Shown: in pieces, positions 1 to 64,000 of the stretch | Layout of the letters: each line of letters begins with the position of its first letter | How positions within the stretch are numbered: the stretch's first letter is position 1 | Assembly: GCA_965206595.1 (NCBI GenBank) | Contig: OZ242214.1 | Coordinates: forward strand, 2,816,001 to 2,880,000 | Direction of reading: 5' to 3' | Source of the DNA: Candidatus Latescibacterota bacterium | Lineage (GTDB): Bacteria > Latescibacterota > UBA2968 > UBA8231 | Length of the DNA stretch: 64,000 nucleotides | Notes under the pieces: model-generated | Told to the model about the DNA's origin: nothing | Seen by the model: only the letters and a program-made list of their open reading frames with translations | Databases searched by the model: none | Program-made: the position numbers and the translations under genes

Positions 1-1384
1 AGGACCACCGATTTTTGCTACAAAAATCCGCGGCGGCTTTTTGATCTCTATTTTCGGTCGCAAGCACTTCTGGTAATTGAACGAGTATGAACCGTCTACA
101 ACCTTCGTCTAAGGAATTCTGAAGCCAAGTTGCATGGCCTGTGGTCCCTGAACCTGCAAAGAAATCCACAATTATATCTTCAGGCCCAGTAGCCTGCTCA
201 ATAATTCTTCGAATTAGTGATGTGGGCTTCGGAAACGAAAAGACTTCTGCCTGAAATAAATCTCTGATCTCCTGAGTTCCATCTGCGGTGTGCACGTCTT
301 CAATGATGCTCCGAAAGGCAATGAATTCTGCCTGCATGTCCTTTCTAAATTTTTTCTCACGCGGACGACCATTTTCTTTCTTGGGAAACAAAATGCAATC
401 GCTAGCTATCAACTGCTCCATTTTCTCCCTTGAGTACCTCCAACCCGTAGAAGGACTAGGGGAGAAACTACGGGCAGTTCTTGGTTCGACTATTTTATAG
501 TGTAAATTAGGACGTTGATCACGAGTTGCCAATCCAAGTAGACTCCTACTCATCCAGGGCCCTCGTGGGTCATTGTCAGGATTGGAAAATTTACTTTCAT
601 CTCGGTTTAGCCCTCGAAGAGTGTATCCTGAGTTCTTCGCATACGCGAGCATATATTCGTGATCCGTAGAGATATTGGTAACCGCTCGTGCGTCCGTGAA
701 CTGCCGTGATTTCCAGACGAACTGAGCAATAAAATTCTCCGCCCCAAATAGCTCGTCGAGAAGCGCACGGAGGTTATTGACTTCTGTATCGTCACAGGAA
801 ACGAAAAGAGCGCCTTGATCACTTAGCAAGTTACGACCCACACGGAGCCGCGGATACATCATGTTCAACCAGTCTGTGTGGAACCGCCCCGAGGCATCCG
901 TATTCGACGACAACTTCCGGCTCTCCCCATCCGTCTGTCCCGTCAGTTGCAGATAATTCTGGATGTTGTCCCGGTAGTCGTCGGGATAGACGAAGTCCTT
1001 CCCGGTGTTGTACGGCGGGTCGATGTAAATCAGCTTCACCCTTCCGGAGTAGCTCTTCTGCAACAGCTTGAGCACCTCCAGGTTGTCGCCATCGAGCATC
1101 AGGTTCTGCGTCGTATTCCAATCGACGCTCTCCTCTGGGCAGGGACGCAGGGTGCCGGTCGATGGAGTCAGGGCGAGCTGCCGCGCCCTCCGCTTGCCGT
1201 GCCAGTTGAGGCCGTACTTCTCCTCGCGCTCTTCCACTGCACCCCCGAGAAGCTGCTTGAGCACCTCGAAATCGACCTTGCCTTCCGTGAACGCCTCGGG
1301 AAACAGGGCCTTCAGGTGCTCGATGTTTTCGGCGACAACACCGGCCGAGTCAGTCTTGGAGTCGTTTGCGGTGATCTTTTTCAC
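1..1384 (-). CDS. mod: Type III restriction-modification methyltransferase (Mod), 3' end runs off the window
   Basis: Absent from the ORF track; translated by hand from GTG at 1384: KKITANDSKT...GDNLEVLKLLQKSY...IYIDPPYNTG (motif IV), HTDWLNMMYPRL, NPDNDPRGPW, FSFPKP, DFFAGSGTT (motif I), RRFILVQLPE. Confidence 0.92.
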   Translation of the reverse strand, partial: MKKITANDSKTDSAGVVAENIEHLKALFPEAFTEGKVDFEVLKQLLGGAVEEREEKYGLNWHGKRRARQLALTPSTGTLRPCPEESVDWNTTQNLMLDGDNLEVLKLLQKSYSGRVKLIYIDPPYNTGKDFVYPDDYRDNIQNYLQLTGQTDGESRKLSSNTDASGRFHTDWLNMMYPRLRVGRNLLSDQGALFVSCDDTEVNNLRALLDELFGAENFIAQFVWKSRQFTDARAVTNISTDHEYMLAYAKNSGYTLRGLNRDESKFSNPDNDPRGPWMSRSLLGLATRDQRPNLHYKIVEPRTARSFSPSPSTGWRYSREKMEQLIASDCILFPKKENGRPREKKFRKDMQAEFIAFRSIIEDVHTADGTQEIRDLFQAEVFSFPKPTSLIRRIIEQATGPEDIIVDFFAGSGTTGHATWLQNSLDEGCRRFILVQLPEVLATENRDQKAAADFCSKNRWS

Positions 1385-1494
1385 TTTTCTTCGGTTCACA
1401 ATCTCGCGCGCCTAGGCAGCGACCATCTACCCGACCTGAAGTCGACTGGGCCGAACCGGGCAACGAGCGGGCGGGACCACGCTCGCACATTCGG

Positions 1495-2046
1495 CTATTT
1501 GGCCATCACCTGCGCCCGAATGAGCCGGAACAATTCCGCTTGGTACTCAGCATCACGCAGGGCGGTGTGATTCGGCTGCCGCCGCGGTTGTAATGCGGCA
1601 GCCATGCGGCTCGACCGAGTATCGGCCCATTGACAAGCTGTCGCACCCATGTAATAGGCTTTGATGTCTAGCCCAGAAAAGCCAAACGGATTCTCTCCAA
1701 TAAACCTGTGAAAATAATAGTTCACAAAGGACCAATCGAAAGGTGCATTGAAGCCAACGAAGACCAGGCTCTCGTCCACGCTTACCAGTCCTTTCAGCCA
1801 ATCGGCAAACTGCTTCATTCCCTCTTCCGGAGCCAAGCCTGTTCGTTCCAATGCTTCCAAGGATAGCCCCGATACCTTCAAGGCCATCGGATCCGCGTTG
1901 CGGTTGATCGGTTTGAGCTCGCAGGCGAATGTCAGGCTTTCGTCGTCAACGGCACAGGCACCAATTGACAGCAGGCTGAATTCCCCAGGAATCGGCCCTG
2001 CCGTTTCGACGTCGACAGAAACGAAAATCTCGCGTTCTTCGCTCAT
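1495..2046 (-). CDS. DEDDh 3'-5' exonuclease, CBASS-associated (Cap18-like)
   Basis: SVDVETAGP, GFNAPFDW and HTALRDA motifs; 4-bp overlap with the effector gene. Confidence 0.85.
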   Translation of the reverse strand: MSEEREIFVSVDVETAGPIPGEFSLLSIGACAVDDESLTFACELKPINRNADPMALKVSGLSLEALERTGLAPEEGMKQFADWLKGLVSVDESLVFVGFNAPFDWSFVNYYFHRFIGENPFGFSGLDIKAYYMGATACQWADTRSSRMAAALQPRRQPNHTALRDAEYQAELFRLIRAQVMAK

Positions 2047-3209
2047 GGAATCAGAGGGTCCACTGGCACGAGAGAGGGGCGGTTTTGGATTGTGGTCCAG
2101 TGCGCCCGGAAGGCTTTTTTCCGTTTCTTGATCTTTCCATCTGTCTTCCAGTGCAGCGCCGCATAGCTGGCAATGTCAAATGGATGTCGGTTGCCTTTCT
2201 TGACCATGAGCATCGTTGGCAATCCGCGTCCGAGGGCATAGCCCAGTTCTATAAGGCAATTGGGGCGCATCCCGGTGATATCAGCCAGTACGAAGCGGCT
2301 GCGATGGAGCTTCTCGAAAATCTCTTGGTCAATGCGAGGGTGCTTGTACGGCTGAGAACCGTCGATTACTATCAGCTTGTAGCCGAATTCGTCCTCAATA
2401 ACCGGACAAACTATCTCGTGGAAGAAGGTTTCGACATCATCGTAGTCTTCACACTCGGGATCAAGCAACCGTACGGCGAAAGCCGGAGGCTTTTCCAGCC
2501 TTTCAAGAAGATCAATGATCGTGCTTACTCGCTCGCTGATCGGCTTACGCGAAGTGAAGTTGATGCAGTTGATCCAGGTATGAGCATTGTGGTGAATAGT
2601 CTGAAACAACCGTTGTGCTTGTGTACTGTCTAAACCAGAGGAAAACAGACGAAGCGCACCAGTATCGGGCGGTGTTATGCGGGCATTCAGCGGCACTACA
2701 GGCTTGCCGGCATCATGGTACAAATTGGCGAGAAACAGGACTCCGTCCGAGCCCCCGAGCGCGATGAGGATGTCGCCCTGCCGAGCTTGAGCTTCCATCC
2801 GCTTGCTGTTCATGTTCCAGTGGGAGACGTTTTCGATATGGACGAGATCAGACGCCCGCAGGTCATCCCAGAGTTGCTCGAACTCCGGCGGGATTTGCTC
2901 TTCATTCTTGTGATGCTGAACGGCGATGGCGAGCGGATTAGGTGCGCCAGAGGGTCGGCGAGCGAGGTTGTGGTAAAGCGTCTTCCAGATCAGCCAGTCG
3001 AAGCAAATCGGAAGGTTGTCGCCTTCCCGAAGCTTTTCGGCATCGACAGGCACAACAAAAGTCGCACCTCGTTCGATGAGAGCAATAACCAGTCCTTTCA
3101 CCAATTTACGTGCAGCCTGGACTTCGTCGGGGGTCGCCACTCCGGTGTCGCACGAGATGCTGCCCGCAATATGGATTCGGCGTCCGAATAACGACGACCT
3201 ATCCATCAC
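2043..3209 (-). CDS. CBASS effector: N-terminal SLOG (TPALS-like) domain plus C-terminal nucleoside-deoxyribosyltransferase/TIR-like domain
   Basis: RIHIAGS and LIALGGSDGV SLOG-like glycine loops; C-terminal FVLADITGMRPNCLIELGYA...PFDI is NDT/TIR-like; coupled to the Cap6 stop. Confidence 0.75.
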   Translation of the reverse strand: MMDRSSLFGRRIHIAGSISCDTGVATPDEVQAARKLVKGLVIALIERGATFVVPVDAEKLREGDNLPICFDWLIWKTLYHNLARRPSGAPNPLAIAVQHHKNEEQIPPEFEQLWDDLRASDLVHIENVSHWNMNSKRMEAQARQGDILIALGGSDGVLFLANLYHDAGKPVVPLNARITPPDTGALRLFSSGLDSTQAQRLFQTIHHNAHTWINCINFTSRKPISERVSTIIDLLERLEKPPAFAVRLLDPECEDYDDVETFFHEIVCPVIEDEFGYKLIVIDGSQPYKHPRIDQEIFEKLHRSRFVLADITGMRPNCLIELGYALGRGLPTMLMVKKGNRHPFDIASYAALHWKTDGKIKKRKKAFRAHWTTIQNRPSLVPVDPLIP

Positions 3210-4105
3210 AGGCCTTCCATAACAGGTGACGGCTTAATTTCCGCAGCAACCGTTTGGAGATCGTCGAAACAAAGCGGACGATCTGGGAACGCCGACGCCA
3301 AGGCTTTTGGATAAAGTCGTGTCCGGATGTCCGAATAGGTCCAGATTGGTTGGGCATTTCCACGACAATCTGTGGCTTTAACCAGGTCGTCGAGCTGGGC
3401 TTCGGTCAGTGAGAGTGCCGCAAGATCCATTTCGAAAAGTTCCCGACGTTCTTCCTCTGACGGACGGGTGAACTCCTCGATGACCGAGGCACGTCGCTGA
3501 AGGGCGGGGTCGAGCGCCAGGACACGATTCGTGCAGAGGATGACAACAACTCGGCCGCCAAAGCGACGTAGATCGTCAACCCTCTGAATCAACGTGTTCA
3601 CAGCGACCTTGTCCTCGTGGTGGCTATGATCCTGCGACCGAGCCGAGGCGAGCGAGTCTCCTTCGTCAAGGATAAGAATGGCCCGACGACCTTTGCCTGC
3701 CGACTTGGCCACTTGTTCAAACGCTTCGATGAGCAGTGTTCCCATCTCTCCGACCTTGCCGGACCCACGGACCCGGTTGCCGAGCTTGAAGAGGACAGAA
3801 TCTTCTGTTTTACTCTCTGAAATCAGACGGTTTGCAATACACTCGGCCATCACGGTTTTACCAGTTCCGACGTCTCCGTGAAAGATCACGAGCGGATGCT
3901 GTTCAGCGACAAGATCGCACACGGCAAGCTGCCCCCCGTGGTGCTCTTGGTTCCACTCGGCGAGTTCGCGGTGATTCAACAGTAACCGCAGTTGGTTACG
4001 GACCCGGTTGTAGCGAACCTCGAAACCAAGCAGTGTCTTTTCCTGGGCCGCAAGGTTGGAGTCGGGCATGACCATTTCGCTCTCGAAGATATCAGCCTTG
4101 TTCAC
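3206..4105 (-). CDS. cap6: TRIP13/Pch2-like AAA+ ATPase (CBASS Cap6)
   Basis: Walker A GDVGTGKT, Walker B LILDEGD, HHEDKVAVNTLIQ, LDPALQRR; GTG start at 4105 overlaps the HORMA TGA (GTGA). Confidence 0.9.
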   Translation of the reverse strand: MNKADIFESEMVMPDSNLAAQEKTLLGFEVRYNRVRNQLRLLLNHRELAEWNQEHHGGQLAVCDLVAEQHPLVIFHGDVGTGKTVMAECIANRLISESKTEDSVLFKLGNRVRGSGKVGEMGTLLIEAFEQVAKSAGKGRRAILILDEGDSLASARSQDHSHHEDKVAVNTLIQRVDDLRRFGGRVVVILCTNRVLALDPALQRRASVIEEFTRPSEEERRELFEMDLAALSLTEAQLDDLVKATDCRGNAQPIWTYSDIRTRLYPKALASAFPDRPLCFDDLQTVAAEIKPSPVMEGL

Positions 4106-4596
4106 GAGGTGAAATCCTTTCGCTGCATTCCCCACCCATTGCTCGCGTAAGTACGCCCGCCTGACTGGATGAGGCTGAAATGGCTGGTATCGGCACTTGT
4201 CGGTACCCATTTGCATTTGAGACTGCTCTCCATCTCCACTCTAGCAGTTGCGTCATAGTCGTCAGTGTAGCTCAATATGATTCGGAAGTCGGGATTTTCA
4301 ACGCGAGGCCACAAAACCCCGCCCGGACGGTACATCTCTAGGTCCCTTTCAGAGGTGTTGACGACATATTGCACGGCTTTAATCTCGGTTGATCCGCAGA
4401 AAAGCGTGAGGTCCACCATTTTCAAATACCCCTTCTTAGCCAGCACCTCGACGTCATGAGCGTAGTTGAGGGCCATGTACTCAGTGATGGCCCCGGAACT
4501 CTGGGCGATCATCACGAGGTCGGCAGTAAAGCGCCGCACGACCGTTTCGATGTCGGAGATTGTGTAGGAATAGGTCCCTGTTGCCGTATAGGTCAT
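4102..4596 (-). CDS. cap7: Bacterial HORMA protein (CBASS Cap7)
   Basis: MTYTATGTYSYTISDIETV N-terminus, RPGGVLWP, C-terminal YASNGWGMQRKDF; lies between CD-NTase and TRIP13. Confidence 0.88.
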   Translation of the reverse strand: MTYTATGTYSYTISDIETVVRRFTADLVMIAQSSGAITEYMALNYAHDVEVLAKKGYLKMVDLTLFCGSTEIKAVQYVVNTSERDLEMYRPGGVLWPRVENPDFRIILSYTDDYDATARVEMESSLKCKWVPTSADTSHFSLIQSGGRTYASNGWGMQRKDFTS

Positions 4597-4600
4597 TTTT

Positions 4601-5545
4601 TTACTCCTCGATTTTGAAGTTGGGTCCGAAAAGTTCCTTCCAAACTTCGTTGTCATTCTCGACGGACGCGAAATTTGCGGTCTCCCAAGCTTCTGATGCG
4701 GCGTTGACGATCTGCTGGCGCTCCGACTCCGTGATACGGGCTGCGACATTGTTGTCGCTCTGAACCGGGTCGATTATCACGACCGGATCGCCGAAGCAGC
4801 CGAGAGGCTCGGTGTTCTCAGGGAACTGGATGACTTCCTTCAGTTTCGACTGGGCAATGTAGAGCAAGAAGCGCCGAAAACGCTGTTCAATTGATCCCTC
4901 CGACCCCTCCTGATCTAGGAGGTGAGCCGTGATGAGTTCGATAGTGAACGATTTGAGCGGTTTGAGTTCGGCGTGGTTGCGCCATTTCTTGGCGAGACGG
5001 ACCAGCGTCCTGAAATGCTTGTCCTTGTCCTTTCGGTTCTGAACGAACTGAATCTGGCAGGGCGCGCACGTCTGCACCGTGGAGCCGTCCTCCAAGACGA
5101 ATTGCCAGCCGTAGTCGGGGCGGTCTTCGTCCTGGATCACTGGGACGACGTCGACATTGAGTCCGCTGCCGACGAATGAAACGGTGGTCGCCTTCCGCTG
5201 GATTTCAAAGTCACCCACATCCTTGTTGGGGTAGATCCTGATCAGCAGTTCGTGGATTGAGTTGTTCAGACTTTCCAAGGTTTCCTGATCGACACTCCTC
5301 TCGGCGATATAGAAGACGATATCTACGTCAACCGGATCCTCGGATGTTTTCCGAAGAATGGTGAACTTGGCAAAGGATCCTGCCTTCACAGTCTTCGTAA
5401 TCTTGATTTCGAGTTCATCTTGAAGATCCTCGCTGAGTTTCTCAATGAGAAAGTCGACCTGCTGGTGGTACTCCTTCCGCTTGTCGTCCGGAAGGCGAAG
5501 AACGTTGCTGTCATAGTAGATGAACTGGGAGTCGTTCAGCGGCAT
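4601..5545 (-). CDS. cdnC: CD-NTase (cGAS/DncV-like cyclic oligonucleotide synthase, CdnC-like)
   Basis: AGSFAKFT...DVDIV and NVDVVPV nucleotidyltransferase motifs, LVRLAKKWR, LKSFTIEL, IIDPVQSDNNV; first gene of a HORMA/TRIP13 operon. Confidence 0.9.
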   Translation of the reverse strand: MPLNDSQFIYYDSNVLRLPDDKRKEYHQQVDFLIEKLSEDLQDELEIKITKTVKAGSFAKFTILRKTSEDPVDVDIVFYIAERSVDQETLESLNNSIHELLIRIYPNKDVGDFEIQRKATTVSFVGSGLNVDVVPVIQDEDRPDYGWQFVLEDGSTVQTCAPCQIQFVQNRKDKDKHFRTLVRLAKKWRNHAELKPLKSFTIELITAHLLDQEGSEGSIEQRFRRFLLYIAQSKLKEVIQFPENTEPLGCFGDPVVIIDPVQSDNNVAARITESERQQIVNAASEAWETANFASVENDNEVWKELFGPNFKIEE

Positions 5546-5787
5546 GAATGTCCTCCTTGAGATGACTTTATCATACAGTAACGCGCACTGCCGATGGGGG
5601 GCTTGATCACCGGATTGGTTTCCATCTCCCGAATAATGTGGCTAAGCCACCCTTACTCGAGGTATTCGAAGCGGAGATCGTTTTCATCGGTGAATTCCAT
5701 TTCAGAGTTCGGCCCATCGTCCAAAGGCCCGTGGAGAAAGCATCACATTGACGAAACTAGGAGAAATGGTTATCTTGTCAAGAGCCG

Positions 5788-6921
5788 ATGGCTGGAAAAA
5801 ATCACATTGCCGCAAACATCGCCCGGCTCCGACTGGACCGGCAGTTGACCCAGGAGGAACTCGCCCAAAAGGCGGAACTCTCCCGGATAGCTCTTGGTAA
5901 GATCGAGCGAGGCACCGTCGTCCCGCGTGCCCGTACACTCACCGCTCTCGGGAAAGCACTGCAGGTTCCGCTGGGCGATCTGGTGACTCCTGTCCGACCT
6001 CTCGAGACCGTGCGCTTCCGGGCCCAGGCGCGGGTTCTTGGCCGGGCTCAGATCTTGGCCGAGGTGGCCAAATGGCTCGACGCCTACACTCAAGTCGAAG
6101 CCGATCTCGGGGAGTCGTGCCCCTTTCGGTTCGAAACTGTTCCCACTCGCCCCGGGAACCCGGTGAAAACCGCAGAAGCCGCGCGCAAAGCCATACGGTT
6201 CGCCCCCAAGGAACCGGTTCGCGACATCTGCGGGCTGCTAGAGGAGAACGGGGTGAAGCTCCTGCTCCTCGGTAAAAAGAGCGACTCCTTCTTCGGACTG
6301 AGCGTCGCCGCGGGAGACGGCGGCCCTGCAGTTGTGGTCAACACCTGGGATCGGATTTCGGTGGAGCGCTGGATCTTTACCGCGGTACATGAGCTCGGTC
6401 ACCTTTTACTTCATCCGACTGAATACCAAAGCGACGCAACCGAACCCTCGGTGAGGACAGAGCGCGAGGCCGACATTTTTGCCAGCCACTTCCTGATGCC
6501 GGAAGGCGCGTTCACCCCGGAGTGGGACGAAACGCGGGGGCTCCCGCTTCTCGTCCGGGTCCTCAAGGTCAAGCGTATCTTTCGAGTGAGTTACAAAACC
6601 GTGCTCTACCGGCTGGTCGAATCCGGTCGGGAAACCTCGATTATCTGGCGTGCATTCCAGCGACAGCACCTCCAACGTTTCGGCAGGACCCTGCGAAAAA
6701 CCCAGGAACCCGAGGCTCTTGAGAAAAGCGAGTTCGCCTGGAACTGGAGCCGCTCCGGCGAACCCGAGGGTCTCTCCAGGCACGACTTTGTGGAGAATCG
6801 CCTCTCAAGGCTCGTGCGACAGGGGCTCGAGCAGGGGCACCTCTCCATCGGACGTGCCGCCGAGATTCTTAGGCTGTCCCGTGAAGAGATGAGGAGTCAG
6901 GTGCGTGAGTGGGCGGGGTAG
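5788..6921 (+). CDS. XRE-family HTH fused to ImmA/IrrE (M78) metallopeptidase
   Basis: N-terminal LTQEELAQKAELSRIALGKIERG helix-turn-helix; RWIFTAVHELGH zinc motif; EREADIFASHFLMP. Confidence 0.88.
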   Translation: MAGKNHIAANIARLRLDRQLTQEELAQKAELSRIALGKIERGTVVPRARTLTALGKALQVPLGDLVTPVRPLETVRFRAQARVLGRAQILAEVAKWLDAYTQVEADLGESCPFRFETVPTRPGNPVKTAEAARKAIRFAPKEPVRDICGLLEENGVKLLLLGKKSDSFFGLSVAAGDGGPAVVVNTWDRISVERWIFTAVHELGHLLLHPTEYQSDATEPSVRTEREADIFASHFLMPEGAFTPEWDETRGLPLLVRVLKVKRIFRVSYKTVLYRLVESGRETSIIWRAFQRQHLQRFGRTLRKTQEPEALEKSEFAWNWSRSGEPEGLSRHDFVENRLSRLVRQGLEQGHLSIGRAAEILRLSREEMRSQVREWAG

Positions 6922-6927
6922 ATCGCC

Positions 6928-7431
6928 ATGGTCCCGACGGTGCTTCTCGCCGATGCAGATGTGCTCATCGACTACCGCGACTCGGCGTTGGAAATCCTCG
7001 AACTCGTGGTGCAGCACATTGGGCGAGTGGTCGTTCTGGCACCCGTGCTCGATGAGGTGCAGGGCTTAGCCCGGGCGAAATGCGCACAACTCGGCCTTGA
7101 GGTTGTCGCAGTCGAGAAAGAACGGTTGGTGCAGGCTTCAGAGGTCGAGTCACGCGTTTCCTTCAACGATCGCCTCTGCCTGGTCGCGTGTCGCGAGGAA
7201 GGCTGGACTTGCGTCACAAACGACCGGGCGCTCCGCCGGCTCTGTGAAAGCCACGGCGTGGCGACGCGATTCGGCCTCAGCCTCATGGTAGACTTGGTGA
7301 CTGCCCGTGTCCTTACACGACGGCGTGCCTTGGCTGTCGCACGCCAGATCCAGAAGTCGAATCCGCTCCACATCAACGAGTCTGTACTTACACGCTTCAA
7401 AGCCGCGCTCACCGCTGGAGCTTCATCCTGA
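6928..7431 (+). CDS. PIN-domain protein
   Basis: LLADADVLID N-terminal motif, VLDEV, SFND and VTNDRALR; directly follows the HTH-peptidase gene. Confidence 0.75.
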   Translation: MVPTVLLADADVLIDYRDSALEILELVVQHIGRVVVLAPVLDEVQGLARAKCAQLGLEVVAVEKERLVQASEVESRVSFNDRLCLVACREEGWTCVTNDRALRRLCESHGVATRFGLSLMVDLVTARVLTRRRALAVARQIQKSNPLHINESVLTRFKAALTAGASS

Positions 7432-7571
7432 TCTTCTTGCATAGCCTGCCCATGCTCTCCATGGTGATGGCTTTTCCAGCACCGGCACATCGGCCGCCAT
7501 ACCAGTAGTTTTCAACAAACGCGCACGCAGTCGCCCAGCTTGCAGAGACTCCCTGGTGACTGCTGCGGCCG

Positions 7572-8885
7572 TTACAAATACCCAGCCAACAACCACTCAG
7601 CCGCCGGCAGCGCCTCCACCCCGGCCGGCAACTCCTCTGGAATGCCGTCCCGGATCAGGGTGATCAGCCGCTTGCCGGCGCGGGGAAACTGCTCCCCCGC
7701 CGCGGCCAGGGCGCGCAACTCCCGTTCCGCGGTGGCGGCGTCCGACAGGTCGGCGCAAACCTGGAGAAGCTCCACTCCTCCCTCGGCGTCGCGGGCGAGG
7801 AAATCGACCTCGTAGCCTTCCGGAGTACGCACGTAGGTTACCTGGTAACCACGGCGCTCCAGCTCGAGAAGAACCGCAGTCTCCAGGGCGTTGCCCAGGT
7901 TCGCCCTACCGCTGCGATCGAAAACCGGGATCAGGCCGGGGTCCACCGGGTACGCCTTGCGCGGATTCACCATGCGCTGCCGCTCGGAAACCGACTCCAT
8001 CCACACCAGGCGCACCAGGTAGCTGTCTTCGAGGTAGGCGAGCAGCTGGTGCACCGTGTCCTTGGCGATCAGGATGCCCTGCGACCGCAGCGCCGCGTGA
8101 AATTTCTCCACGCTGAACTTGGACCCGGCGTTTCCCAGCAGGTGGCGCACCAGCCAGCGCAGGCCGGTTACGTTGCGCACCCGGTGGCGCTCCACCACGT
8201 CGCGCAGCATCGCCACGTCGACGTAGTCCTGGTAGAGTCGGTGTCTCGAGGCGGCGTCGAGCCCCTGTGCTTCGGGAAAACCGCCCTCGGCAAGCCAGTC
8301 GAGCAGGGCGCGCTCCAAGCGGGAACGCTCGCGGCTCGTCATAAGGCCCGGATCGGCCGGGACCGGCCGTCCCTGGTGGCGCAGCGCTTCCCCGAAAGCG
8401 AATGGATGAACGAGTACCTGCCACGCGCGTCCGCGCAGCGCCGTGGCGATCTCCCGGGACAGCAGCGCCGCCGCCGACCCGGTTATGAACAGGTCGCCCC
8501 GCCCCTCGTCGAGGAGCCGCCGCACGAACCGTTCCCACTCCGGAACGAGCTGAATCTCGTCGAAGCACCAGGTCACCTTCGCTTCGTGGGCCTGCGGAAA
8601 CCTCCGGTAGTACTCCTCCACCAGCATGCCGAGGTGGCCGGCTTCGATTCCCGCGAGGCGTTCGTCCTCGAAAGAGAGGTACGGCAGCAGTTCCTGGGGC
8701 GTCCCCTGATCGTGGCGCTCCTGGCGAAGCTGATGAAGGAAAGTGGTCTTGCCGGCGCGGCGCACGCCGGTGACGGCGGTGGCTTTGCCGGGAAGCGAGG
8801 TCCTCCCGAACAGGTGGCGGGATGTGAAGGGAGGCAACGGTCGGCGTACGGATTCCGCCAGCTGCTCGACCAAAGCCTGGGGCAT
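7572..8885 (-). CDS. AAA_14/DUF4143-type ATPase (COG1373-like)
   Basis: GVRRAGKT, FDEIQ, ITGS, GGFPE, KAYPVDPGL, GYEVDF. Confidence 0.88.
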   Translation of the reverse strand: MPQALVEQLAESVRRPLPPFTSRHLFGRTSLPGKATAVTGVRRAGKTTFLHQLRQERHDQGTPQELLPYLSFEDERLAGIEAGHLGMLVEEYYRRFPQAHEAKVTWCFDEIQLVPEWERFVRRLLDEGRGDLFITGSAAALLSREIATALRGRAWQVLVHPFAFGEALRHQGRPVPADPGLMTSRERSRLERALLDWLAEGGFPEAQGLDAASRHRLYQDYVDVAMLRDVVERHRVRNVTGLRWLVRHLLGNAGSKFSVEKFHAALRSQGILIAKDTVHQLLAYLEDSYLVRLVWMESVSERQRMVNPRKAYPVDPGLIPVFDRSGRANLGNALETAVLLELERRGYQVTYVRTPEGYEVDFLARDAEGGVELLQVCADLSDAATAERELRALAAAGEQFPRAGKRLITLIRDGIPEELPAGVEALPAAEWLLAGYL

Positions 8886-8897
8886 GGGAGTCAATTC

Positions 8898-8957
8898 AAT
8901 TTCTCCTTATCGAAAGGATAAAATAGGCATTTTTTATCCTTTTAAAAGGGAGAAATT
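8898..8957. promoter_or_regulatory. AT-rich inverted repeat directly upstream of the ATPase start (candidate operator)
   Basis: AATTTCTCCTTATCGAAAGGATAAAA ... TTTTATCCTTTTAAAAGGGAGAAATT; 26-bp arms, 22/26 complementary. Confidence 0.6.
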
Positions 8958-9083
8958 CTGAGAAACTGAGAGGTCCGTAATGCTCGGCATTGGGCGACCA
9001 GGGCAACGGGGGTGCTTCTCTCCAAACAGTTCGGGGCCGTCTCGCTGGCATGAACCAGATTCATGTCGACCGGAACTGGATGC

Positions 9084-9314
9084 TCATTCCCTGGGCAGGG
9101 ACACTTCCCGTTCTTGGACCCGCCACGCCGCGTAGGTCAGGGCCTGATCGATGTCTTCCAGTTCAAGGTAAGGGTAGGAGTTCAGGATTTCTTCGTGCGA
9201 CCGGCCTGTCCCCAATAGACCCACGACGGTTCCCACCGTGACGCCCAGCCCGCGGATGCATGCCTTGCCACCCATGACGGCCGGATCGAGGGTGATTCGC
9301 TGCAGCCCTTCCAC
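9084..9314 (-). CDS. DUF433 family protein (antitoxin-like)
   Basis: RITLDPAVMGGKACIRG...EEILNSYPYLELEDIDQALTYAAW. Confidence 0.88.
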   Translation of the reverse strand: MEGLQRITLDPAVMGGKACIRGLGVTVGTVVGLLGTGRSHEEILNSYPYLELEDIDQALTYAAWRVQEREVSLPRE

Positions 9315-9376
9315 GATCCTCTTTCCTGCTCGGTTATGGAGGGATTGTCCAGGTCACGGAGGTCCGGTAGCCCCGG

Positions 9377-9850
9377 TCACGACCTGGACGTGCCGCACAG
9401 GTTCGCCCTGAGCAGCTGTTGGTGACTTCGGTGGAAGCTTTTGTGCTTGAGCGTCGAGTAGACCTTGCCGCGGGGATTGTCGATCAGCTGCTTGTTCCTG
9501 AAGTCGCTCTGCAGGTCCCTGTCGTTCGAGTACAGCAGACGCGCACCGCTGACCTGGGCCAGGGCAATGACATGCGGATCATCCGACTTGCATGTACCCT
9601 GACTCTGGATGTGTCCGGTTCTGGTGTCGACTTCATCCTTGTTCACGATCCTCAGCTTGCCGGCTCCTACCGCGACACTTGCCCATTTCCTGAAACCTGC
9701 CGAACCACTTTCAAGCTCCTCGAGCAGCTTCCCACCGGCGACCAGAAGTCCGGTACCTTCGTTCAGCCATTCGTAAAACTTTTCCCCGGTGGGCTGGGGA
9801 CTATACCCGAATACTTCGGGGGCGACGTTTGCGTCTACGATAGCACACAT
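9377..9850 (-). CDS. PIN-like protein
   Basis: AIVDANV, SDDPHVIALA, LLYSNDRDL acidic motifs. Confidence 0.72.
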   Translation of the reverse strand: MCAIVDANVAPEVFGYSPQPTGEKFYEWLNEGTGLLVAGGKLLEELESGSAGFRKWASVAVGAGKLRIVNKDEVDTRTGHIQSQGTCKSDDPHVIALAQVSGARLLYSNDRDLQSDFRNKQLIDNPRGKVYSTLKHKSFHRSHQQLLRANLCGTSRS

Positions 9851-9866
9851 TCTTCAGATCCCACAT

Positions 9867-11246
9867 TTACCTCTTCCAAAGGGACCTTGAAACCTCTTCC
9901 AGGAAGAATCTTCGGTAGCTATTGGGTGCGTCCAGGATATTTCCTTCTTGATCCACTCCCAGAGAATGAATGCGCACGTCCAGGTCGCCGCGTTCGAAGA
10001 ACAGGATGGAGACCTCCTCCGGATTCAAGGGAGTTGCGCCGTCGCGGACGTCCATCCGCACCCGGTCGAGAAGGTGATCGCTGTGCGTCTCGACGACTAA
10101 TTGCCGGTTCTGGGAAGCGACCTGACAGAACAGGCTCCCGAGAGCCGCCTGGGCACTGGGGTGGAGATGCACTTCCGGCTGCTGCAACAGGAACATTGAA
10201 GGTGCATCCGGGCGCAGCAGTTCCGTGATAACCGGCAGCACCTGACTTACCCCGTACCCCACGTCGATCAAATTACGCTGCGGACCTTTCGCCGTTTTTC
10301 CATACTTCGTTATTCCATACTTCCTGATATGCATTTGGAAAGGCCCGCTTTCATTGCTTCTGAGGGGCTTGACCGAAATCTCGTCGAAGAGACCGGCTGT
10401 TTTCCCAAACCTTTCCAGTTCACCCTTTAGGGCCTTCCATTCTTTACCCTCGGAATACACGCTGGCGAGATACATGGGAATGTAATCACCTTCGGGGTCG
10501 CGTATGGTACGAGAGGGATCATAGGTACGACGTGGCTTGGAGCGGACAGGAGCGCTGGCGTAAGGCCGTTGTCTGTAATTCCCAAAATACCCACTTCTAA
10601 AATTATCACCGAGTTGATGAATCAATTCCCAATCTCTACCTGTAGGCGACTCGGAACTTTGTGCTATTGGCTCTACTACTCTTTCTAGCATCAATCGAAG
10701 GTCTATTTGGAAGAAAAAAGGCAAATCCGGACGGTCGCCGACATTCGTTTGACCAGCTAAGGAACGAAAAGTATCGGGAGTTCTCCAAGCGCCACGCGGC
10801 GTCCCGAAGCTGATCTGCCAAAACGAGTCCTGGAAACGGCTTTCAATCCAAACCTCCTCGTGAGAGTGCCACACTCTTACCGGGACCGGCACCGTCCCTC
10901 TTTTTTTAAAAGTCACCTCGAAATGATGGGGTTGGCCGTTGCCCCCGGCGTGTAGTGCCTTCCCCCGGGCTGCTCTTGGGGCAACCACAAATCCCGCCTG
11001 GAAGCTCTCCTCCCGGCCGGCACTTCCTCCCCGGTGGTGGGCGATCTCGTCAAAACTCCCGAGGTCGTACGGGTCTTCCTTGAAATCCTCCAATCCAAAA
11101 CGGGATACATCCCACAGAGCCCGGATCATCGCCATGAACGAAGTCTTCCCCGTGCTGTTCTCGCCGACGAGCAGCGTCAGCGGGGCAAGCCGGGCGGTCT
11201 GCTCTTCACGGAAGCAGCGGAAGTTTTTCAGCGTTATCTGATCCAT
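9867..11246 (-). CDS. ABC/SMC-like ATPase (AAA_21/DUF3696-like)
   Basis: ITLKNFRCF, GENSTGKTS, DVGYGVSQVLP signature, QQPEVHLHP, VETHSDHL. Confidence 0.85.
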   Translation of the reverse strand: MDQITLKNFRCFREEQTARLAPLTLLVGENSTGKTSFMAMIRALWDVSRFGLEDFKEDPYDLGSFDEIAHHRGGSAGREESFQAGFVVAPRAARGKALHAGGNGQPHHFEVTFKKRGTVPVPVRVWHSHEEVWIESRFQDSFWQISFGTPRGAWRTPDTFRSLAGQTNVGDRPDLPFFFQIDLRLMLERVVEPIAQSSESPTGRDWELIHQLGDNFRSGYFGNYRQRPYASAPVRSKPRRTYDPSRTIRDPEGDYIPMYLASVYSEGKEWKALKGELERFGKTAGLFDEISVKPLRSNESGPFQMHIRKYGITKYGKTAKGPQRNLIDVGYGVSQVLPVITELLRPDAPSMFLLQQPEVHLHPSAQAALGSLFCQVASQNRQLVVETHSDHLLDRVRMDVRDGATPLNPEEVSILFFERGDLDVRIHSLGVDQEGNILDAPNSYRRFFLEEVSRSLWKR

Positions 11247-11409
11247 GGGATATTACCTCTCTTCAGCACCCGGGAGCCTCCACCAACACGGCGTAGGGTG
11301 ACTTTTGTTGTGCGCTCCGCCAATCTGCCCCACGGCTCAGCGGTCCGGTTGACGGTTGAGAGGGCGTTCAACTACTCAATTATCAAAATATAGGTACAGC
11401 CATCCCGGG

Positions 11410-12348
11410 TCAGGGCTTCCAGGTCTCGGCCAGCTCCGCGTACTCGTGCGCCTGCCCGGCGATGTCGACCCCCACCTCCTGCGACCAGGCTTCGAGCAGC
11501 TGCCTGTAGATCGGCCCGGGCTTGCCGTCCCCCACGGGGCGGAAGTCGAAGCGGGTGATCGGCACCATGCAGATGGTCGTGCTCGTGAACCAGGCCTCGT
11601 CCGCGGCGCGCACGTCGTAGGGCTCGATGTCGGCCTCGATCACCGGGTTGCCGAGCTTCTCGGCCAGCTCCATGCAGGCGCCGCGGGAGACCCCGCGCAG
11701 GATGTCGTGCGGCTTGGGCGTCAGGATGCGCCCGTCCCTGACCATGAAGAAGTTGTTCCCGGTGCCCTCGGTGACGAACCCGCGCTCGTCGGTGAGCAGG
11801 GCCATGGCCCCCTCCTCCATCCGGTTAACCTGGGTCTCGGCGATCTTGTAGAAAATGCGGCTGCGGTTCTTGGCCTTGGGATCGATGTAGCGCGCCGGGA
11901 CCGACTGCTGCCGCGGGATGGCGAAGTGGGTCCCGGTGTCGAACTTGGAGGCTATGCCGCCGATGTGGCGGATCAGCGGGATGACGTTGATGGTGACGAT
12001 CGGGGTTTCCCCCTCGCGCACCAGCTCGGCGTAGAGCCCGAGGACCCCGCGCGTGACGTCGTGCATGATCTGGAAGTCGTAGCCGCCGAGGGCCTCGCGG
12101 TTCTTCTCGATGGTCGCGAAGGTCGCCTCCTCCATCTCGTCGATGGTCATGTCGAGGTCGATCTCGGCGTACTTGATCGATTCGTACAGGCGCTCGAGGT
12201 GGTGGCGCAGCCGGTAGGGCTTCCGGTTGAAGGTCCGCGTCATCTCGAACACCATGTCCCCGAACATCAGGGCGGAGTCGAATATGGAGATGCGCGCTTC
12301 GTCCTCGGGGACGTAGTCGCCGTTGAAGTAGACCAGGCGCTTGGACAT
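11410..12348 (-). CDS. Aminotransferase class IV (IlvE/Dat family)
   Basis: ISIFDSALMFGDMVFE, HHLERL, EGTGNNFF, ILRGVSR, ADEAWFTST. Confidence 0.88.
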   Translation of the reverse strand: MSKRLVYFNGDYVPEDEARISIFDSALMFGDMVFEMTRTFNRKPYRLRHHLERLYESIKYAEIDLDMTIDEMEEATFATIEKNREALGGYDFQIMHDVTRGVLGLYAELVREGETPIVTINVIPLIRHIGGIASKFDTGTHFAIPRQQSVPARYIDPKAKNRSRIFYKIAETQVNRMEEGAMALLTDERGFVTEGTGNNFFMVRDGRILTPKPHDILRGVSRGACMELAEKLGNPVIEADIEPYDVRAADEAWFTSTTICMVPITRFDFRPVGDGKPGPIYRQLLEAWSQEVGVDIAGQAHEYAELAETWKP

Positions 12349-12426
12349 CGGAAACTCCCTTTCCGGTTCTTAGGCGATGGGTGGGCAGCTGTTGGACTCC
12401 CGGCCGGCTGCCCGTTCGGCCCTCGG

Positions 12427-13788
12427 TCAGTATCCCAGCTGCCGGCCGACCTCGTCGATGCTCTCGAGCACGGCCTCGACCGAGCGCCGCACCTCGGCCT
12501 CTTCGATTGTGAACGGCGGGCTGATGGCTATGTGGTCGCCGTGGACGCCGTCGATGATGCCGGGCGCTCCCGGCATGATGAGAACCCCCTTGTCGAAGCT
12601 GGCCTTGACCACCGCGGCGGTGACCCCCTGGCCGGGATCGAACGGGGTGCGCTGCTCCTTGTCGCGCACGAGCTCGACCCCGGCCAGCAGGCCGCGGCCG
12701 CCGCGCACCTCGCCGGCGATCGGCAGGTCGAGCCCCTCTTGCAGCAGCTCGAACATCAATTCTCCCATCTCCGCGCACTGCCGCACCAGGCCGTGATCGT
12801 CGATGTACTTCTGCACCGCCAGCGCCGTGGCGCAGGAGAGCGGGTTGCCGCCGTAGGTGTGGCCGTGCACGAAGGCCCGGCTCCTGCGGTAGATGGCCTC
12901 GTAGATCTCCTCCCTCGCCATGGTCGCCGCGATTGGGGTGTAGCCGCTGCTCAGGCCCTTGCCGGTGGTCAGGATGTCCGGCACCACCCCGGGCCAGTGC
13001 TCGATGCCGAAGTCGACGCCGGTGCGGCCGAAGCCGGTGACCACCTCGTCGACGATGAGCAGGATGCCGTAGCGGTCGCAGATCTCGCGCACCCGCGGGA
13101 AGTAGTCGGAAGGCGGCGCCGCGCCGGCCGCGGAGGTCCCGAGGATCGGCTCGGCGATGAAGGCGGAGATGTTGTGCGCCCCCTCCTGCAGGATGACCCG
13201 CTCCAGCTCATCGGGGGAGCTGGCCAGGCAGTCGCGGCACTCGCCGCAGTTGTCGCAGCGGTAGGGAATCGGCGGCGCCAGGTGCGGGAAGTCCATCAGG
13301 TAGGGGCCGTAGTCGGCGCGCCAGCTGCTGCGCCCCGACATCGACATCGCCCCGACGGTGTTGCCGTGCCAGCTCTGCCAGCGGCTGATGACGCGGAACT
13401 TGCTTGGGTTGCCGGTCTCGACGTGGTACTTGCGCGCCATCTTCATCGCCGACTCGGTCGCCTCGGAGCCGCCCGAGGTGAAGAAGACGCGGCTGAGATC
13501 GCCGGGGGCGATGGCGGCGATCCTCTCGGCCAGCTCGACCTGCGGCTCGGTGAGGAACTGCGAGTAAGTAAAGCAGACCTTGCCGGCCTGCTCGCGCATG
13601 GCGTCGGCGACCTCCCGGACCCCGTGGCCGATGCTGATCACGTGCACCCCGGCACAGGCGTCGAGATAGCGCCGGCCCTCGGTGTCGACGAGGTACACCC
13701 CCTCGCCGTGGGAGACCAAAGGCCAGGACTCCTTCAGCGTCCGGTGGAAGATGCGTGCGCCCGTCTCCAGGGCTGCGGTCGTTTCCAA
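12427..13788 (-). CDS. Aminotransferase class III
   Basis: GEGVYLVDTEGRRYLD, SGGSEATE, SWHGNT, LIVDEVVTGFGRTG, GKGLSSGY, GHTYGGNP. Confidence 0.92.
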   Translation of the reverse strand: METTAALETGARIFHRTLKESWPLVSHGEGVYLVDTEGRRYLDACAGVHVISIGHGVREVADAMREQAGKVCFTYSQFLTEPQVELAERIAAIAPGDLSRVFFTSGGSEATESAMKMARKYHVETGNPSKFRVISRWQSWHGNTVGAMSMSGRSSWRADYGPYLMDFPHLAPPIPYRCDNCGECRDCLASSPDELERVILQEGAHNISAFIAEPILGTSAAGAAPPSDYFPRVREICDRYGILLIVDEVVTGFGRTGVDFGIEHWPGVVPDILTTGKGLSSGYTPIAATMAREEIYEAIYRRSRAFVHGHTYGGNPLSCATALAVQKYIDDHGLVRQCAEMGELMFELLQEGLDLPIAGEVRGGRGLLAGVELVRDKEQRTPFDPGQGVTAAVVKASFDKGVLIMPGAPGIIDGVHGDHIAISPPFTIEEAEVRRSVEAVLESIDEVGRQLGY

Positions 13789-13812
13789 GTCTCTTCCCCT
13801 TCCGATGCTGGT

Positions 13813-14625
13813 TTAATGCTGGTCCCGCCTCGGCGGGATCTCCTGTTGTTTCAGCTCGCGGATCAGCTCGACGAGGCCGTCGACTGCCGCGGCGAGGAAC
13901 TTCTCCCCCTTCTCGACGGAGGCCCGGGTGGCGTCTCCCATGACGCCGCTGGCGGTCTGCTGGCTCCAGTACGGGATCAGCCGCGCCGCCGAGCCCTCGG
14001 GGTGCCTGCCCGAAATCAGGTCGGTGCGGAAGCTCGGCGACAGCGGCGAGCGCTCGTCAACCGCTTTGCTCATGTCGACGAGCTCCGGCTTCATCGCCAG
14101 GTACAGGGAGGTCTCGTACTCGCCGGCGTGGGAGGTGCCGCCGTAGTCGGAGTCGCGGATCTTCTCACCCTCCTCCTTGATCCTGCGCACGTCCCAGTGG
14201 TTGACGGAGGCGCAGAGGATGCCGCCGCCGAACTCGACCACCGACAGCCGCGCCGCGAGGTCGAGGGGGGAGGTGTTGCTGCCGTGGCCGTTGACGACGA
14301 GGATGCGCTTGAACCCGTGGTGGGCCAGCGAGCAGCAGACGTCCTTCACATAGCGGATGAAGGTGTCCCAGCCGATGGTCAGGGTGCCGTGAAAGTCCAT
14401 GTGGTGGGGGCTGTACCCGTGGGGCACGGCCGGAACCAGCACGGCCTCCTCCGGGATGCTGGCGACCGCCCTCTCGCAGATCCCCGTGCACAGCACCACG
14501 TCGGTGTCGACCGGCAGGTGCGGCCCGTGGTCCTCGTAGGTGGCGACCGGCAGCACCGCGACCCGGTCCTGGGCGGCGGCATCCCTGATCTCGTACCAGA
14601 TCATCTCGGCGAAGCGGTATTTCAT
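13813..14625 (-). CDS. Creatininase/creatinine amidohydrolase family protein
   Basis: EDHGPHLPVDTD, SPHHMDFHGT, NGHGSN, HAGEYETS. Confidence 0.9.
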   Translation of the reverse strand: MKYRFAEMIWYEIRDAAAQDRVAVLPVATYEDHGPHLPVDTDVVLCTGICERAVASIPEEAVLVPAVPHGYSPHHMDFHGTLTIGWDTFIRYVKDVCCSLAHHGFKRILVVNGHGSNTSPLDLAARLSVVEFGGGILCASVNHWDVRRIKEEGEKIRDSDYGGTSHAGEYETSLYLAMKPELVDMSKAVDERSPLSPSFRTDLISGRHPEGSAARLIPYWSQQTASGVMGDATRASVEKGEKFLAAAVDGLVELIRELKQQEIPPRRDQH

Positions 14626-14794
14626 TTTTCAGACTCCCCTGTTGCAGGGCGCGCCGGACATCCCCCGGCGCGCCCCTTGCTCGCTGCATGCGAAACGGGA
14701 CCCGGTTTCATCCAACCGCATCACCCCGGCATTCCTTCGTCTCGCGGCGCCGCGCTTTCTCCCGGCACCCGTGCGCGAATGCGGGACTTCAGAT

Positions 14795-15958
14795 CTACTC
14801 GATGCCGAGGCCGGCGTTGATCTCCGCCTGGTACCCCTCGAGCTCGCAGCGCTCGATCTCCCGCAGGGTTACCGGGCGGCCGTGCCAGCCCGACTCGTAC
14901 ACGGCGGCGCAGATCGCCTGCGCCTTGAACCCCTCCATGCCGTCGACCTCGGGGCGGCCCTCGCTGCGCACGGCGCGGGCGAAATCCACCAGCTCGACGG
15001 CGACGGGGTGGGTCACTCCCCCGGGAAACAGCTGCTCCTCGGCCTCCTCGTCGAGACTGCCGCGGAACTCGGCGACCAGCTCCTCGTTCGACAGTTGCTC
15101 TCCCTGCCGCCCCCACAGGCCGGTCTCCCAGTCGAGGCAGCCCTCGCTGCCGTAGAGGACGCGGGCCCGGAACCCCTGCCCCGGGGCCGACCCCTGCCAC
15201 GTCCACTGGACCACCACGTCGTCCTCGAAGGAGACCAGGGCGTGCGACGAGTCCTCGACGTCGACGCGCCAGGAGCCGGCGCGCGCGGCGGCGTCGTCGT
15301 AGCGGAACGGCTCGAACTGCCGGGTCACGGCGAATACCTCGCGCGGCTGCAGGCCGAGGTGGTAGCCGAACAGGTCGGCGAAGTGGACGCCGCCGTCGAG
15401 CACCCAGCCGCCCCCGGAGTGCTGCCGGAAGCTGCGCCACCCCCACTTTCCCAGCGACTCCGACACGTCCTGCCAGTAGAAGGTGCGCGGCCTGCCGATG
15501 CGGCCGCGGCGAACGGCCCAGTGGCGCGCCCGCTCTTCGGGGGAGCGGCGGTACTGCTCGGCCACGGCGAGCAGGCTGCGGCTGCGGGTGGCCGCGTCGA
15601 GGATGCGGCGCGCCGCTCGCATCGTCACGGCAAGCGGCTTCTCGATGAGGACGGCGAGGCCGGCTTCGAGGCAGGGGACGGCGACCTCGTGGTGGGCGGA
15701 GTGCAGGGTGCAGATGTCGACCGCCTCGAGCTCCGGGCCGCTCCCCAGCAGGTACTCGAGCCGCTCGTACACGGCCGGCTGCGAGCCCTGGACCTCCGCC
15801 ACCTGGGCCGCCCGCTCCCGGGCACGGTCGGTGTCCGGGTCGCAGACGGCGACGATGTCGAGGGGGCGGCGGTCCGCCCGTCGCAGCTCTTCGAGACCGC
15901 CCACGTGAGCGCCGGACATGCCGCCGCATCCGACCAGTGCGGTTCGTACCGGTTCCAT
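14795..15958 (-). CDS. Gfo/Idh/MocA oxidoreductase
   Basis: LVGCGGMS Rossmann motif, IEKPLA, LDGGVHFAD. Confidence 0.88.
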   Translation of the reverse strand: MEPVRTALVGCGGMSGAHVGGLEELRRADRRPLDIVAVCDPDTDRARERAAQVAEVQGSQPAVYERLEYLLGSGPELEAVDICTLHSAHHEVAVPCLEAGLAVLIEKPLAVTMRAARRILDAATRSRSLLAVAEQYRRSPEERARHWAVRRGRIGRPRTFYWQDVSESLGKWGWRSFRQHSGGGWVLDGGVHFADLFGYHLGLQPREVFAVTRQFEPFRYDDAAARAGSWRVDVEDSSHALVSFEDDVVVQWTWQGSAPGQGFRARVLYGSEGCLDWETGLWGRQGEQLSNEELVAEFRGSLDEEAEEQLFPGGVTHPVAVELVDFARAVRSEGRPEVDGMEGFKAQAICAAVYESGWHGRPVTLREIERCELEGYQAEINAGLGIE

Positions 15959-15965
15959 GGCGGGG

Positions 15966-17066
15966 TTATCTCCCGGCGCGCTGATCGGCGATCCAGGTCA
16001 TGCTCTCGCCGCGCACCAGGAAGGAGCGCTCGTCCCAGACGCCGGGGCGCTCCACCGGGATTCTCCCCTCTTCCACGGCGACGTCCAGGGGGTTGTCGCG
16101 GGTCTTCAGGGGCAGGTCGACGCGCTCGTGCATGCGCGCCGACTCGTACACCGCCATCATCACCTCGAGGGTCGCCTTGCCGACCTCGCCGGTGTTGCGG
16201 TAGGTCTCGACCTTGCCCTCGATCCAGTCGACGATGCCGTTCGCCTGGTCGGTGAAGGCGTCCCCGTAGCCGCCCCGGGCCTGCTCCTCCGGCTCGAACT
16301 CCTGCCACCCCGCGGTCTTCGCGGTCAGGTACCTCAGGCTGTTGTCCGAGACCACCATCATGCCGTCGGTCCCGTAGACCGTGGCCCCGACCATGTAGTT
16401 GCCGCTGAGCTCGTTCTCGATCACCCCGGTGGCGCCGTTCTCGTACCCGATCAGGCCGCAGCAGCGGTCCTCGACCCGGTGGCCGAAGATGTGGTGGTCG
16501 GTCTTGCGCTCCACTCCTCCCATCACCCACAGCGCCTTCGGGTCTCCGAGCAGGCAGAACTGGCAGTCGATGCCGTGGGTACCGGTGTTCATCATGCCGG
16601 CGCGCACCCCCGTCCACAGCCGCTCCGGCTCGCCGATGGCGCCGTCGGCTATGAGCCGGGCCCCCTCGTTCCAGGAGGAGTAGAAGCGGCGCTGGTGGCC
16701 GATGGCGAGCTTCACGCCGTTGCGCTCGCAGGCGATGATCATCGCCTCCCCCTCGCCGAGGGAGGTCGCCATCGGCTTCTCGCACACCACCGCCTTCGGC
16801 TTGCCTGCGGCCGCGGCGACCGTCATCCCGGCGTGCTGCGGGTCCCAGGAGCAGACGCTGACGATGTCGAGCTCCTCTTTCTCCATCATCTCGCGGTAGT
16901 CGAGGTAGGTCGATTCCACCCCGAAATCCTCGGCGTAGCTTGCCAGGGCCGCGGGGTGGGAGTCGGCGATGGCGACGATCCCGGTCCGTTCACACCGGGT
17001 CCAGCCGCGGCCGTGCTCGCGGGCGATGCGACCGCTGGCGATGACCCCTACGCGATACTTTGCCAC
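15966..17066 (-). CDS. Gfo/Idh/MocA oxidoreductase
   Basis: GTG start after AGAGGAG; VGVIASGRIA, CEKPMA, GHQRRF. Confidence 0.86.
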   Translation of the reverse strand: MAKYRVGVIASGRIAREHGRGWTRCERTGIVAIADSHPAALASYAEDFGVESTYLDYREMMEKEELDIVSVCSWDPQHAGMTVAAAAGKPKAVVCEKPMATSLGEGEAMIIACERNGVKLAIGHQRRFYSSWNEGARLIADGAIGEPERLWTGVRAGMMNTGTHGIDCQFCLLGDPKALWVMGGVERKTDHHIFGHRVEDRCCGLIGYENGATGVIENELSGNYMVGATVYGTDGMMVVSDNSLRYLTAKTAGWQEFEPEEQARGGYGDAFTDQANGIVDWIEGKVETYRNTGEVGKATLEVMMAVYESARMHERVDLPLKTRDNPLDVAVEEGRIPVERPGVWDERSFLVRGESMTWIADQRAGR

Positions 17067-17085
17067 TTCATCTCTCCTCTGTCGG

Positions 17086-18924
17086 TTAGCGCCCTCTGCC
17101 GCTGCGCAACGGGTTGTCTTTCGAGAACGGTGTTTTTCCGGTGTTGCGGACCCGCAGCCAGGACAGGTAGGGGGAGCCCCCTTCCCCGGCGCTGGCGAAG
17201 TCGCACAGGCGCACCTTGCCTCCCCCGGCCCCCTCCATGTCGACGGCGACGACCGGGTCCGAGCCATCGATTTCGGCCAGTTCCGGATCGGCCTCTTCCG
17301 CATCGAGCTCGGGCAGCTCGGCCGGGTCGAGGCTGTTTAGGCGGCGGTCCCAGGTCAGAAGGACCGGGCCCCGGTACAGGGAGGTCTTGCCCCGGCACTG
17401 TTTCTCGCCGCGCCAGAAATGAAGGGAGAAGTCGAGGTCGAGTTCTACCCGGTCCCCCCGCCGCCAGGTGCGGCGGACCTCGGCGTAGGAGCCGGCTTCG
17501 GCGGCAACCGGCTCGCCGTTGACGCGCAGGGAGGTCTGCCTCGACCAGTGGGGGATGCGCAGCTTGAGGGCGAACTCGGCCTTCCTGGCCGGACTGACCC
17601 GCAGCCGTACCGAGCCCAGGCGCGGATACTCCGTCTCCTGTTTCAGCTCGACCGAGGTGCCGCCGGCCCGCACCGTCATCGACCCGGGGCCGTACCAGTT
17701 GAGGATCAGCCCTGTTCGCTCCCTCATCAGCGCCCAGTCGCCGATCATGCCCAGCGCCCGCGGGCCGTTGACGCTGCAGCAGTTGAGCTCCGGGCTGCCG
17801 GCGCGCGCCTGGAAGACGATGTCGTGGGCGCTGGCGTTGCGCACCCCGTCCATCGGGGTGTTGTAGGTCACCCAGCGGCCGGAGCGGGAGTGCAGGCCGA
17901 AGCCGGAGTTCAGCGTCGCCAGCTCGATCTCGTCGGCGACGACGGAGCTGCCGGTCAGGCGCAGCATCTCGACGCTCATCGCCACCCAGGCGACGGTGCA
18001 GCAGGTCTCGATGGCGGCCCGGTGGTAGGGGTTGCCCTGCGCCTTCTCCCCCGAGGTGAAGCCGCCGTTGTTGTGGCGGTCGAGCTTGACGATGCTCCAC
18101 CAGATGTGCTCGAAGGCGGTGCGGTAATCCTCCTCACCGGTGAGCCAGTAGAGCTCGGCCATCCCCATGATCGGGTGCAGGCTCTCCCAGCGCGGCTTCG
18201 GGGTGGCGTAGAACTCCTCGCCGGCCAGGGCGGTGCGCAGGTAGTCTCCGGCGGGGCCGTCCGGCCCGCGGGCGCCGAACTCCCCGGCGATCTGCAGGGC
18301 CATGTCGAGATAGCGCTGCTCCGCGACCTTGCGGTAGAGGAGGCAGAGGGAGTGGATGACGGCGAGGTTCATCTCGCTGCTGCCGGTGTCGACGAGGCGC
18401 CTGCCGCGCCCTTTGCGGCCGAGGAACTTCTTGCAGACCAGGTCGCCGATGTCCCGGGCGCACTCGAGGGCCTGGCCGCTGCCGCTCTCCTCGTGCCAGA
18501 GCAGCAGCCCGAGCATGGCGTGGTAGTGCCCCCAGGCGTCCCACGTCCTCATGCCGCGGCGGTTCGGGGCCTTTCCGGTCAGACGACAGGCGCGCGGCCA
18601 GGGGCCGAGGTACCCGTCCTCCGCCTGCAGCGAAGCGAGCTCGGAGGCGAAGCGCCCGAGATGGCGGCGCAGGTCACTCTCCCCGGTGAGCCGCAGGATC
18701 TGCACCGAGCTGGTCAGGTATTTTCCCGCGAACTCCCCGGCCCAGGGGACCATGTCGCGCAGCGGGTAACGGTCGCGGTCGCGGAACATGTCGAGCATCG
18801 CCGGGTTGGCGGCGGGCGCCGGCTTCACCCACTGCTCGGTGACGTTGGCGAGGTACTCGGCGGTGAATCCCTCGAGGCGGCAGGCGGCCCGGGCGGGGCG
18901 GGTGCAGGCGGGTGTGACGGACAT
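17086..18924 (-). CDS. GH127/DUF1680-like glycoside hydrolase (beta-L-arabinofuranosidase-like)
   Basis: WAGEFAGKYL, DGYLGPW, GGFTSGE, ETCC, NCCSVNG, LRIPHW, YRGPV; start placed at ATG 18924. Confidence 0.82.
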   Translation of the reverse strand: MSVTPACTRPARAACRLEGFTAEYLANVTEQWVKPAPAANPAMLDMFRDRDRYPLRDMVPWAGEFAGKYLTSSVQILRLTGESDLRRHLGRFASELASLQAEDGYLGPWPRACRLTGKAPNRRGMRTWDAWGHYHAMLGLLLWHEESGSGQALECARDIGDLVCKKFLGRKGRGRRLVDTGSSEMNLAVIHSLCLLYRKVAEQRYLDMALQIAGEFGARGPDGPAGDYLRTALAGEEFYATPKPRWESLHPIMGMAELYWLTGEEDYRTAFEHIWWSIVKLDRHNNGGFTSGEKAQGNPYHRAAIETCCTVAWVAMSVEMLRLTGSSVVADEIELATLNSGFGLHSRSGRWVTYNTPMDGVRNASAHDIVFQARAGSPELNCCSVNGPRALGMIGDWALMRERTGLILNWYGPGSMTVRAGGTSVELKQETEYPRLGSVRLRVSPARKAEFALKLRIPHWSRQTSLRVNGEPVAAEAGSYAEVRRTWRRGDRVELDLDFSLHFWRGEKQCRGKTSLYRGPVLLTWDRRLNSLDPAELPELDAEEADPELAEIDGSDPVVAVDMEGAGGGKVRLCDFASAGEGGSPYLSWLRVRNTGKTPFSKDNPLRSGRGR

Positions 18925-19204
18925 GCGGTATTCCTGTGGTTGGTGGGGCTGATGCGGCGAAACCGCTGCCGGCCGTGAAAGTCGCACCGGTGGCGTCGCG
19001 GAAGCAACCGAGGCGGGAGCGAGACGCCCGAGCGAGGTGCAAGCAGAAAAAGATAAGGCGGCCCGGGGCACAGGAGAGCAGGAGGGCAGCCGCACCCCGG
19101 AGGGAGGAAGCCGGGGTGCCAAGCTGTGAAGCAACTACCCGGCGGGAGGTACTTTGGCGGGAAGGGAACCTCCGGACTGGTCAGCTCGCTGCCCGGTAGC
19201 GCGG

Positions 19205-19627
19205 TCAGCCCGTTTCTTCGATACCGTCCTGAAAGTCGATCTCCGGGCTCAAATACCGCTTGCCCGCGGCAATGCTTTGGATCGCCGGAACCAGGTCACG
19301 AACTATCGAATCCTTGACCACGTACCCCGAAGCCCCCGCATCGAGCATCCCCCGGACGTAGACGCTTTCGCTGTAAAGGGACAGGGCCACCACCCGCACC
19401 CCGGGAAGTTCGGCGCGGATCTGCCGGGTGGCGGCAACCCCGCCGCCCCCCGGCATGCTGATGTCCATGACGACGACGACGGGTTGCAGCAGGCGCGCCT
19501 GTTCCAGAGCGGATTCCCCGTCGACCGCCTCCCCCACAACCTCCATGCCGTCCTGCCCGGCAAGGAACTTCCTCACCTCTCCTCGCAGCATTTCATGGTC
19601 GTCTGCCAGTACTACTCTGATGGTCAT
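19205..19627 (-). CDS. Receiver-only response regulator (NarL-type REC, no HTH)
   Basis: VVLADDH, VMDISMP, GASGYVVK; stops just after YLSPEI. Confidence 0.82.
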   Translation of the reverse strand: MTIRVVLADDHEMLRGEVRKFLAGQDGMEVVGEAVDGESALEQARLLQPVVVVMDISMPGGGGVAATRQIRAELPGVRVVALSLYSESVYVRGMLDAGASGYVVKDSIVRDLVPAIQSIAAGKRYLSPEIDFQDGIEETG

Positions 19628-19668
19628 GATTCGGTCACTCCTTCGCCGCGTTGCGCGGGGTGCGCGCG

Positions 19669-19840
19669 TCGCGGTTCTCCTTTCTACCGCCCTGCCTCAT
19701 TCTGCGAAACCATGCCATCTTTCGTTTCTCCTGGATTTAAAGATCGCACCGGAAACGCGGCTCCGGGTATCACCTGATCAGGTGATTTTTTTTTTCTGGT
19801 CCCCTGATCAGGTGACATCCCTGTCACCCGATCGGTTGAC
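19669..19840 (-). promoter_or_regulatory. Promoter-like segment, copy A, with three 18-bp palindromic sites
   Basis: ATCACCTGATCAGGTGAT (19769-19786, perfect), GTCCCCTGATCAGGTGAC (19799-19816), GTCACCCGATCGGTTGAC (19823-19840); homologous to 23461-23603. Confidence 0.7.
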
Positions 19841-19921
19841 GTTTCCGAAAAACGGGGGATTGGCCGGAAAAAGTCCGGCGCCGTGGGCTCCGCCCCCAGG
19901 AAACCGACTCGACCGCGCTCT

Positions 19922-20150
19922 TTCCTTGATACGACCCCACGAAGCCGACTCCACTGCAGTTTCCAGTCCACCAACAGGGACAAGCAACCCATCGGCAAAC
20001 TGGACCGGCCCATACTCGGAATCGTGGTCTATATGGCCCGGGTAAAAGAAAGATTGCGTCATAACCCCGTTCCTGAGAGTCCTCATCAAACACCGCTACC
20101 ATCAACCCTACAATACCATTCGGCCGCAGTTCCGAGATCATGGTCTTGTC
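19922..20150 (-). pseudogene. 3' remnant of an HxGDRxYP/SWGRIK-family gene
   Basis: Two frames give ISELRPNGIVGLMVAVFDED and FADGLLVPVGGLETAVESASWGRIKE, matching the C-terminus of 21857..22810. Confidence 0.72.
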
Positions 20151-20189
20151 CCTGCTGTCGGGAAGGTGATCGGATTGGAGATCGACGGT

Positions 20190-20455
20190 GATCACTCGTG
20201 GGCGAACGCGTGGTGCTGACGTAGTGCGACAGAGAAGTAATTCCCGTGCCGTCGGTGCGGCAAAGCGACCCGGATACGCCGGGGCGTATTTGACGGTTTT
20301 GAACTGGCTCTCCGAATAGGGGTTATCGTCGGCCGTCCGCGGGCTGCTTTAGCTGGCCAGGATATCGAGATCGACCAGCAGTTGCGAGAAGGTCTTGGCC
20401 GTCATCGGAGCGCCCCGGTCCTGGTGCAGGGTCAGCTGCCCCGGCTCGATGGCTT
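20190..20455 (-). mobile_element. IS3-family transposase (integrase core) remnant
   Basis: Hand translation: IEPGQLTLHQDRGAPMTAKTFSQLLVDLDILAS*SSPRTADDNPYSESQFKTVKYAPAYPGRF, with an internal stop. Confidence 0.78.
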
Positions 20456-20633
20456 GGCCGGAAAACCGGGATGTCGGCTGGCTGGCAAGTTCACAGGATT
20501 CCCCGATCTCGGGTAAACGGCACGGCTATCCAGAGACGGGAGGCACGTCTGGTGGGTAGGGACCCAAATTGACCGGAGCCAAATCTGGTTGCCCTCGTGC
20601 TACAGGACACCGTCTCCAGATCGAACCGTGGCT

Positions 20634-21506
20634 TTATCGATTCGGCCTAGAAACGAAACATAGACTGTCGCCTGTCGGAGCCCAAGCAGGCTGGCGGTCT
20701 TGGCTGCCCATGGTCAATCGGGTGACAGCTGTGCCGTCCGGCGCCATGCGGTAGATGCTGAACAGGCCGTCCCGATTGGACGCAAAAGCGATTTCTCCGT
20801 TGCGGGACCAAGCCGGTTCCCGATCTTCATCGGGGTGGTTCGTCATCCGGGTCACGACCCCGGTTTCCACTTCAAGGACGCAGATTTCAATGTTGCCGTA
20901 ACGATCCGATTCGAAAGCCAGCCGGCGACCGTCCGGGGACCACGTTGCCCGGGCATCATAGGCCGGGTGGTTGGTCAGGTTGCGGAGGTTTTTCCCCGTT
21001 TGATCGGCGAGGAACAGCTCCATGTCGCCCGTGCGGTACGTGGTGAACGCGAAGTGCTGGCCATCGGGGGACCAAGCGGGAAAGATCCCGTCCGGGACCA
21101 TTAGCTCCGGCCCGTTTGCGGCCCCCAGCAGGCCCATGCAGAAAATGTCCCATCCCCCGGCTTCCATTTCACCCCCGAAGGCAATTTCCGCCCCGCCCGG
21201 CTTGGCGGATACCCCGGCCACGCTAATGAAGGGGGAACGTATGGGAATGTTCAGGAGTAAAACCCGAGCCGTGGACACTAGATGGAAGGCGTTCACCCTG
21301 CTCGTATGGGCAACGTACAAGACGCCCCGTCCGTCCGGCATCCAGCAGGGCATGTCCGTGCTGTCCACCACCGAAACGCGCCTGGGAGAACCCCTGTCCT
21401 GGGAAAGAACGAATACGCTTCCCCCGCGGTCATGGGCTGTCGCAGGAGGGCCATCGGCTAGCAACATTACAAGCAGCAGGAAGCCGGCCAAGATCGAAGG
21501 GCTCAT
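20634..21506 (-). CDS. Secreted TolB-like beta-propeller (PD40 repeats)
   Basis: Signal peptide; repeats PAWSPDG, ATWSPDG, PAWSRNG, FASNRDG. Confidence 0.82.
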   Translation of the reverse strand: MSPSILAGFLLLVMLLADGPPATAHDRGGSVFVLSQDRGSPRRVSVVDSTDMPCWMPDGRGVLYVAHTSRVNAFHLVSTARVLLLNIPIRSPFISVAGVSAKPGGAEIAFGGEMEAGGWDIFCMGLLGAANGPELMVPDGIFPAWSPDGQHFAFTTYRTGDMELFLADQTGKNLRNLTNHPAYDARATWSPDGRRLAFESDRYGNIEICVLEVETGVVTRMTNHPDEDREPAWSRNGEIAFASNRDGLFSIYRMAPDGTAVTRLTMGSQDRQPAWAPTGDSLCFVSRPNR

Positions 21507-21508
21507 GC

Positions 21509-21740
21509 CTTACTCCTCCTGCAAGGCGGCTTATTCCACGCCCCTGGATACGGATTCCACCGCGCTGTCTTCGCCTTCGCCTGATTCTACACTCCCGTCA
21601 GGACCCAGCAAAAGGCCGTCAATATAGCGGTCCCGGGTCAGCGAAAACGTCCGGCATCCCAAGCGTCCACGGCAGTCCTGGCTTCCTCCCCTTGGGTAGC
21701 AGTCGTAAATAACCACGTGGAAACCGATTACCTTATAATC
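21509..21740 (-). pseudogene. Degenerate 3' remnant of an SWGRIK-family gene
   Basis: KVIGFHVVIYDCYP...DRYIDGLLLGPDG...SAVESVSRG, then a disrupted stretch, then AALQEE* as expected for SWGRIKAALQEE. Confidence 0.6.
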
Positions 21741-21856
21741 CTCGAATGCCCGACGCATCCAAGACAGGTAGGGCTGGGTGTTGGATAAATCAAAGATACG
21801 GGCCCTTACCGAAACGGTCGGCTCTTTCTTAAAGGGATGGCCAAACCCTCCCTTGG

Positions 21857-22810
21857 CTACTCCATCTCCAAGGAGGCTTTGATTCGCCCCCAAGAATTCG
21901 ACGAGATCGCAGAGACTTCCGGTTCGTCCAATTCGGGCAGCAGAATACCATCGAAAAAACGATCCGCTTTATAGCCCAATATAGTAAAGAAGGTATCCCA
22001 GTCTGTGTCAGAAGTGGCTTCGGGACTCCACTGCATCCAGGAATTATCAGGTGGGTCATAATCATGCACTGCAATCGTAAAGCCGACGATCTGACCGGCA
22101 GCCAGATCGCTGATCACGGCTCCCTCGACGCTATCCCACGCATCACCCTTCTGGTCGAATGGCGTAACATAAAGCTCGATCACGCTGATAAAGGGAGCTT
22201 CTCCTGCTACCCCACCACCGCCGTCCCCATAGGGAGGCAACGCTGTCCAGGCAAACGAATCGGTATAAAACCTGGTGCCAAAGTCATCCAAGTTCGGACC
22301 GTTGGTATGGGCAATGGCTGCATATCTCTGAGTTCGTCCAGAGAGATCCAGCCACTCCTCCTCTGAGCAACTAGAACAGCCAGCACTCCCACTATGATCG
22401 CCGTCGAATGCCAGCATGATGCTGTCATAGTTATACATATTATCCCGTGAGGATGTGGCCCAATCCACGTTGTAATCGTGTCCGTTCTTGTATACGTCAT
22501 CGCTGGCCACAAAAGCCACATATAACCGTGCTGGTTCGTCGTGCCAGGCCAGCCAGATGCGGAAGTCAAGGTCGGCAGGATCAGGTGCCGAACCTTCATT
22601 TTCTTCCGTGAAATCCAGCAGGGTCATGGTGGGTTCGCCGACCAACTCGTACCACTCGTCCACCGACCCGTCGTCGAGCCGGATCTCCTCGAGCATCTCG
22701 TCGCTGAGGTAGGCGATCGGGTACACACGATCACCCACATGGGCACCGAATGGCACTGTCAGCGGGAGAAGGAGGCCCAGAGCCAATAGAGAACGACCGA
22801 TAGGGACCAT
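21857..22810 (-). CDS. Secreted acidic protein (CBM9/DOMON-like, tentative) with C-terminal SWGRIK motif
   Basis: Signal peptide, HVGDRVYPI, DGSVDEW, DLDFRIWLAW, DGDHSG, PPYGDGGG, ELYVTPFD, FFDGILL, SWGRIKASL. Confidence 0.75.
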   Translation of the reverse strand: MVPIGRSLLALGLLLPLTVPFGAHVGDRVYPIAYLSDEMLEEIRLDDGSVDEWYELVGEPTMTLLDFTEENEGSAPDPADLDFRIWLAWHDEPARLYVAFVASDDVYKNGHDYNVDWATSSRDNMYNYDSIMLAFDGDHSGSAGCSSCSEEEWLDLSGRTQRYAAIAHTNGPNLDDFGTRFYTDSFAWTALPPYGDGGGGVAGEAPFISVIELYVTPFDQKGDAWDSVEGAVISDLAAGQIVGFTIAVHDYDPPDNSWMQWSPEATSDTDWDTFFTILGYKADRFFDGILLPELDEPEVSAISSNSWGRIKASLEME

Positions 22811-22844
22811 CGTTTTATCATCACTTCCGTTTTATCATCACTTC
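22811..22844. repeat. 17-bp perfect tandem duplication upstream of a start codon
   Basis: CGTTTTATCATCACTTC x2. Confidence 0.9.
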
Positions 22845-22925
22845 AAGTCAACCAAATGGAGGACCGCTTTCATGGCCAACCTAAGCTTAGTTAGGGCAAA
22901 GGGCAACCCATAAATGCACCTTCCA

Positions 22926-22978
22926 CCGGACGGACGAGCACTCCACGCAAAAATGGGCATGGAGACTCGTCCGTCGGG
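22926..22978 (-). terminator. Stem-loop between peptide gene and partner gene
   Basis: GACGGACGAG..CTCCA / TGGAG.CTCGTCCGTC arms; no clear U-tract. Confidence 0.5.
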
Positions 22979-23012
22979 GGTAGACCTTGGTGCCTGAGGT
23001 CCCTTCAGGGTT

Positions 23013-23204
23013 TTAGTGCGAGCACTTGCAATGTCCCTCATCGCAATCGTGCCATTCTGAGCTTCCGTGTCCTGCTTGGGAACACGCATAGGCGCAAGCC
23101 CCAGACGAACTGGCGGTGGTGGTGAACGAATGTGCGCTCAACATGAACGCAGTGCCAAAGGAAACCACCGCCAAAACGGTGAGAAACACTCTGAGCTGTC
23201 GCAT
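23013..23204 (-). CDS. Secreted defensin-like Cys-rich peptide (63 aa)
   Basis: AAGGAG RBS; signal peptide MRQLRVFLTVLAVVSFGTAFMLSAHS; core ACAYACSQAGHGSSEWHDCDEGHCKCSH with CxxxC...CxC. Confidence 0.72.
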   Translation of the reverse strand: MRQLRVFLTVLAVVSFGTAFMLSAHSFTTTASSSGACAYACSQAGHGSSEWHDCDEGHCKCSH

Positions 23205-23460
23205 GTCTTGCTCCTTTTTCCCCGATTTTAGTTTGCCTGAACTTGACCTGTACCGGGAAACCAAGCCATTCAGGTACGAGAGGAGAAATCAATGACATGA
23301 TCTGGATACCTCTGGGCGCCGATTTGGTTTGTCTAAGGGGCACCAAGCGCTTGCGATTTTCCAGAGAAAAGGTGATCCATACTGCCGATTGTTTGCGCCA
23401 AGTCATCCCTGCCAATCCCCAGATGCTTTCCTTGGGGGCACGGGGGCAGCAACGTCGTCC

Positions 23461-23603
23461 TCGCGGTTTCCTTCTCCTTTCTCCCGCCCTGGGCTCATTC
23501 CCAAACCATGCCATCTTTCGTTCGTCCTGGATTTAAGATCGCACCGAAATGGCGGCTTCGGTATCACCCGATCGGGTGATTTTTTATACCCTGATCAGGG
23601 TAT
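23461..23603 (-). promoter_or_regulatory. Promoter-like segment, copy B, with two perfect 18-bp palindromes
   Basis: ATCACCCGATCGGGTGAT (23563-23580) and ATACCCTGATCAGGGTAT (23586-23603); shares AAACCATGCCATCTTTCGTT and CCTGGATTTAA(A)GATCGCACC with copy A. Confidence 0.7.
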
Positions 23604-23703
23604 TTTGCCGGAAAAAGCCGGTTTTTTGCCGAAAATTGGCCGGCTTGGAAGAGGTTTGGAGTGGGTGGAAAATCCCGGGGAGACCGGACTGTCCTGACGG
23701 GAG

Positions 23704-24333
23704 CTACAGCGAGGTAAGCCCGGTACTGACCGCGTACTTGGTCAAGGCCGCCACGTTGTGCCGGTCGAGCTTCTTCATGATGTGCTTCCGGTGCGTGTGG
23801 ACGGTGTTCACGCTGAGGTTCAGTTGCCTGGCAATTTGCCGTGTGGTCAGCCCATCGCTGATGAGCCGAACTACCTCGCGCTCCTGCTCGCTCAGCTCTG
23901 GATGTCCGGCAAGGGCCTTCACCTGGTCGTACACGGCGCCGGCCAACTCCGGGCTCAAGTAGGTGCGGCCGGCCAGGGCAGCCCTCACCGCCCGCAGCAA
24001 CTCGGACGCCGCCGCCCCTTTCACCACGTACCCCGAGGCCCCCGCCTCCAGCATGCCGGCGACGTACTGCTGGTCGGCGTGCACCGACAGGGCCACCACC
24101 TTCACCTCCGGGGCCTGGCCGAGGACCTGGCGCGTCGCCTCGATTCCGCTCAGGTCGGGCAGGGATACGTCCATGACCACGATGTCCGGCCGGCAGGCCG
24201 AGGCCAGCTCCACCGCAGTGCGCGCGTCCCCGGCTTCGCCCACCACCTCGAACTCCTCGTCCTGCGCGAACAGGGTGCGCAACCCGTCGCGCACCAGCTC
24301 GTGATCGTCCACCAGCAAGACGCGGGTCGTCAT
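23704..24333 (-). CDS. NarL/FixJ-family response regulator (REC + LuxR HTH)
   Basis: LLVDDH, VMDVSLP, LSEQEREVV...IARQLNLSVNTVHTHRKHIMKKL; ATGA overlap with the kinase. Confidence 0.92.
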   Translation of the reverse strand: MTTRVLLVDDHELVRDGLRTLFAQDEEFEVVGEAGDARTAVELASACRPDIVVMDVSLPDLSGIEATRQVLGQAPEVKVVALSVHADQQYVAGMLEAGASGYVVKGAAASELLRAVRAALAGRTYLSPELAGAVYDQVKALAGHPELSEQEREVVRLISDGLTTRQIARQLNLSVNTVHTHRKHIMKKLDRHNVAALTKYAVSTGLTSL

Positions 24334-25424
24334 CGGGAGTTCTCCTTTCGCTCCAGCGCCGAGGAAGGGACCGCCAGCACGCAGCGCGTCCCCTGCCCCG
24401 GCGCCGATTCGATGTCGAAGGAACCGCCGGCCTGACTCAGGCATTCGCCGATGCTGAACAGGCCGAAACCCAAGCGCTGCCGGGCACCATCCGGAGAGGG
24501 CTCGAAGCCCTGGCCGCGGTCGGCGACCGCCAGGCTCAGTTGCGTCTCGTCGCGGCGCAGGGAGACTACGGCCGCGTCGGTGCCGGCGTGGCGGGAGACG
24601 TTGAGCAACAGCTCGCGAAGGCAGCGGAACAACGTAGCGCGCAGACCCTCATCCGCCACCTCACAGTCCCCCTCGCTTTCCAGACGCACCCGCAACCCGT
24701 GCTCCTGTTCGAGTTTGCCGGCGAGCCACCGCAGGCCGGCCACCAGCCCGAAGTCGTGGAGCACGGGCGGACTGAGCTCGAAGATGAGGGTGCGCAGTTC
24801 TCCGTCCATCCGGTCGAGCAGACCCTGCAGGTCGTCGAGCATGGCCTGCCGCTCCTCCTCCTCCGCCTGCCGCAGCACTCCGATTTTCATCTGCGACGCG
24901 GCCAGGGTCTGGCCGACGCGGTCGTGCAGGCCGACGGCGATGCGCCGCCGCTCGCGGTCTTCGATGGCGACGAACCCGGCCGTCATGGAGCGCACCTGTT
25001 CGTAGTATTGGCGCAGTTCCTTTTCCATGCGCTTGCGCTCGCTGATGTCGCGGACGATGCCCTGGTAGCCGCTGACACTGCCGTCGGGGGCGCGCCGCAC
25101 TACGGTGGTCAACAGACAGTCGAGCCGGCGCCCGTCGCGGGTGACGAAGACGACCTCGAAGTCGCGGACGAACCCGTCGCGCTCGACCTGCTCCTGGTAG
25201 CGGGCGCGGTCTTCGGGATCGGCGTAGACGGAGCGGATGTTCATGCCGAGGAACTCGGCATGGGGCCAGGCGAACAGCTCGCTGGCCGCGTGGTTGGCGT
25301 CGAGGATGGTCCCGTCGCGGGCTATGATCGCCATGGCGTCGTGGCACTCCTCGAACAGCTCGCGGTACTCCTCCGCGTTCAGCCGCCCGCTCCCCTTGCT
25401 CTGCTGTTGCTGCTGCTCGCTCAT
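24330..25424 (-). CDS. Cytoplasmic PAS-domain histidine kinase (HisKA_3)
   Basis: PAS/PAC ending GIVRDISERK; ERRRIAVGLHDRVGQ; ELLLNVSRHA; DRGQGF; GFGLFSI; no transmembrane segment. Confidence 0.9.
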   Translation of the reverse strand: MSEQQQQQSKGSGRLNAEEYRELFEECHDAMAIIARDGTILDANHAASELFAWPHAEFLGMNIRSVYADPEDRARYQEQVERDGFVRDFEVVFVTRDGRRLDCLLTTVVRRAPDGSVSGYQGIVRDISERKRMEKELRQYYEQVRSMTAGFVAIEDRERRRIAVGLHDRVGQTLAASQMKIGVLRQAEEEERQAMLDDLQGLLDRMDGELRTLIFELSPPVLHDFGLVAGLRWLAGKLEQEHGLRVRLESEGDCEVADEGLRATLFRCLRELLLNVSRHAGTDAAVVSLRRDETQLSLAVADRGQGFEPSPDGARQRLGFGLFSIGECLSQAGGSFDIESAPGQGTRCVLAVPSSALERKENSR

Positions 25425-25493
25425 ACGGGTCGTGTCCCAGGTTGAGTTGTGATATCCCGGCCCCCGGAATGCCGGAAATGTTGGGAATAGCCT

Positions 25494-26975
25494 TCAGTCG
25501 GGCCAGCGCGCCAGCACCGTCTTCTGCCGGGTGTAGAACAGCACCCCCTCGCTCCCCTGGACGTGCAGGTCCCCGAAGAACGACTGGTCCCAGCCGGAGA
25601 AGGAGAACAGGGCCATCGGCGCCGGCACCCCGAGGTTGATGCCGATCATGCCGCACTCGGCCTCGCGGGCGAAGCGGCGCGCCGCCGCCCCGTCGCGGGT
25701 GAAGATGGTGGCGGCGTTGCCGAACGGGATGCGGTTGACCCAGGCGATCGCCTCGTCGATGGACGACGGCCGCATCATCCCGAGCACCGGGCCGAACAGC
25801 TCCTCGCTGAACACCTTGTGGGCGGGGGTCACCCGGTCGAGCAGGGTGGGGCCGACGAAGAACCCCTCCCCGGGGATGCCCTCGCGGCCGTCGCGGGCCA
25901 CCTCGAGCTCCTGGTCCGGCGCCTCCTCGATGCAGCGGAACAGCCGCTGCCGGGCGGCCGGGTCGATCACCGGCCCCATGCCGGCGCCGCGGTCGGCCAG
26001 GGTGTCGCCGACCTCGAGGCCGTCCATGGCCGCCAGGACCTGCTCGCGCAGCGGCTCGGCCCCCTTGCCGACGCCCATCAGCAGGGAGCCGGCCATGCAG
26101 CGCTGCCCGGCGCAGCCGAAGGCCGAGCCCATGATCGCGTCAATCGTCGCGTTCCCGGCCAGGGCCTCCCCGAGGAGCCCGCTCTCGACCGCGTCCGGCA
26201 TCGCCAGCAGCACGTTCTTGGCGCCGCCGGCCGACTGCACCCGCTTGCCGTGCCGGGCGGCCAGCTCGTACACCCGGCCGGCGACCCCGGAGGAACCGAC
26301 GAAGCTGACCGCGGCGATTTCCGGGTGCACGCACAGGGCCTCGACCACCTCCCTGCCGCCGTGGACGACGTTGAAAACCCCGGGCGGCAGGCCGGCCTCG
26401 AGGAACAGCTCGGCGAGGCGATTGGCGGTGAGCGGCACCTTCTCGCTCGGCTTGAGGACGAAGCTGTTGCCGCAGGCGATCGCCAGGGGGTACATCCACA
26501 TCGGCACCATGGCCGGGAAGTTGAACGGCGTTATGCCGGCGCAGACCCCGACCGGCTCGCGCGTCGCCCAGCCGTCGATGCCGCGCGCCAGCTCCGGCAG
26601 AATCTCCCCCTTGGCGAGATGGCCGACGCCGCAGGCGAACTCGACGACCTCGATGCCGCGGCGGACGTCCCCCCGGGCCTCCTCGCGGGTCTTGCCGTTC
26701 TCGCGCACGACCAGGCGGGCAAGTTCCTCGAAGCGCGCCTCGAGCAGCTCGCGGTAGCGGAACAGCACCCGGGCCCGGTCAGGAGCCGGGGTCCGCGCCC
26801 AGCCGGGGAAGGCCTCCCGGGCCGTGCGGACGGCGATGTCGACCTCCCGGGCCGTGCACTGGGGAGCGCGCGCGATCACGGCGCCGCTCGAGGGCTGGTG
26901 GACGGGGGTGGACTCGGCCGTCTCGGGCTCGGTCCACCGGTCCCCGATCAGTATCGGAACGACGGGGGCTGCCAT
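25494..26975 (-). CDS. mmsA: CoA-acylating methylmalonate-semialdehyde dehydrogenase
   Basis: ITPFNFPAMVPMW, LKPSEKVP, GGAKN, AFGCAGQRCMA, EELFGP, SFFGDLH. Confidence 0.88.
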   Translation of the reverse strand: MAAPVVPILIGDRWTEPETAESTPVHQPSSGAVIARAPQCTAREVDIAVRTAREAFPGWARTPAPDRARVLFRYRELLEARFEELARLVVRENGKTREEARGDVRRGIEVVEFACGVGHLAKGEILPELARGIDGWATREPVGVCAGITPFNFPAMVPMWMYPLAIACGNSFVLKPSEKVPLTANRLAELFLEAGLPPGVFNVVHGGREVVEALCVHPEIAAVSFVGSSGVAGRVYELAARHGKRVQSAGGAKNVLLAMPDAVESGLLGEALAGNATIDAIMGSAFGCAGQRCMAGSLLMGVGKGAEPLREQVLAAMDGLEVGDTLADRGAGMGPVIDPAARQRLFRCIEEAPDQELEVARDGREGIPGEGFFVGPTLLDRVTPAHKVFSEELFGPVLGMMRPSSIDEAIAWVNRIPFGNAATIFTRDGAAARRFAREAECGMIGINLGVPAPMALFSFSGWDQSFFGDLHVQGSEGVLFYTRQKTVLARWPD

Positions 26976-27000
26976 GAGTAGCTCCGTTTCCTGCCGGCGC

Positions 27001-27891
27001 TCAGCCGGGCCCGGCGGCCCGCCTGGCGGCGAGAATGGTGTTGAAAAGCAGCATCGCGATCGTCATCGGCCCCACCCCTCCCGGGACCGGGGTGATGGCG
27101 CTCGCCTTCCTGCTGACGCGGTCGAAGTCGACGTTGCCGACCAGGCGATAGCCGCTTCTGCGGGTGGAATCCCTGATGCGCACCACCCCGACGTCGATCA
27201 CCACGGCGCCCTCGGCGACCATGTCCTCGGTAATGATGCGGGGGCGGTCGGCCGCGGCGATCAGGATGTCGGCGGCGCGGGTGTGGGCGCCGATGTCGCG
27301 GGTGCCGGTGTGGCAGATCGTCACCGTGGCGTTGGCCCCTTCCCCTTTCTGCGCCAGCATGTTGGCCAGCGGCCTGCCGACCAGGGTGCTGCGCCCCACG
27401 ACGACGACGTGCTTTCCCGCGGCCTCGATGCCGCTGCGCCTCAGCATCTGCACCACCCCGTGCGGGGTGCAGGGGAGGAAGCCTGATTCCTGGCGCACCA
27501 TACGGCCGAGGTTCACCGGGTGCAGGCCGTCGACGTCCTTGCCGGGATCGACGGCGTTGAGGACGAGGCTCTCGTCCAGGCCTTGCGGCAGGGGCAGCTG
27601 CACGAGGATTCCGTGGACCGCCTCGTCGGCGTTGAGGGCGGCGATCAATTCCAGCAGCTCCTCCTGCGGGACGCCGCCGGGAAGCCGGTGCTCGCGCGAG
27701 TCGATGGCGATCTTCCCGCAGGCGCGGCGCTTCCCCTTGACGTAGGAGAGGGACGCCGGGTCGTCCCCGGCCAGCACCACCGCCAGCCCCGGGACGAGGC
27801 CGTGCCACACCCGGAGAGCGGCAACCTCCCGCCGCATCTTCTCCCGCATCCCCGCGGCTATCTCGTTTCCGTCCAGGATTCGCGCAGTCAT
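27001..27891 (-). CDS. folD: Bifunctional methylene-THF dehydrogenase/cyclohydrolase
   Basis: GILVQLPLP, KDVDGLHPVN, PCTPHG, VGRSTLVGRP, TPVPGGVGPMTIA. Confidence 0.95.
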   Translation of the reverse strand: MTARILDGNEIAAGMREKMRREVAALRVWHGLVPGLAVVLAGDDPASLSYVKGKRRACGKIAIDSREHRLPGGVPQEELLELIAALNADEAVHGILVQLPLPQGLDESLVLNAVDPGKDVDGLHPVNLGRMVRQESGFLPCTPHGVVQMLRRSGIEAAGKHVVVVGRSTLVGRPLANMLAQKGEGANATVTICHTGTRDIGAHTRAADILIAAADRPRIITEDMVAEGAVVIDVGVVRIRDSTRRSGYRLVGNVDFDRVSRKASAITPVPGGVGPMTIAMLLFNTILAARRAAGPG

Positions 27892-28006
27892 CAGGTTATC
27901 GGCGGGCTGTAGTATATCGCAGGCATCGGGAAACTATCGGTTGGCTGTACTCGATTCCGGCGGCACCGGTCATCGCCCGGCCGCGGCCACCGCCGGCAAG
28001 CGGCCG

Positions 28007-29359
28007 TCAGCCCGCGGCGACGAAGTCCCGGCCGACGGCGTCGCGGAGCGCCCCGGGGACCATCACCGAACCGTCGGCCTGCTGGTAGTTCTCGACGATG
28101 GAAATCAGCATCCGCCCCATGGCGCAGCCGGTGTCGTTGACGGTGTGGCAGAACCTCGGCCCGCCCTGTTTGCCCTTGTAGCGGATGTTGAGGCGGCGGG
28201 CCTGGTAGTCGGTGGTGTTGGTGTCGGTCATGACCTCCATGAACTCGCCGCTGCCCGGCAGCCAGACCTCGAAGTCGCGCTGCCGGTGGCTGGCGAGGTA
28301 GCCGGCGTCGCCGCCGCACTTGTCGACCGAGCGGTAGGGCAGCTCGAGGGTCTGCAGCAGCCACTCGTTGATCTCGCCGAACTCCTCGTACAGCTGCTGC
28401 GACTGGTCCGCGGCGCAGACCGAGTTCATCTCGATCTTGTCGAACTGGTGCACCCGCTTTATTCCCTTGACGTCCCTGCCCCAGGAGCCGGCCTCGGAGC
28501 GGAAGCAGGTGGTGGAGGCGAACACCCGGACCGGCAGCTCCTCCTCGGTCAGGGTGCGGTCCATGAAGTAGCTGAAGTTGGCCGGCTCGGAGGAGCCGAC
28601 GAGGAACAGCTCGGTTCCCTCCTCGACGTTGTCGGTCCGGATGGCGTACACCTGGTCGCGCCCCTCGGGAAAGTGGGAGGTCCCGTAGAGGGAGCGCTCG
28701 CGCACCAGCAGCGGCGGCACCATCATCTCGTAGCCCCGGCGCAGCAGCTCTCCGGACAGCAGCTGCTGCAGGCCGAGCTGCATCCGGGCCGCGGGCCCGC
28801 GGATGTAGGCGAAGCGGGAGCCGGAGACCTCGCCGGCCTGGGCGGTCTCCATGCCGAATGCGGGGCCGAGGTCGGCGTGCTGCCGCGGCGCGAACTCGCC
28901 GCTTGCGTGCAGCGGCATCGCCGGCATGGAGGCGGCGCTGTGGCCGCCGTTTCCCAGTTCCTCGCGGGGGCGGTACCCGGCCCCCGGGATCCACACCTTC
29001 TCCTCGGGGTTGTCGGACTCGTCGTCGCCGTCCGGCATGTCGGGGTGGGGCCAGTTGGGGAACCAGTCGAGGATCCGCTGCCACTCGCCGCTGACCTCGC
29101 CGAGCTCGGCTTCGAGCCGGCGCCCCTTCTCGCGCAGCTCCTGCCCCCTGCTGCGGGCGGCCTCGGGGTCGGTCCTGCCGAGCCGGGCGAGCTGCTTCTT
29201 CTCGCCGTTGACCTCGTCGATCTCCGCCTGCAGCCGGCGGCGTTTCTTGTCGAGGGCGAGCCAGCGGTCGATGTCCGCCCTAGCCGGGTCGACGCGGCGC
29301 CGGCGGATCGCCCGGCGCAGGGAATCGGGGTCGTTGCGTATGGTCCGTACGTCGATCAT
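28007..29359 (-). CDS. serS: Serine--tRNA ligase (divergent)
   Basis: N-terminal coiled coil; CFRSEAGSWGRDVKGIKRVHQFDKIE motif 2; TDYQARRLNIRY; ENYQQADGSV. Confidence 0.88.
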   Translation of the reverse strand: MIDVRTIRNDPDSLRRAIRRRRVDPARADIDRWLALDKKRRRLQAEIDEVNGEKKQLARLGRTDPEAARSRGQELREKGRRLEAELGEVSGEWQRILDWFPNWPHPDMPDGDDESDNPEEKVWIPGAGYRPREELGNGGHSAASMPAMPLHASGEFAPRQHADLGPAFGMETAQAGEVSGSRFAYIRGPAARMQLGLQQLLSGELLRRGYEMMVPPLLVRERSLYGTSHFPEGRDQVYAIRTDNVEEGTELFLVGSSEPANFSYFMDRTLTEEELPVRVFASTTCFRSEAGSWGRDVKGIKRVHQFDKIEMNSVCAADQSQQLYEEFGEINEWLLQTLELPYRSVDKCGGDAGYLASHRQRDFEVWLPGSGEFMEVMTDTNTTDYQARRLNIRYKGKQGGPRFCHTVNDTGCAMGRMLISIVENYQQADGSVMVPGALRDAVGRDFVAAG

Positions 29360-29503
29360 CGGATTTTCATTTCGGGTCGCGTGCTGCCGAACGAGTCCCG
29401 GCCCTGCCCGTGGAAAGGGGGCCGGAACGGCCATCAGACAAAATAGGAAGGAACACAAACACTACCCACCGGCGACAGGCTCCGGCGCCGTTGCAGCTCG
29501 ATG

Positions 29504-32164
29504 TCAATAGGCGACGTGGGCGAGGCGATGGATCGAGGTGTTCCTCCCGGATTTCGAATCGACGTCGACGTCGAGGCGCAGCAGGTAGATACCCGGAGGC
29601 ACGGTCGCACCGGCGCGGTCGGCGCCGGTCCAGGTCAGGGTATGGCGGCCCGTCTCGAGCGCGGCATCTCCCACCCGGTGTACCAGCCGGCCGCCCAGGT
29701 CGTAGATCTCCATCCCGACCGGCACCGGGGAGCCCACCCGCATCAGGGAAAAGGCGATCGACAGCTCGTCGTTGACGCCGTCGCCGTTGGGGGTGAAACC
29801 GGCATCGGCCTCGATATCCTCCAGCACATTCCCCGGCTGCAACGCCAGGACGACCGTGGTTTCGCTGTCCGCAACCCCGTTGGCGTCGCCGTCATCCACC
29901 CTCTGCCACGAATTTTCGTACGCCGAATGCCCCATCGACCCGGTGAAGAAGGTGTTGTACCCGAACAGGGTCGTCTCGTACTCCAGCTCCACCAGCACCG
30001 GGCCGTCCGTCGTCCTGACCGGAGCCGGCAGGCGCACCCAGAGCGAGTCGGATTCCCTCACCACCGCGAACCCTTCGCTCGCCCCCGTATAGGTCGCTGC
30101 CGGCTGTCCCGCCGCGCTTACGTTCACCTGCTTCAGCTCCATCTCTACGCCCTCGGGCGCCTCGATCAGGATCTCGTCGAACCCCCGGCTGTCCGCCTCG
30201 AAGGTGGAACGAACGAAATAGGAGAAGGCCTGCCTCGCCCCGATCCGCTCCAGGCGGGAGGGCAGTACCTCGCCCACGATCCTGCGCGCCACCGGGGTCA
30301 CGAAATTCAGCGCCACGGAGCGCAGGGTGGCTGCTTTCAGGGGATCTTCCGTCAACAACGTCGCTCTGACCGCCGCGAACTTCCGCGGACTGGGGGAGGT
30401 GATCCTTTCGCCTGATCGGAGATAGGGCTGACTCCAGCCGCTCCAGTCGCTGCCCGGGATCGTTTCGGCAACGACCGGGCCCACGGAATTCTCCCCGAAG
30501 AACTTTTTGTCCGACGCGTGCGCCTCCGCGGCCTCTTCCTCGGTGCCGGGGTACTCCTCTCCGTTCTTTTTGAAATAGTGGGTGACGGACTCGACCGTAT
30601 CGCCGGTTCGCGTCTGCAGGACCAGGTCCGTCCCCGGCGGCAGGTCGGCGTCCCACTCGATCGAAGCGAGGTTCCGGGGAGTGCGTCCCAGCTCGATGAA
30701 CGGAGAGTCGCCTCCGAACACCGACGAGACCCGGGTCTCGGGCATGTACCCCTCTCCGAAGAACTGGATCTCGGACAGGGCGAAGGTGTCGGCAGCCCGC
30801 ACTTCCTCGACGTTCGGGAACATCCTGTAGGTGAAGGCGAAGTACCTGGCCCTGATCAGGGGGAACCTGAAATTGTTGTAGATCTGCTGGTGCCTGGTGG
30901 AACTGGAGCTCGCGCTGCTGGCGGCGGCGTTCCTGAACGTTCCCACCGTGGTCCAGGCCAGGCTGCCGCCGGCATGAGTGGAGCCGTCCGACAGTTGTAT
31001 CCGGTATTGGGGAAACGGTTTGGTCAACGCCCTCGCGGCTATCTGCAGCACCCTGATGTTGTCCAGGAAGAAAGCGCCCCCGAGATCGATGATCAGCGAC
31101 CGCTCCGAATCGGCCGGTTCGGACGGCAACAGCCTTTCTGCATTGTAGCCCCCCCGGGCGGGCCAGTAGAGCACCTGGCCGAAGAAGTCGCCATCCACCA
31201 GGGTCCCTTCGGCGCCGTTGTTCTCGACGCTCGTAACGGACCCGCCGCGCTCCAACACTCCGGTCCCGATGTTGTCGCCGACGGTCCAGACCTCGACCTC
31301 GGCCAGCCTGGGAAGCTCGCGGCGGTAGTAGACCACCGAACCCTGGGCGCCGGTGCCCTCGAGAGCGTCCCAGTGCTCCCTGGCGAGCAACAACCGCTCC
31401 CTGCCCGACGGGTCGCGCCGGTAATATTCCACGGTTCCCCTGCGTTCGGCAGGGAGGCGCTCGTATTCGGCCCGGGAAACCTTCCTCGCCCGGCCGTAGT
31501 CGCTGTCGGTGGCCGCCACTCCGACGTAGCGGATCACGTCGCCGGTGAAGCCGCCGGTGGCATCCGGCCACTTGGTCGGCAGCTGCCGGGTGAGATCGAT
31601 CTCGAAGACGCGCTCCCGCTTTACCGGCCTGTTCGTCGTGAAGCGGGTCCTGTACAACATCGGGCCGATGTTCACCTCTCCCTGCGAGGTGGTCACCTTG
31701 AACTGCAGGAAGGGATCTCCCAGGTCCTCCTCGACGAACACCAGCACGATCCGGGTGGCCGAAACGGTGCGCCCGAGATCGATCTGTACCCACCAGTCCT
31801 CCAGCGGGGCGGAGGTGTCCGGTTCCCAGTAGGTGTCGGGGCTGCCGTCCGTCAGCGCTGCGGCACCGGCGTCGTTGGAGCCGGCCGCCCTGATCCCGCC
31901 CCCGAAGCGTGCGGCGTTGCGGACGGCGTTGACGCCGGGGACCACCACTTCGCCGCGGCCGGTCTGCAGGCGCGTGCTTTTGCGGATGAAGACCGGTCTC
32001 ACCCTGTCGTCGGTTATACGGACCGTGTTGGCAGCGGACTGCCAGTGCTCCCAGTGCTCTTTCGAGTCGACGATGACTCTTCCGGGCTGGAGGGTATATC
32101 CTTCCTGCCCCCGGGAGGCGTTCGACAGGGCCAGGGCGCACAGGAGCCAGGCGACGGTTTTCAC
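29504..32164 (-). CDS. Secreted protein with discoidin-like domains and C-terminal FlgD-Ig domain
   Basis: GTG start, signal peptide; DGSPDTYW...WVQIDLGR; FTPNGDGVND; WTGADRAGATVPPGIY. Confidence 0.75.
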   Translation of the reverse strand: MKTVAWLLCALALSNASRGQEGYTLQPGRVIVDSKEHWEHWQSAANTVRITDDRVRPVFIRKSTRLQTGRGEVVVPGVNAVRNAARFGGGIRAAGSNDAGAAALTDGSPDTYWEPDTSAPLEDWWVQIDLGRTVSATRIVLVFVEEDLGDPFLQFKVTTSQGEVNIGPMLYRTRFTTNRPVKRERVFEIDLTRQLPTKWPDATGGFTGDVIRYVGVAATDSDYGRARKVSRAEYERLPAERRGTVEYYRRDPSGRERLLLAREHWDALEGTGAQGSVVYYRRELPRLAEVEVWTVGDNIGTGVLERGGSVTSVENNGAEGTLVDGDFFGQVLYWPARGGYNAERLLPSEPADSERSLIIDLGGAFFLDNIRVLQIAARALTKPFPQYRIQLSDGSTHAGGSLAWTTVGTFRNAAASSASSSSTRHQQIYNNFRFPLIRARYFAFTYRMFPNVEEVRAADTFALSEIQFFGEGYMPETRVSSVFGGDSPFIELGRTPRNLASIEWDADLPPGTDLVLQTRTGDTVESVTHYFKKNGEEYPGTEEEAAEAHASDKKFFGENSVGPVVAETIPGSDWSGWSQPYLRSGERITSPSPRKFAAVRATLLTEDPLKAATLRSVALNFVTPVARRIVGEVLPSRLERIGARQAFSYFVRSTFEADSRGFDEILIEAPEGVEMELKQVNVSAAGQPAATYTGASEGFAVVRESDSLWVRLPAPVRTTDGPVLVELEYETTLFGYNTFFTGSMGHSAYENSWQRVDDGDANGVADSETTVVLALQPGNVLEDIEADAGFTPNGDGVNDELSIAFSLMRVGSPVPVGMEIYDLGGRLVHRVGDAALETGRHTLTWTGADRAGATVPPGIYLLRLDVDVDSKSGRNTSIHRLAHVAY

Positions 32165-32168
32165 AGGC

Positions 32169-34127
32169 TCAATAGACCACGGAAACGGCGCCGCTGCGGG
32201 TCTCCCGGCGCGACTGCACGTCCGCGGAGATTCGATACAGGTACAAACCCGGCGGCACGAGGAGGCCGGCATCGTCGGTTCCGTCCCATACGTGGGAATA
32301 CTCCCCGAGCGGATCGTCTCCCGCGTACACTCGCCTCACCGGGCGACCCGCCACGTCGAACACCTCGATGGCAACGGGGACGGCCGCGGTTACCCGCAGG
32401 AGCTTGTAGGAAACGCCGACCACGTCGTTGACGCCATCGCCGTTGGGCGTGAACGGGTTCGGCGAAACCCGGGTAAAAGCTACCAGGGACCTGCTCAGGG
32501 CGGTGGTGACGGAGAGGCGGTCGCTCTCGATCTCGTCGGCGGCGTTGCCGGGGACGACCCGCTGCCGCACCTCGTGCGGCCTGGAGGTATCGAACACCCT
32601 GCCCTCGAACAGGGTCCCTACCTCCCTCAGCACCGGGGCGTTGAAGATCACCTCCACCAGGGCGCCGCTGTCCGCCGGCGTCAGTTTGCGCGGGAGCAGC
32701 AGGTCGAACCCCAGGCCGTCTTCGTGCAGCGACCAGCTGAATTCCTCCTGGTTCCTCGTGTCGATGCGCAGGGAATCGACCGAGACGACACCGGAAGGGG
32801 TCGATATCTCCAGCCCGTCGAAGCTGCCGTCGTCTGGGCCGATTCCCGGCCTGATGTAATAGGTGTAATGGGCCGACCTGCCGATCTCGGTGACGATCGG
32901 GAAAATCTCCCCCACGAGCTCGCTCACCGCCGGGGGGGACGACGCCCTGAATTCGATGTAGTCGATCCTGCCGCCGTCTTCAGTGGTGGACGAGAAATCC
33001 GCTCTTATCTGAAAAAACCGCCGCAGACCCGGCGATACGATATCGGCAACTGCGCCTGTGGTCTCGAACGGGTAGGGACTGGACCAGAAGCTCCAGTTCT
33101 CGGTATCGGGAGTAACCCGGTCCTGCTCGTCCGCCGGTTTGAGCACATCGGACAGCCTGCCGTACCGGCGCCTGTACTCCGCAAGGTCCAGGTCGCCGCC
33201 TCCGCGGAGGAACTTGACGCTGTCCTGCAGCTCGGGGCGGGCTTCCCAGAAGAGAACCGGCTGCGGGTCCATCCCCGAACGGGTGTGGATATCGACCCGG
33301 GCCCCGGGATCGCGCCGTCCGGACGAACGGATCTCCCCCCAGCTGGCGATGTCGTCCAGTGCGATGATGTCCGATTCGTACGACGCCCGGCTGACGAACC
33401 CTCCCCCGTAGAGCTCGAAATCGGCGATGCCGATCTCCTTGGGAGTCTGGCGCAGGACCCGCAGCTGGACCGCTTCCGTCGATACCGGCGAGTCGAGAAC
33501 CACGCGAATCTCGGGTTGGGTGTTCTCCTTCACCTCGGCTATCGCCGGGAAATCCGGGACCCAGTTGCCGGCGTGGAACCCCCTGTCGCTGACCCCTATC
33601 TGAATCCACTCGAGGAAATGCTCGGGGAATTCCGGCGAAGGCCGGAGCCTCACCTCCCTGACGAGGAAGCGGCCGCCCAGATCGAAGGTCACCTGCTCGG
33701 TGTTGCGAACCTCGTTGCTGAACCCGGTCGCCACGTTGAAACTCTCGGGAGCGATGGCAGGCCAGGTGTGGGCGGTGGCCGGATCCTGGTCGACAAGGAC
33801 CTGGCCGAGCAGCCTGTCTACGTTCGCGAAGTTCTTCACCCCCACCCATCCGTCCCTGGTCAACAGGGTCGCGGCGATGTCCTCGTCTTCATCGAAGTAG
33901 TTCGGTTGCAGCGAACCCGCCTTCAGCGAATCGGGTTCGAGTGCCTCCTGAAGCTGCGAGGCCGACCAGGGTATCTCCTCGAAATCGATACCGATGCCTT
34001 CGAGGCTGTCCTTCTCAGCCTCGGAAAACGGGGATCCGATGCGGTAGACGACCACTCCCGGGGCGCTGCTCGGATGGAAAGCGAGGACCGTTGCGAGGAA
34101 GAGCAGGATGTGTGTCCGTCTCGTCAT
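32169..34127 (-). CDS. Secreted protein with C-terminal FlgD-Ig domain
   Basis: Signal peptide; WSFWSSPY; PNPFTPNGDGVND; WDGTDDAGLLVPPGLY; similar in part to the neighbouring gene. Confidence 0.78.
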   Translation of the reverse strand: MTRRTHILLFLATVLAFHPSSAPGVVVYRIGSPFSEAEKDSLEGIGIDFEEIPWSASQLQEALEPDSLKAGSLQPNYFDEDEDIAATLLTRDGWVGVKNFANVDRLLGQVLVDQDPATAHTWPAIAPESFNVATGFSNEVRNTEQVTFDLGGRFLVREVRLRPSPEFPEHFLEWIQIGVSDRGFHAGNWVPDFPAIAEVKENTQPEIRVVLDSPVSTEAVQLRVLRQTPKEIGIADFELYGGGFVSRASYESDIIALDDIASWGEIRSSGRRDPGARVDIHTRSGMDPQPVLFWEARPELQDSVKFLRGGGDLDLAEYRRRYGRLSDVLKPADEQDRVTPDTENWSFWSSPYPFETTGAVADIVSPGLRRFFQIRADFSSTTEDGGRIDYIEFRASSPPAVSELVGEIFPIVTEIGRSAHYTYYIRPGIGPDDGSFDGLEISTPSGVVSVDSLRIDTRNQEEFSWSLHEDGLGFDLLLPRKLTPADSGALVEVIFNAPVLREVGTLFEGRVFDTSRPHEVRQRVVPGNAADEIESDRLSVTTALSRSLVAFTRVSPNPFTPNGDGVNDVVGVSYKLLRVTAAVPVAIEVFDVAGRPVRRVYAGDDPLGEYSHVWDGTDDAGLLVPPGLYLYRISADVQSRRETRSGAVSVVY

Positions 34128-34280
34128 GCGAACCCCCGCGGGAGGCGCTCATGCCCGCCTCCGGGAATCTGTGCCTTTTCAGGTTCCGCGCTGCCCCGGG
34201 GGCGGCCAGGGCCGGCCGCAGCCCAAACCGGCGCCAGCGCGAATCCGGTCTGCCAGTAGCGGTTAACTTAGGGAGTTGCC

Positions 34281-34928
34281 ATGTACGCTGTCATCTTCGA
34301 CGTCGATGGAGTGCTCGTCGACAGCGAGGGGATGAGCTGCGGCGCCTGGCTGCCGGTGTTGCGGCGCCGCGGCATCGCGGTCCGGCTCGCCGACATCGAG
34401 GGTTTCATCGGCCAGAGCGACGGCGCCGTCCTCGATTACTTCCGGGAGCGGCACCCCGAAATCGATCCCGGCGACGGCCTGATCGACGAGAAGGAGCAGG
34501 AGTTCTTCGCCGCAGCCCGCGGCCGCCTGCGGAGCTTTCCCGGACTGAAGCGGGTGCTGCGCCGGCTCGAGGCCGGGGCGGTGCCCATGGCCGTCGCCTC
34601 CTCCGGCCGGCATCGGAAGATCCGCTTCTCCCTGAGGACCGCAGGCCTGGAGGGTTTCTTCGATGTCGTCTGCAGCGCCTCCGACGTCGCCCGCGGCAAG
34701 CCGGCGCCCGACCTGTTCCTGCACGCCGCCGGACTCCTCCGCGCGGAGCCGGGAAATTGCAGCGTCGTGGAGGACTCGGTTCCCGGCATCGCCGCGGCGA
34801 AGGCCGCGGGCATGAAGGCCCTGGGATTCACCTCGTCGCATCCCGCCGCGGTGCTGCTTGACGCCGGGGCGGACGCCGTATTCTCCCACTATGACGAGCT
34901 CCCGGCTCTGCTGCCCGGAGAGAGTTAG
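34281..34928 (+). CDS. HAD-family phosphatase
   Basis: FDVDGVLVDSE, VASSG, GKPAPD, VEDSVPG. Confidence 0.9.
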   Translation: MYAVIFDVDGVLVDSEGMSCGAWLPVLRRRGIAVRLADIEGFIGQSDGAVLDYFRERHPEIDPGDGLIDEKEQEFFAAARGRLRSFPGLKRVLRRLEAGAVPMAVASSGRHRKIRFSLRTAGLEGFFDVVCSASDVARGKPAPDLFLHAAGLLRAEPGNCSVVEDSVPGIAAAKAAGMKALGFTSSHPAAVLLDAGADAVFSHYDELPALLPGES

Positions 34929-34978
34929 TGCCGGCGGTCATCGGCGAACTCTTGGGCTCCGGCCAACCTGCCGGCGCC

Positions 34979-35788
34979 CTAGCGAACCCAGTGGCGGAAC
35001 AGCGGCCTGACCTCCTCGGCCAGCCCCTCGAACACCTCGCGAGGCACCGGGGGAACCAGGTTTTCCTTCAGTCCCCTCTCGTCGGCGAGCCGGCGGCGCT
35101 CGTCGCTTCCCGGCATCAGGCTGTCGAGGTTGAGCCACCAGGGGGCGAAGCGGATCGCCAGCCCGACCCGGGGTTGGTCCGACCCGTTGGGCGCGGCGGC
35201 GTGCCACAGCCGGCTGTCGAGCACGGCCACCGTGCCGGGGTCGCCGGTGAGAGCGGTCTCCCCTTCGAGAACGGACTGCGGATCGACGCCGTTGCCGGCG
35301 CTGGGGTTGTCGGGCTCGCGGTGGCTTCCCGGCGCCACGAGGGTGCCGCCGTTCTCCCTGGTGAACGGGGAGAGCATCCACAGGGTCGTCAGGTGCATGA
35401 CCATGTCCGGGTACGGGGCCTCTATGTGGCCGGCGTTGCGCTGGTTGAAGGGCCAGTCGGCGTGCCAGTCGCCGCGGGCGTTGCCCGGATAGTTGACGAT
35501 CGAGGAGGTGTAGGAGACCCGGTAATGCTCCCCCAGCAGGGCCTGGCAGAGGGCGGCGAGCCGGTCTTCGACGAGGTACGGGGTGAAGGACTGGCAGTAG
35601 CGGATCAGACCGGAGACCGCGCCGATGTTCGCCGGCGCGTCCCTGCGCTCCTGCCGGTGCCTGTCGACGGCGCCCAGGACATCGGCGCGCACCGGGCCGA
35701 CCGCGGCCGCGGGAATCACCCCTTCGAGGAGGCAGAATCCACGCTCTTCCAGCTGTCCCTTGAGGTCGTCAGTGGTTGGGTTCGCCAT
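34979..35788 (-). CDS. PhyH-family Fe(II)/2-OG dioxygenase
   Basis: WHAD, ENGGTLVAPGSH, RLWH, NGSDQPR. Confidence 0.88.
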   Translation of the reverse strand: MANPTTDDLKGQLEERGFCLLEGVIPAAAVGPVRADVLGAVDRHRQERRDAPANIGAVSGLIRYCQSFTPYLVEDRLAALCQALLGEHYRVSYTSSIVNYPGNARGDWHADWPFNQRNAGHIEAPYPDMVMHLTTLWMLSPFTRENGGTLVAPGSHREPDNPSAGNGVDPQSVLEGETALTGDPGTVAVLDSRLWHAAAPNGSDQPRVGLAIRFAPWWLNLDSLMPGSDERRRLADERGLKENLVPPVPREVFEGLAEEVRPLFRHWVR

Positions 35789-35853
35789 GTAATCGCCAGC
35801 CGGAGGCTACGGACTCTGCATCAAGACGAACTCATGCGGTTACCCCAGCCCCG

Positions 35854-37119
35854 TCAAGCCGCCTGCGCCGCCGCCGTCTTCAGCTCCTCGTTGCGGGCGG
35901 GGTGGAAGTAGATCGCGAAGAGCACGGTCCCCGCGATGCTGGCGACCGCGGCAATCGCGAACAGGGTCCCGTACCCGGAAGCGGCGATCACCTGCCCGCC
36001 GAAGCTGCCGGTCAGCATGAAGGAGCACCCCATGGCCATCGAGCTCACCGCCGCCATCCCCTGCCGCCAGCGCGGCGGCACGATCTCCTGCTGGAAGACC
36101 GTCAGGGTCGGCAAGCGGACCGCCGCCAGCGACTGCACCAGCAGGAGGGTGCAGGCCGCGGCAGCCCAGCTCCCCGACAGCATGACCGGGAGCAGGGCGG
36201 CCGCCTGCAGCAGCGAGGTGGCGATAATGGTTGCCCGCTGACCCCGCGAGGCGACGATCAGCGGCGTCGACAGGGCCGCCAGCCCGCTCACCAGCATGGC
36301 GGTGGCGGCGACGGCTCCTATCAGCGCCGTCGGCTCTCCGAGGAAGTCGTCCATGTAGACGTTGAAGAAGGTCTGCTGGGTCGCCATGGAGATGGCGCAG
36401 AGGAAGCCGGCCCCCGCCACCGCGGCCATGGGCCCGCGGGGACGCGGCGACTCCGCATCGGGGCCGCCGCCCGCCAGGCTGCCTGCAGCCGGTCTCGTGG
36501 CGGCGACGGCGAGAACTGCCGGTACGATCATCACCGCGGCGAGGAACAGCGGGTACCGGTACGGGGCCGGGCCGTCGAGGGAGGCCTCCATCAGGGCCGC
36601 GAAGATCCCGGGCAGCACCCCTCCGACGAGGTTGCCTGCGAACCCGGCGATCGGCCACATCGCCGCCTGCACCGCGAACACGTGGATGCGCTCGACCCGC
36701 GTCGTGATCGAGAGCAGGAAGGGACCGGCGTTGACAATGGAGAGAGCGAACCCGAAGGCGCGCGGCAGGCGGGTGACTATCAGCCAGTCGGCCTGCCATG
36801 CGCGCGGCACGAACTCGGCGAAGGGCAGCATGGCGTTGCCGACGGCGACGAGCGCGAGGCCGAGGACGATCATCCGGCGCGCCCCCCAGCGTCTGCCCAT
36901 CGCCCCTGCCGGAATGCAGAACAGGGCGTAGGCGGCCGCGCCGGCGGCGTTGACGAAGCCGACGAACTCGATGTCGTGCCCGAGGCGCAGCAGGTAGATG
37001 TTGAGAAGCAGGCTGTAGATGCCGCTGGAGGAGGCGAATCCCACCAGGGCTCCGCTCAGCAGGTAGAGGCGTACGTCGCGGTTGAAGGAGCGGACGATCT
37101 GAAGGTATTCGTGCAGCAA
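35854..37119 (-). CDS. MFS transporter
   Basis: About 12 hydrophobic segments; GAMGRRWGARR motif-A-like. Confidence 0.85.
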   Translation of the reverse strand: MLHEYLQIVRSFNRDVRLYLLSGALVGFASSSGIYSLLLNIYLLRLGHDIEFVGFVNAAGAAAYALFCIPAGAMGRRWGARRMIVLGLALVAVGNAMLPFAEFVPRAWQADWLIVTRLPRAFGFALSIVNAGPFLLSITTRVERIHVFAVQAAMWPIAGFAGNLVGGVLPGIFAALMEASLDGPAPYRYPLFLAAVMIVPAVLAVAATRPAAGSLAGGGPDAESPRPRGPMAAVAGAGFLCAISMATQQTFFNVYMDDFLGEPTALIGAVAATAMLVSGLAALSTPLIVASRGQRATIIATSLLQAAALLPVMLSGSWAAAACTLLLVQSLAAVRLPTLTVFQQEIVPPRWRQGMAAVSSMAMGCSFMLTGSFGGQVIAASGYGTLFAIAAVASIAGTVLFAIYFHPARNEELKTAAAQAA

Positions 37120-37308
37120 TCAGGGCCCCGACTGAGAAGTGGACTGCCGGCACTCCCCCTTGGCGGCCCGTTGAACAAGTCCACCTGGGCTGCGGCCGGT
37201 TCGCCGGGTGCCGGTGGAAGGGATGGATCTGCGGAATTTCCAGGGGTTGGAGCCGGACACCGGAGCGCGGGCGGGCCGCGCTGTTCGGCCTCGCGGCTGT
37301 CGGCCGCC

Positions 37309-38166
37309 CTATCCCCGGAAGGTGGAGCTCTTCAGGACCGTCTGGGTTTCGTAGATCGAACCGGGCCGCAGGGCGGGGGGAAGGGGCATGCGCCAGGGCA
37401 CCTTTTCCATGCGCGGCTCGACAGTGGGCTCGCCGCGCACGTAGGAGGCGCAGTAGAGATCCCAGTCGAGCTGCTGGCAGAGGGGCCACGCGTCGCCGGC
37501 GCAGTACTGAAGCAGCAGCAGGCGCCGGGGGTTCGCCGAGGAGTTCGGCAGCGAAGCGTGCAAGGTGCGCACGTGGTGGAGGGAGATGCCGCCGGCCTCC
37601 ACCACGAGCAGCTCGGCCTTCGAATCGTCGAAGCCGGCCTCGGTGACGGCGCCGGCGAAGCAGCCGTCCTGGTGGTGGTCCCAGATCTTCCCCTTGTGGG
37701 AGCCGGGGATGGCCATCAGGCAGCCGTTCTGCTCGGTCATTTCGTCGATGGCGACGCCGACGGCGAGCAGGTCGTCGTTGGTGTGCGGGTAGAAGGCCCA
37801 GTCCTGGTGCCAGTGGACGGGGCTGCCGAATTCCGCCGACTTCATGTTGAGCTTGTCGCCGTTGGTGCGCATCGCGTCCCCCCCGATCAGCTGGGCGACG
37901 ATGTCGAGGATGCGGTCGTTGCGCAGTGCCGCGGCGTAGGCCGGATGCGCCTTCACCGGGCTCTTGATGCGGCGCAGCTTGGGGAACTCCGGGGTGTGAT
38001 CCGGCTCCAGGTCGAAGACCCCGTCGTGCTCGCTCAGCTCCCGCGACTTCTCGACGAACTCCTCGGTGACCCGGCGCAGCTCGGCGACTTCGGCCGGGGT
38101 CAGGACTCCGTCAACGCTGCAGTATCCCTTTTCGTGGTACGCTTCGATTTCCTGTCGAGACAGCAT
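37309..38166 (-). CDS. PhyH-family dioxygenase
   Basis: WHQDW, NGCLMAIPGSH, RTLHAS, NSSANPRR. Confidence 0.9.
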   Translation of the reverse strand: MLSRQEIEAYHEKGYCSVDGVLTPAEVAELRRVTEEFVEKSRELSEHDGVFDLEPDHTPEFPKLRRIKSPVKAHPAYAAALRNDRILDIVAQLIGGDAMRTNGDKLNMKSAEFGSPVHWHQDWAFYPHTNDDLLAVGVAIDEMTEQNGCLMAIPGSHKGKIWDHHQDGCFAGAVTEAGFDDSKAELLVVEAGGISLHHVRTLHASLPNSSANPRRLLLLQYCAGDAWPLCQQLDWDLYCASYVRGEPTVEPRMEKVPWRMPLPPALRPGSIYETQTVLKSSTFRG

Positions 38167-38176
38167 CTCTTCTTTC

Positions 38177-38920
38177 CTATTTGAGCTTGACGATTTCGCG
38201 CTGCGCGGCGCTCAGACGAGCGTCGAGGCCGGCGCTGAAGCGCAGCCCCTGGCCGCCCCAGTCGGGCATGTAACCTGTGCTGTAACAATAATAAAGGGTC
38301 CGTCTCGGACGGCGGGAAGTGTTGACCGTTGAACCGTGCGTGAGGGCTTCGGTGAAAATGATCGCGTCCCCCGCCCTCGCCGGGAGCGGCACCAGGGCCG
38401 GATCCTCCTCCGGGTGCGGGCCCCAGGGCCGCGGGAAGTTCGCCTTGTGGGTGCCCGGCACCACGGCGAAGCAGCCGTCCTCCGGGCCGCTGTCGACGGT
38501 CGGGAACACCGCCTTGGTCAGCGTCGACATCATCTGGCCGTTGTGGCAGCGGTACTGGCACTTCGGATGGATCGGCGTGCCGTGCATGTGCATGTGCGTG
38601 TACCCGCCCCCCCAGCGATAGATCGCGTAGGTGTGGTTGAGGCGCCAGGGCCCGCCGGTGACGGTCTCGACCACGTCGAGGACCTCGGGAAGCTCCATCA
38701 GCGGCTGCATCGCCGCGTCGGCTTCCATGATGTTGGAGAGGTAGAGCTCCTGGTCGGTCTTTTCGGTGCCGAGGACCAGCGGCTCGGGGTACTCCCGCGG
38801 ATCCATCCCCTCGAAGCGGTCGAGCACTTCGTTGGCGGCCGCCACGAAGTCGGGCGGGACCACCTGCTCGAGCAGGATGTAGCCGTTGAGATCGAAAAGG
38901 TAGGTCTGCTCCGCGTTCAT
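38177..38920 (-). CDS. PhyH-family dioxygenase lacking HxD
   Basis: YLFDLNGY, DGCFAVVPGTHK, AGDAIIFTEALTHG, RRTLYY. Confidence 0.82.
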   Translation of the reverse strand: MNAEQTYLFDLNGYILLEQVVPPDFVAAANEVLDRFEGMDPREYPEPLVLGTEKTDQELYLSNIMEADAAMQPLMELPEVLDVVETVTGGPWRLNHTYAIYRWGGGYTHMHMHGTPIHPKCQYRCHNGQMMSTLTKAVFPTVDSGPEDGCFAVVPGTHKANFPRPWGPHPEEDPALVPLPARAGDAIIFTEALTHGSTVNTSRRPRRTLYYCYSTGYMPDWGGQGLRFSAGLDARLSAAQREIVKLK

Positions 38921-38951
38921 TGCCGACTCCCGACTATTCTCTGGTGAAACC

Positions 38952-40301
38952 TCATCCCTCGCTCTCCAGCGCCAAGTCCCGCTCCAGGCCCGCGCCCCAT
39001 GCGAGCAGCTCCTCGTCGCCGCCCATGGGGGCGATGAACTGAATCCCCAGTGGCATTCCCGAGGCGGAGGAACTGCCCGCGGGCAGCCCCAGCACCGGCA
39101 TTCCCGCGTGGGTCCAGGGCAGGTTCATGCTCGGGTCCCCGGTGGTCGCCAGTCCTTTCGGAGCCGGGCCGGTGGCTGCCGGACAGGCCCAGAGGTCGAG
39201 TCCCTCCGCAACCATCAGGGCCTCGAGCTCCTGGCGCAACTCGCCGCGGCCGCGGCGGGCCTTCTCGAGCGCCGCCCGCGACACGCCGCGGCCCTGCTCG
39301 ACCAGGGCCGCGGTGCCCTCGTCGTAGAGGCCGGCGTACTCCTCGAACCAGGGCTCGTGGACCCGGGCCATCTCGGCGACCATCATCTGCCGGTGGCGGT
39401 AGTCGATCTCCTCGATGTCCGCGAACGCCGGCGCCTCTACCACCTCGTACCCAGCGCTTCGCAGGGCTTCCAGCTGGTTTTCGAAATCCTCCCGGGCAGC
39501 CGGCTCGGTCTGGTCGAGATAGGGGCCCTCCGGCACCCCGAGGACCGGCCGGCCCGGGGCGGAAACCGCGGCCCGCCATTCGCCGCAGAGCACCGCGGCA
39601 ACTCGTGCAGCCGTGGCGGCGTCGCGGGTGAAGGTGCCGATGGTGTCGACCGAAGGGGAGCAGTGGATGAACCCGGAGATGTCGATGCGGCCGTAGCTTG
39701 GCTTGAAGCCGGTGATCCCGCAGAACGCCGCCGGCCGGACGATCGAGCCGATGGTCTGCGAGCCGAGCGCCAGCGGGCAGTAGCCGGCGGCCACGGCCGC
39801 GGCCGAGCCGCTGCTGGAGCCTCCGGGACTGTGCCCGAGGTGGTGGGGATTGCGCGTCGCCGCCGGCTTGAAGCAGGCGAACTCGGTCGTCACTGACTTT
39901 CCGAGCACCAGGGCACCCGCGGCCCGCAGCGCCCGGATGCATCCGCCCTCGGGCCCGGCGAGCACCTCCGCGGGCAGCTGCGAGCCGGCGCGGGTCTCGA
40001 ACCCGTCTACGTGGATGATGTCCTTGACCGCGACCAGCATGCCGAACAGCGGCAGGTCGGCGGCGGCTTCCGTCTGCAGCCGGCCCGCCTCCTCGAGCAG
40101 ACGGCCGCGGCGGTCTCCCTCGGGCAGCAGCGCCCGGATGTCGCTGTCGAGCGCCTCGAGGCGGCGGCAGGCCTCATCTATCTCTTCCATCAGGCCCGGC
40201 ATTCCGCCCAAACTCGCCCTGTCCGTGCCCGGTTCTACGCGCCCGTTGGAGTATCCCATCCCTCCTGCCTCCCTGTCATTGCCGCGGGTGTCCATGTCCA
40301 A
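38952..40301 (-). CDS. Amidase signature family protein (start uncertain)
   Basis: VAVKD, GKSVTTEFA, PGGSSSGSAAAVAAG, GSQTIGSIVRPAAFCG. Confidence 0.9.
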   Translation of the reverse strand: MDMDTRGNDREAGGMGYSNGRVEPGTDRASLGGMPGLMEEIDEACRRLEALDSDIRALLPEGDRRGRLLEEAGRLQTEAAADLPLFGMLVAVKDIIHVDGFETRAGSQLPAEVLAGPEGGCIRALRAAGALVLGKSVTTEFACFKPAATRNPHHLGHSPGGSSSGSAAAVAAGYCPLALGSQTIGSIVRPAAFCGITGFKPSYGRIDISGFIHCSPSVDTIGTFTRDAATAARVAAVLCGEWRAAVSAPGRPVLGVPEGPYLDQTEPAAREDFENQLEALRSAGYEVVEAPAFADIEEIDYRHRQMMVAEMARVHEPWFEEYAGLYDEGTAALVEQGRGVSRAALEKARRGRGELRQELEALMVAEGLDLWACPAATGPAPKGLATTGDPSMNLPWTHAGMPVLGLPAGSSSASGMPLGIQFIAPMGGDEELLAWGAGLERDLALESEG

Positions 40302-40584
40302 AGGTCAGTGGGTCCATACATAGTCTCAGCCATGCGCTTCGCCCTGCACAGCTCGCAGAGCCAGGAAGCGGTATCGAATCGAAGCCGGTGCCACAATCCA
40401 AGCAGCGTCGAGATAGTTTGCCGCCGCCTTTGTATCAGGATTCCCAGAAATTGAGCAAAACCGATACGGCGCATATGAACACGAACAGTTCCAAAAGCCA
40501 TTCAAAGCCGACACCGCTACCTGCCGTTCAACAGCGATCCTGAAATCCTGGCCTGTTTCCCGCTTTTGCCGCCAGCCCGCCCCA

Positions 40585-41478
40585 TTACTTCCGGGGGCGC
40601 TTCTTCGCCGCTTTTTTCGGCGGCTTCCAATTGGCGAGGTGGCGCTGCCAGCTCTTCTCCAGCTCCCCCCTGATCGCCTTGACGTCGCGGAAGCGGTCGC
40701 CGAACACCGACAGGTGGTAGCCGCCGGGGATCTGCTCCGGGCAGACGAACAGCTCGCGGCCCGGCGCCGCCGCCTTCAGCCACAGCGCCAGCAGCTGGTC
40801 GGCGAACTCCATGCAGTCGAGGAACTCCGGGGTCAGCTTGCCCCCCGGCCCGAGGGCGGGGATCATGGCGTGGTGCCCGTTGAAGGGGCGGAAGTGGATC
40901 TGGTTGGCGAGCTGCACCAGGTCGGGGCGCTCGATCAGGCGCTTGAAGTAGGGGGGCGACAGGTGCTTGACGACGGCCGGGTGGGAGAAATCCCACGTCA
41001 TCTTCAGCGGCCGCTTCTCCTCCTTCTCGAACCCCTCGGCCAGGGCGTAGGCCTTCTCCGGGGTCTCCGTGCAGGTGTCGCGGTGGACCTCGATCGAGAC
41101 ATCCATGTCGAGCTCGCCGGCGACCCGCATGACCTCGCGGGCGCAGGCGACCGCCTCGGCGGTCCCGGTGTCGTGGTCGAGCATCTGCACGTTGACGACG
41201 CGGGCGTTGTACTTCCCAATCCGCTTGAGCTTGCGCTCAGCCTCCTGCGGCCCGCCCATGTCGGTGGTGCAGGCGAAGACGAGGCCGGACTCGGCGACCA
41301 CCTCGGGCGGGAACATGATGACGCGCCCGAGGAAACCGTCGAAGCCGGCGTTCTTTATGCGCTTCAGCTTCTGGGGAAACGTCCACTCCACCCCCTTGGT
41401 GCCGTAGCCGAGCAGAGTGCCGACCGAGCACATGTGGCGCAGAACCGGGGGCTCGGCCTGCTGTTTCGATTTTGCCAT
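40585..41478 (-). CDS. Sugar-phosphate isomerase/epimerase-like TIM-barrel protein
   Basis: AGFDG, IEVHRD, WDFSH, HFR, PEQ metal-site pattern; start at ATG 41478 after GAAGGAG. Confidence 0.7.
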   Translation of the reverse strand: MAKSKQQAEPPVLRHMCSVGTLLGYGTKGVEWTFPQKLKRIKNAGFDGFLGRVIMFPPEVVAESGLVFACTTDMGGPQEAERKLKRIGKYNARVVNVQMLDHDTGTAEAVACAREVMRVAGELDMDVSIEVHRDTCTETPEKAYALAEGFEKEEKRPLKMTWDFSHPAVVKHLSPPYFKRLIERPDLVQLANQIHFRPFNGHHAMIPALGPGGKLTPEFLDCMEFADQLLALWLKAAAPGRELFVCPEQIPGGYHLSVFGDRFRDVKAIRGELEKSWQRHLANWKPPKKAAKKRPRK

Positions 41479-41612
41479 GAGATCTCCTTCCGTCCGTGAA
41501 GCCGCCGGCGCCGGAAGCTCAAGAAAGGCAGGCGGCCTGGATGGGTGATTGTCCGTTCCGCAGCCGCAACCAGCCGGAGCCGGGAACGGCACTCATGTCA
41601 GGGAAATCTACA

Positions 41613-41690
41613 TCAATGCCGAACGAGCTGATAATCCCGCTCGTACACGAAGTCGTCGTCGCGGTCGGGGTTGTGAAACTCCAAGCAGGT
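41613..41690 (-). repeat. Decayed copy of the 3' end of the tetraheme gene (copy 1)
   Basis: 71/78 identical to 43016-43093; reads TCLEFHNPDRDDDFVYERDYQLVRH*. Confidence 0.88.
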
Positions 41691-41701
41691 CAGTTCGAAC
41701 G

Positions 41702-41780
41702 AAAGGGAATCCCTTTGTCGAGGCTATACCACTGCAAGAGGGGGGGGGGCCTTCGGCGGGAACCAAGGTGGGGGTACAGA
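41702..41780 (-). pseudogene. TlpA paralog remnant abutting the cytochrome 3' remnant
   Basis: Allowing for indels in the homopolymer runs it reads YPTLVPAEG...LLQWYSLDKGIP, versus YPILMPAIGDSTLLGRYGVDKGIP in 45774..46301. Confidence 0.72.
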
Positions 41781-41889
41781 CGAGCCGAGGCGGAGTACCT
41801 GGTTACTTTCATTTCACCTACGGTGCCGGGGGCGTCGTCTCTCAATTACTGTTGCCTGAGAAGGTGAATACGTGATCCCTTCCTGGTAG

Positions 41890-42903
41890 TTAATATGGCC
41901 AACGATGGTAAGCCCTAAACAGATAGGAGTAAGGTCCAGCATCGATTCCGCTGCGACTTTCGGAACCGGTCAAGCTACCTATAGTCTTGAAGGCCTCAGC
42001 AACAGGAGAAGCCATAGCAGAAATGACAGCCCCAGCGAGAGATAACGCAAATGATGCTGGTCTCTTCCATGACTTTCGGGCGCACCTACGAAGGTCATTG
42101 GCAAGGTCGTTCAACTCGTTCTGCCGAATCTCGAAAGCAATCTCTCGTTCCTCTTCCTCCATTCGGGATAGTTCAAATGCGAATTTTCGAATAGACAGCA
42201 TATAGCGTTTGTGTGCTTCAAGATTCTGTTCGCGGAAATCCAGTATTTCATCAAAAGGCACCGATCCGAGATCAACAGAAACAGCATTGAGGTCAAATTC
42301 AACAACGTTTCCGGGAGAAGGTGAAGAATCAGTTTTTATGGACAATAACTCCGATAGCGACCTGACCATTTTTTCCAAGTCAGTTGCCGGGCTAAGGTTA
42401 GCGTTGATGGTGCCTCCGTAAGGTCGCAAGATTTGCGAGAGAAGGACAAGAACGAGTGATCGCACCTTTGGATGCATTGGAATAGAAACACTGTCCTCGC
42501 TATCTTTGGCCAGTCCACGCTCCTTTAATTCCTCGAAAATCATCTCGAAAAGTCTCTCATCTCCATAAGCTCCGAGGCGTGACATCGATATTTCATGAAA
42601 TGCAGTATCTTCTTTCGCGAGATCGTCCAAGACTCCAGAAACGATAATGTCCGTCAAAATACCAGCAAGGTTTTCAGTCGCGTCTTTGTCGATGGCTATC
42701 TCTGGTTCGATAATCTCCAGCAATCCCTGCTCTTTCAAGCCCACGACTACGGGAGCGTCAATTTGCTCTGGGCGATCTCTCATATAATTTGGGACAAGTA
42801 AGGCAATGCCGTCGAAAAAAAGCATGAGATTCTTGACCCAATCTCCATATCTCCACATTGGGTTTGGATAATAGAAAGCTATCTCTCTTTTTTCAGTTTC
42901 CAT
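41890..42903 (-). CDS. Low-GC hypothetical protein (DUF6236-like N-terminus, tentative)
   Basis: 337-aa ORF with RBS; AFYYPN...WVKNLMLFFDGIALLVP; VPFDEILDFRE; visibly AT-richer than its flanks. Confidence 0.65.
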   Translation of the reverse strand: METEKREIAFYYPNPMWRYGDWVKNLMLFFDGIALLVPNYMRDRPEQIDAPVVVGLKEQGLLEIIEPEIAIDKDATENLAGILTDIIVSGVLDDLAKEDTAFHEISMSRLGAYGDERLFEMIFEELKERGLAKDSEDSVSIPMHPKVRSLVLVLLSQILRPYGGTINANLSPATDLEKMVRSLSELLSIKTDSSPSPGNVVEFDLNAVSVDLGSVPFDEILDFREQNLEAHKRYMLSIRKFAFELSRMEEEEREIAFEIRQNELNDLANDLRRCARKSWKRPASFALSLAGAVISAMASPVAEAFKTIGSLTGSESRSGIDAGPYSYLFRAYHRWPY

Positions 42904-43015
42904 CGCTTTCCCTTCTCTTGATTAATTTCTGTTCCGGGATACACTATTCTGACGAAATAGTTTAGCCGGGAATTGTCTGATCCTGGTTGAAACAGCACAG
43001 GCACCCCTCGTTACC

Positions 43016-45382
43016 TCAATGGCTTACGAGCTGATAATCCCGCTCGTACACGAAGTCGTCGTCGTGATCGGGGTTGTGACACTCCAGGCAGGTTCTTTCG
43101 GACGGGAGGCGCCGGACCGTCTCGCTGGAAGGACGCTCGACGTGATTGCTTCCGGGGCCGTGACACAACTCGCACTGCACGTTCGCCAGGCTGCGGTCCG
43201 GTTCGAGAATCGAGAATCCGCTGTCGCGGTTCAGCCCGGCAACGTGGCATTTCACGCACTTGGAAAACTGGTGACGGTGCGCGTCAAGCAGGGTCGTATA
43301 AGCGCCGGCGTGCCGGGTCGTCTGCCACTGCTCCCACTGCGCCGAGTGGCAGGTACGGCACTCCTGCGTCCCCACGTACTTCCTGTCGTCGTGAATGGGA
43401 TCCCACTCGAAGAGCGGCGGGATGTTTCCTTCCAGCAGCTCCTCCTGCTCGGCCACGGACCGGTAGTAGGAATCGAGGTAGGCTTTCATGTCCGGGTCTT
43501 CGCGCATCTGGTACAACGCCAGCAGGTAGTTGCCCTCGAAGGAGGTGAAGCGGCCGGTCTCGTCTATCCCGATGTCGACGGTATGCAGGCCGTACACGTC
43601 GGCGTTCGCGTAGACGACCAGCACGTCGTTAAGAAAGCCGTACATCGATTCAGTCTGCTTCCTTGGATCTACTTGCCCGTCGGCCCCTACCATGTCGAGG
43701 GCGGGAGCGTAGTGCCCCGTAGTGATTATCAGGTCCAGGGCCGGGAACTCCTGCACCAAGTCATGGACGAGGCCGGTATTCAGCTCGCCGATGACCCCGA
43801 CAAAGTCCGCCTCCTCTCTCAATCCGGGCAGGTATGCCCGCACCGCCTTCTTTGGATCGGCGATATGGAGGTCGTGAGTGTTGTCTTCATAACGCGTGGG
43901 TTCGATGATCGCCGTCGGTTGCAGCAGCCCTATGAAACCGATCGTGTACGGCCCCGCCTCGATGGAATACGTCGGCGCCCCTACCAGGGAATCCCCGTGA
44001 TGGACATTGGCGTTTATCAACGGCACGGGACTGTTCCGGGCCTGGATCTGAAGAAACTCGCGGCCGTGGTAGGTCTCGTTTCGCGCGATGACGGAAAAGC
44101 CGTACTCCATCCGCCTCAGCGCCTCCAGGTAAGTCGCCAGTTCGCTTGCCGTCAGGTCATCCATTGCCGGCACGTCCTGTTCGTAGGGAAAGGCGTTGCC
44201 GGCATCGATGACGGCCACGCTCCCGCGCCTCTTTCTGATCTGGTCGATGAGGGTGGCGCGGCGGGTGATGCCGCCCGACATCTCGGACTTGCAGCCGCAT
44301 GCTTCGAGAAAGCTCCTCGTCTTTCCGGTCACGATCAGGGTGATCGTGTCTACCGCGGTTTTCTCGGACCGCGACCATGGCAGTTGTGGCGGTTGATCTC
44401 CGGGGGCAGGACCGTCCGAGTGCCAGAGAGGTTCGGGAGGAACTGACCCAGGGTCGGGGTTGGTGTGCTCGTACAGCGCGGACAGGAGATCGGCGCCGGC
44501 GACCGTCTCTATCGCACTCCCCAGATCGACGCCCTTCCGTTGCCGGTAGGCGAGCTCCAGAACATCCTGCAGATCCTGTTCCCCATCCGTGCTCCTGGAG
44601 ATCTGCCCGTCGAGGTAGTGGGCGAGGGCCAATCCACTGTAACGGACAAGAGACTGATCGCCCTTGCCCTGTGTATAGTAGGTCGTCGGGACAATGCCCT
44701 TGCTGAAGTGGGACAACCGGAATCGGTTGTGATTCCTGTACGCTTCATACAGGTACGGCTCCAGATCGGAAATGATCCCGTGCTCGAGCAGGCCCTGAAG
44801 GCCCAGGTACGTGCTCGCCCCTTCCACGAACCACAAATCGGATGCCTGCGACAGTTCCATGCGGTGGGGGGCGTAGCGCAGCCACCGGTAGGCGATGCGG
44901 GTGGCCACGGAAAGCCATCTCCCCGCGGTGGCCGGCTCCATTTCCATTGCCTGTCCGTGAGACGTGCCCGGCATGTGGATGTTCATGCCATCCGCGGTCT
45001 TGGGGGTCAGAATGACCGTGTACGGTTCCGGGACCGGCGCCTGCATGGTCCTCGTCATGTACTCGTAGAGGCTCCATACCTTGCTGGCCAGCTCCTCCTG
45101 CCGTGGGCTCGCCCACCCGTCGTACAGCACCACCCGCACGGGAGCCTCGCCGATGGTCATCTCACGCGCCGTCAAGGCCCCCATTGCGACCGCGCCGTTG
45201 ATCAGGTCCTCCCTGCCGGTGCCGTACAGGCGCGGCTCGTACGTGCCTGCTTCGCCTTCTACCTCGTTCCAGGTGGTCTCGACCCCCCAACCTTCCGGGG
45301 GCCGGATCGAGACGGTCACGTGCCCGAGCCACCCTTCGGGCACCAGGAACAGGTTGCGACCGGAGACGAGGTGGAAATCCAC
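43016..45382 (-). CDS. M61/gluzincin-like domain + UshA/5'-nucleotidase-like domain (CGC) + tetraheme cytochrome c; probably the 3' part of a frameshifted gene
   Basis: LWFVEGASTY; LEACGC...GGITRRAT, IDAGN, INANV; CRTCH, CVKCH, CELCHGPGS, CLECH. Confidence 0.78.
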   Translation of the reverse strand: MDFHLVSGRNLFLVPEGWLGHVTVSIRPPEGWGVETTWNEVEGEAGTYEPRLYGTGREDLINGAVAMGALTAREMTIGEAPVRVVLYDGWASPRQEELASKVWSLYEYMTRTMQAPVPEPYTVILTPKTADGMNIHMPGTSHGQAMEMEPATAGRWLSVATRIAYRWLRYAPHRMELSQASDLWFVEGASTYLGLQGLLEHGIISDLEPYLYEAYRNHNRFRLSHFSKGIVPTTYYTQGKGDQSLVRYSGLALAHYLDGQISRSTDGEQDLQDVLELAYRQRKGVDLGSAIETVAGADLLSALYEHTNPDPGSVPPEPLWHSDGPAPGDQPPQLPWSRSEKTAVDTITLIVTGKTRSFLEACGCKSEMSGGITRRATLIDQIRKRRGSVAVIDAGNAFPYEQDVPAMDDLTASELATYLEALRRMEYGFSVIARNETYHGREFLQIQARNSPVPLINANVHHGDSLVGAPTYSIEAGPYTIGFIGLLQPTAIIEPTRYEDNTHDLHIADPKKAVRAYLPGLREEADFVGVIGELNTGLVHDLVQEFPALDLIITTGHYAPALDMVGADGQVDPRKQTESMYGFLNDVLVVYANADVYGLHTVDIGIDETGRFTSFEGNYLLALYQMREDPDMKAYLDSYYRSVAEQEELLEGNIPPLFEWDPIHDDRKYVGTQECRTCHSAQWEQWQTTRHAGAYTTLLDAHRHQFSKCVKCHVAGLNRDSGFSILEPDRSLANVQCELCHGPGSNHVERPSSETVRRLPSERTCLECHNPDHDDDFVYERDYQLVSH

Positions 45383-45756
45383 CCGCTGACCATCGTGGGA
45401 TGGCGGCCGTGCCCGCCGCCGACCGGCCGCCCCGGCTGCACCTTGTACTCGACGCGCAACTCGCTGCCCGGCGCGCTCACGCGGTAGGCCGTGCCCGCGG
45501 GCGAGACCCGTTTCGCATGCGGAACAGGCCTGCCTTTGGAGTCGCTGATTTGCAGCCCGGTCAGGCCGATGAACTGCTCGGGCTCAAATGCCTGCAAGGA
45601 CAGGGATTCAGCATCGATTCCATCGATCCGCAACCCGACTGCTATCGACTCAGTATCAGCGGATTCTACCCGGACATCGTACGCGAGCCGCAGGCCCGGG
45701 TCCGAGCAAGCGGAGAAAAGCAAGGCGGCCATCGGGAAAAGGAGATGCAGTGCCAT
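45316..45756 (-). CDS. Lipoprotein N-terminal part of the cytochrome fusion (frameshift near 45380)
   Basis: Lipobox LLFSAC; M61 N-domain-like LRVEYKV; overlaps the next ORF by 67 bp, and that ORF has no export signal. Confidence 0.6.
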   Translation of the reverse strand: MALHLLFPMAALLFSACSDPGLRLAYDVRVESADTESIAVGLRIDGIDAESLSLQAFEPEQFIGLTGLQISDSKGRPVPHAKRVSPAGTAYRVSAPGSELRVEYKVQPGRPVGGGHGRHPTMVSGWISTSSPVATCSWCPKGGSGT

Positions 45757-45773
45757 GCCGGCTTTCTCCCTGC

Positions 45774-46301
45774 TTACCGGGAAGGTCCGAGAAGAGTTTC
45801 GATCACCGCGGACAGGCTGTCCGCCGCGGTCACCACGCCGCGTTGCTCCAAGTGGACTTCGCCGTTCCCGTCCACGAGAACCGACAGAGGAATCCCTTTG
45901 TCAACCCCATATCGACCTAAAAGGGTGGAGTCGCCGATGGCGGGCATCAGGATCGGGTACGGAACTCCGAGGTTCTCGATCCACAACTCCACTGCGAGAC
46001 GGGTTGACGACACCGCTATCCCCCATACCTCCAACCCCCGTTCGTGATACCGGGTGTAAAGATCGTTGAGGATCGGCTGCTCAATCCTACAGGGACCGCA
46101 CCAGGTACCCCAGAAATTGAGAAGCAAGACCTTTCCCTCATGTGCGGAAAGCATGAGGGAATCGCCGGTGATGGTGGCAAGGGTAAAGTCCGGTGCTTTA
46201 TTTGCGGCTGCGGGTGGTTCGGCACCAGGAACACGGAAATCCTGACAAGATGCGCACACGAGGATTGAGAGTACAGACCGGAAGGGGGTGAAACGAGCCA
46301 T
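45774..46301 (-). CDS. TlpA-family thiol-disulfide oxidoreductase (probable lipoprotein)
   Basis: APDFTL, LLNFWGTWCGPCRIEQP, cis-Pro GIP. Confidence 0.9.
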   Translation of the reverse strand: MARFTPFRSVLSILVCASCQDFRVPGAEPPAAANKAPDFTLATITGDSLMLSAHEGKVLLLNFWGTWCGPCRIEQPILNDLYTRYHERGLEVWGIAVSSTRLAVELWIENLGVPYPILMPAIGDSTLLGRYGVDKGIPLSVLVDGNGEVHLEQRGVVTAADSLSAVIETLLGPSR

Positions 46302-46375
46302 GTTCCATTGGCTTTCTCTTGCCACCTTAAACCTTACGGAACTGGCGAAGAAGGGGGATCAGAAAACCAGGAGGG

Positions 46376-47356
46376 TCAGTCCAGCAAAGAAGCCTTGATC
46401 AAGGCCCAGGAATCCGTTTTCACAACGGAGCCGGGATCGCCTGTAGACTCGTCTCCGATCAGGATGCCGTCCATCCATGCATCCGCATCTCCGGGCGTGT
46501 CGTTAAGGGTCAGGCCCGAATAGTCTCCCAAGATGAACAATTCCGCCGCTTCATAATCCCCGCCGCTCGTATCCTGATCATCGAAGTCCCAAACCTCCAA
46601 CTGAAACCCTATGATTTTTCCAGGAAACAGATCCGAAACCACGCTGTTTTCAGGTTCCTTGCGGATCAGCATATCGAAAGGGGTGGCGTAGAATTCAACG
46701 ACCCAGAACACCGGATTCTCCCCCGAAACCGAGCCGCCGCCGTCCCCGTACGGAGGGTAACTCCACCACGGAGAATCACCCCAAGGTTCTAGTAACGGGA
46801 GTGATACATGATTCCCGTCGGCCGGAATCGAGAAGGCGTGGTACCTTTGCGCATTCATATCAAATATCCCCGAGTCGTCGTCCAAACCCCAGATACGGTT
46901 TCTAGGGTCCCATGAAGGAGCCCCATCATGGTCTCCGTCGACTTTGAGGTACATGTGGTCCTGATGGCCACCTAGTGGCCCGCCACGGTGCTCCGAGTCA
47001 GCAGGGCCTACGAAAACATCGTCGCCGAAGATTCCGGCAACATAGAGGCGCGCCGGGTTGCGGCCCCAGCCCAGCCAGATCCTGAAATCCAGGTTCGAGG
47101 GATCGTAAGTTTTGGTGACGGACTCCGACTGAAGAGATTCGAAGAGCGTAAAATCGAGCGCCGTAAAGGACGACTCCCCAATCAATTCACCCCAGTCATC
47201 CACTACTCCATCCTTGAGGTCGATGCCCGTCTCAGCGCTGACTTCGAAAATGGGGTAGATCCTGTCGCCCTGATGTCCGTGCACCGACAAGGGATCGCCC
47301 AAAGTCAATGCCGTTACCAGAAATCCTGTACTCTCCATTAATTTCATTATTCTCAT
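46376..47356 (-). CDS. Secreted acidic HxGDRxYP/SWGRIK-family protein (paralog of 21857..22810)
   Basis: HQGDRIYPI, DGVVDDW, NLDFRIWLGW, DGDHDG, PPYGDGGG, EFYATPFD, WMDGILI, SWALIKASL. Confidence 0.78.
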   Translation of the reverse strand: MRIMKLMESTGFLVTALTLGDPLSVHGHQGDRIYPIFEVSAETGIDLKDGVVDDWGELIGESSFTALDFTLFESLQSESVTKTYDPSNLDFRIWLGWGRNPARLYVAGIFGDDVFVGPADSEHRGGPLGGHQDHMYLKVDGDHDGAPSWDPRNRIWGLDDDSGIFDMNAQRYHAFSIPADGNHVSLPLLEPWGDSPWWSYPPYGDGGGSVSGENPVFWVVEFYATPFDMLIRKEPENSVVSDLFPGKIIGFQLEVWDFDDQDTSGGDYEAAELFILGDYSGLTLNDTPGDADAWMDGILIGDESTGDPGSVVKTDSWALIKASLLD

Positions 47357-47367
47357 CTCCTGTCATA

Positions 47368-47400
47368 CAAAAAAGCAGGGGCAAAACTGCCCCTGCTTTT
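47368..47400 (-). terminator. Intrinsic terminator after the peptide gene
   Basis: Minus strand AAAAGCAGGGGCA-GTTT-TGCCCCTGCTTTTTT. Confidence 0.8.
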
Positions 47401-47468
47401 CCAAGACACCAGTCAGAGAGAGCCAGCGAGAAATCGCTATCCAACCCTGCAGATAAGCCCGCCTTTCT

Positions 47469-47756
47469 CTAACACGAGAAGGTCCTACATCTCGAGCCCT
47501 CGAAACTGCAAAAGGTGAAGGACCATATTTCCCCTACACATTTATTGCGGTAAGTACAAATCTCCCATTGGCAGTTAGAGTTTGCCACAGGGGTCTCCAG
47601 CATCGAGTCCAGAGCCGCGTACGGCCCGATGTCCGGAGTCTCCGCCTCCGTGAACGAGGTGAAGGAGAACACCCCCAAGACCGCCAAGGTGATGATGAAC
47701 GCCGCCAGCTTGAGCGGCAGGATGAGCCGCGGCAACGGCAAGATGAAATCTTTCAT
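47469..47756 (-). CDS. Secreted Cys-rich peptide precursor (95 aa, six-Cys core)
   Basis: Hydrophobic signal, acidic pro-region, core CQWEICTYRNKCVGEIWSFTFCSFEGSRCRTFSC ending in Cys. Confidence 0.75.
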   Translation of the reverse strand: MKDFILPLPRLILPLKLAAFIITLAVLGVFSFTSFTEAETPDIGPYAALDSMLETPVANSNCQWEICTYRNKCVGEIWSFTFCSFEGSRCRTFSC

Positions 47757-47881
47757 GATCTTCCTGCTTTCTCCAAAACTGAGATGGGGTTGCAAGTCTA
47801 TCTACTACTCGATTCAGTGCGCACGGGACAGAAACGAGCGCGTCGCCGTTACCATCTCCTTTCTCCTGCCCAAGTCGGTCA

Positions 47882-47923
47882 TCAATGTCGCACATTCTGA
47901 TAATCCCGCTGGTTCATGAAGTC
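47882..47923 (-). repeat. Third, more diverged copy of the cytochrome gene 3' end
   Basis: 34/42 identical to 41613-41654; reads DFMNQRDYQNVRH* versus DFVYERDYQLVSH*. Confidence 0.7.
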
Positions 47924-48214
47924 CAGTTTCCGGGGGGCCGGATCGCCGCAAGTACTGCTTCCTTCGACTCCCCCGCGACCCTGTCTCATTGTCAGGAGTA
48001 AGAAAAAAAAAGCAGTGAGTCAAGAGGTTTTTGCGAGCCGACCCACGCTCCCCATCAAAACAGGATGCCGAGCCTCGATTTTTTTTAGAGCCCCCGCCAT
48101 TGGAGGTCGATCAGCCGCTTCAGGAGCTAGGCATCGCCGCCTTGACTTGCGGATTTCGAGACTCGTAACTTACCGTAAAATCAGGTTCTTAGAGAAAAAT
48201 CCAGGGAGTGGAAA

Positions 48215-48694
48215 ATGGGACGGACGGCCAGTCTTCTGGCGGTGATGATGACGGTGTGGCTGCTGTGGTCGGGACAGTACACCTGGCTGATAGTGGGCTT
48301 CGGACTGCTCTCCTGCCTGCTGGTCGCCATTATCGCCCGCCGCATGCGCATCCTCGATTTCGAAGGCCACCCCGTTCACCTCGCGCGGCGGCTGCCGGCC
48401 TACTGTCTCTGGCTGCTCTGGGCGATCGTCCGCTCCAACCTCGACGTCGCCCGGCGCATCCTCCATCCGCGGTTGCCGGTCAGTCCCCGGATCATCCGGG
48501 TCAAGGCGAGCCAGCGCACCGATCTCGGCAAGGTCGTCTTCGCCAACTCCATCACCCTGACGCCGGGAACCCTGGCGCTCGAGGTCGAAGGGGACGAGAT
48601 CGAGGTGCACGCCCTGACCCGGGAGAGCGCCGCGGACCTCGAGTCCGGGGAAATGGACCGGCGCGTGACCTGGGTCGAGGGGGAGGAATCCTGA
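48215..48694 (+). CDS. mnhE: Na+/H+ antiporter subunit E
   Basis: IVRSNLDVA, FANSITLTPGT, VHAL. Confidence 0.92.
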   Translation: MGRTASLLAVMMTVWLLWSGQYTWLIVGFGLLSCLLVAIIARRMRILDFEGHPVHLARRLPAYCLWLLWAIVRSNLDVARRILHPRLPVSPRIIRVKASQRTDLGKVVFANSITLTPGTLALEVEGDEIEVHALTRESAADLESGEMDRRVTWVEGEES

Positions 48695-48972
48695 TGTTCG
48701 TCGCCGTTGCGGCCGCGATCATCTTCACCCTCGTGCTCGCGGTGGCGCGGGCCGTCCTCGGGCCCACGGCCTACGACCGCATCCTCGCCGTCAACATGGC
48801 GGCGACCAAGACCGTGCTCCTGATCGCCGTGGCCGGCTTTCTCACCGGCCGCCCCGACTTCCTCGACCTCGCCCTCGCCTGCGTGCTCCTCAACTTCATC
48901 GCCGCGGTCGCGGTCCTGAAATTCGTCGACCGGGGGGATTTCTCCGTCTCGGGAGAGGCCGACCATGGCTGA
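48694..48972 (+). CDS. mnhF: Na+/H+ antiporter subunit F
   Basis: GPTAYDRILAVN, FLDLAL; TGATG coupling. Confidence 0.9.
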   Translation: MFVAVAAAIIFTLVLAVARAVLGPTAYDRILAVNMAATKTVLLIAVAGFLTGRPDFLDLALACVLLNFIAAVAVLKFVDRGDFSVSGEADHG

Positions 48973-49345
48973 GGCGGTCGCCGCCGGCTGCTGGGTCCTG
49001 CTGCTGGCCGGGTCGCTGTTCTGCGCCATCGGCGGCATCGGCCTGCTGCGGCTTCCCGACTTCTTCAGCCGCGCCCACGGCGCCGGGGTCACCGACACCC
49101 TCGGGACCGGGCTGCTGATAGCCGGCATGGCGCTCTACCACGAAGGGGGCCTGCTGCTTCAATACTTCGACGGGGCCATCGCCGCAGGGGAGCTGTTCCG
49201 GGGCTCGCTGGTCACCTTCAAGCTGATCCTCATCCTCCTGATCCTGTGGCTGTCGAGCCCGACCGCCACCCACGCCATCGCCAAGGCGGCGCGCCTGTCC
49301 GGCCACGAACCGCTGCTCGACGGCGCCGGCAGGAAATCCTCGTGA
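48965..49345 (+). CDS. mnhG: Na+/H+ antiporter subunit G
   Basis: GLLRLPDFFSRAHGAGVTDTLG, SPTATHAIAKAA. Confidence 0.92.
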   Translation: MAEAVAAGCWVLLLAGSLFCAIGGIGLLRLPDFFSRAHGAGVTDTLGTGLLIAGMALYHEGGLLLQYFDGAIAAGELFRGSLVTFKLILILLILWLSSPTATHAIAKAARLSGHEPLLDGAGRKSS

Positions 49346-49890
49346 CCGAGCTGCTCAACGTCTGCCTGCTCGCCTTCATGGCGGTCGTCGCCCTCGTCGT
49401 CCTGCGCCTGCGCAACCTGTTCGCCGCGGCGATGGTGGCGAGCTTCTTCAGCCTGCTTTCGGCGGGGATGTTCGTGATTCTCGACGCCGTCGACGTCGCC
49501 TTCACCGAGGTCGCCGTCGGCGCCGGGGTGACGACCGTCATCATGCTCGGCACCCTGGTTCTGACCGGAACGGAGGAGAAGGCCGCGGCCTCCTGGTCCC
49601 CCTGGCCCCTGCTCGCGGTGCTGGCGCTGGGCGGGCTGCTGGTCTACGGCACCCTCGACATGCCGCGCTACGGCGATCCCGGCTCCGCGGTGCACACCCA
49701 CGTGGTCGGCCCCCGCTACATCGAGGAGTCCCCCGCCGAGATCGGGGTGCCGAACATGGTGACCTCGGTGCTGGCCAGCTACCGCGGCTACGACACCCTG
49801 GGGGAGACCGCGGTGATCTTCACCGCCGGCATCGGCCTGCTGCTGCTGATAGGGGCAGGTTTCCGCGGGCGCGGGAAGGAGGCCCCGTGA
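49342..49890 (+). CDS. MnhB-related subunit (DUF4040-like)
   Basis: LDAVDVAFTEVAVGAG, PNMVTSVLASYRGYDTLGE. Confidence 0.88.
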   Translation: MTELLNVCLLAFMAVVALVVLRLRNLFAAAMVASFFSLLSAGMFVILDAVDVAFTEVAVGAGVTTVIMLGTLVLTGTEEKAAASWSPWPLLAVLALGGLLVYGTLDMPRYGDPGSAVHTHVVGPRYIEESPAEIGVPNMVTSVLASYRGYDTLGETAVIFTAGIGLLLLIGAGFRGRGKEAP

Positions 49891-50324
49891 GCGACCACCT
49901 CATCCTGCGCGTCGTCGCCAAGCTGTTCATCCCCTTCATCCTGCTGTTCGCCCTCTACGTGCAGTTCCACGGCGACTTCGGGCCGGGGGGCGGCTTCCAG
50001 GCCGGGGTGATCTTCGCCGCGGCGTTTTCCCTCCACTGCCTGGTGTTCGGCATCGACCGAACCCGGTGCGCCTTTCCGCCGAACCTCGTCGAGTTCTGCG
50101 CCGCCTTCGGCATGCTCCTCTACATCGGCACCGGGGTGGCGGGAATCCTGCTCGGGGGGTCCTTCCTCGACTACAACGTCCTCGGCAGCGACCCGGTGAA
50201 GGGACAGCACCTCGGCATCCTGCTCGTCGAGCTGGGGGTCGGGATCACGGTCGCCGCGGTGATGGTGGCGCTCTTCTTCTGCTTCTGCGGCAGGTCGCCG
50301 GAAGGGAAGGACCGGGAGCAGTGA
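49887..50324 (+). CDS. mnhB: Na+/H+ antiporter subunit B
   Basis: HGDFGPGGGFQAG, VELGVGITV. Confidence 0.9.
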   Translation: MSDHLILRVVAKLFIPFILLFALYVQFHGDFGPGGGFQAGVIFAAAFSLHCLVFGIDRTRCAFPPNLVEFCAAFGMLLYIGTGVAGILLGGSFLDYNVLGSDPVKGQHLGILLVELGVGITVAAVMVALFFCFCGRSPEGKDREQ

Positions 50325-50704
50325 GCGGCTGGTCCGGCCTCTACAACTACTGGGCCGTCATCTTCCTGATGATGACCGGCCTCTACACCGTGATCTCGCG
50401 GCACAACCTCGTCAAGAAGATGATCGGGCTGACGGTTTTTCAGACCTCGGTGTTCCTGCTCTACATCACCATGGGCAAGGTCGCCGGCGGCACGGCGCCG
50501 ATTGTAGGGGCTCCAGGCGCCGCGTACGCCAACCCCCTGCCCCACGCCCTCATCCTGACCGCCATCGTCGTCGGCATCTCCACGACCGCGGTCGGACTCG
50601 CCCTGATCATCCGCATCCACCAGGCCTACGGCACCCTGGAGGAGGACGAGATCGCCGCCCTGGACCATCCCCCGACGGACGGCCGCCCCACGGATAGCAA
50701 TTGA
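50321..50704 (+). CDS. mnhC: Na+/H+ antiporter subunit C
   Basis: NLVKKMIGL, NPLPHALILTAIVVG; GTGA coupling. Confidence 0.9.
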   Translation: MSGWSGLYNYWAVIFLMMTGLYTVISRHNLVKKMIGLTVFQTSVFLLYITMGKVAGGTAPIVGAPGAAYANPLPHALILTAIVVGISTTAVGLALIIRIHQAYGTLEEDEIAALDHPPTDGRPTDSN

Positions 50705-52179
50705 TCGGCGGGCACCTCCCGATCCTGCTGATCGCGCTGCCGCTGGTCTCGGCCCCGCTCTGCGTGCTGCTGCGCAGGCGCGCCCCGGCCTGGGGACTGG
50801 CGGCCGTCGTCAGCTGGCTGACCCTGGGGATGGCCGGCGCCCTGCTCGCCGAGGTGCTCCAGTCCGGTCCGGTCAGCTACGCCCTCGGGAGCTGGAGCGC
50901 CCCCTGGGGAATCGAGTACCGCATCGACGCCGTCAACGCCTTCGTGCTCCTGCTGGTGTCGCTGATCGGCGCCGTGGTCGTCCTCGGGGCGCCGGGCAGC
51001 ATCGCCGGGGAGCTGCCCAAGGCGCGCGGCAACCTCTTCTACGCCGCCTGGCTGCTCTGCCTGACCGGCCAGCTCGGCATGGTGGCCACCGGCGACGCCT
51101 TCAACGTCTTCGTCTTCCTCGAGATCTCCTCCCTGTCGGCCTACGCCCTGGTCGGCATGGGGCCGGACCGCCGCGCCCTGTCCGCCTCGTTCCGCTACCT
51201 CGTCATGGGCACCATCGGGGGGACCTTCTTCGTCACCGGCGTCGGCCTCCTCTACATGATGACGGGGACCCTCAACATGGCCGACATGGCCGAACGCCTG
51301 CCGCCGGTCATGCACACCCGCACCGTGCTGGCCGCCTTCGCCTTTCTCAGCATCGGCCTGAGCCTCAAGCTGGCGCTGTTTCCCATGCACCTCTGGCTGC
51401 CGGACGCGTACGCGTACGCGCCGTCCGCGGTCACCGCCTTTCTCGCGGCCACCGCGACCAAGGTCGCCGTCTACGTCTTCCTGCGCTTCTTCTTCACCAT
51501 CTTCGGCGGCGACTACGCCTTCGGCACCCTCAACCTCGACTACCTGCTGATCCCCCTGGCTCTCGCCGGGGTTTTCGCCGGCTCGCTGGCCGCCCTGTTC
51601 CAGCACAACGTCAAGCGCATGCTCGCCTACTCCAGCGTCGCCCAGGTCGGCTACATGATGCTGGGGATCGGGCTGTTCTCGGTGACCGGGCTCACCGCCA
51701 CCCTCGTGCACCTGTTCAACCACGCCCTGATGAAGGGGGCGCTGTTCCTCGCCATGGGATGCGTCGCCTGGCGCATCGGATCGGTCGAGATCGAGGACCT
51801 GCGGGGCCTCGGCAAACGCATGCCGCTGACCGCGGCCGCCTTCGTCGCCGGGGGGCTGAGCCTGATCGGCGTGCCCCTGACCGCCGGCTTCATCAGCAAG
51901 TGGTACCTGGTGCTGGCGGCCCTGGAGCGCGGCATGTGGCCGGTCGCCGTGCTCGTGCTGGCCGGCTCCCTGATCGCCGTCGCCTACGTCTGGCGGGTGG
52001 TCGAGGCCGCCTATTTCCGGGAACCGGCCGGGGAGGCCGCGGTGGGGGAAGCGCCGCTGTCGATGCAGATCCCGATGTGGATCCTGGTCGCCGCCAACTT
52101 CTACTTCGGCCTGGCGACGGATACGACGGCCGGGGTCGCCGGGCAGGGAGCCCGGCTGCTGATGGGGACCGCCCCGTGA
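50701..52179 (+). CDS. mnhD: Na+/H+ antiporter subunit D family
   Basis: TGDAFNVFVFLEI, KLALFPMHLWLPDAY, KRMLAYSS, NHALMKG. Confidence 0.9.
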   Translation: MIGGHLPILLIALPLVSAPLCVLLRRRAPAWGLAAVVSWLTLGMAGALLAEVLQSGPVSYALGSWSAPWGIEYRIDAVNAFVLLLVSLIGAVVVLGAPGSIAGELPKARGNLFYAAWLLCLTGQLGMVATGDAFNVFVFLEISSLSAYALVGMGPDRRALSASFRYLVMGTIGGTFFVTGVGLLYMMTGTLNMADMAERLPPVMHTRTVLAAFAFLSIGLSLKLALFPMHLWLPDAYAYAPSAVTAFLAATATKVAVYVFLRFFFTIFGGDYAFGTLNLDYLLIPLALAGVFAGSLAALFQHNVKRMLAYSSVAQVGYMMLGIGLFSVTGLTATLVHLFNHALMKGALFLAMGCVAWRIGSVEIEDLRGLGKRMPLTAAAFVAGGLSLIGVPLTAGFISKWYLVLAALERGMWPVAVLVLAGSLIAVAYVWRVVEAAYFREPAGEAAVGEAPLSMQIPMWILVAANFYFGLATDTTAGVAGQGARLLMGTAP

Positions 52180-52261
52180 GTTCCGCCATGGTTCTGCTCG
52201 GGGTTGCGGTATCGGCCGGCGCCGAGTTCAAGAAGTCCCGGCTGCCGATTGGAGTGGTTCC

Positions 52262-53740
52262 ATGAGCCCTTCCGCCCTCATCGTCGCCGCGGTCTTCCTG
52301 CCGCTGGCCGCCTGCCCCCTGATCGCTCTCACCGGGCGCCGCCCCAACCTGCGCGAGGCGGTGACCCTGGCCGCCGGCGTCGGGACCTTCGGCGCCGTGC
52401 TGCAGCTGCTGCCGCTGGTGACCGCGGGGGAACGGCCCGGGGCAAGTCTCATGCAGGTGCTGCCCGGCATCGATCTCGCCTTCGAGGTCGAGCCGCTCGG
52501 CATGCTCTTCGCCATGGTCGCCTCCGGCCTGTGGATCGTCACCTCCTGCTACTCGATCGGGTACCTGCGCGGCCACCACGAGAGCTCCCAAACCCGCTTC
52601 TTCTTCTTTTTCGCCGTCGCCGTCGGCGCCGCCCTGGCCGTCGCCTTCGCGCGCAACCTGTTCACCCTGTTCCTCGCCTACGAGGTGCTGACGTTCTCGA
52701 CCTACCCGCTGGTGACCCACGCGCGCACCCCGGCGGCCCGGCGCGGCGGCCGCATCTATCTCGGCATCCTGCTCGGCACCTCGTTCTTCTTCCTGCTGCC
52801 GGCCATCCTCTGGACCTGGCACCTGACCGGCACCCTCGAGTTCGCGGAAGGAGGCATCCTGCAGGGGAGCAGCGGCACCGCCGTCGTCGCCCTGCTCCTC
52901 CTCTACGCCTTCGGAACCGGCAAGGCGGCGCTCATCCCCTTTCACCGCTGGCTGCCCGCGGCCATGGTCGCCCCGGCTCCGGTCAGCGCCCTGCTGCACG
53001 CGGTGGCCGTGGTCAAGGCGGGGGTCTTCACGGTGCTGAAGGTCATCCTCTACGTCTTCGGCCTCGACCTGCTGCGGGATACGTCGGCCAGCGTCTGGCT
53101 GATGTACGCGGCCGGCGCCACCGTCCTGATCGCCTCGCTGGTGGCGATGACGAAGGACAACCTCAAGGCGAGGCTCGCTTACTCAACGGTGAGCCAGCTC
53201 TCCTACATCCTGCTCGGCGGCGCCCTTGCCAGCTCCTGGGGGATCGTCGGCGGCGGCATGCACATCGCCATGCACGCCTTCGGCAAGATCACCCTCTTCT
53301 TCTGCGCCGGGGCCATCGACGTCGCCCTGCACAAGACCGAGATCAGCGACATGCGCGGCATCGGCAGGCAGATGCCGGTGACGATGTCCTGCTTCCTGGT
53401 CGGCGCCCTGAGCGTCATCGGCCTGCCCCCGATGGGAGGCTCGTGGAGCAAGTGGTACCTCGCCCTGGGGGCGGTCGAGGCCGGGCAGCTGCTGTTCCTG
53501 GCGGTGCTGATGGTCAGCACCCTGCTCAACATCGCCTACCTGATGCCGATCCCGATCCGGGCCTTCTTCCCGCGAGGAGAGGGCGCCGCGCCGGGAAGCG
53601 GGGCCGAGAACGGCGGCGGGATCCGCGAGGCCCCGGCCTTCATGCTGGCGCCGATCTGCTTCACGGCCCTGGGATGCCTCGTTCTCTTCTTCTGCGCCGG
53701 AGGCCTCTACCGGCTGCTGCTGCCGCTGGCAGGCAAGTGA
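52262..53740 (+). CDS. Na+/H+ antiporter subunit D/A family
   Basis: KAALIPFHRWLPAAM, PVSALLHAVAVVKAG, LKARLAYST, HAFGKITLF. Confidence 0.88.
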   Translation: MSPSALIVAAVFLPLAACPLIALTGRRPNLREAVTLAAGVGTFGAVLQLLPLVTAGERPGASLMQVLPGIDLAFEVEPLGMLFAMVASGLWIVTSCYSIGYLRGHHESSQTRFFFFFAVAVGAALAVAFARNLFTLFLAYEVLTFSTYPLVTHARTPAARRGGRIYLGILLGTSFFFLLPAILWTWHLTGTLEFAEGGILQGSSGTAVVALLLLYAFGTGKAALIPFHRWLPAAMVAPAPVSALLHAVAVVKAGVFTVLKVILYVFGLDLLRDTSASVWLMYAAGATVLIASLVAMTKDNLKARLAYSTVSQLSYILLGGALASSWGIVGGGMHIAMHAFGKITLFFCAGAIDVALHKTEISDMRGIGRQMPVTMSCFLVGALSVIGLPPMGGSWSKWYLALGAVEAGQLLFLAVLMVSTLLNIAYLMPIPIRAFFPRGEGAAPGSGAENGGGIREAPAFMLAPICFTALGCLVLFFCAGGLYRLLLPLAGK

Positions 53741-53762
53741 CGCGGGCAGCGGCGAGGCGACC

Positions 53763-54143
53763 ATGAACCGACCGACCGACAGCCGCCCGGGCTGGATCGA
53801 AAGACCGGGCAGCACCGGCAAGCTCTACCGCCTGCTGCTGGTTTTCTGCGGCCTGCTCCTGGCAGCCGACCTCCTCGATGTCCTCGGGATCTTCCACAAG
53901 CACGTCCATCACGACGCGGAGGGCTGGCTCGGCTTCTACAGCCTTTTCGGGTTCGCCGCCTACGCCTTCATCGTCGGCGCCGGTTGGGTCTGGCGCGCGC
54001 TCGTGGGACGCGGCCCCGACTACTACGACGGGGTTTCCTCCGCAGGAACCGAAGGAGAGGAGGATTCCTCTTCCGATGGGCAATCCAGCGATGCGGACTC
54101 ACTTTGCGAGGACTCGTCTCGCGATGAGGGTTCATCAAGATGA
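53763..54143 (+). CDS. Small membrane protein of the mrp operon, with acidic tail
   Basis: Two hydrophobic segments, FYSLFGF...RGPDYYD; ATGA coupled to the next gene. Confidence 0.7.
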   Translation: MNRPTDSRPGWIERPGSTGKLYRLLLVFCGLLLAADLLDVLGIFHKHVHHDAEGWLGFYSLFGFAAYAFIVGAGWVWRALVGRGPDYYDGVSSAGTEGEEDSSSDGQSSDADSLCEDSSRDEGSSR

Positions 54144-55918
54144 GCAGGCCCGTCCGCATCCTCCTGGCGCTGGCCGCCCTGGCGCCGCTGGCGGCGATCC
54201 CCGCTTCCGGCGCGGACCTGACTCCGGGGACGATCATGATCCTCGGGGCGCCCCTGCTCGCGGTGCTGAGGGGACGGTTGCAGCAGCTCTGGCTGATCGC
54301 CCTGCCGGTCCTGAGCTGCGCCCACCTGTTCGCTCTCGACCCGGGCTCCTTCGGGCAGCTCGCCCTCTTCGACTACAGCCTGACCGTCGCCCGGGTAGAC
54401 AAGCTCAGCCTCGCCTTCGGGTACATCTTCAGCATGGCGGCCGTCATCGCGGCGATCTACGCCCTCCACGTCAGGGACAGCCTGCAGCACACCTGCGGCG
54501 CCGTCTACATCGGCGCGGCCATCGGCGCGGTGTTCGCCGGCGACCTGCTCACCCTCTTCGTCTACTGGGAGCTCGCCTCGGTCGCCTCCGTCTTCCTGGT
54601 CTGGGCCGGCGGCAGCGAGCGCGCCTTCCGCGCCGGCATGCGCTACCTCGTCGTCCAGGTAGGCTCCGGGGTGCTGCTGCTTTCCGGCCTGCTCGTCCGC
54701 TACGACGCCACCGGCTCGCTCGCCTTCGACCACCTCGGCGACCCGGGACTCGACAACCTCGGCGGCACCCTGATCTTCCTCGCCTTCGGCATCAAGTGCG
54801 CCTTCCCGTTCCTGCACAACTGGCTGCAGGACGCCTACCCCGAGGCCTCGGTCACCGGCACCGTAATCCTCAGCGCCTTCACCACCAAGCTCGCGGTGTA
54901 CAGCCTCGCCCGCGGCTTCGCCGGCGTGGAGATCCTGGTGCCGATCGGGACCGCGATGACGGTGTTCCCGGTCTTCTTCGCCGTCATCGAGAACGACCTG
55001 CGCCGGGTGCTGGCGTACAGCCTCAACAACCAGCTCGGGTTCATGGTCGTCGGCATCGGCATCGGCACCGAGCTGGCCCTGAACGGGGCGGTCTCCCACG
55101 CCTTCGTCCACATCATCTACAAGGCGCTGCTGTTCATGTCGGTGGGAGCCGTGCTCTACCGGGCGGGCACGGCGAAGGCGTCCGAACTCGGCATGCTCTA
55201 CAAGTCGATGCCCTGGACCGCGTTCTTCTGCCTCATCGGGGCCGCCTCGATCTCGGCCTTTCCCCTGTTCAGCGGATTCGTCACCAAGTCGATGACCCTG
55301 GGCGCCGCGGCACAGGAGGGCTGGACAGTCTGCTGGTTCCTGCTGCTCTTCGCCTCCGCGGGGGTGCTCCACCACTCGGGGATCAAGATCCCCTTCTACG
55401 GCTTCTTCGGCCTCCGCGACTCCGGGATCCGCTGCCGGGAAGCCCCCTTCAACATGCTGCTGGCGATGGGGATCGCCGCCTTTCTGTGCGTCGCCATCGG
55501 CGTCTACCCGCAGCCCCTCTACGACATCCTGCCGCACGACATCGGCGAGTTCCATGCCTACACGACAAGCCACGTGATCACGCAGCTGCAGCTGCTCTTC
55601 TTCGCCATGCTCGCCTTCGCCTTCCTGGCGCGGCGACACCTCGAGACGCCGGAGCTGCCGTCGGTCAACCTCGATTTCGACTGGGTCTACCGGAAGCTGC
55701 TTCCCGGGGCGGTGCGGTCGCTGGCAGGGGTCTTCGTGCCGGTGCGGGACCGCCTACGCGACAACGCCGCGGCCACCGTCCTGGAGCTCGCCGGTTTCCT
55801 TCAGAAGCACCACGGCCCGGCCGGCATCCTCGGCCGCACCTCGCTTACGAGCGTCTCGGTCCTCATCGTCGGGCTGCTGCTGGCGCTGTCGCTGATTCTC
55901 TATTTCGCGGGTTCGTAG
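54140..55918 (+). CDS. Na+/H+ antiporter subunit D family
   Basis: AGDLLTLFVYWE, LHNWLQDAYPEAS, LRRVLAYS, HIIYKALLFM. Confidence 0.9.
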   Translation: MSRPVRILLALAALAPLAAIPASGADLTPGTIMILGAPLLAVLRGRLQQLWLIALPVLSCAHLFALDPGSFGQLALFDYSLTVARVDKLSLAFGYIFSMAAVIAAIYALHVRDSLQHTCGAVYIGAAIGAVFAGDLLTLFVYWELASVASVFLVWAGGSERAFRAGMRYLVVQVGSGVLLLSGLLVRYDATGSLAFDHLGDPGLDNLGGTLIFLAFGIKCAFPFLHNWLQDAYPEASVTGTVILSAFTTKLAVYSLARGFAGVEILVPIGTAMTVFPVFFAVIENDLRRVLAYSLNNQLGFMVVGIGIGTELALNGAVSHAFVHIIYKALLFMSVGAVLYRAGTAKASELGMLYKSMPWTAFFCLIGAASISAFPLFSGFVTKSMTLGAAAQEGWTVCWFLLLFASAGVLHHSGIKIPFYGFFGLRDSGIRCREAPFNMLLAMGIAAFLCVAIGVYPQPLYDILPHDIGEFHAYTTSHVITQLQLLFFAMLAFAFLARRHLETPELPSVNLDFDWVYRKLLPGAVRSLAGVFVPVRDRLRDNAAATVLELAGFLQKHHGPAGILGRTSLTSVSVLIVGLLLALSLILYFAGS

Positions 55919-55937
55919 AATGGGTTGCGCCGCAGGT

Positions 55938-64000: not shown

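Follow-up and report, generated by a model that had tools for sequence, protein, structure and literature searches.

P0001 is a real and intact gene for a 63-residue precursor in the window, by which we mean the whole 64,000-nucleotide stretch of DNA that was analysed, and it belongs to a lineage-restricted, multigene family. The family is unannotated and fast-changing, and it comes from uncultured marine bacteria. For the mature part of the precursor, a beta-alpha-beta-beta fold is predicted, built on the cysteine-stabilised helix core known from cis-defensins and scorpion toxins. As the main reading, to which we give a probability of about 45%, we propose that the product is an exported defensin-fold module, braced by two disulfides, that presents a metal- or partner-binding histidine face and acts with CBM9-like proteins, and is not a lipid II antibiotic.

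P0001 and its relatives

The open frame of P0001 consists of 63 codons and a stop, and a Shine-Dalgarno site stands before its start codon (Table 1). The N-terminus is signal-peptide-like: a basic n-region is followed by a hydrophobic stretch and by an alanine at -1 of the predicted cleavage site, a residue found in 31 of the 33 aligned relatives. From these features we infer a Sec signal peptide cleaved at LSA/HS (the slash marks the cleavage site), and the product would be exported. Two other assignments were rejected by eye: a lipoprotein, since P0001 has no lipobox cysteine at the end of the signal peptide, and a cytochrome c, since CxxCH is absent.

The mature peptide has 39 residues, with five cysteines, five histidines and a net charge of -3. 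It begins with a histidine (H25, the fifth of the peptide, directly after the predicted signal-peptidase site), followed by a short linker, a CxxxC helix (C37 and C41), H46, a loop cysteine (C53) and a CxC strand (C59 and C61). The core string with five cysteines and four histidines that had been quoted earlier was found exactly in the translation. Searches of Pfam and NCBIfam with P0001 gave chance-level matches only (DUF2157, E 0.057; MgtS, 0.084), and a Protein Atlas search with the mature part gave no usable match.

The gene lies inside a stretch of low G+C content (0.556-0.589 at window positions 20-24 kb, compared with 0.66-0.70 in the flanks). Contigs from four public runs gave fragmentary cover of the locus; one contig was identical across the whole P0001 gene, and no variant letters were seen. 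A low-depth contig from another public run (138 letters, depth 2) joins position 22824 to position 23216. This join would delete the peptide gene and the hairpin behind it (22825-23215), but its shorter side is only 25 letters, and it may be a repeat artefact.

Table 1. Positions of the features discussed in the text, given in the window or, where marked G000:C1, in the genome to which the window belongs
Feature	Position	Strand	Remarks
PD40/TolB-like beta-propeller, 290 aa, third gene	20634..21506	-	Pfam PD40, 5.7e-32
Secreted CBM9-like protein, 317 aa, next gene	21857..22810	-	mature N-terminus GA/HVGDRVYP; tail WGRIKASLEME
Long hairpin	22929..22975	-	19-pair inner stem, no U tract; about 40 nt past the P0001 stop
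Gene of the 63-aa precursor P0001	23013..23204	-	translation MRQLRVFLTVLAVVSFGTAFMLSAHSFTTTASSSGACAYACSQAGHGSSEWHDCDEGHCKCSH; stop codon 23013-23015
Mature peptide, residues 25-63	23016..23132	-	from alignments and AlphaFold models
Sec-type signal peptide, residues 1-24	23133..23204	-	ends in LSA; predicted from sequence features
Shine-Dalgarno site AAGGAG	23211..23216	-	6 nt 5' of the P0001 ATG; by eye
Sigma-54-like elements (L004, L005, L007, L010)	G000:C1 6978172, 6984457, 522603, 6970209/6970241		GGCAC-N5-TTGC
Decayed family copies	G000:C1 613377-613526, 2293986-2294141, 2213425-2213562, 2213703-2213843, 5793695-5793865		

A genome search found at least 13 intact paralogues of P0001 in the window's own genome, which is a single contig of 7.05 Mb (G000). 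The pattern C-x-[YFW]-x-C...H...C-x-C was run on 114,845 six-frame open reading frames of this genome and matched 12 of them; on reading, 11 of the 12 had the build of a signal peptide plus cysteine domain, and the twelfth (C1:5793623-5793871) had lost its signal peptide. The P0001-type build exceeds chance in G000. A profile made from the paralogues recovered the window copy at E = 6.8e-18 and gave 18 matches in G000 and 10 in the same-genus genome G002, and at E <= 0.01 it gave none in 39 other relatives, among them the same-genus G001. About five of the 18 matches in G000 are decayed, being truncated, carrying an in-frame stop or lacking a signal peptide, and these copies indicate birth-and-death turnover.

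At one locus, L011 (G000:C1:2742258-2756812), three modules of peptide, PD40 and CBM9-like genes lie within 11 kb, with IS1595-family transposase genes between them, which suggests duplication aided by mobile elements.

Outside these genomes, an exhaustive profile search of 1.84 billion (1.84e9) representative proteins gave 37 matches at E <= 1e-3. We inspected 34 of them, leaving out the long multi-stretch proteins P0031, P0033 and P0034 (525-1300 aa); the full motif was present in 25 of the 34, and the other 9 were gene calls with a truncation or a frameshift. No functional name was attached to any of the cluster members read. In a DNA-pattern scan, a Candidatus Latescibacterota MAG was the only named genome record with the family, and the public runs containing DNA of the locus include ones labelled sponge, marine and coral metagenome; no run with RNA of the locus was listed. 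The deposited record of P0040, a protein of the six-cysteine P0007 cluster, calls it hypothetical and assigns it to a Gemmatimonadota MAG, so that the family may extend outside Latescibacterota, unless the bin carries a wrong label.

Conserved residues and predicted fold

The alignment comprised 33 sequences, namely 13 G000 paralogues and 20 complete metagenome proteins. Five of the 25 complete metagenome proteins were excluded, of which two duplicate paralogues exactly, one is a single residue away from P0001 and two have odd N-terminal extensions. Only C37, C41, H46, C59 and C61 are invariant in all 33, giving the motif C-x3-C-x4-H ... C-x-C, and the same five residues are invariant when the 13 intact G000 paralogues are aligned separately. 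The column of Tyr39 holds Tyr or Trp in 31 of 33 members, and most remaining mature columns are variable, with an entropy of about 2.2-3.6 bits.

Conservation of cysteine spacing among homologues, on which the first-pass annotation had let its defensin-like assignment depend, was therefore found, since CxxxC and CxC do not change in any of the 33. That annotation also viewed P0001 as a six-cysteine defensin whose first cysteine is missing. As a description of the family core this did not hold, because only the five residues above are invariant and the core is a four-cysteine CSH motif with an invariant histidine. It does fit a sister subgroup, P0007 and its three cluster mates, since all four carry a linker cysteine as well as a loop cysteine in the order C...CxxxC...C...CxC. 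The near-orthologues P0010 (one change) and P0039 (six substitutions and one insertion) keep C53, all other cysteines and the five mature histidines, and like P0001 they have the loop cysteine and no linker cysteine. The sixth cysteine that the first-pass annotation proposed to look for in orthologues is absent from the direct ones and present in the sister subgroup.

Across the family C53 is not conserved. The mature part contains four cysteines in 5 members, five in 19, six in 1 and seven in 8, and the number is odd in 27 of the 33. Extra cysteines occur in the linker, in the beta2-beta3 loop, beside C59 or past C61, and these differing places argue against a single fixed thiol ligand. Histidine is the residue predicted to come first after cleavage in 22 of 33 members, fills the linker column in 28 of 32 and is present at H46 in all 33; P0001 is among four copies without the linker histidine and has F27 there. 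As a crude control, histidine follows 11 of 332 other signal-peptide-like sites in G000, and 3 of these 11 are CBM9-like proteins. The mature parts have on average 4.3 histidines and a net charge of -2.7 (range -9 to +2; n = 33), and some members have only two histidines. The acidic, histidine-rich and odd-cysteine character first described for P0001 therefore extends, by composition, to the family as a whole.

An AlphaFold2 model of the precursor, run with 13 paralogues, had pLDDT values of 80-88 across the mature part, and it has strands at residues 28-30, 48-52 and 58-62 with a helix at 34-44. A mature-only model based on 18 sequences (mean pLDDT 78.3; five models, 74-78) has strands at residues 4-7, 25-29 and 35-39 of the mature peptide and a helix at 11-21, in the same order as the precursor model. 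Both models are beta-alpha-beta-beta and predict a helix on an antiparallel sheet, as in CS-alpha/beta proteins. Helix 34-44 contains C37 and C41, and strand 58-62 contains C59 and C61, so that the CxxxC and CxC halves of the CSH motif are placed in the helix and the C-terminal strand; these four cysteines are among the residues invariant in all 33 members.

Foldseek against the PDB found no match at E <= 1e-3, the best E values for the two models being 3.3 and 1.6. Judged by entry title, CS-alpha/beta proteins made up 10 of 15 rows in one run and 25-27 of 34 in the other, and the best small-toxin match was the scorpion toxin ADWX-1 (TMq 0.67, TMt 0.71, rmsd 1.6, 36 columns). A comparison with 48,161 chains by VIA-align gave 99 matches at Z >= 2 and none at Z >= 5. 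The best was Arabidopsis PDFL2.1 (Z 3.8), and the top 16 rows included 8 defensins or mytilin and 5 PAN/apple domains, which tie with the defensins among these non-significant matches. No member of the 33 matched a Pfam defensin or toxin family at E <= 1. A PDB profile search with the full alignment gave two matches, the better one being the insect defensin mutant 2e3e (E = 0.34) with CxxxC and CxC in register, and the same search with a mature-only profile gave nothing at E <= 10. Because no match was significant, the fold assignment rests on moderately confident prediction together with motif placement. The earlier identification as a CS-alpha/beta peptide is supported in that the fold was predicted twice and the cysteine spacing is kept in 33 of 33; a significant sequence or structure match to defensins was not found.

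The family shares with the cis-defensin/CS-alpha/beta superfamily (plant and insect defensins, mytilin and scorpion toxins) a small secreted product, a predicted beta-alpha-beta-beta order, a CxxxC helix and a CxC last strand. It differs in having a core of only four cysteines, no canonical GXC gamma-core, an acidic instead of a cationic character and no significant score, and it has an invariant histidine five residues after the second cysteine. The third disulfide (C1-C4) is missing from P0001, which has no cysteine before the helix and leaves C53 without a partner. Where the gamma-core GXC would stand at C4, P0001 reads H-D-C53; a recurrent G-x-C is found only at C59 (Gly in 18 of 33), which is the fifth-cysteine position of the defensin framework and not C4. 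The charge of P0001 likewise departs from the cationic one of antimicrobial defensins.

Among bacterial peptides, the closest in cysteine framework are the AdDLP-type myxobacterial peptides (Anaeromyxobacter, Stigmatella), which have four cysteines with the CSH motif alone and no GXC (PMC5116183); the likeness is one of description only. The P0001 family belongs to a different phylum and has an invariant histidine, a histidine-bearing linker and a fixed operon setting; P0001 itself has a fifth cysteine, and exactly four, the AdDLP arrangement, occur in 5 of 33 members. A 2024 census of bacterial cis-defensins lists 74 peptides, all with three disulfides and GXC and only from Proteobacteria, Acidobacteria and Actinobacteria, and describes unstructured, often acidic N-terminal tails in classes II-IV (PMC11561630). 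The peptides of classes I-V, including xanthusin-1, resemble P0001 in their signal peptide and CSH core as described there (PMC11561630), but P0001, with five cysteines, no GXC at C4 and a Candidatus Latescibacterota MAG as its nearest named record, does not fall into these classes. The actifensins and actinomycesin, compared by description only, are also bacterial defensin-like families that vary highly outside the cysteine framework, but they are antimicrobial bacteriocins of Actinomyces (PMC6989792, PMC8819291). A full-text literature search combining the stem Latescibacter with defensin found nothing on the P0001 family, and its matches look unrelated by title.

Operon setting and candidate regulatory elements

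The peptide gene is followed on the same strand by the CBM9-like gene and then by the PD40 gene. The 317-aa CBM9-like protein has no Pfam or NCBIfam match; in an Atlas feature search, its neighbour clusters contain PF06452 (CBM9_1) in 13-100% of their members. It gives 92 tblastn segments in G000, often in tandem arrays. The family, seen at the window gene and also at L011, L037 and L038, has as its invariants in an alignment a mature N-terminal histidine (A/H-x-G-x-R-x-[YF]-P), H90, H139 and the C-terminal tail WGRIK...L. The PD40 protein has a 46%-identical paralogue in the equivalent module of L011. The peptide, CBM9-like and PD40 genes recur together at paralogous loci in varying order, and at the loci examined a distance of 76-520 nt separates each peptide gene from a CBM9-like or PD40 gene that follows it on the same strand. 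Almost every peptide copy is the first gene of a CBM9-like operon; neither this setting nor the number of paralogues figured in the first-pass annotation.

Downstream of the CBM9-like gene and of the PD40 gene there are short frames at 21531-21893 (-) and 19824-20195 (-), in which ...SAVESVSRGVE forms the end and ...SAVESVSWGRS also occurs. Their resemblance to the CBM9-like C-terminal tail suggests remnants of it, which could be decayed or recombined cassette ends. In the 5' leader of the CBM9-like gene, a 17-nt unit (cgttttatcatcacttc, + strand) is present twice in tandem at 22811-22844 and abuts the start codon (22808-22810).

The hairpin behind the peptide gene has a minimum free energy of -62.7 kcal/mol over 136 nt (z = -5.75), and none of 200 shuffles folded as well. 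Comparable hairpins were found 3' of 11 of the 12 paralogues folded, several of them with U tracts, and the promoter region, the peptide gene and the hairpin recur jointly as a cassette. On the other side of the gene, between the response-regulator and peptide genes, lie two terminator-like palindromes on the + strand, ATCACCCGATCGGGTGAT (23563-23580) and GCCGGAAAAAGCCGGT (23607-23622), each followed by T runs.

Candidate promoters were sought with a sigma-54 -24/-12 regular expression, GGCAC-N5-YTGCH. A sigma-54-like element lies 74-76 nt before the ATG at three paralogues, and two such elements stand 90 and 122 nt before the ATG of a fourth (Table 1). A similar element was seen by eye at L008. 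The expression found none before P0001, and across G000 it is not enriched (115 found, about 165 expected). The window copy has a GG[AT]ACAGGTCAA block upstream, which is common to two other paralogues.

Possible roles of the peptide

According to the reading that we prefer, the peptide would be exported by Sec and cleaved at LSA/HS, and disulfides C37-C59 and C41-C61 would then brace the fold. A DSBA-family gene is present in G000, so periplasmic disulfide formation is plausible. A conserved face composed of His46, the exposed aromatic Tyr39, the N-terminal histidine and, in most relatives, the linker histidine would hold a metal ion (Cu, Zn or Ni) or a fixed partner, and the remaining surface would vary freely. 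In P0001, extra histidines and the free Cys53 may take the place of the linker histidine. The peptide gene would be transcribed first, ahead of the genes for the CBM9-like secreted proteins, and owing to the hairpin after its stop codon, transcripts of the peptide are probably more plentiful than those reading through into the CBM9-like genes. Outside the cell, the peptide probably works jointly with the CBM9-like proteins. Its acidic, histidine-bearing make-up suggests metal or partner binding, and a classical lipid II antibiotic is unlikely because of the charge and the missing gamma-core. Against a metal face stand the absence of the linker histidine from P0001, the members with only two histidines and the lack of any metal transporter or metal regulator gene near P0001.

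It is also conceivable, at odds well below even, that the peptide is a defensin-like secreted effector, such as a bacteriocin, an anti-eukaryote toxin or a host-directed ligand, which would act through its variable surface, bind no metal and owe its diversity to an arms race. To our knowledge, every characterised protein of the CS-alpha/beta fold acts extracellularly on foreign targets, and the titles of the Foldseek matches are those of defensins and ion-channel toxins. The evolutionary rates point the same way. We determined dN/dS for ten paralogue or orthologue pairs, with the signal and mature parts taken apart. In the signal peptide dN/dS was 0-0.34 in 8 of 10 pairs, and in the mature part it was 0.94-1.40 in 6 of 10 and 0.37-0.84 in 4 of 10. 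When changed codons were pooled over five non-overlapping pairs, the mature part had 56 non-synonymous and 23 synonymous changes and the signal peptide 16 and 17 (Fisher p = 0.03); the neighbouring CBM9-like genes had dN/dS values of 0.20-0.72. The mature sequences change faster than the signal peptides, and families of toxins and antimicrobial peptides show this pattern, in which the signal is conserved and the mature part changes fast around a fixed cysteine scaffold. This rate pattern also fits a scaffold on which few ligand residues matter, and a mature dN/dS near 1 fits relaxed constraint as well as functional diversification.

The birth and death of copies, with many paralogues and about five decayed ones, and the terminator-like hairpin after the structural gene would also suit an effector. 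The acidic charge of the family would not, as most antimicrobial defensins are unlike it in this respect, nor would the absence of a canonical GXC gamma-core and, in P0001, of a third disulfide. Bacteriocin-typical immunity or export genes were not found nearby, and an effector acting in this way leaves the conserved histidine positions unexplained. [quoted passage not shown]

We regard it as rather improbable that the peptide is an accessory subunit (an adaptor, cap, chaperone or inhibitor) that binds the downstream CBM9-like or PD40 protein and has no activity of its own. The position of the intact copies examined, directly upstream of a CBM9-like or PD40 gene on the same strand, agrees with such a role, as do the recurring cassette of promoter region, peptide gene and hairpin and the tendency of both the peptide and the CBM9-like proteins to begin, when mature, with histidine. 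The numbers of the two families speak against it. Profile matches to CBM9-like proteins number at least 54 in each of G000, G001 and G002, compared with 13 intact peptide genes in G000; G001 has 56 of them and no peptide match; and many CBM9-like arrays of G000 have no peptide gene within 6 kb. Of 24 same-family genomes, 22 contain CBM9-like genes, and G002 alone among them also has the peptide. The CBM9-like proteins are numerous where the peptide was not found, and so it is no obligate partner of theirs; their presence in 22 of 24 genomes indicates that the peptide was a later, dispensable addition to the operons. A complex prediction for the mature peptide and the neighbouring CBM9-like protein (score 0.01, mark 0.32) gave no evidence either way.

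A more daring proposal, to which we attach a small chance, is that of a new copper system outside the cells of sponge-associated bacteria, made up of the peptide and the CBM9/DOMON-like proteins, in which the peptide would serve as the copper carrier or redox partner that loads these proteins. The mature form of histidine-brace copper proteins begins with histidine, and this proposal is drawn from the fact that the mature forms of both the peptide and the CBM9-like proteins do so as well. If it is true, the CS-alpha/beta fold would for the first time be seen in a metal-handling role.

A RiPP precursor, such as a bufferin-like copper-binding peptide whose cysteines are converted by an MNIO enzyme, is very improbable. 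Bufferins are MNIO-modified, Sec-exported, small cysteine-rich periplasmic peptides with a proposed role in metal (copper) handling, and P0001 is likewise a small cysteine-rich precursor with a Sec-type signal. Its motif and its neighbours differ, however, the latter being CBM9-like and PD40 proteins with no modifying enzymes, and the MNIO family (MbnB/TglH/ChrH, PF05114) had no match in the 7.05-Mb genome G000 (completeness 92.9%), whereas the control Caulobacter was matched. A chance open reading frame or a decaying, non-functional copy can practically be dismissed: the family does include decayed copies, and one low-depth contig, weak with its 25-letter side, skips 22825-23215, but the frame of P0001 is intact, a Shine-Dalgarno site precedes it and none of the five invariant residues is missing, and P0010 and P0039 keep every mature cysteine and histidine.

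Bacterial defensin-fold peptides are few, and the P0001 family would add to them a lineage from Latescibacterota and one Gemmatimonadota-labelled record. It would also add an acidic, histidine-bearing version of the fold and bring two- and three-disulfide frameworks together in one family. The presence of four-, five-, six- and seven-cysteine forms within it would show how the third defensin disulfide is gained or lost, and whether the defensin framework arose in bacteria, a debated question, would become testable by comparison of close relatives. The position of the peptide gene at the head of the operon gives a handle on the role of a hugely expanded family of secreted proteins in uncultured sponge-associated bacteria.

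Follow-up and report, generated by a model that had tools for sequence, protein, structure and literature searches.

Three cytochrome gene 3' ends in a variable islet of a Candidatus Latescibacterota genome, probably left by deletion of a duplicated operon

Deletional decay of duplicated genes leaves gene remnants in variable genomic islets, as is generally seen in bacterial genomes. Integrative elements can leave the gene that they target with a duplicated 3' end, and direct repeats then bracket the inserted DNA. In the orphan modules of cdiA-CT/cdiI and rhs-CT loci (Poole et al. 2011, PMC3150448), a conserved motif (VENN) is retained and is followed by a variable end that encodes the toxin and by an immunity gene; these modules are located downstream of the main gene.

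The locus described here lies in a window (the whole stretch of DNA analysed) of 64,000 nt from the genome of a Candidatus Latescibacterota bacterium (G000). An islet extending from ~41520 to 48135 between a TIM-barrel gene and mnhE has a GC content of 0.44-0.66, compared with 0.64-0.74 in its flanks, and its minus strand carries three 3' ends of a cytochrome gene at the coordinates given by a first-pass annotation (41613-41690, 43016-43093 and 47882-47923). The features at the two ends of the islet, including the two outer copies, are the following:

41520..41612, minus strand, downstream end of the islet; spacer normally located 3' of the cytochrome stop codon
41613..41706, minus strand, copy 1; stub consisting of the last ~30-31 codons and the stop codon of the cytochrome gene
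41702..41782, minus strand, probable TlpA remnant joined to copy 1 (..YPHL..LLQWYSLDKGIP; full string YPHLGSRRRPPPLLQWYSLDKGIP)
47814..47855, minus strand, 13-codon ORF behind a GGAG-rich site, 3' of copy 3 (MVTATRSFLSRAH and stop)
47882..47923, minus strand, copy 3; stub consisting of the final 13 codons and the stop codon of a lost upstream cytochrome gene
47924..48134, minus strand, upstream end of the islet; shared up to ~48058 with a second locus of the same genome (locus 2), and at 48003-48134 with site A of the congener G002

The gene ends of copies 1 to 3 translate as LSFELTCLEFHNPDRDDDFVYERDYQLVRH, LPSERTCLECHNPDHDDDFVYERDYQLVSH and RKLDFMNQRDYQNVRH, each followed by the stop. Copy 1 (41613-41690) agrees with copy 2 (43016-43093) in 71/78 nt, which reproduces the earlier count, and the match extends to 81/94 nt (41613-41706 against 43016-43109) with an exact run of 39 nt. 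Regarding copy 3, the previously reported identity of 34/42 nt holds against copy 1, whereas the identity to the gene end of copy 2 is 33/42 nt. The local alignment of the gene end scored 68 with the copy-1 side and 24 with the copy-3 side. Scores of dinucleotide shuffles averaged 8.5-8.9 and never exceeded 15, and the observed score was reached by 0/500 shuffles for copy 1 and 0/500 for copy 3. Both matches are homologous, beyond chance, and the claim of three gene-end copies is borne out. Unitigs of 1423-1424 nt span 41632-43055 with 0 to 5 differences in runs from three studies, which excludes an assembly artefact, the explanation that had been named as refuting the repeats; run X12 (depth 0 to 4.7, ~2 or less across the islet) was too low to inform. 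The strong ribosome-binding site and the 13-codon stub noted after copy 3 are both present, but the ORF is unconserved, with 15 different codons in locus 2 and no start codon in G002. A promoter and terminator scan of 41400-48300 gave 4 promoter-like sites (3.5 expected), with 0 on the minus strand at the stubs, and no sigma-54 promoter was seen before the peptide gene p108 on inspection by eye (no tool used).

Copy 2 is the terminus of a long gene within a cassette (43012 to ~48058) that encodes a six-Cys peptide (p108), p326, TlpA and a UshA-like multihaem fusion protein:

43016..45382, minus strand, copy 2; distal ORF (788 aa) of the broken fusion gene, UshA-like metallophosphatase part with CGC motif and multihaem C-terminus
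45316..45756, minus strand, proximal ORF (146 aa) of the fusion gene, with a lipoprotein-type start
45774..46325, minus strand, TlpA/ResA-like thiol-disulfide oxidoreductase (WCGPC); Pfam AhpC-TSA E 1e-18, Redoxin E 8.1e-18
46376..47356, minus strand, p326; secreted protein, member of a very large paralogous family
47365..47467, minus strand, p108-p326 spacer; hairpin at 47369-47400, second copy 3' of the locus-2 cytochrome gene
47469..47795, minus strand, p108; small secreted six-Cys peptide, likely start at the ATG at 47756

The description of copy 2 as intact did not hold: a 10-nt frameshifting deletion near 45381 splits the fusion gene into its proximal and distal ORFs, and alignment with locus 2, G002 and the more distant G004 shows that ACCTCGGAGA is lost and, with it, the conserved YLGE. 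The distal ORF matched Pfam Cytochrome_C554 (E 9.4e-16), and the TlpA gene matched the NCBIfam ResA subfamily (E 2.1e-29). p326 yielded 90 tblastn matches in the genome and none in Pfam, NCBIfam, PADLOC or PHROGs. p108 and its G002 counterpart have a conserved leader, whereas the Cys core is completely different. PADLOC gave 0 matches for p326, p108, the fusion protein and the DUF6236 protein treated below; in PHROGs p108 had no match and the DUF6236 protein had one weak match, of unknown function. The only two Rfam hits with E<=1, both sub-threshold and both at 47365-47454, were ar35 (32.8 bits, gathering score 45) and ylbH (20.9 bits, gathering score 50), and these were taken as chance matches on the spacer hairpin. 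The spacer region (47308-47467) is 79.9% identical to positions 3482904-3482737 of the genome.

The piece at 41702-41782 is probably a TlpA remnant, a weaker case than that of the stubs. When it was compared with four TlpA orthologues, its score was reached by 13/400, 16/400, 2/400 and 0/400 shuffles, respectively; it contains a run of 10 G (41740-41749), and positions 41706-41745 repeat 45889-45928 with 70% identity over 40 nt, including a 14-nt exact match. Of the decayed TlpA fragment reported to abut copy 1, the position is thus confirmed, whereas its identity is probable, not certain (0 to 16/400 shuffles). One 290-nt contig of run X13, in which a TlpA start is joined to the last ~22 cytochrome codons, is a second, different TlpA-to-cytochrome deletion; the 21 letters at its joint were absent from the genome and from every fetched locus.

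The segment between copies 1 and 2 contains two further features:

41890..42903, minus strand, low-GC gene (337 aa), weakly matching DUF6236; foreign cargo between copies 1 and 2
42968..43016, plus strand, left-end remnant (49 nt) of an IS256-family element, cut exactly at the cytochrome stop codon

The Pfam DUF6236 match (E 4.6e-4) was under its cut-off, and the GC content of the gene is 0.44-0.50 (0.64-0.74 in the flanks of the islet). Homologues occur in 4/41 relatives (G000 counted), elsewhere in the genome and without flanks derived from a cytochrome end or an IS end; in the loci of G010, G002 and G030 such flanks were found in 0/3, the sole match being 12 nt long (E 0.06). The IS remnant was 84-86% identical to seven genomic sites over 48-50 nt, and its 31-nt core (42986-43016) was 90-94% identical to eight sites. 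The sites matched are the outer end of a ~1424-nt element with a 441-aa ORF (Transposase_mut, E 3.2e-37), whose copies are 97.6-98.7% identical. The remnant had been overlooked in the earlier sequence-only reading.

Content and length of the interval between the TIM-barrel gene and mnhE vary among the three congeneric genomes, which answers the question of strain variation raised by the first-pass annotation: the locus is not invariant. In G001 the islet is missing, with ~50 nt between the two genes; the homology ends at 41519 and resumes at 48135, and a cytochrome search of this genome (93% complete) gave no match at E<=1e-5. In G002 the interval holds 4.1 kb of other genes (a UnbV_ASPIC fragment, an NHL protein and a GH95 enzyme), yet both islet ends are kept, namely the part matching 48003-48134 and an orthologous, strongly decayed copy 1 at the same place. 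In G000 it measures 6.6 kb. Flank identities to G000 at this site were 95-96% for G001 and 86-92% for G002, which is compatible with loss in G001 or with original absence. At the downstream end, 41581-41612 corresponds to the spacer 3' of the intact G002 cytochrome gene, and 41596-41612 to the spacer 3' of the locus-2 gene.

Locus 2, at 3477770-3482902 of the genome and 0.62 Mb away, corresponds to 43012-~48058 of the window, with 89.8% identity over 4447 nt; this second copy of the whole cassette had been missed in the earlier reading. It includes the upstream copy-3 stub before p108, there with an in-frame TGA. The cytochrome gene of locus 2 is followed on its 3' side by the p108-p326 spacer and 14 p326 codons, a stretch that runs up to the ATG of the neighbouring gene. 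Damage at locus 2 comprises a +1 frameshift, a 102-nt deletion removing the Cys core of the peptide gene and truncation of the second p326; the extra base in an A run was seen in run X8 only. The corresponding site holds only 216 nt in G002 and ~1.17 kb in G001 (flank identities to G000 91-93% and 89-94%, respectively), and the intact G002 cassette occupies a third site, so that three different sites are found across two congeners. Between locus 1, in the window, and locus 2, dN/dS is 0.20-0.34, and the frameshifts are therefore recent. Synonymous divergence is uneven, with a dS of 0.49 for p326 vs 0.14 for TlpA and the cytochrome gene (amino-acid identity 76% vs 91-94%), and one 150-nt block is 100% identical between the loci; later exchange between the copies therefore blurs a simple history. 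Since neither cytochrome copy in this genome is intact, which corrects the annotation, the peptide system is probably not working there.

The cassette is patchily distributed, occurring in 6/168 genomes of the phylum. In all four distant full-length loci (G004, G035, G090 and G108) the peptide gene directly follows the cytochrome gene on its 3' side, and a stub followed by a peptide gene is accordingly what remains of this arrangement. Neither the 41 relatives nor the 168 phylum genomes searched (G000 included in both) yielded an intact tandem array; a partial tandem, of peptide and partner genes, occurs only in G004, where the order is cytochrome, peptide, 1025-aa protein, IS3-type OrfA remnant (HTH_Tnp_1, E 1e-7) abutting a cytochrome stub, second peptide and 988-aa protein. 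The leader of the second peptide is nearly identical to that of the first, its Cys core is different, and its partner has diverged; the stub and spacer are the best-conserved part of the duplicated unit (94% vs 49-81% for the peptide gene). Within 20 kb of the cytochrome tails of G035, G090 and G108 no orphan was seen. A metagenome scan with a single protein query yielded no relative, whereas an alignment query yielded 79 loci of ~30% identity; the 71 of these with at least 400 nt downstream showed no convincing orphan tail. Seven raw orphan-tail matches were rejected as a second paralogous gene (L063, L107) or as low-complexity or overlapping matches.

We consider that the three cytochrome 3' ends are probably deletion scars of a tandem duplication in an accessory islet with fast turnover. 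The ancestral operon would have had the order TlpA, UshA-like multihaem fusion gene, small Cys-rich peptide and partner protein. Tandem duplication of this operon within the genus would have put a cytochrome gene in front of p108, and deletions with unrelated end points would then have stripped most of the outer copies, leaving upstream the 42-nt stub (copy 3) and downstream the last 31 codons joined to a piece of TlpA (copy 1). Between copy 1 and the gene that survives, a low-GC foreign gene and an IS256-family element were inserted, and the element was afterwards cut to the 49 nt observed. The occurrence of the cassette, the upstream stub and ~55 nt of local context at both loci shows that they were copied, presumably from the window to locus 2, and both copies are now decaying, the one by the 10-nt deletion and the other by the frameshift, the 102-nt deletion and the truncated p326. 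The joints resemble those of illegitimate or short-homology recombination, and a dedicated recombinase would have no part in them. The persistence of stubs at 3' ends would reflect deletions that do not reach the signals of the following gene.

Duplication and deletion agree with the arrangement of the fragments, which are collinear, on the same strand and in operon order (TlpA piece to cytochrome end, cytochrome end to p108, spacer and p326 start after the locus-2 gene); the cytochrome-then-peptide order in distant loci accounts for the cytochrome stub before p108. Since at least three cytochrome 3' ends are present, at least three gene copies have stood at the locus, as had been proposed. 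Of the further proposal that cassettes were gained and eroded in turn, erosion by deletion stands; serial gain is not shown, and tandem duplication of one operon is simpler. Signs of neutral decay are the TGA in the locus-2 stub, the Cys-to-Phe or Cys-to-Ser changes at the haem motif in copy 1 and the G004 stub, and the decayed copy 1 of G002. As in other decay islets, a region of lower GC between core genes varies in presence among close relatives and contains truncated gene pieces, frameshifts and an IS fragment, with no dedicated recombinase. Unlike in general decay islets, the cassette was re-copied, scar included, to a second locus, and the remnants cluster at the end of one gene: stub lengths vary (42, about 46-60, about 80 and 94 nt), and five of five break points fall within the last ~100 nt of the 2.8-kb cytochrome gene. 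One-step random deletions would therefore not suffice, and the clustering needs repeated trimming, a recombination-prone site or selection for something at the end of the gene. A duplication and deletion event of this type is also seen in G004, although the conservation of its stub and spacer hints at function or gene conversion and counts against plain decay. The processes documented so well at this locus are those of ordinary genome wear, with no new mechanism. It provides a well-resolved case of an accessory operon duplicated, moved and eroded in an uncultured, insertion-sequence-rich lineage, documented by an empty and a replaced site and by two copies in decay.

The clustering of the stub ends also bears on whether a regular route of exchange exists for the variable peptide-partner modules. 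An earlier parallel had been drawn with orphan modules in polymorphic toxin loci. By module switching of the orphan-array kind, the cytochrome 3' end and 25-70 nt after the stop would form a portable adapter before each variable peptide-partner module, and recombination between adapters would change the module behind the TlpA-cytochrome pair. We regard this as unlikely. It would fit the G004 stub and spacer preceding a second peptide and diverged partner, the wholly different peptide core in G000 and G002, the faster divergence of p108 and p326 than of TlpA and the cytochrome gene, and the position of all stub break points in the last ~100 nt. A gene for a variable small Cys peptide and its partner gene come after copy 3 and likewise after the G004 stub; nothing identifies the two products as toxin and immunity protein, and p108 and p326 had no PADLOC match. 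As in the cdiA-CT/cdiI and rhs-CT loci (PMC3150448), main-gene fragments lie in the same locus near small variable genes and IS debris, and the module content is strain-dependent. Copy 1 and the G004 stub lie downstream of the full-length gene, copy 3 does not. The defining feature of those orphans fails here, and with it the parallel: each stub is the invariant terminus closing with the gene's own stop codon, not a conserved motif with a variable coding end, one stub has an in-frame stop and one lacks a haem cysteine. Copy 3 stands upstream of the whole cassette and not behind the main gene, a toxin/immunity pair is not known here, orphan tails were seen neither in the 71 metagenome loci (0/71 convincing) nor in G035, G090 and G108, and the remnants of other genes speak for plain decay. 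That the last 40-100 nt of the cytochrome gene with the post-stop spacer serve as an adapter (a homology anchor, or a promoter or leader) for swapping or deleting hypervariable peptide-partner modules behind the TlpA-cytochrome pair, taken as a conserved maturation pair, is quite unlikely; if true, it would extend cassette exchange of the orphan-toxin-array type to a system of secreted Cys-rich peptides in which no toxin is known.

Direct repeats of a gene 3' end around inserted DNA are likewise a trait of integrative elements and integron cassettes, and here they flank the DUF6236 segment (98 nt, 86%) as well as the cassette (44 nt, 82-91%). Targeting and restoration of the cytochrome 3' end by a mobile cassette or islet, with copies 1, 2 and 3 as att-like repeats, would also suit the three sites across two congeners and the patchy spread over the phylum. 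This is nevertheless most improbable, as the repeats share only 82-91% identity, stub break points differ, the joints at the three sites have no common sequence, a cytochrome gene that could serve as target is missing at both other insertion sites, and the right joint at locus 2 falls within a remnant of p326, at the start codon of the adjacent gene. The DUF6236 homologues elsewhere have no such repeats (0/3). Genes for an integrase, recombinase or transposase are absent in and beside both loci; a Pfam search of 10 long-ORF proteins between 38177 and 48694 for integrases or recombinases gave none, in agreement with the earlier remark that no integrase is visible nearby, and no multi-copy mobile sequence lies beside locus 2. 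Insertion sequences could instead have made the duplications and deletions, through the IS256-family element at the cytochrome stop and the IS3-type element in G004: an IS end adjoins copy 2, the OrfA remnant adjoins the G004 stub, and the genome holds at least seven further IS copies of 97-99% identity. This is very unlikely as a general cause, since the elements account for some joints at most. The IS256-family element is cut 49 nt inside its own end, and its transposase therefore did not make that joint; no IS sequence lies within 17 kb of locus 2 or 15 kb on the copy-3 side, and a composite transposon was not found, locus 1 having a single 49-nt IS end, to one side, and locus 2 having none. 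Nothing was found that points to a site-specific or orphan-toxin-like system.

Regarding the conserved genes of the cassette, the closest described families are the NCBIfam pair NF041054/NF041198 (TlpA/ResA-like protein and UshA-like (seleno)protein). TlpA matched NF041054 (E 4.6e-12), and copy 2 of the fusion gene matched NF041198 with 214.5 bits, both scores being under the curated cut-offs of 300 and 275 bits, respectively. The cassette proteins have cysteine at the positions where these families can have selenocysteine, and at its N-terminus the fusion protein carries an additional domain of ~340 residues.

The GC content lies at 0.44-0.66 across ~41520-48134, between the TIM-barrel gene and mnhE, versus 0.64-0.74 in the flanks. 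The order of features in this islet was as follows.

Features of the islet, read along the minus strand (window positions where given)
48134-47924, upstream end region
47882-47923, minus strand, copy 3 of the cytochrome gene 3' end
p108, minus strand, secreted six-Cys peptide
Hairpin-bearing spacer between p108 and p326, minus strand
46376-47356, minus strand, p326 (90 tblastn hits in this 7-Mb genome)
TlpA/ResA-like oxidoreductase, minus strand
43016-45382 and 45316-45756, minus strand, UshA-like multihaem fusion (cytochrome) gene (Cytochrome_C554 match; NF041198 at 214.5 bits, cut-off 275)
49-nt IS256-family end, truncated exactly at the fusion-gene stop codon (Transposase_mut, E 3.2e-37)
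Low-GC gene, weak DUF6236 match
TlpA remnant
41613-41690, minus strand, copy 1 with its spacer
TIM-barrel gene

The family of p326 accounts for these genome-wide hits, and the cassette (p108, p326, TlpA and fusion gene) of the congener G002 holds three members in tandem. The IS256-family element (~1424 nt, G000 2222796-2224219 in the source genome) occurs in 7 other places at 97.6-98.7% identity, and was therefore probably active recently; it is adjoined by a second repeat of ~1.47 kb with some 20 copies (85-98%).

The three copies of the gene end lie where the first-pass annotation had placed them, and all have minus-strand orientation. Of the 78 positions of copy 1, 71 agree with the gene end (43016-43093), as claimed, and the match lengthens to 81/94 positions including a 39-nt exact run. 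The 34/42 identity reported for copy 3 holds in comparison with copy 1, whereas 33/42 positions agree with the gene end. Local alignment scores of the gene end were 68 (copy 1) and 24 (copy 3), compared with a mean of 8.5-8.9 and a maximum of 15 in dinucleotide shuffles of the target regions (n=500), and the observed score was attained by 0/500 shuffles for either copy. The 13-codon ORF described 3' of copy 3 is present (47855-47814), but is not conserved as an ORF. Regarding the putative TlpA remnant adjoining copy 1, which is statistically weaker than the gene-end copies, 13, 16, 2 and 0 of 400 shuffles attained its score against four TlpA orthologues; belief in its reality is raised by where it lies, by its strand and by the fact that TlpA precedes the cytochrome gene.

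The fusion gene had been taken as intact, but it is broken by a 10-nt deletion near 45381, which removes a YLGE motif conserved in the alignment with locus 2 (the second cassette copy of this genome), G002 and the distant relative G004, and divides the gene into ORFs of 146 aa (45316-45756) and 788 aa (43016-45382). In the locus 2 gene, a run of seven A located 30 codons ahead of the stop (G000 3482600-3482640) contains an additional base, which was seen in the public sequencing run X8 but not in X11 or X13. As read from the assembled sequence, both fusion-gene copies of this genome are broken.

The window corresponds to G000 2816001-2880000. Locus 2 repeats 43012 to ~48058 on the opposite strand at G000 3477770-3482902, with 89.8% identity over 4447 nt (0.73 to 1.00 in 150-nt bins). 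It was probably copied from the window locus, because it has the same upstream stub as the copy 3 side, in locus 2 interrupted by an in-frame TGA, and also ~55 nt matching 48003-48058. Its p108 has lost most of the Cys core through a 102-nt deletion, and 3' of its cytochrome gene the p108-p326 spacer recurs together with the first 14 p326 codons, a piece that stops where the start codon of the adjacent gene lies. The dN/dS between the loci is 0.20-0.34; the damage is therefore recent. The dS of p326 (0.49) exceeds that of TlpA and the cytochrome gene (0.14), which suggests that the two copies subsequently underwent exchange or conversion. A 150-nt block (45729-45878) is 100% identical in the two otherwise ~90% alike loci, suggesting recent gene conversion. 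Among contigs of public runs, unitigs spanning 41632-43055 with 0 to 5 differences were found in three studies, and the locus 2 joint in these same three. A 290-nt X13 contig joins a TlpA start to the last ~22 cytochrome codons; being a single contig, only ~89-92% like the window, it is only a hint that a further TlpA-to-cytochrome deletion, differing in its end points, has occurred.

The interval between the TIM-barrel gene and mnhE, predicted to vary among relatives, does so. The congener G001 has ~50 nt there, homology stopping at 41519 and restarting at 48135, and its genome (93% complete) gave no cytochrome match at E<=1e-5. G002 has kept a decayed copy 1 and part matching 48003-48134, and between them 4.1 kb of other genes (an UnbV_ASPIC fragment, an NHL protein and a GH95 enzyme). 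Since the identity of the UnbV_ASPIC fragment (L042 2631-3053) to G000 2682729-2683148 is 96%, far above that of the flanks, it was probably transferred or copied recently. The intact G002 cassette (p108, three p326 genes, TlpA, and a fusion gene with 85% protein identity) sits in the stretch that corresponds to window 19650-23515; in G000 this stretch, bounded by a truncated and a full response-regulator paralogue, is filled differently, one of its genes (21857-22810) being p326-like. The locus 2 site contains 216 nt in G002 and ~1.17 kb in G001, where a small thioredoxin-fold-like gene (CPxS motif, by eye; L045 ~3900-4600) takes the cassette's place. Full-length fusion genes occur in 6/168 genomes of the phylum, G000 included.

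In all four distant full-length loci (G004, G035, G090, G108) the gene immediately 3' of the cytochrome gene encodes a small secreted Cys-rich peptide, and a cytochrome stub before p108 is therefore the expected leftover of a tandem duplication followed by deletion. The order in G004 (cytochrome, peptide, 1025-aa protein, IS3-type OrfA remnant, stub of the last ~26 cytochrome codons, second peptide, 988-aa protein) is an instance of this arrangement. The two G004 peptides (L028 11718-11948 and 15548-15772) share an almost identical leader, and their Cys-rich cores are unrelated. A ~1000-aa protein is encoded after each of them and is likewise most diverged over its first 500 nt (0.53-0.69 identity), which looks like a co-varying peptide-partner pair.

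The gene-end copies are probably scars of a tandem duplication and subsequent deletions with unrelated end points, IS and foreign DNA having been inserted and later truncated. Site-specific integration was rejected (recombinase absent, break point not constant), as was a composite transposon (flanking IS copies absent). The initial proposal of serial cassette gain and erosion is partly supported: the homologous copies and the variable site stand, the likeness to orphan toxin modules does not. In orphan CDI/Rhs modules, as PMC3150448 describes them, a variable toxin end comes after a conserved motif, and an immunity gene after that, whereas the stubs here terminate in the gene's own stop codon and so lack the defining feature described there. 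The data show the homology, the variable site, the second copy, the frameshifts and the IS end, while the tandem stage, the direction of copying and the reason for the persistence of the 3' ends are inferred. Duplication and deletion account poorly for all five stub break points (5/5) falling inside the last ~100 nt of the gene, and leave unaccounted for the 94% conservation of the G004 stub and spacer versus 49-81% for the peptide gene. The locus adds a new case to a type of genome wear that is already known.

Among 71 metagenome loci having downstream sequence no convincing orphan stub was found, so the stubs are specific to this lineage. By a simple pattern search, a small ORF with [GSA]PY[AG] and at least 4 Cys directly 3' of the fusion gene was present in 15/71 soil-type loci (14 by script tally; L073, L078, L090-L097, L108, L110, L117, L119, L121, L124), and the pairing of fusion gene and peptide is therefore widespread beyond the phylum sample.

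Follow-up and report, generated by a model that had tools for sequence, protein, structure and literature searches.

Does a gene for a small, cysteine-rich peptide that lies beside genes for a redoxin and a multiheme lipoprotein belong with them to one peptide-maturation system, or do these genes merely share a neighbourhood? The question is raised by a cluster on the minus strand of a 64,000-nucleotide stretch of a Candidatus Latescibacterota genome, referred to here as the window. A preliminary description had placed four minus-strand genes, a hairpin and several motifs in it, all of which were confirmed at their positions, and had read the four genes as one operon built around the peptide. 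That reading holds in part: the peptide ORF is real, it is linked to the enzyme, and a thiol-redox role for the enzyme's CGC/heme module is supported, but the acidic protein as a partner and TlpA as a core member could not be sustained. The cluster is in fact two things, a conserved core made up of a six-Cys pre-pro-peptide and an M61-like/UshA-like-CGC/tetraheme lipoprotein, and an acidic protein that is not part of this core.

The peptide precursor (family B) is encoded at 47469..47756 on the minus strand, as determined from its ORF, a family alignment and a profile search. The ORF starts with ATG and specifies 95 aa, with a further TTG upstream at 47795. Export signals were judged by eye as a basic n-region and a hydrophobic stretch of 15-20 residues. 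The hydrophobic, signal-like N-terminus of the peptide is followed by the pro-region motif GPYAAL (47610-47627) and an AxA-like ANS junction ahead of the core (47472-47573). The core spacing proposed earlier, C-x4-C-x5-C-x9-C-x6-C-x4-C, is correct, with Cys at residues 62, 67, 73, 83, 90, and 95. A profile search of 1.84 billion proteins identified a conserved family of 32 clusters, all 69-118 aa in length, which bears out the ORF as a real gene; 27 of these clusters contain exactly six Cys with similar spacing. In the family alignment (33 rows), a Y and three Cys are invariant, further Cys are present in at least 90% of rows, and the cores are hypervariable around the fixed Cys positions. A leader that is conserved and a core that varies, as is typical of RiPP-like precursors, are seen in the alignments of both family B and family D (see below). 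The window peptide has no Pfam or NCBIfam match. Among 4000 random windows of the same genome only 10 contain an ORF of its kind, and its sequence is identical in contigs from runs of three studies.

Between the peptide gene and the acidic-protein gene lies a terminator-like hairpin (47371..47400, minus strand) with A/T runs at its flanks, identified by folding. It has a stem of 13-16 bp followed by a T run and a dG of -25.8 kcal/mol (z -5.3), and none of 200 shuffles folded as well. A consensus terminator scan did not include it among its calls, because the T run pairs with the 5' A run and leaves only TT past the stem. Comparably strong hairpins were found 3' of 4/10 family-B genes and 7/15 genes of another peptide family, family A (genome control mean -16.5, sd 5.0).

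The enzyme gene occupies two minus-strand pieces in the window. The N-terminal fragment (45316..45756; ORF and motifs) contains the lipobox LFSAC (Cys codon, 45706-45708) and the first part of the M61-like N-domain, and the remainder (43016..45382; Pfam/NCBIfam, fold and motifs) contains the M61/M1-fold, UshA-like CGC and c554-type tetraheme domains. The model of the N-terminal 470 aa (pLDDT 83) has an M61/M1 aminopeptidase fold, with Foldseek matches to 4fgm (E 6.9e-22), 7xyo (E 1.3e-19), and 8j9c (E 8.3e-18) at TM scores of 0.55-0.67 on the query, and PF17899 (M61_N) scored 24.6 bits (cutoff 23) on the intact in-genome paralog. The zinc-binding motif of active M61 metallopeptidases, HExxH, is found in none of the six Latescibacterota enzymes, nor in their soil relatives, and because it is missing from all six we regard this domain as a pseudo-peptidase. 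The metal and catalytic motif of active calcineurin-type phosphoesterases such as UshA, GNH[DE], is likewise absent from the UshA-like domain of all six, and four of them carry DAGN[AF]F in its place.

The same UshA-like domain bears the CGC motif (44291-44299 in the window, within LEACGCK), which is of the Cys-x-Sec/Cys type and is conserved as LE[AH]CGCK in 6/6 Latescibacterota enzymes and as MLEVCGCK in the soil relatives. Matches to NF041198, annotated as UshA-like (seleno)protein, ranged from E 1.6e-52 to 1.5e-75, and its equivalog cutoff of 275 bits was not reached by the paralog in the source genome (178.8), an ortholog in genome G002 (215.8), a soil relative (182.8), or the sister subfamily described below (254.8 bits). 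The available text of PMC2398784 and PMC13188914 lists a COG0737 UshA-like selenoprotein family with a CxU motif. The C-terminal domain of the window enzyme matches PF13435 (c554-type tetraheme; E 9e-16, 59 bits, cutoff 20.8), with CxxCH motifs at 43346-60, 43244-58, 43160-74, and 43076-90. All four are present in the Latescibacterota enzymes (n=6), save that a frameshift removes the fourth from the paralog.

Linkage of peptide and enzyme is evident across Latescibacterota. The full-length enzyme is encoded in 6 of 168 genomes, at seven loci. A neighbourhood count over homologs of the fusion found a homologous peptide beside the enzyme at 7/7 of these loci and clear precursors at 8/9 soil loci, as the proposed tie between the peptide and the pseudo-peptidase/CGC/tetraheme protein had predicted. 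The family-B profile detected peptides in 7/168 genomes, including all six with the enzyme, and the other 161 have neither, a count that is partly circular in that the profile was built from those same loci. Genomes within a genus do not count as independent cases, and those from Latescibacterota represent about four lineages. The peptide gene was expected to lie upstream of the enzyme, which does not hold as a rule: it is upstream in the source genus and downstream at most loci, by 50-146 nt in four genomes. Family-B peptides also occur without an enzyme nearby, since genome G001 has such a peptide and no enzyme match anywhere in the genome, and a third copy in the source genome sits inside an array of acidic-protein genes.

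A metagenome scan with the enzyme N-domain recovered 11 loci, 10 of them distinct, which have the same architecture at 23-30% identity. At eight of the nine distinct soil loci with upstream sequence, one to five tandem precursors lie directly upstream (E 1e-9 to 1e-46). These eight include four that were left out of profile building, and the ninth has a weak precursor match only (E 0.005). The soil precursors (family D) contain a signal, an LGSLQQAI..VVDLTA pro-region and six or four Cys, and are unrelated to family B (hhalign probability 0.7%). In a sister subfamily of the enzyme, LEVCGC, four CxxCH and one more CxxC in the C-terminal part are present in 6/6 proteins examined. Pfam was run for two of the six, and in their C-terminal part the DSBA-like domain PF01323 scored 29 bits in one, above cutoff, and 21.9 bits in the other, below cutoff. 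No family A, B or D peptide was found within ~6 kb of the sister-subfamily genes (0/6). This DsbA-like fusion supports the thiol-redox role originally suggested for the CGC/heme module, as does, so far as the available text on them goes, the CxU motif of the selenoprotein relatives.

In the source organism the system is present in damaged form. The window copy has kept its peptide and its enzyme gene is split by a 10-nt deletion (junction 45381|45380), evident on comparison with the in-genome paralog as well as with the ortholog from the same genus. A contig from run X1, which may be the window's own assembly sample, spans 45245-45410 with no difference and no gap. The second copy, 0.6 Mb off in the same genome, has kept its enzyme and lost the peptide core. 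With a frameshifted enzyme in one copy and a coreless peptide in the other, this organism may be losing the system. In both copies the fossil 3' end of an earlier enzyme gene lies 117-140 nt upstream of the peptide. In the window this fossil (47880..47923, minus strand; direct-repeat family D2, local alignment) is about 125-140 nt from the peptide start and reads DFMNQRDYQNVRH*, and the live enzyme gene ends DFVYERDYQLVSH*. The local alignment scored 39 for the window fossil (best of 200 shuffles, 27) and 46 for that of the paralog (best shuffle, 29).

The acidic protein (46376..47356, minus strand) is a secreted protein predicted to form a CBM9/DOMON-like beta-sandwich, based on a structure model and Foldseek. 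It is 326 aa in length, contains 57 D+E against 18 K+R and no Cys, and carries HQGDRIYP directly after its hydrophobic N-terminus; its family is marked by an N-terminal (H/Q)xGDRxYP and a C-terminal SWGRIKA motif. The protein matches nothing in NCBIfam, nor in Pfam at E values up to 5, and a profile of its family found no match among PDB sequences. The model (pLDDT 79, pTM 0.80) matches the CBM9 modules 7nwn (E 5e-9, TM 0.66 on target) and 1i82 (E 3e-8), and the fold is shared with the DOMON-like heme subunits 7b04_C and 2ivf_C, the matches ranging from E 5e-9 to 7e-3. It differs from CBM9 modules in giving no match to the Pfam CBM9 profile and in being secreted and stand-alone. About 81 loci in the source genome encode members of this family, repeatedly paired with other Cys-rich peptides, and each of the 16 family-A peptide genes there has a CBM9-like gene downstream. 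In the same genus, the ortholog of the window protein stands alone, and none occurs at enzyme loci outside the source genus. The acidic protein is thus not the dedicated partner it was taken for; it belongs to a separate, massively expanded family that joins the enzyme cluster only in the source genus.

The TlpA/ResA-like thioredoxin-fold protein (45774..46325, minus strand; alternative ATG start at 46301) matches PF00578 (E 1e-18) and PF08534 (E 8e-18), and its WCGPC is at 46089-46103. It shares the redoxin and AhpC-TSA domains and WCxPC with the TlpA/ResA/CcmG reductases, and differs from them in scoring below every equivalog cutoff (ResA NF002854, 102.7 against 170; DsbE, 59.5 against 123; TlpA, 57 against 230). 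Such a gene adjoins the enzyme at 5/7 Latescibacterota loci, and among nine soil loci a thioredoxin-like gene was found at one only, where a thioredoxin-TPR protein is encoded two genes downstream (L148). The redoxin is therefore accessory, a putative optional helper. A TlpA gene beside a multiheme gene is also expected from ordinary cytochrome c maturation.

From the gene linkage, folds, motifs and domain fusions described above we infer, with confidence slightly above even, a two-part peptide-maturation system in which a dedicated heme-coupled thiol oxidase would fold secreted peptides; the binding, the chemistry and the direction of electron flow are all putative, as is any action of the mature peptide. 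One part would be a Sec-exported pre-pro-peptide whose pro-region is short and conserved and leads through an AxA-like junction into a hypervariable core on a fixed six-Cys framework. The other would be a periplasmic lipoprotein, in which a dead M61-type aminopeptidase fold may bind the peptide, an equally dead phosphoesterase fold of the UshA type would present the CGC redox motif (Cys-x-Sec in relatives), and a tetraheme c554-type domain may carry electrons away. The most likely reaction would join the six thiols in three disulfides and send electrons from peptide to CGC to hemes to an acceptor; disulfide formation is suggested because of the Cys parity, the CxC/CxU motif and the domain fusions. 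The TlpA-like redoxin may correct disulfides, or may keep the CxxCH sites of the enzyme reduced for heme attachment. Searches of the source genome (92.9% complete) gave no match to DsbB or VKOR and one to DSBA. More tentatively, with somewhat less than even confidence, the lipoprotein could be the founder of a new peptide-maturase class, a DsbB/VKOR-independent heme-coupled CxC thiol oxidase aimed at its substrate by a dead aminopeptidase domain. No published description of the peptide/enzyme system was found in the literature.

Like these enzymes, the NF041198 proteins have a c554-type tetraheme domain preceded by a UshA-like domain that bears a Cys-Gly-Cys/Sec motif. The enzymes described here differ in their lipobox and additional 470-aa M61-like N-domain, and in their use of Cys in place of Sec. 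M61 glycyl aminopeptidases (7xyo, 8j9c; also 4fgm) share the fold of the N-domain, whereas the enzyme lacks HExxH and is fused to redox domains. In the DsbA-DsbB/VKOR pathways, electrons from periplasmic thiols reach an electron-transport cofactor, quinone. The proposed job is the same, and the CGC/heme module of the sister subfamily is fused to DsbA-like domains; however, the enzyme is not homologous to DsbB or VKOR, would use c-type heme instead of quinone, is a soluble lipoprotein, and appears to be substrate-specific through a putative peptide-binding domain. Some bacteriocin operons carry their own thiol-disulfide oxidoreductases, as with sublancin (sunA with bdbA/bdbB), whose peptides have double-glycine leaders. 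The precursor gene likewise lies here beside a proposed dedicated disulfide-forming protein, but the enzyme is of a wholly different type, the precursors are Sec-type pre-pro-peptides, and the cluster has no conserved transporter gene. Precursors of the heat-stable enterotoxin type are Sec-exported and have a six-Cys mature part oxidized in the periplasm by general DsbA, with no dedicated adjoining enzyme. The likeness is one of architecture only (signal peptide, pro-region, short C-terminal six-Cys core) and implies no shared activity, and family B differs in having a candidate enzyme gene alongside.

A different chemistry could underlie a real peptide-enzyme link: a thioether or other cross-link, a persulfide, or a reductase or isomerase that activates, recycles or inactivates the peptide. 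The linkage evidence is identical for this and for disulfide formation, the proteins adjoining the enzyme at five of the seven Latescibacterota loci are of the TlpA type, usually reductants, and the UshA-like family is catalogued, in the available text, only as a CxU selenoprotein family without a function. The strict six- or four-Cys parity nevertheless fits paired disulfides, and the fusion in the sister subfamily is to domains resembling DsbA, an oxidant, so we consider other chemistry unlikely. We think it very unlikely that the small proteins serve the multiheme lipoprotein as metal-binding or redox partners or as subunits, for example as a periplasmic metal carrier for a metal reductase. 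Their Cys-rich cores, the conserved His of the family-A relatives and the four hemes of the enzyme would suit such a role, but tandem, diverged precursor copies (one to five per soil locus) with hypervariable cores around fixed, even-numbered Cys are typical of diversified secreted peptides and not of a stoichiometric subunit.

The cluster could also be a juxtaposition of independent modules, in which the peptide goes with the CBM9-like protein, TlpA serves heme attachment to the cytochrome, and nothing ties peptide to cytochrome. The 16 family-A genes upstream of CBM9-like genes, the solitary same-genus ortholog of the acidic protein and the hairpin that parts the peptide from the remaining genes are consistent with this. 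In four other genomes and in the soil clade, however, the peptide adjoins the enzyme without a CBM9-like gene, the two co-occur across the 168 genomes, and the fossil enzyme end lies upstream of the peptide. For the peptide-enzyme link such a juxtaposition is already largely refuted, and we give it only a slight chance. That the peptide ORF arose by chance in GC-rich DNA, as its small size and missing Pfam and NCBIfam matches might suggest, has practically no probability and is refuted at the sequence level by the conserved Cys columns in 32 clusters of similar length; the scarcity of such ORFs in random windows also argues against it.

If the lipoprotein does found a new maturase class, the peptides of families B and D would represent two classes of ribosomally made, secreted and disulfide-rich peptides, both new and invisible to current genome miners, and the sister proteins with a DsbA-like fusion would, by the same reasoning, be a general substitute for DsbB in these phyla. 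The pairing of peptide and enzyme in several uncultured bacterial groups points to an undescribed route to disulfide-rich peptides.

Five ORFs make up the cluster, all on the minus strand within positions 43016-47795 of the window. The six-Cys peptide ORF (47469-47756, 95 aa) has a basic and hydrophobic N-terminus, followed by an acidic stretch, and its cysteines have the spacing C-x4-C-x5-C-x9-C-x6-C-x4-C. A hairpin (47371-47400, minus strand, dG -25.8 kcal/mol, z -5.3), which is absent from the list of the consensus terminator scan, lies between it and the gene for an acidic protein without Cys (46376-47356, 326 aa). A TlpA-like redoxin with a WCGPC motif comes next (45774-46325), and then the enzyme gene, which encodes a lipoprotein with a CGC motif and four CxxCH motifs and is divided between two overlapping ORFs (45316-45756 and 43016-45382). 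The ORFs, the Cys spacing, these motifs and the hairpin had been noted in the preliminary description, and all were confirmed by ORF calls, motifs and fold energy. Contigs from runs of three studies contain the peptide ORF with an identical sequence. Pfam and NCBIfam label only the redoxin, the c554-type heme domain (PF13435), the M61 peptidase N-domain (PF17899, 24.6 bits when scored on the intact paralog) and the "UshA-like (seleno)protein" NF041198 (E 1.6e-52), the last at 178.8 bits and so below its cutoff of 275. An Rfam scan of 41000-48400 gave no match at gathering scores. A 220-nt contig (47648-47867) spans the 5' end of the peptide gene and sequence upstream of it; the "RNA" label of its run is a guess, and the run has no other coverage within the 2.8-kb stretch compared.

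The entire cluster is present twice in the genome that holds the window (7.05 Mb, single contig, 92.9% completeness), and each copy carries a defect. Amino acid identity between the copies is 94% in the C-terminal part of the enzyme, 90% in TlpA, 84% in the N-terminal part of the enzyme, about 80% in the peptide leader and 74-76% in the acidic protein. The window enzyme gene lacks 10 nt that both the paralog and the same-genus ortholog have, and a contig from run X1, possibly the source sample, reproduces this deletion without gaps. In the paralogous copy, about 100 nt of the peptide gene are missing, corresponding to the core from the second Cys onward, and the last CxxCH of the enzyme is out of frame via a single additional A within a run of seven, which could be an assembly error. 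The paralogous TlpA (locus L013, 7382-7939) has WCEPC in place of WCGPC. Near the 3' end of the window enzyme gene, a stretch at 41609-41745 and 41890-42903 includes a gene with a weak DUF6236 match, at 44-47% GC versus about 65% around it. On one side of this gene is the enzyme 3' end and on the other a 98-nt duplicate of it (86% identity), which adjoins a 40-nt TlpA-like fragment; the stretch looks like what is left of a further TlpA-enzyme unit, or like an insertion accompanied by a long duplication.

Active M61 peptidases and active UshA-type phosphoesterases are marked by the motifs HExxH and GNH[DE], respectively. The N-terminal 470 residues of the enzyme have an M61/M1 aminopeptidase fold in a structural model (pLDDT 83), which matches 4fgm (E 7e-22), 7xyo and 8j9c. 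HExxH is absent in all six Latescibacterota enzymes, so this domain is a pseudo-peptidase. The middle domain is UshA-like but without GNH[DE], and contains an invariant LE[AH]CGCK, while the four CxxCH motifs (PF13435) form the C-terminus. Woycechowsky and Raines reportedly described CxC motifs as PDI mimics in 2003. The motif given for the UshA-like selenoproteins related to it is CxU, in passages that assign the family no function (PMC2398784, PMC13188914). Complex prediction with residues 18-914 of the enzyme and 36-96 of the peptide from the same-genus genome G002 gave scores of 0.55, 0.02 and 0.02 in three runs.

A profile of four full-length enzymes identified seven full-length loci in 6 of 168 Latescibacterota genomes: two in G000, the genome of the window, and one each in G002, G004, G035, G108 and G090. 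The gene order in G002 is peptide, three acidic genes, TlpA and enzyme. In G004, G035, G108 and G090, a small ORF begins 50-146 nt past the enzyme stop codon. Its product contains 4-7 Cys and starts with a signal-like segment, and it has both an AxA-like junction and the motif (G/S)(P/A/T)Y(A/S/G)x(L/F). The window peptide can be aligned with these ORFs, and the group is termed family B. With the family-B profile, peptides were identified in 7 of the 168 genomes, namely the six with the enzyme and G001, a count that is partly circular as these loci served to build the profile; peptides without an enzyme occur in G001 and at a third site in G000. These linkage counts rest on few, partly related lineages.

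Two observations are independent of how the family-B profile was built. Both G000 copies have a fossil of an enzyme 3' end, at 117-140 nt before the peptide start, reading DFMNQRDYQNVRH before a stop codon in the window, with alignment scores of 39 and 46 versus shuffle maxima of 27 and 29, so the enzyme-then-peptide order is ancestral there too. A search of 1.84 billion proteins with the profile returned 32 clusters, all of 69-118 aa. In 27 of them exactly six Cys follow the motif, and these are similarly spaced. Two others have seven Cys, one has five and two have three, the last being a counterpart of the truncated paralogous peptide and a 69-aa fragment. The peptide ORF is thus conserved, a point on which the preliminary description had made its proposal depend. 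The genes that follow the family-B genes vary between lineages, encoding SlpA_C-like barrel proteins of about 1000 aa in G004 (twice; L047 10964-14041, 15016-17982) and TPR and GWxTD proteins in G035 (twice; L048 1700-4120, 11608-14115) and G090 (L134 11739-14363). In G108 and G090 the gene immediately before the enzyme encodes an NHL-repeat beta-propeller lipoprotein (L133 7304-8299; L134 7096-8244), preceded in G108 by a TlpA-like redoxin.

A second, independent clade of enzymes, from soil metagenomes, is accompanied by a different peptide family. A scan with the enzyme N-domain found 11 loci (10 distinct) at 23-30% identity, with MLEVCGC[KV] in five of the ten distinct loci, LEHCGCK in one, and four CxxCH motifs in all four complete ORFs. 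Neither HExxH nor a family-B peptide was found in these loci. Directly upstream of the soil enzymes are one to five tandem ORFs of about 80 aa each (family D). Their products carry a signal, the conserved pro-region LGSLQQAI..VVDLTA and, at the C-terminus, a core of C-x3-C-x5-C-x5-C-x2-C-x-C or a four-Cys variant. Clear family-D matches (E 1e-9 to 1e-46) were obtained at eight of the nine distinct loci with upstream sequence; four of these eight (L149, L150, L151, L156) are outside the profile training set. The ninth, L148, has a weak match (E 0.005) to an eight-Cys ORF resembling that of L151. Homology between families B and D is not detectable (hhalign probability 0.7%).

The soil enzymes are neighbored by HAD hydrolase, methyltransferase and permease genes, and those of Latescibacterota by NHL propeller, TPR/GWxTD or large barrel genes. 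A thioredoxin-like gene was found among the soil loci at L148 only, as a thioredoxin-TPR protein two genes downstream. Since the other neighbors differ between the two clades, the conserved unit consists of the precursor or precursors and the enzyme. The four-gene unit proposed at the outset therefore survives in its precursor/enzyme pairing, which is common to both clades, but not in its other members, as a TlpA-like gene is present at five of seven Latescibacterota enzyme loci and the acidic protein is not specific. Likewise, a Cys-rich signal-peptide ORF was expected upstream of enzyme homologs, where it is found in the soil loci and G002, but in G004, G035, G108 and G090 it lies downstream.

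The acidic protein belongs to a CBM9-like family with at least 54 matching places in each of three genomes of the genus. Among the remaining genomes of the taxonomic family it occurs in 21 of 24, and none of the 16 genomes that represent other families within the class has it. In the window's genome, tblastn gave 92 segments that merged into 81 loci, 66 covering more than 200 residues. No source gives a name for this family or records a Pfam domain, and its profile has no match among PDB sequences. The model of the acidic protein (pLDDT 79, pTM 0.80) matches CBM9 modules (7nwn, E 5e-9; 1i82, E 3e-8) and, more weakly, DOMON-like heme subunits. Its closest same-genus relative (70% identity) is solitary, without a nearby peptide, TlpA or enzyme. 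Judged from this distribution of sequences, the acidic protein does not belong specifically with the peptide or enzyme, and the partner role first assigned to it was abandoned. Family members also occur in tandem arrays of up to seven genes (e.g., G000:C1:6974857-6983745). In their alignment, the predicted mature N-terminus is mostly His, sometimes Gln, followed by xGDRxYP, and the C-terminus has an invariant W..IK (SWGRIKA). A histidine-brace was considered and dropped, as several members have Gln in place of the frequent His after the predicted cleavage site, and a relationship to the NHL lipoprotein of other loci was ruled out (hhalign probability 0.2%).

The acidic family is, however, linked in general to Cys-rich peptides. 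Small same-strand ORFs at most 900 nt upstream, hydrophobic at the N-terminus and with four or more Cys among the last 45 residues, were found at 11 of the 81 loci versus 10 of 4000 random windows of the same genome. Most belong to family A (CAYxCSxxGH...CxC), whose profile, built from seven ORFs, identified 16 in this genome, every one followed on the same strand by a CBM9-like gene at a distance of 133-1546 nt. Of 65 loci examined in other genomes, six have such an ORF upstream versus 0 of 65 on the opposite strand, family C included. Strong GGCACGCCnnTTGCA sigma-54-type (-24/-12) sites are located directly upstream of five family-A genes. Such a promoter is not claimed for the window six-Cys peptide, where the best upstream site fits 6 of 11 positions only. 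The window contains a second peptide and CBM9-like pair, in which a family-A precursor (…ACAYACSQAGHG…CKCSH; 23013-23264, minus strand) lies 268 nt upstream of an acidic-family gene (21869-22744, minus strand). Other Latescibacterota genera encode family C (ILPVAWVGAVMMAAAVVL…YCW…RCRC, 8-9 Cys) immediately ahead of CBM9-like genes (L077 3332-3649, L086 3604-3909, L092 3611-3910, L110 3569-3895).

A sister subfamily places the CGC/heme module in another setting. All six proteins examined (960-1004 aa; e.g., L157 5097-8075, minus strand, and L158-L162) have LEVCGC and four CxxCH motifs at the N-terminal end and one further CxxC in the C-terminal part. In the two searched with Pfam, the heme domain is followed by DSBA-like and thioredoxin-like domains, with PF01323 above cutoff in one (29 bits) and below it in the other (21.9 bits). 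Compared with PDB sequences, the C-terminal half matched only 1a8l, weakly (E 0.065). No family A, B or D peptide was found within about 6 kb of the six genes in 15-kb loci. The peptides therefore accompany the M61-like domain, and disulfide-exchange domains accompany the CGC/heme module. Small ORFs beside sister genes in short loci were rejected as Arg-rich shadow ORFs without a conserved framework. The UshA-like/heme part of this subfamily has matches in all 12 genus g19 genomes searched. The window's genome, at 92.9% completeness, has one DSBA match (C1:389087-389584) and none to DsbB (PF02600) or VKOR (PF07884). The sister subfamily is a candidate substitute for DsbB.

In the proposed mechanism, the precursor would be exported by Sec, and its pro-region would be held by the dead aminopeptidase domain while the CGC disulfide oxidizes thiol pairs of the peptide core. 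The hemes would then re-oxidize CGC and hand the electrons on. Hairpins with a dG of -24 kcal/mol or below follow 4 of 10 family-B and 7 of 15 family-A genes, compared to a control mean of -16.5 (sd 5.0) in the window's genome, and their recurrence after peptide genes would fit high precursor-to-enzyme expression. No earlier description of the peptide-enzyme association was found in a literature search that covered a minority of subscription journals. As the loci lack any known RiPP enzyme, rule-based peptide miners would not flag these peptides. The system is small, with one enzyme and one 60-aa substrate, and is suited to direct test. If the mechanism is correct, it would represent a third bacterial route to periplasmic disulfides besides DsbB and VKOR, via c-type hemes, and would give the UshA-like CxU/CGC selenoprotein family a function. 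For uncultured Latescibacterota and soil bacteria, it would also define new families of secreted small peptides that are rich in disulfides and made from tandem, diversified precursors.
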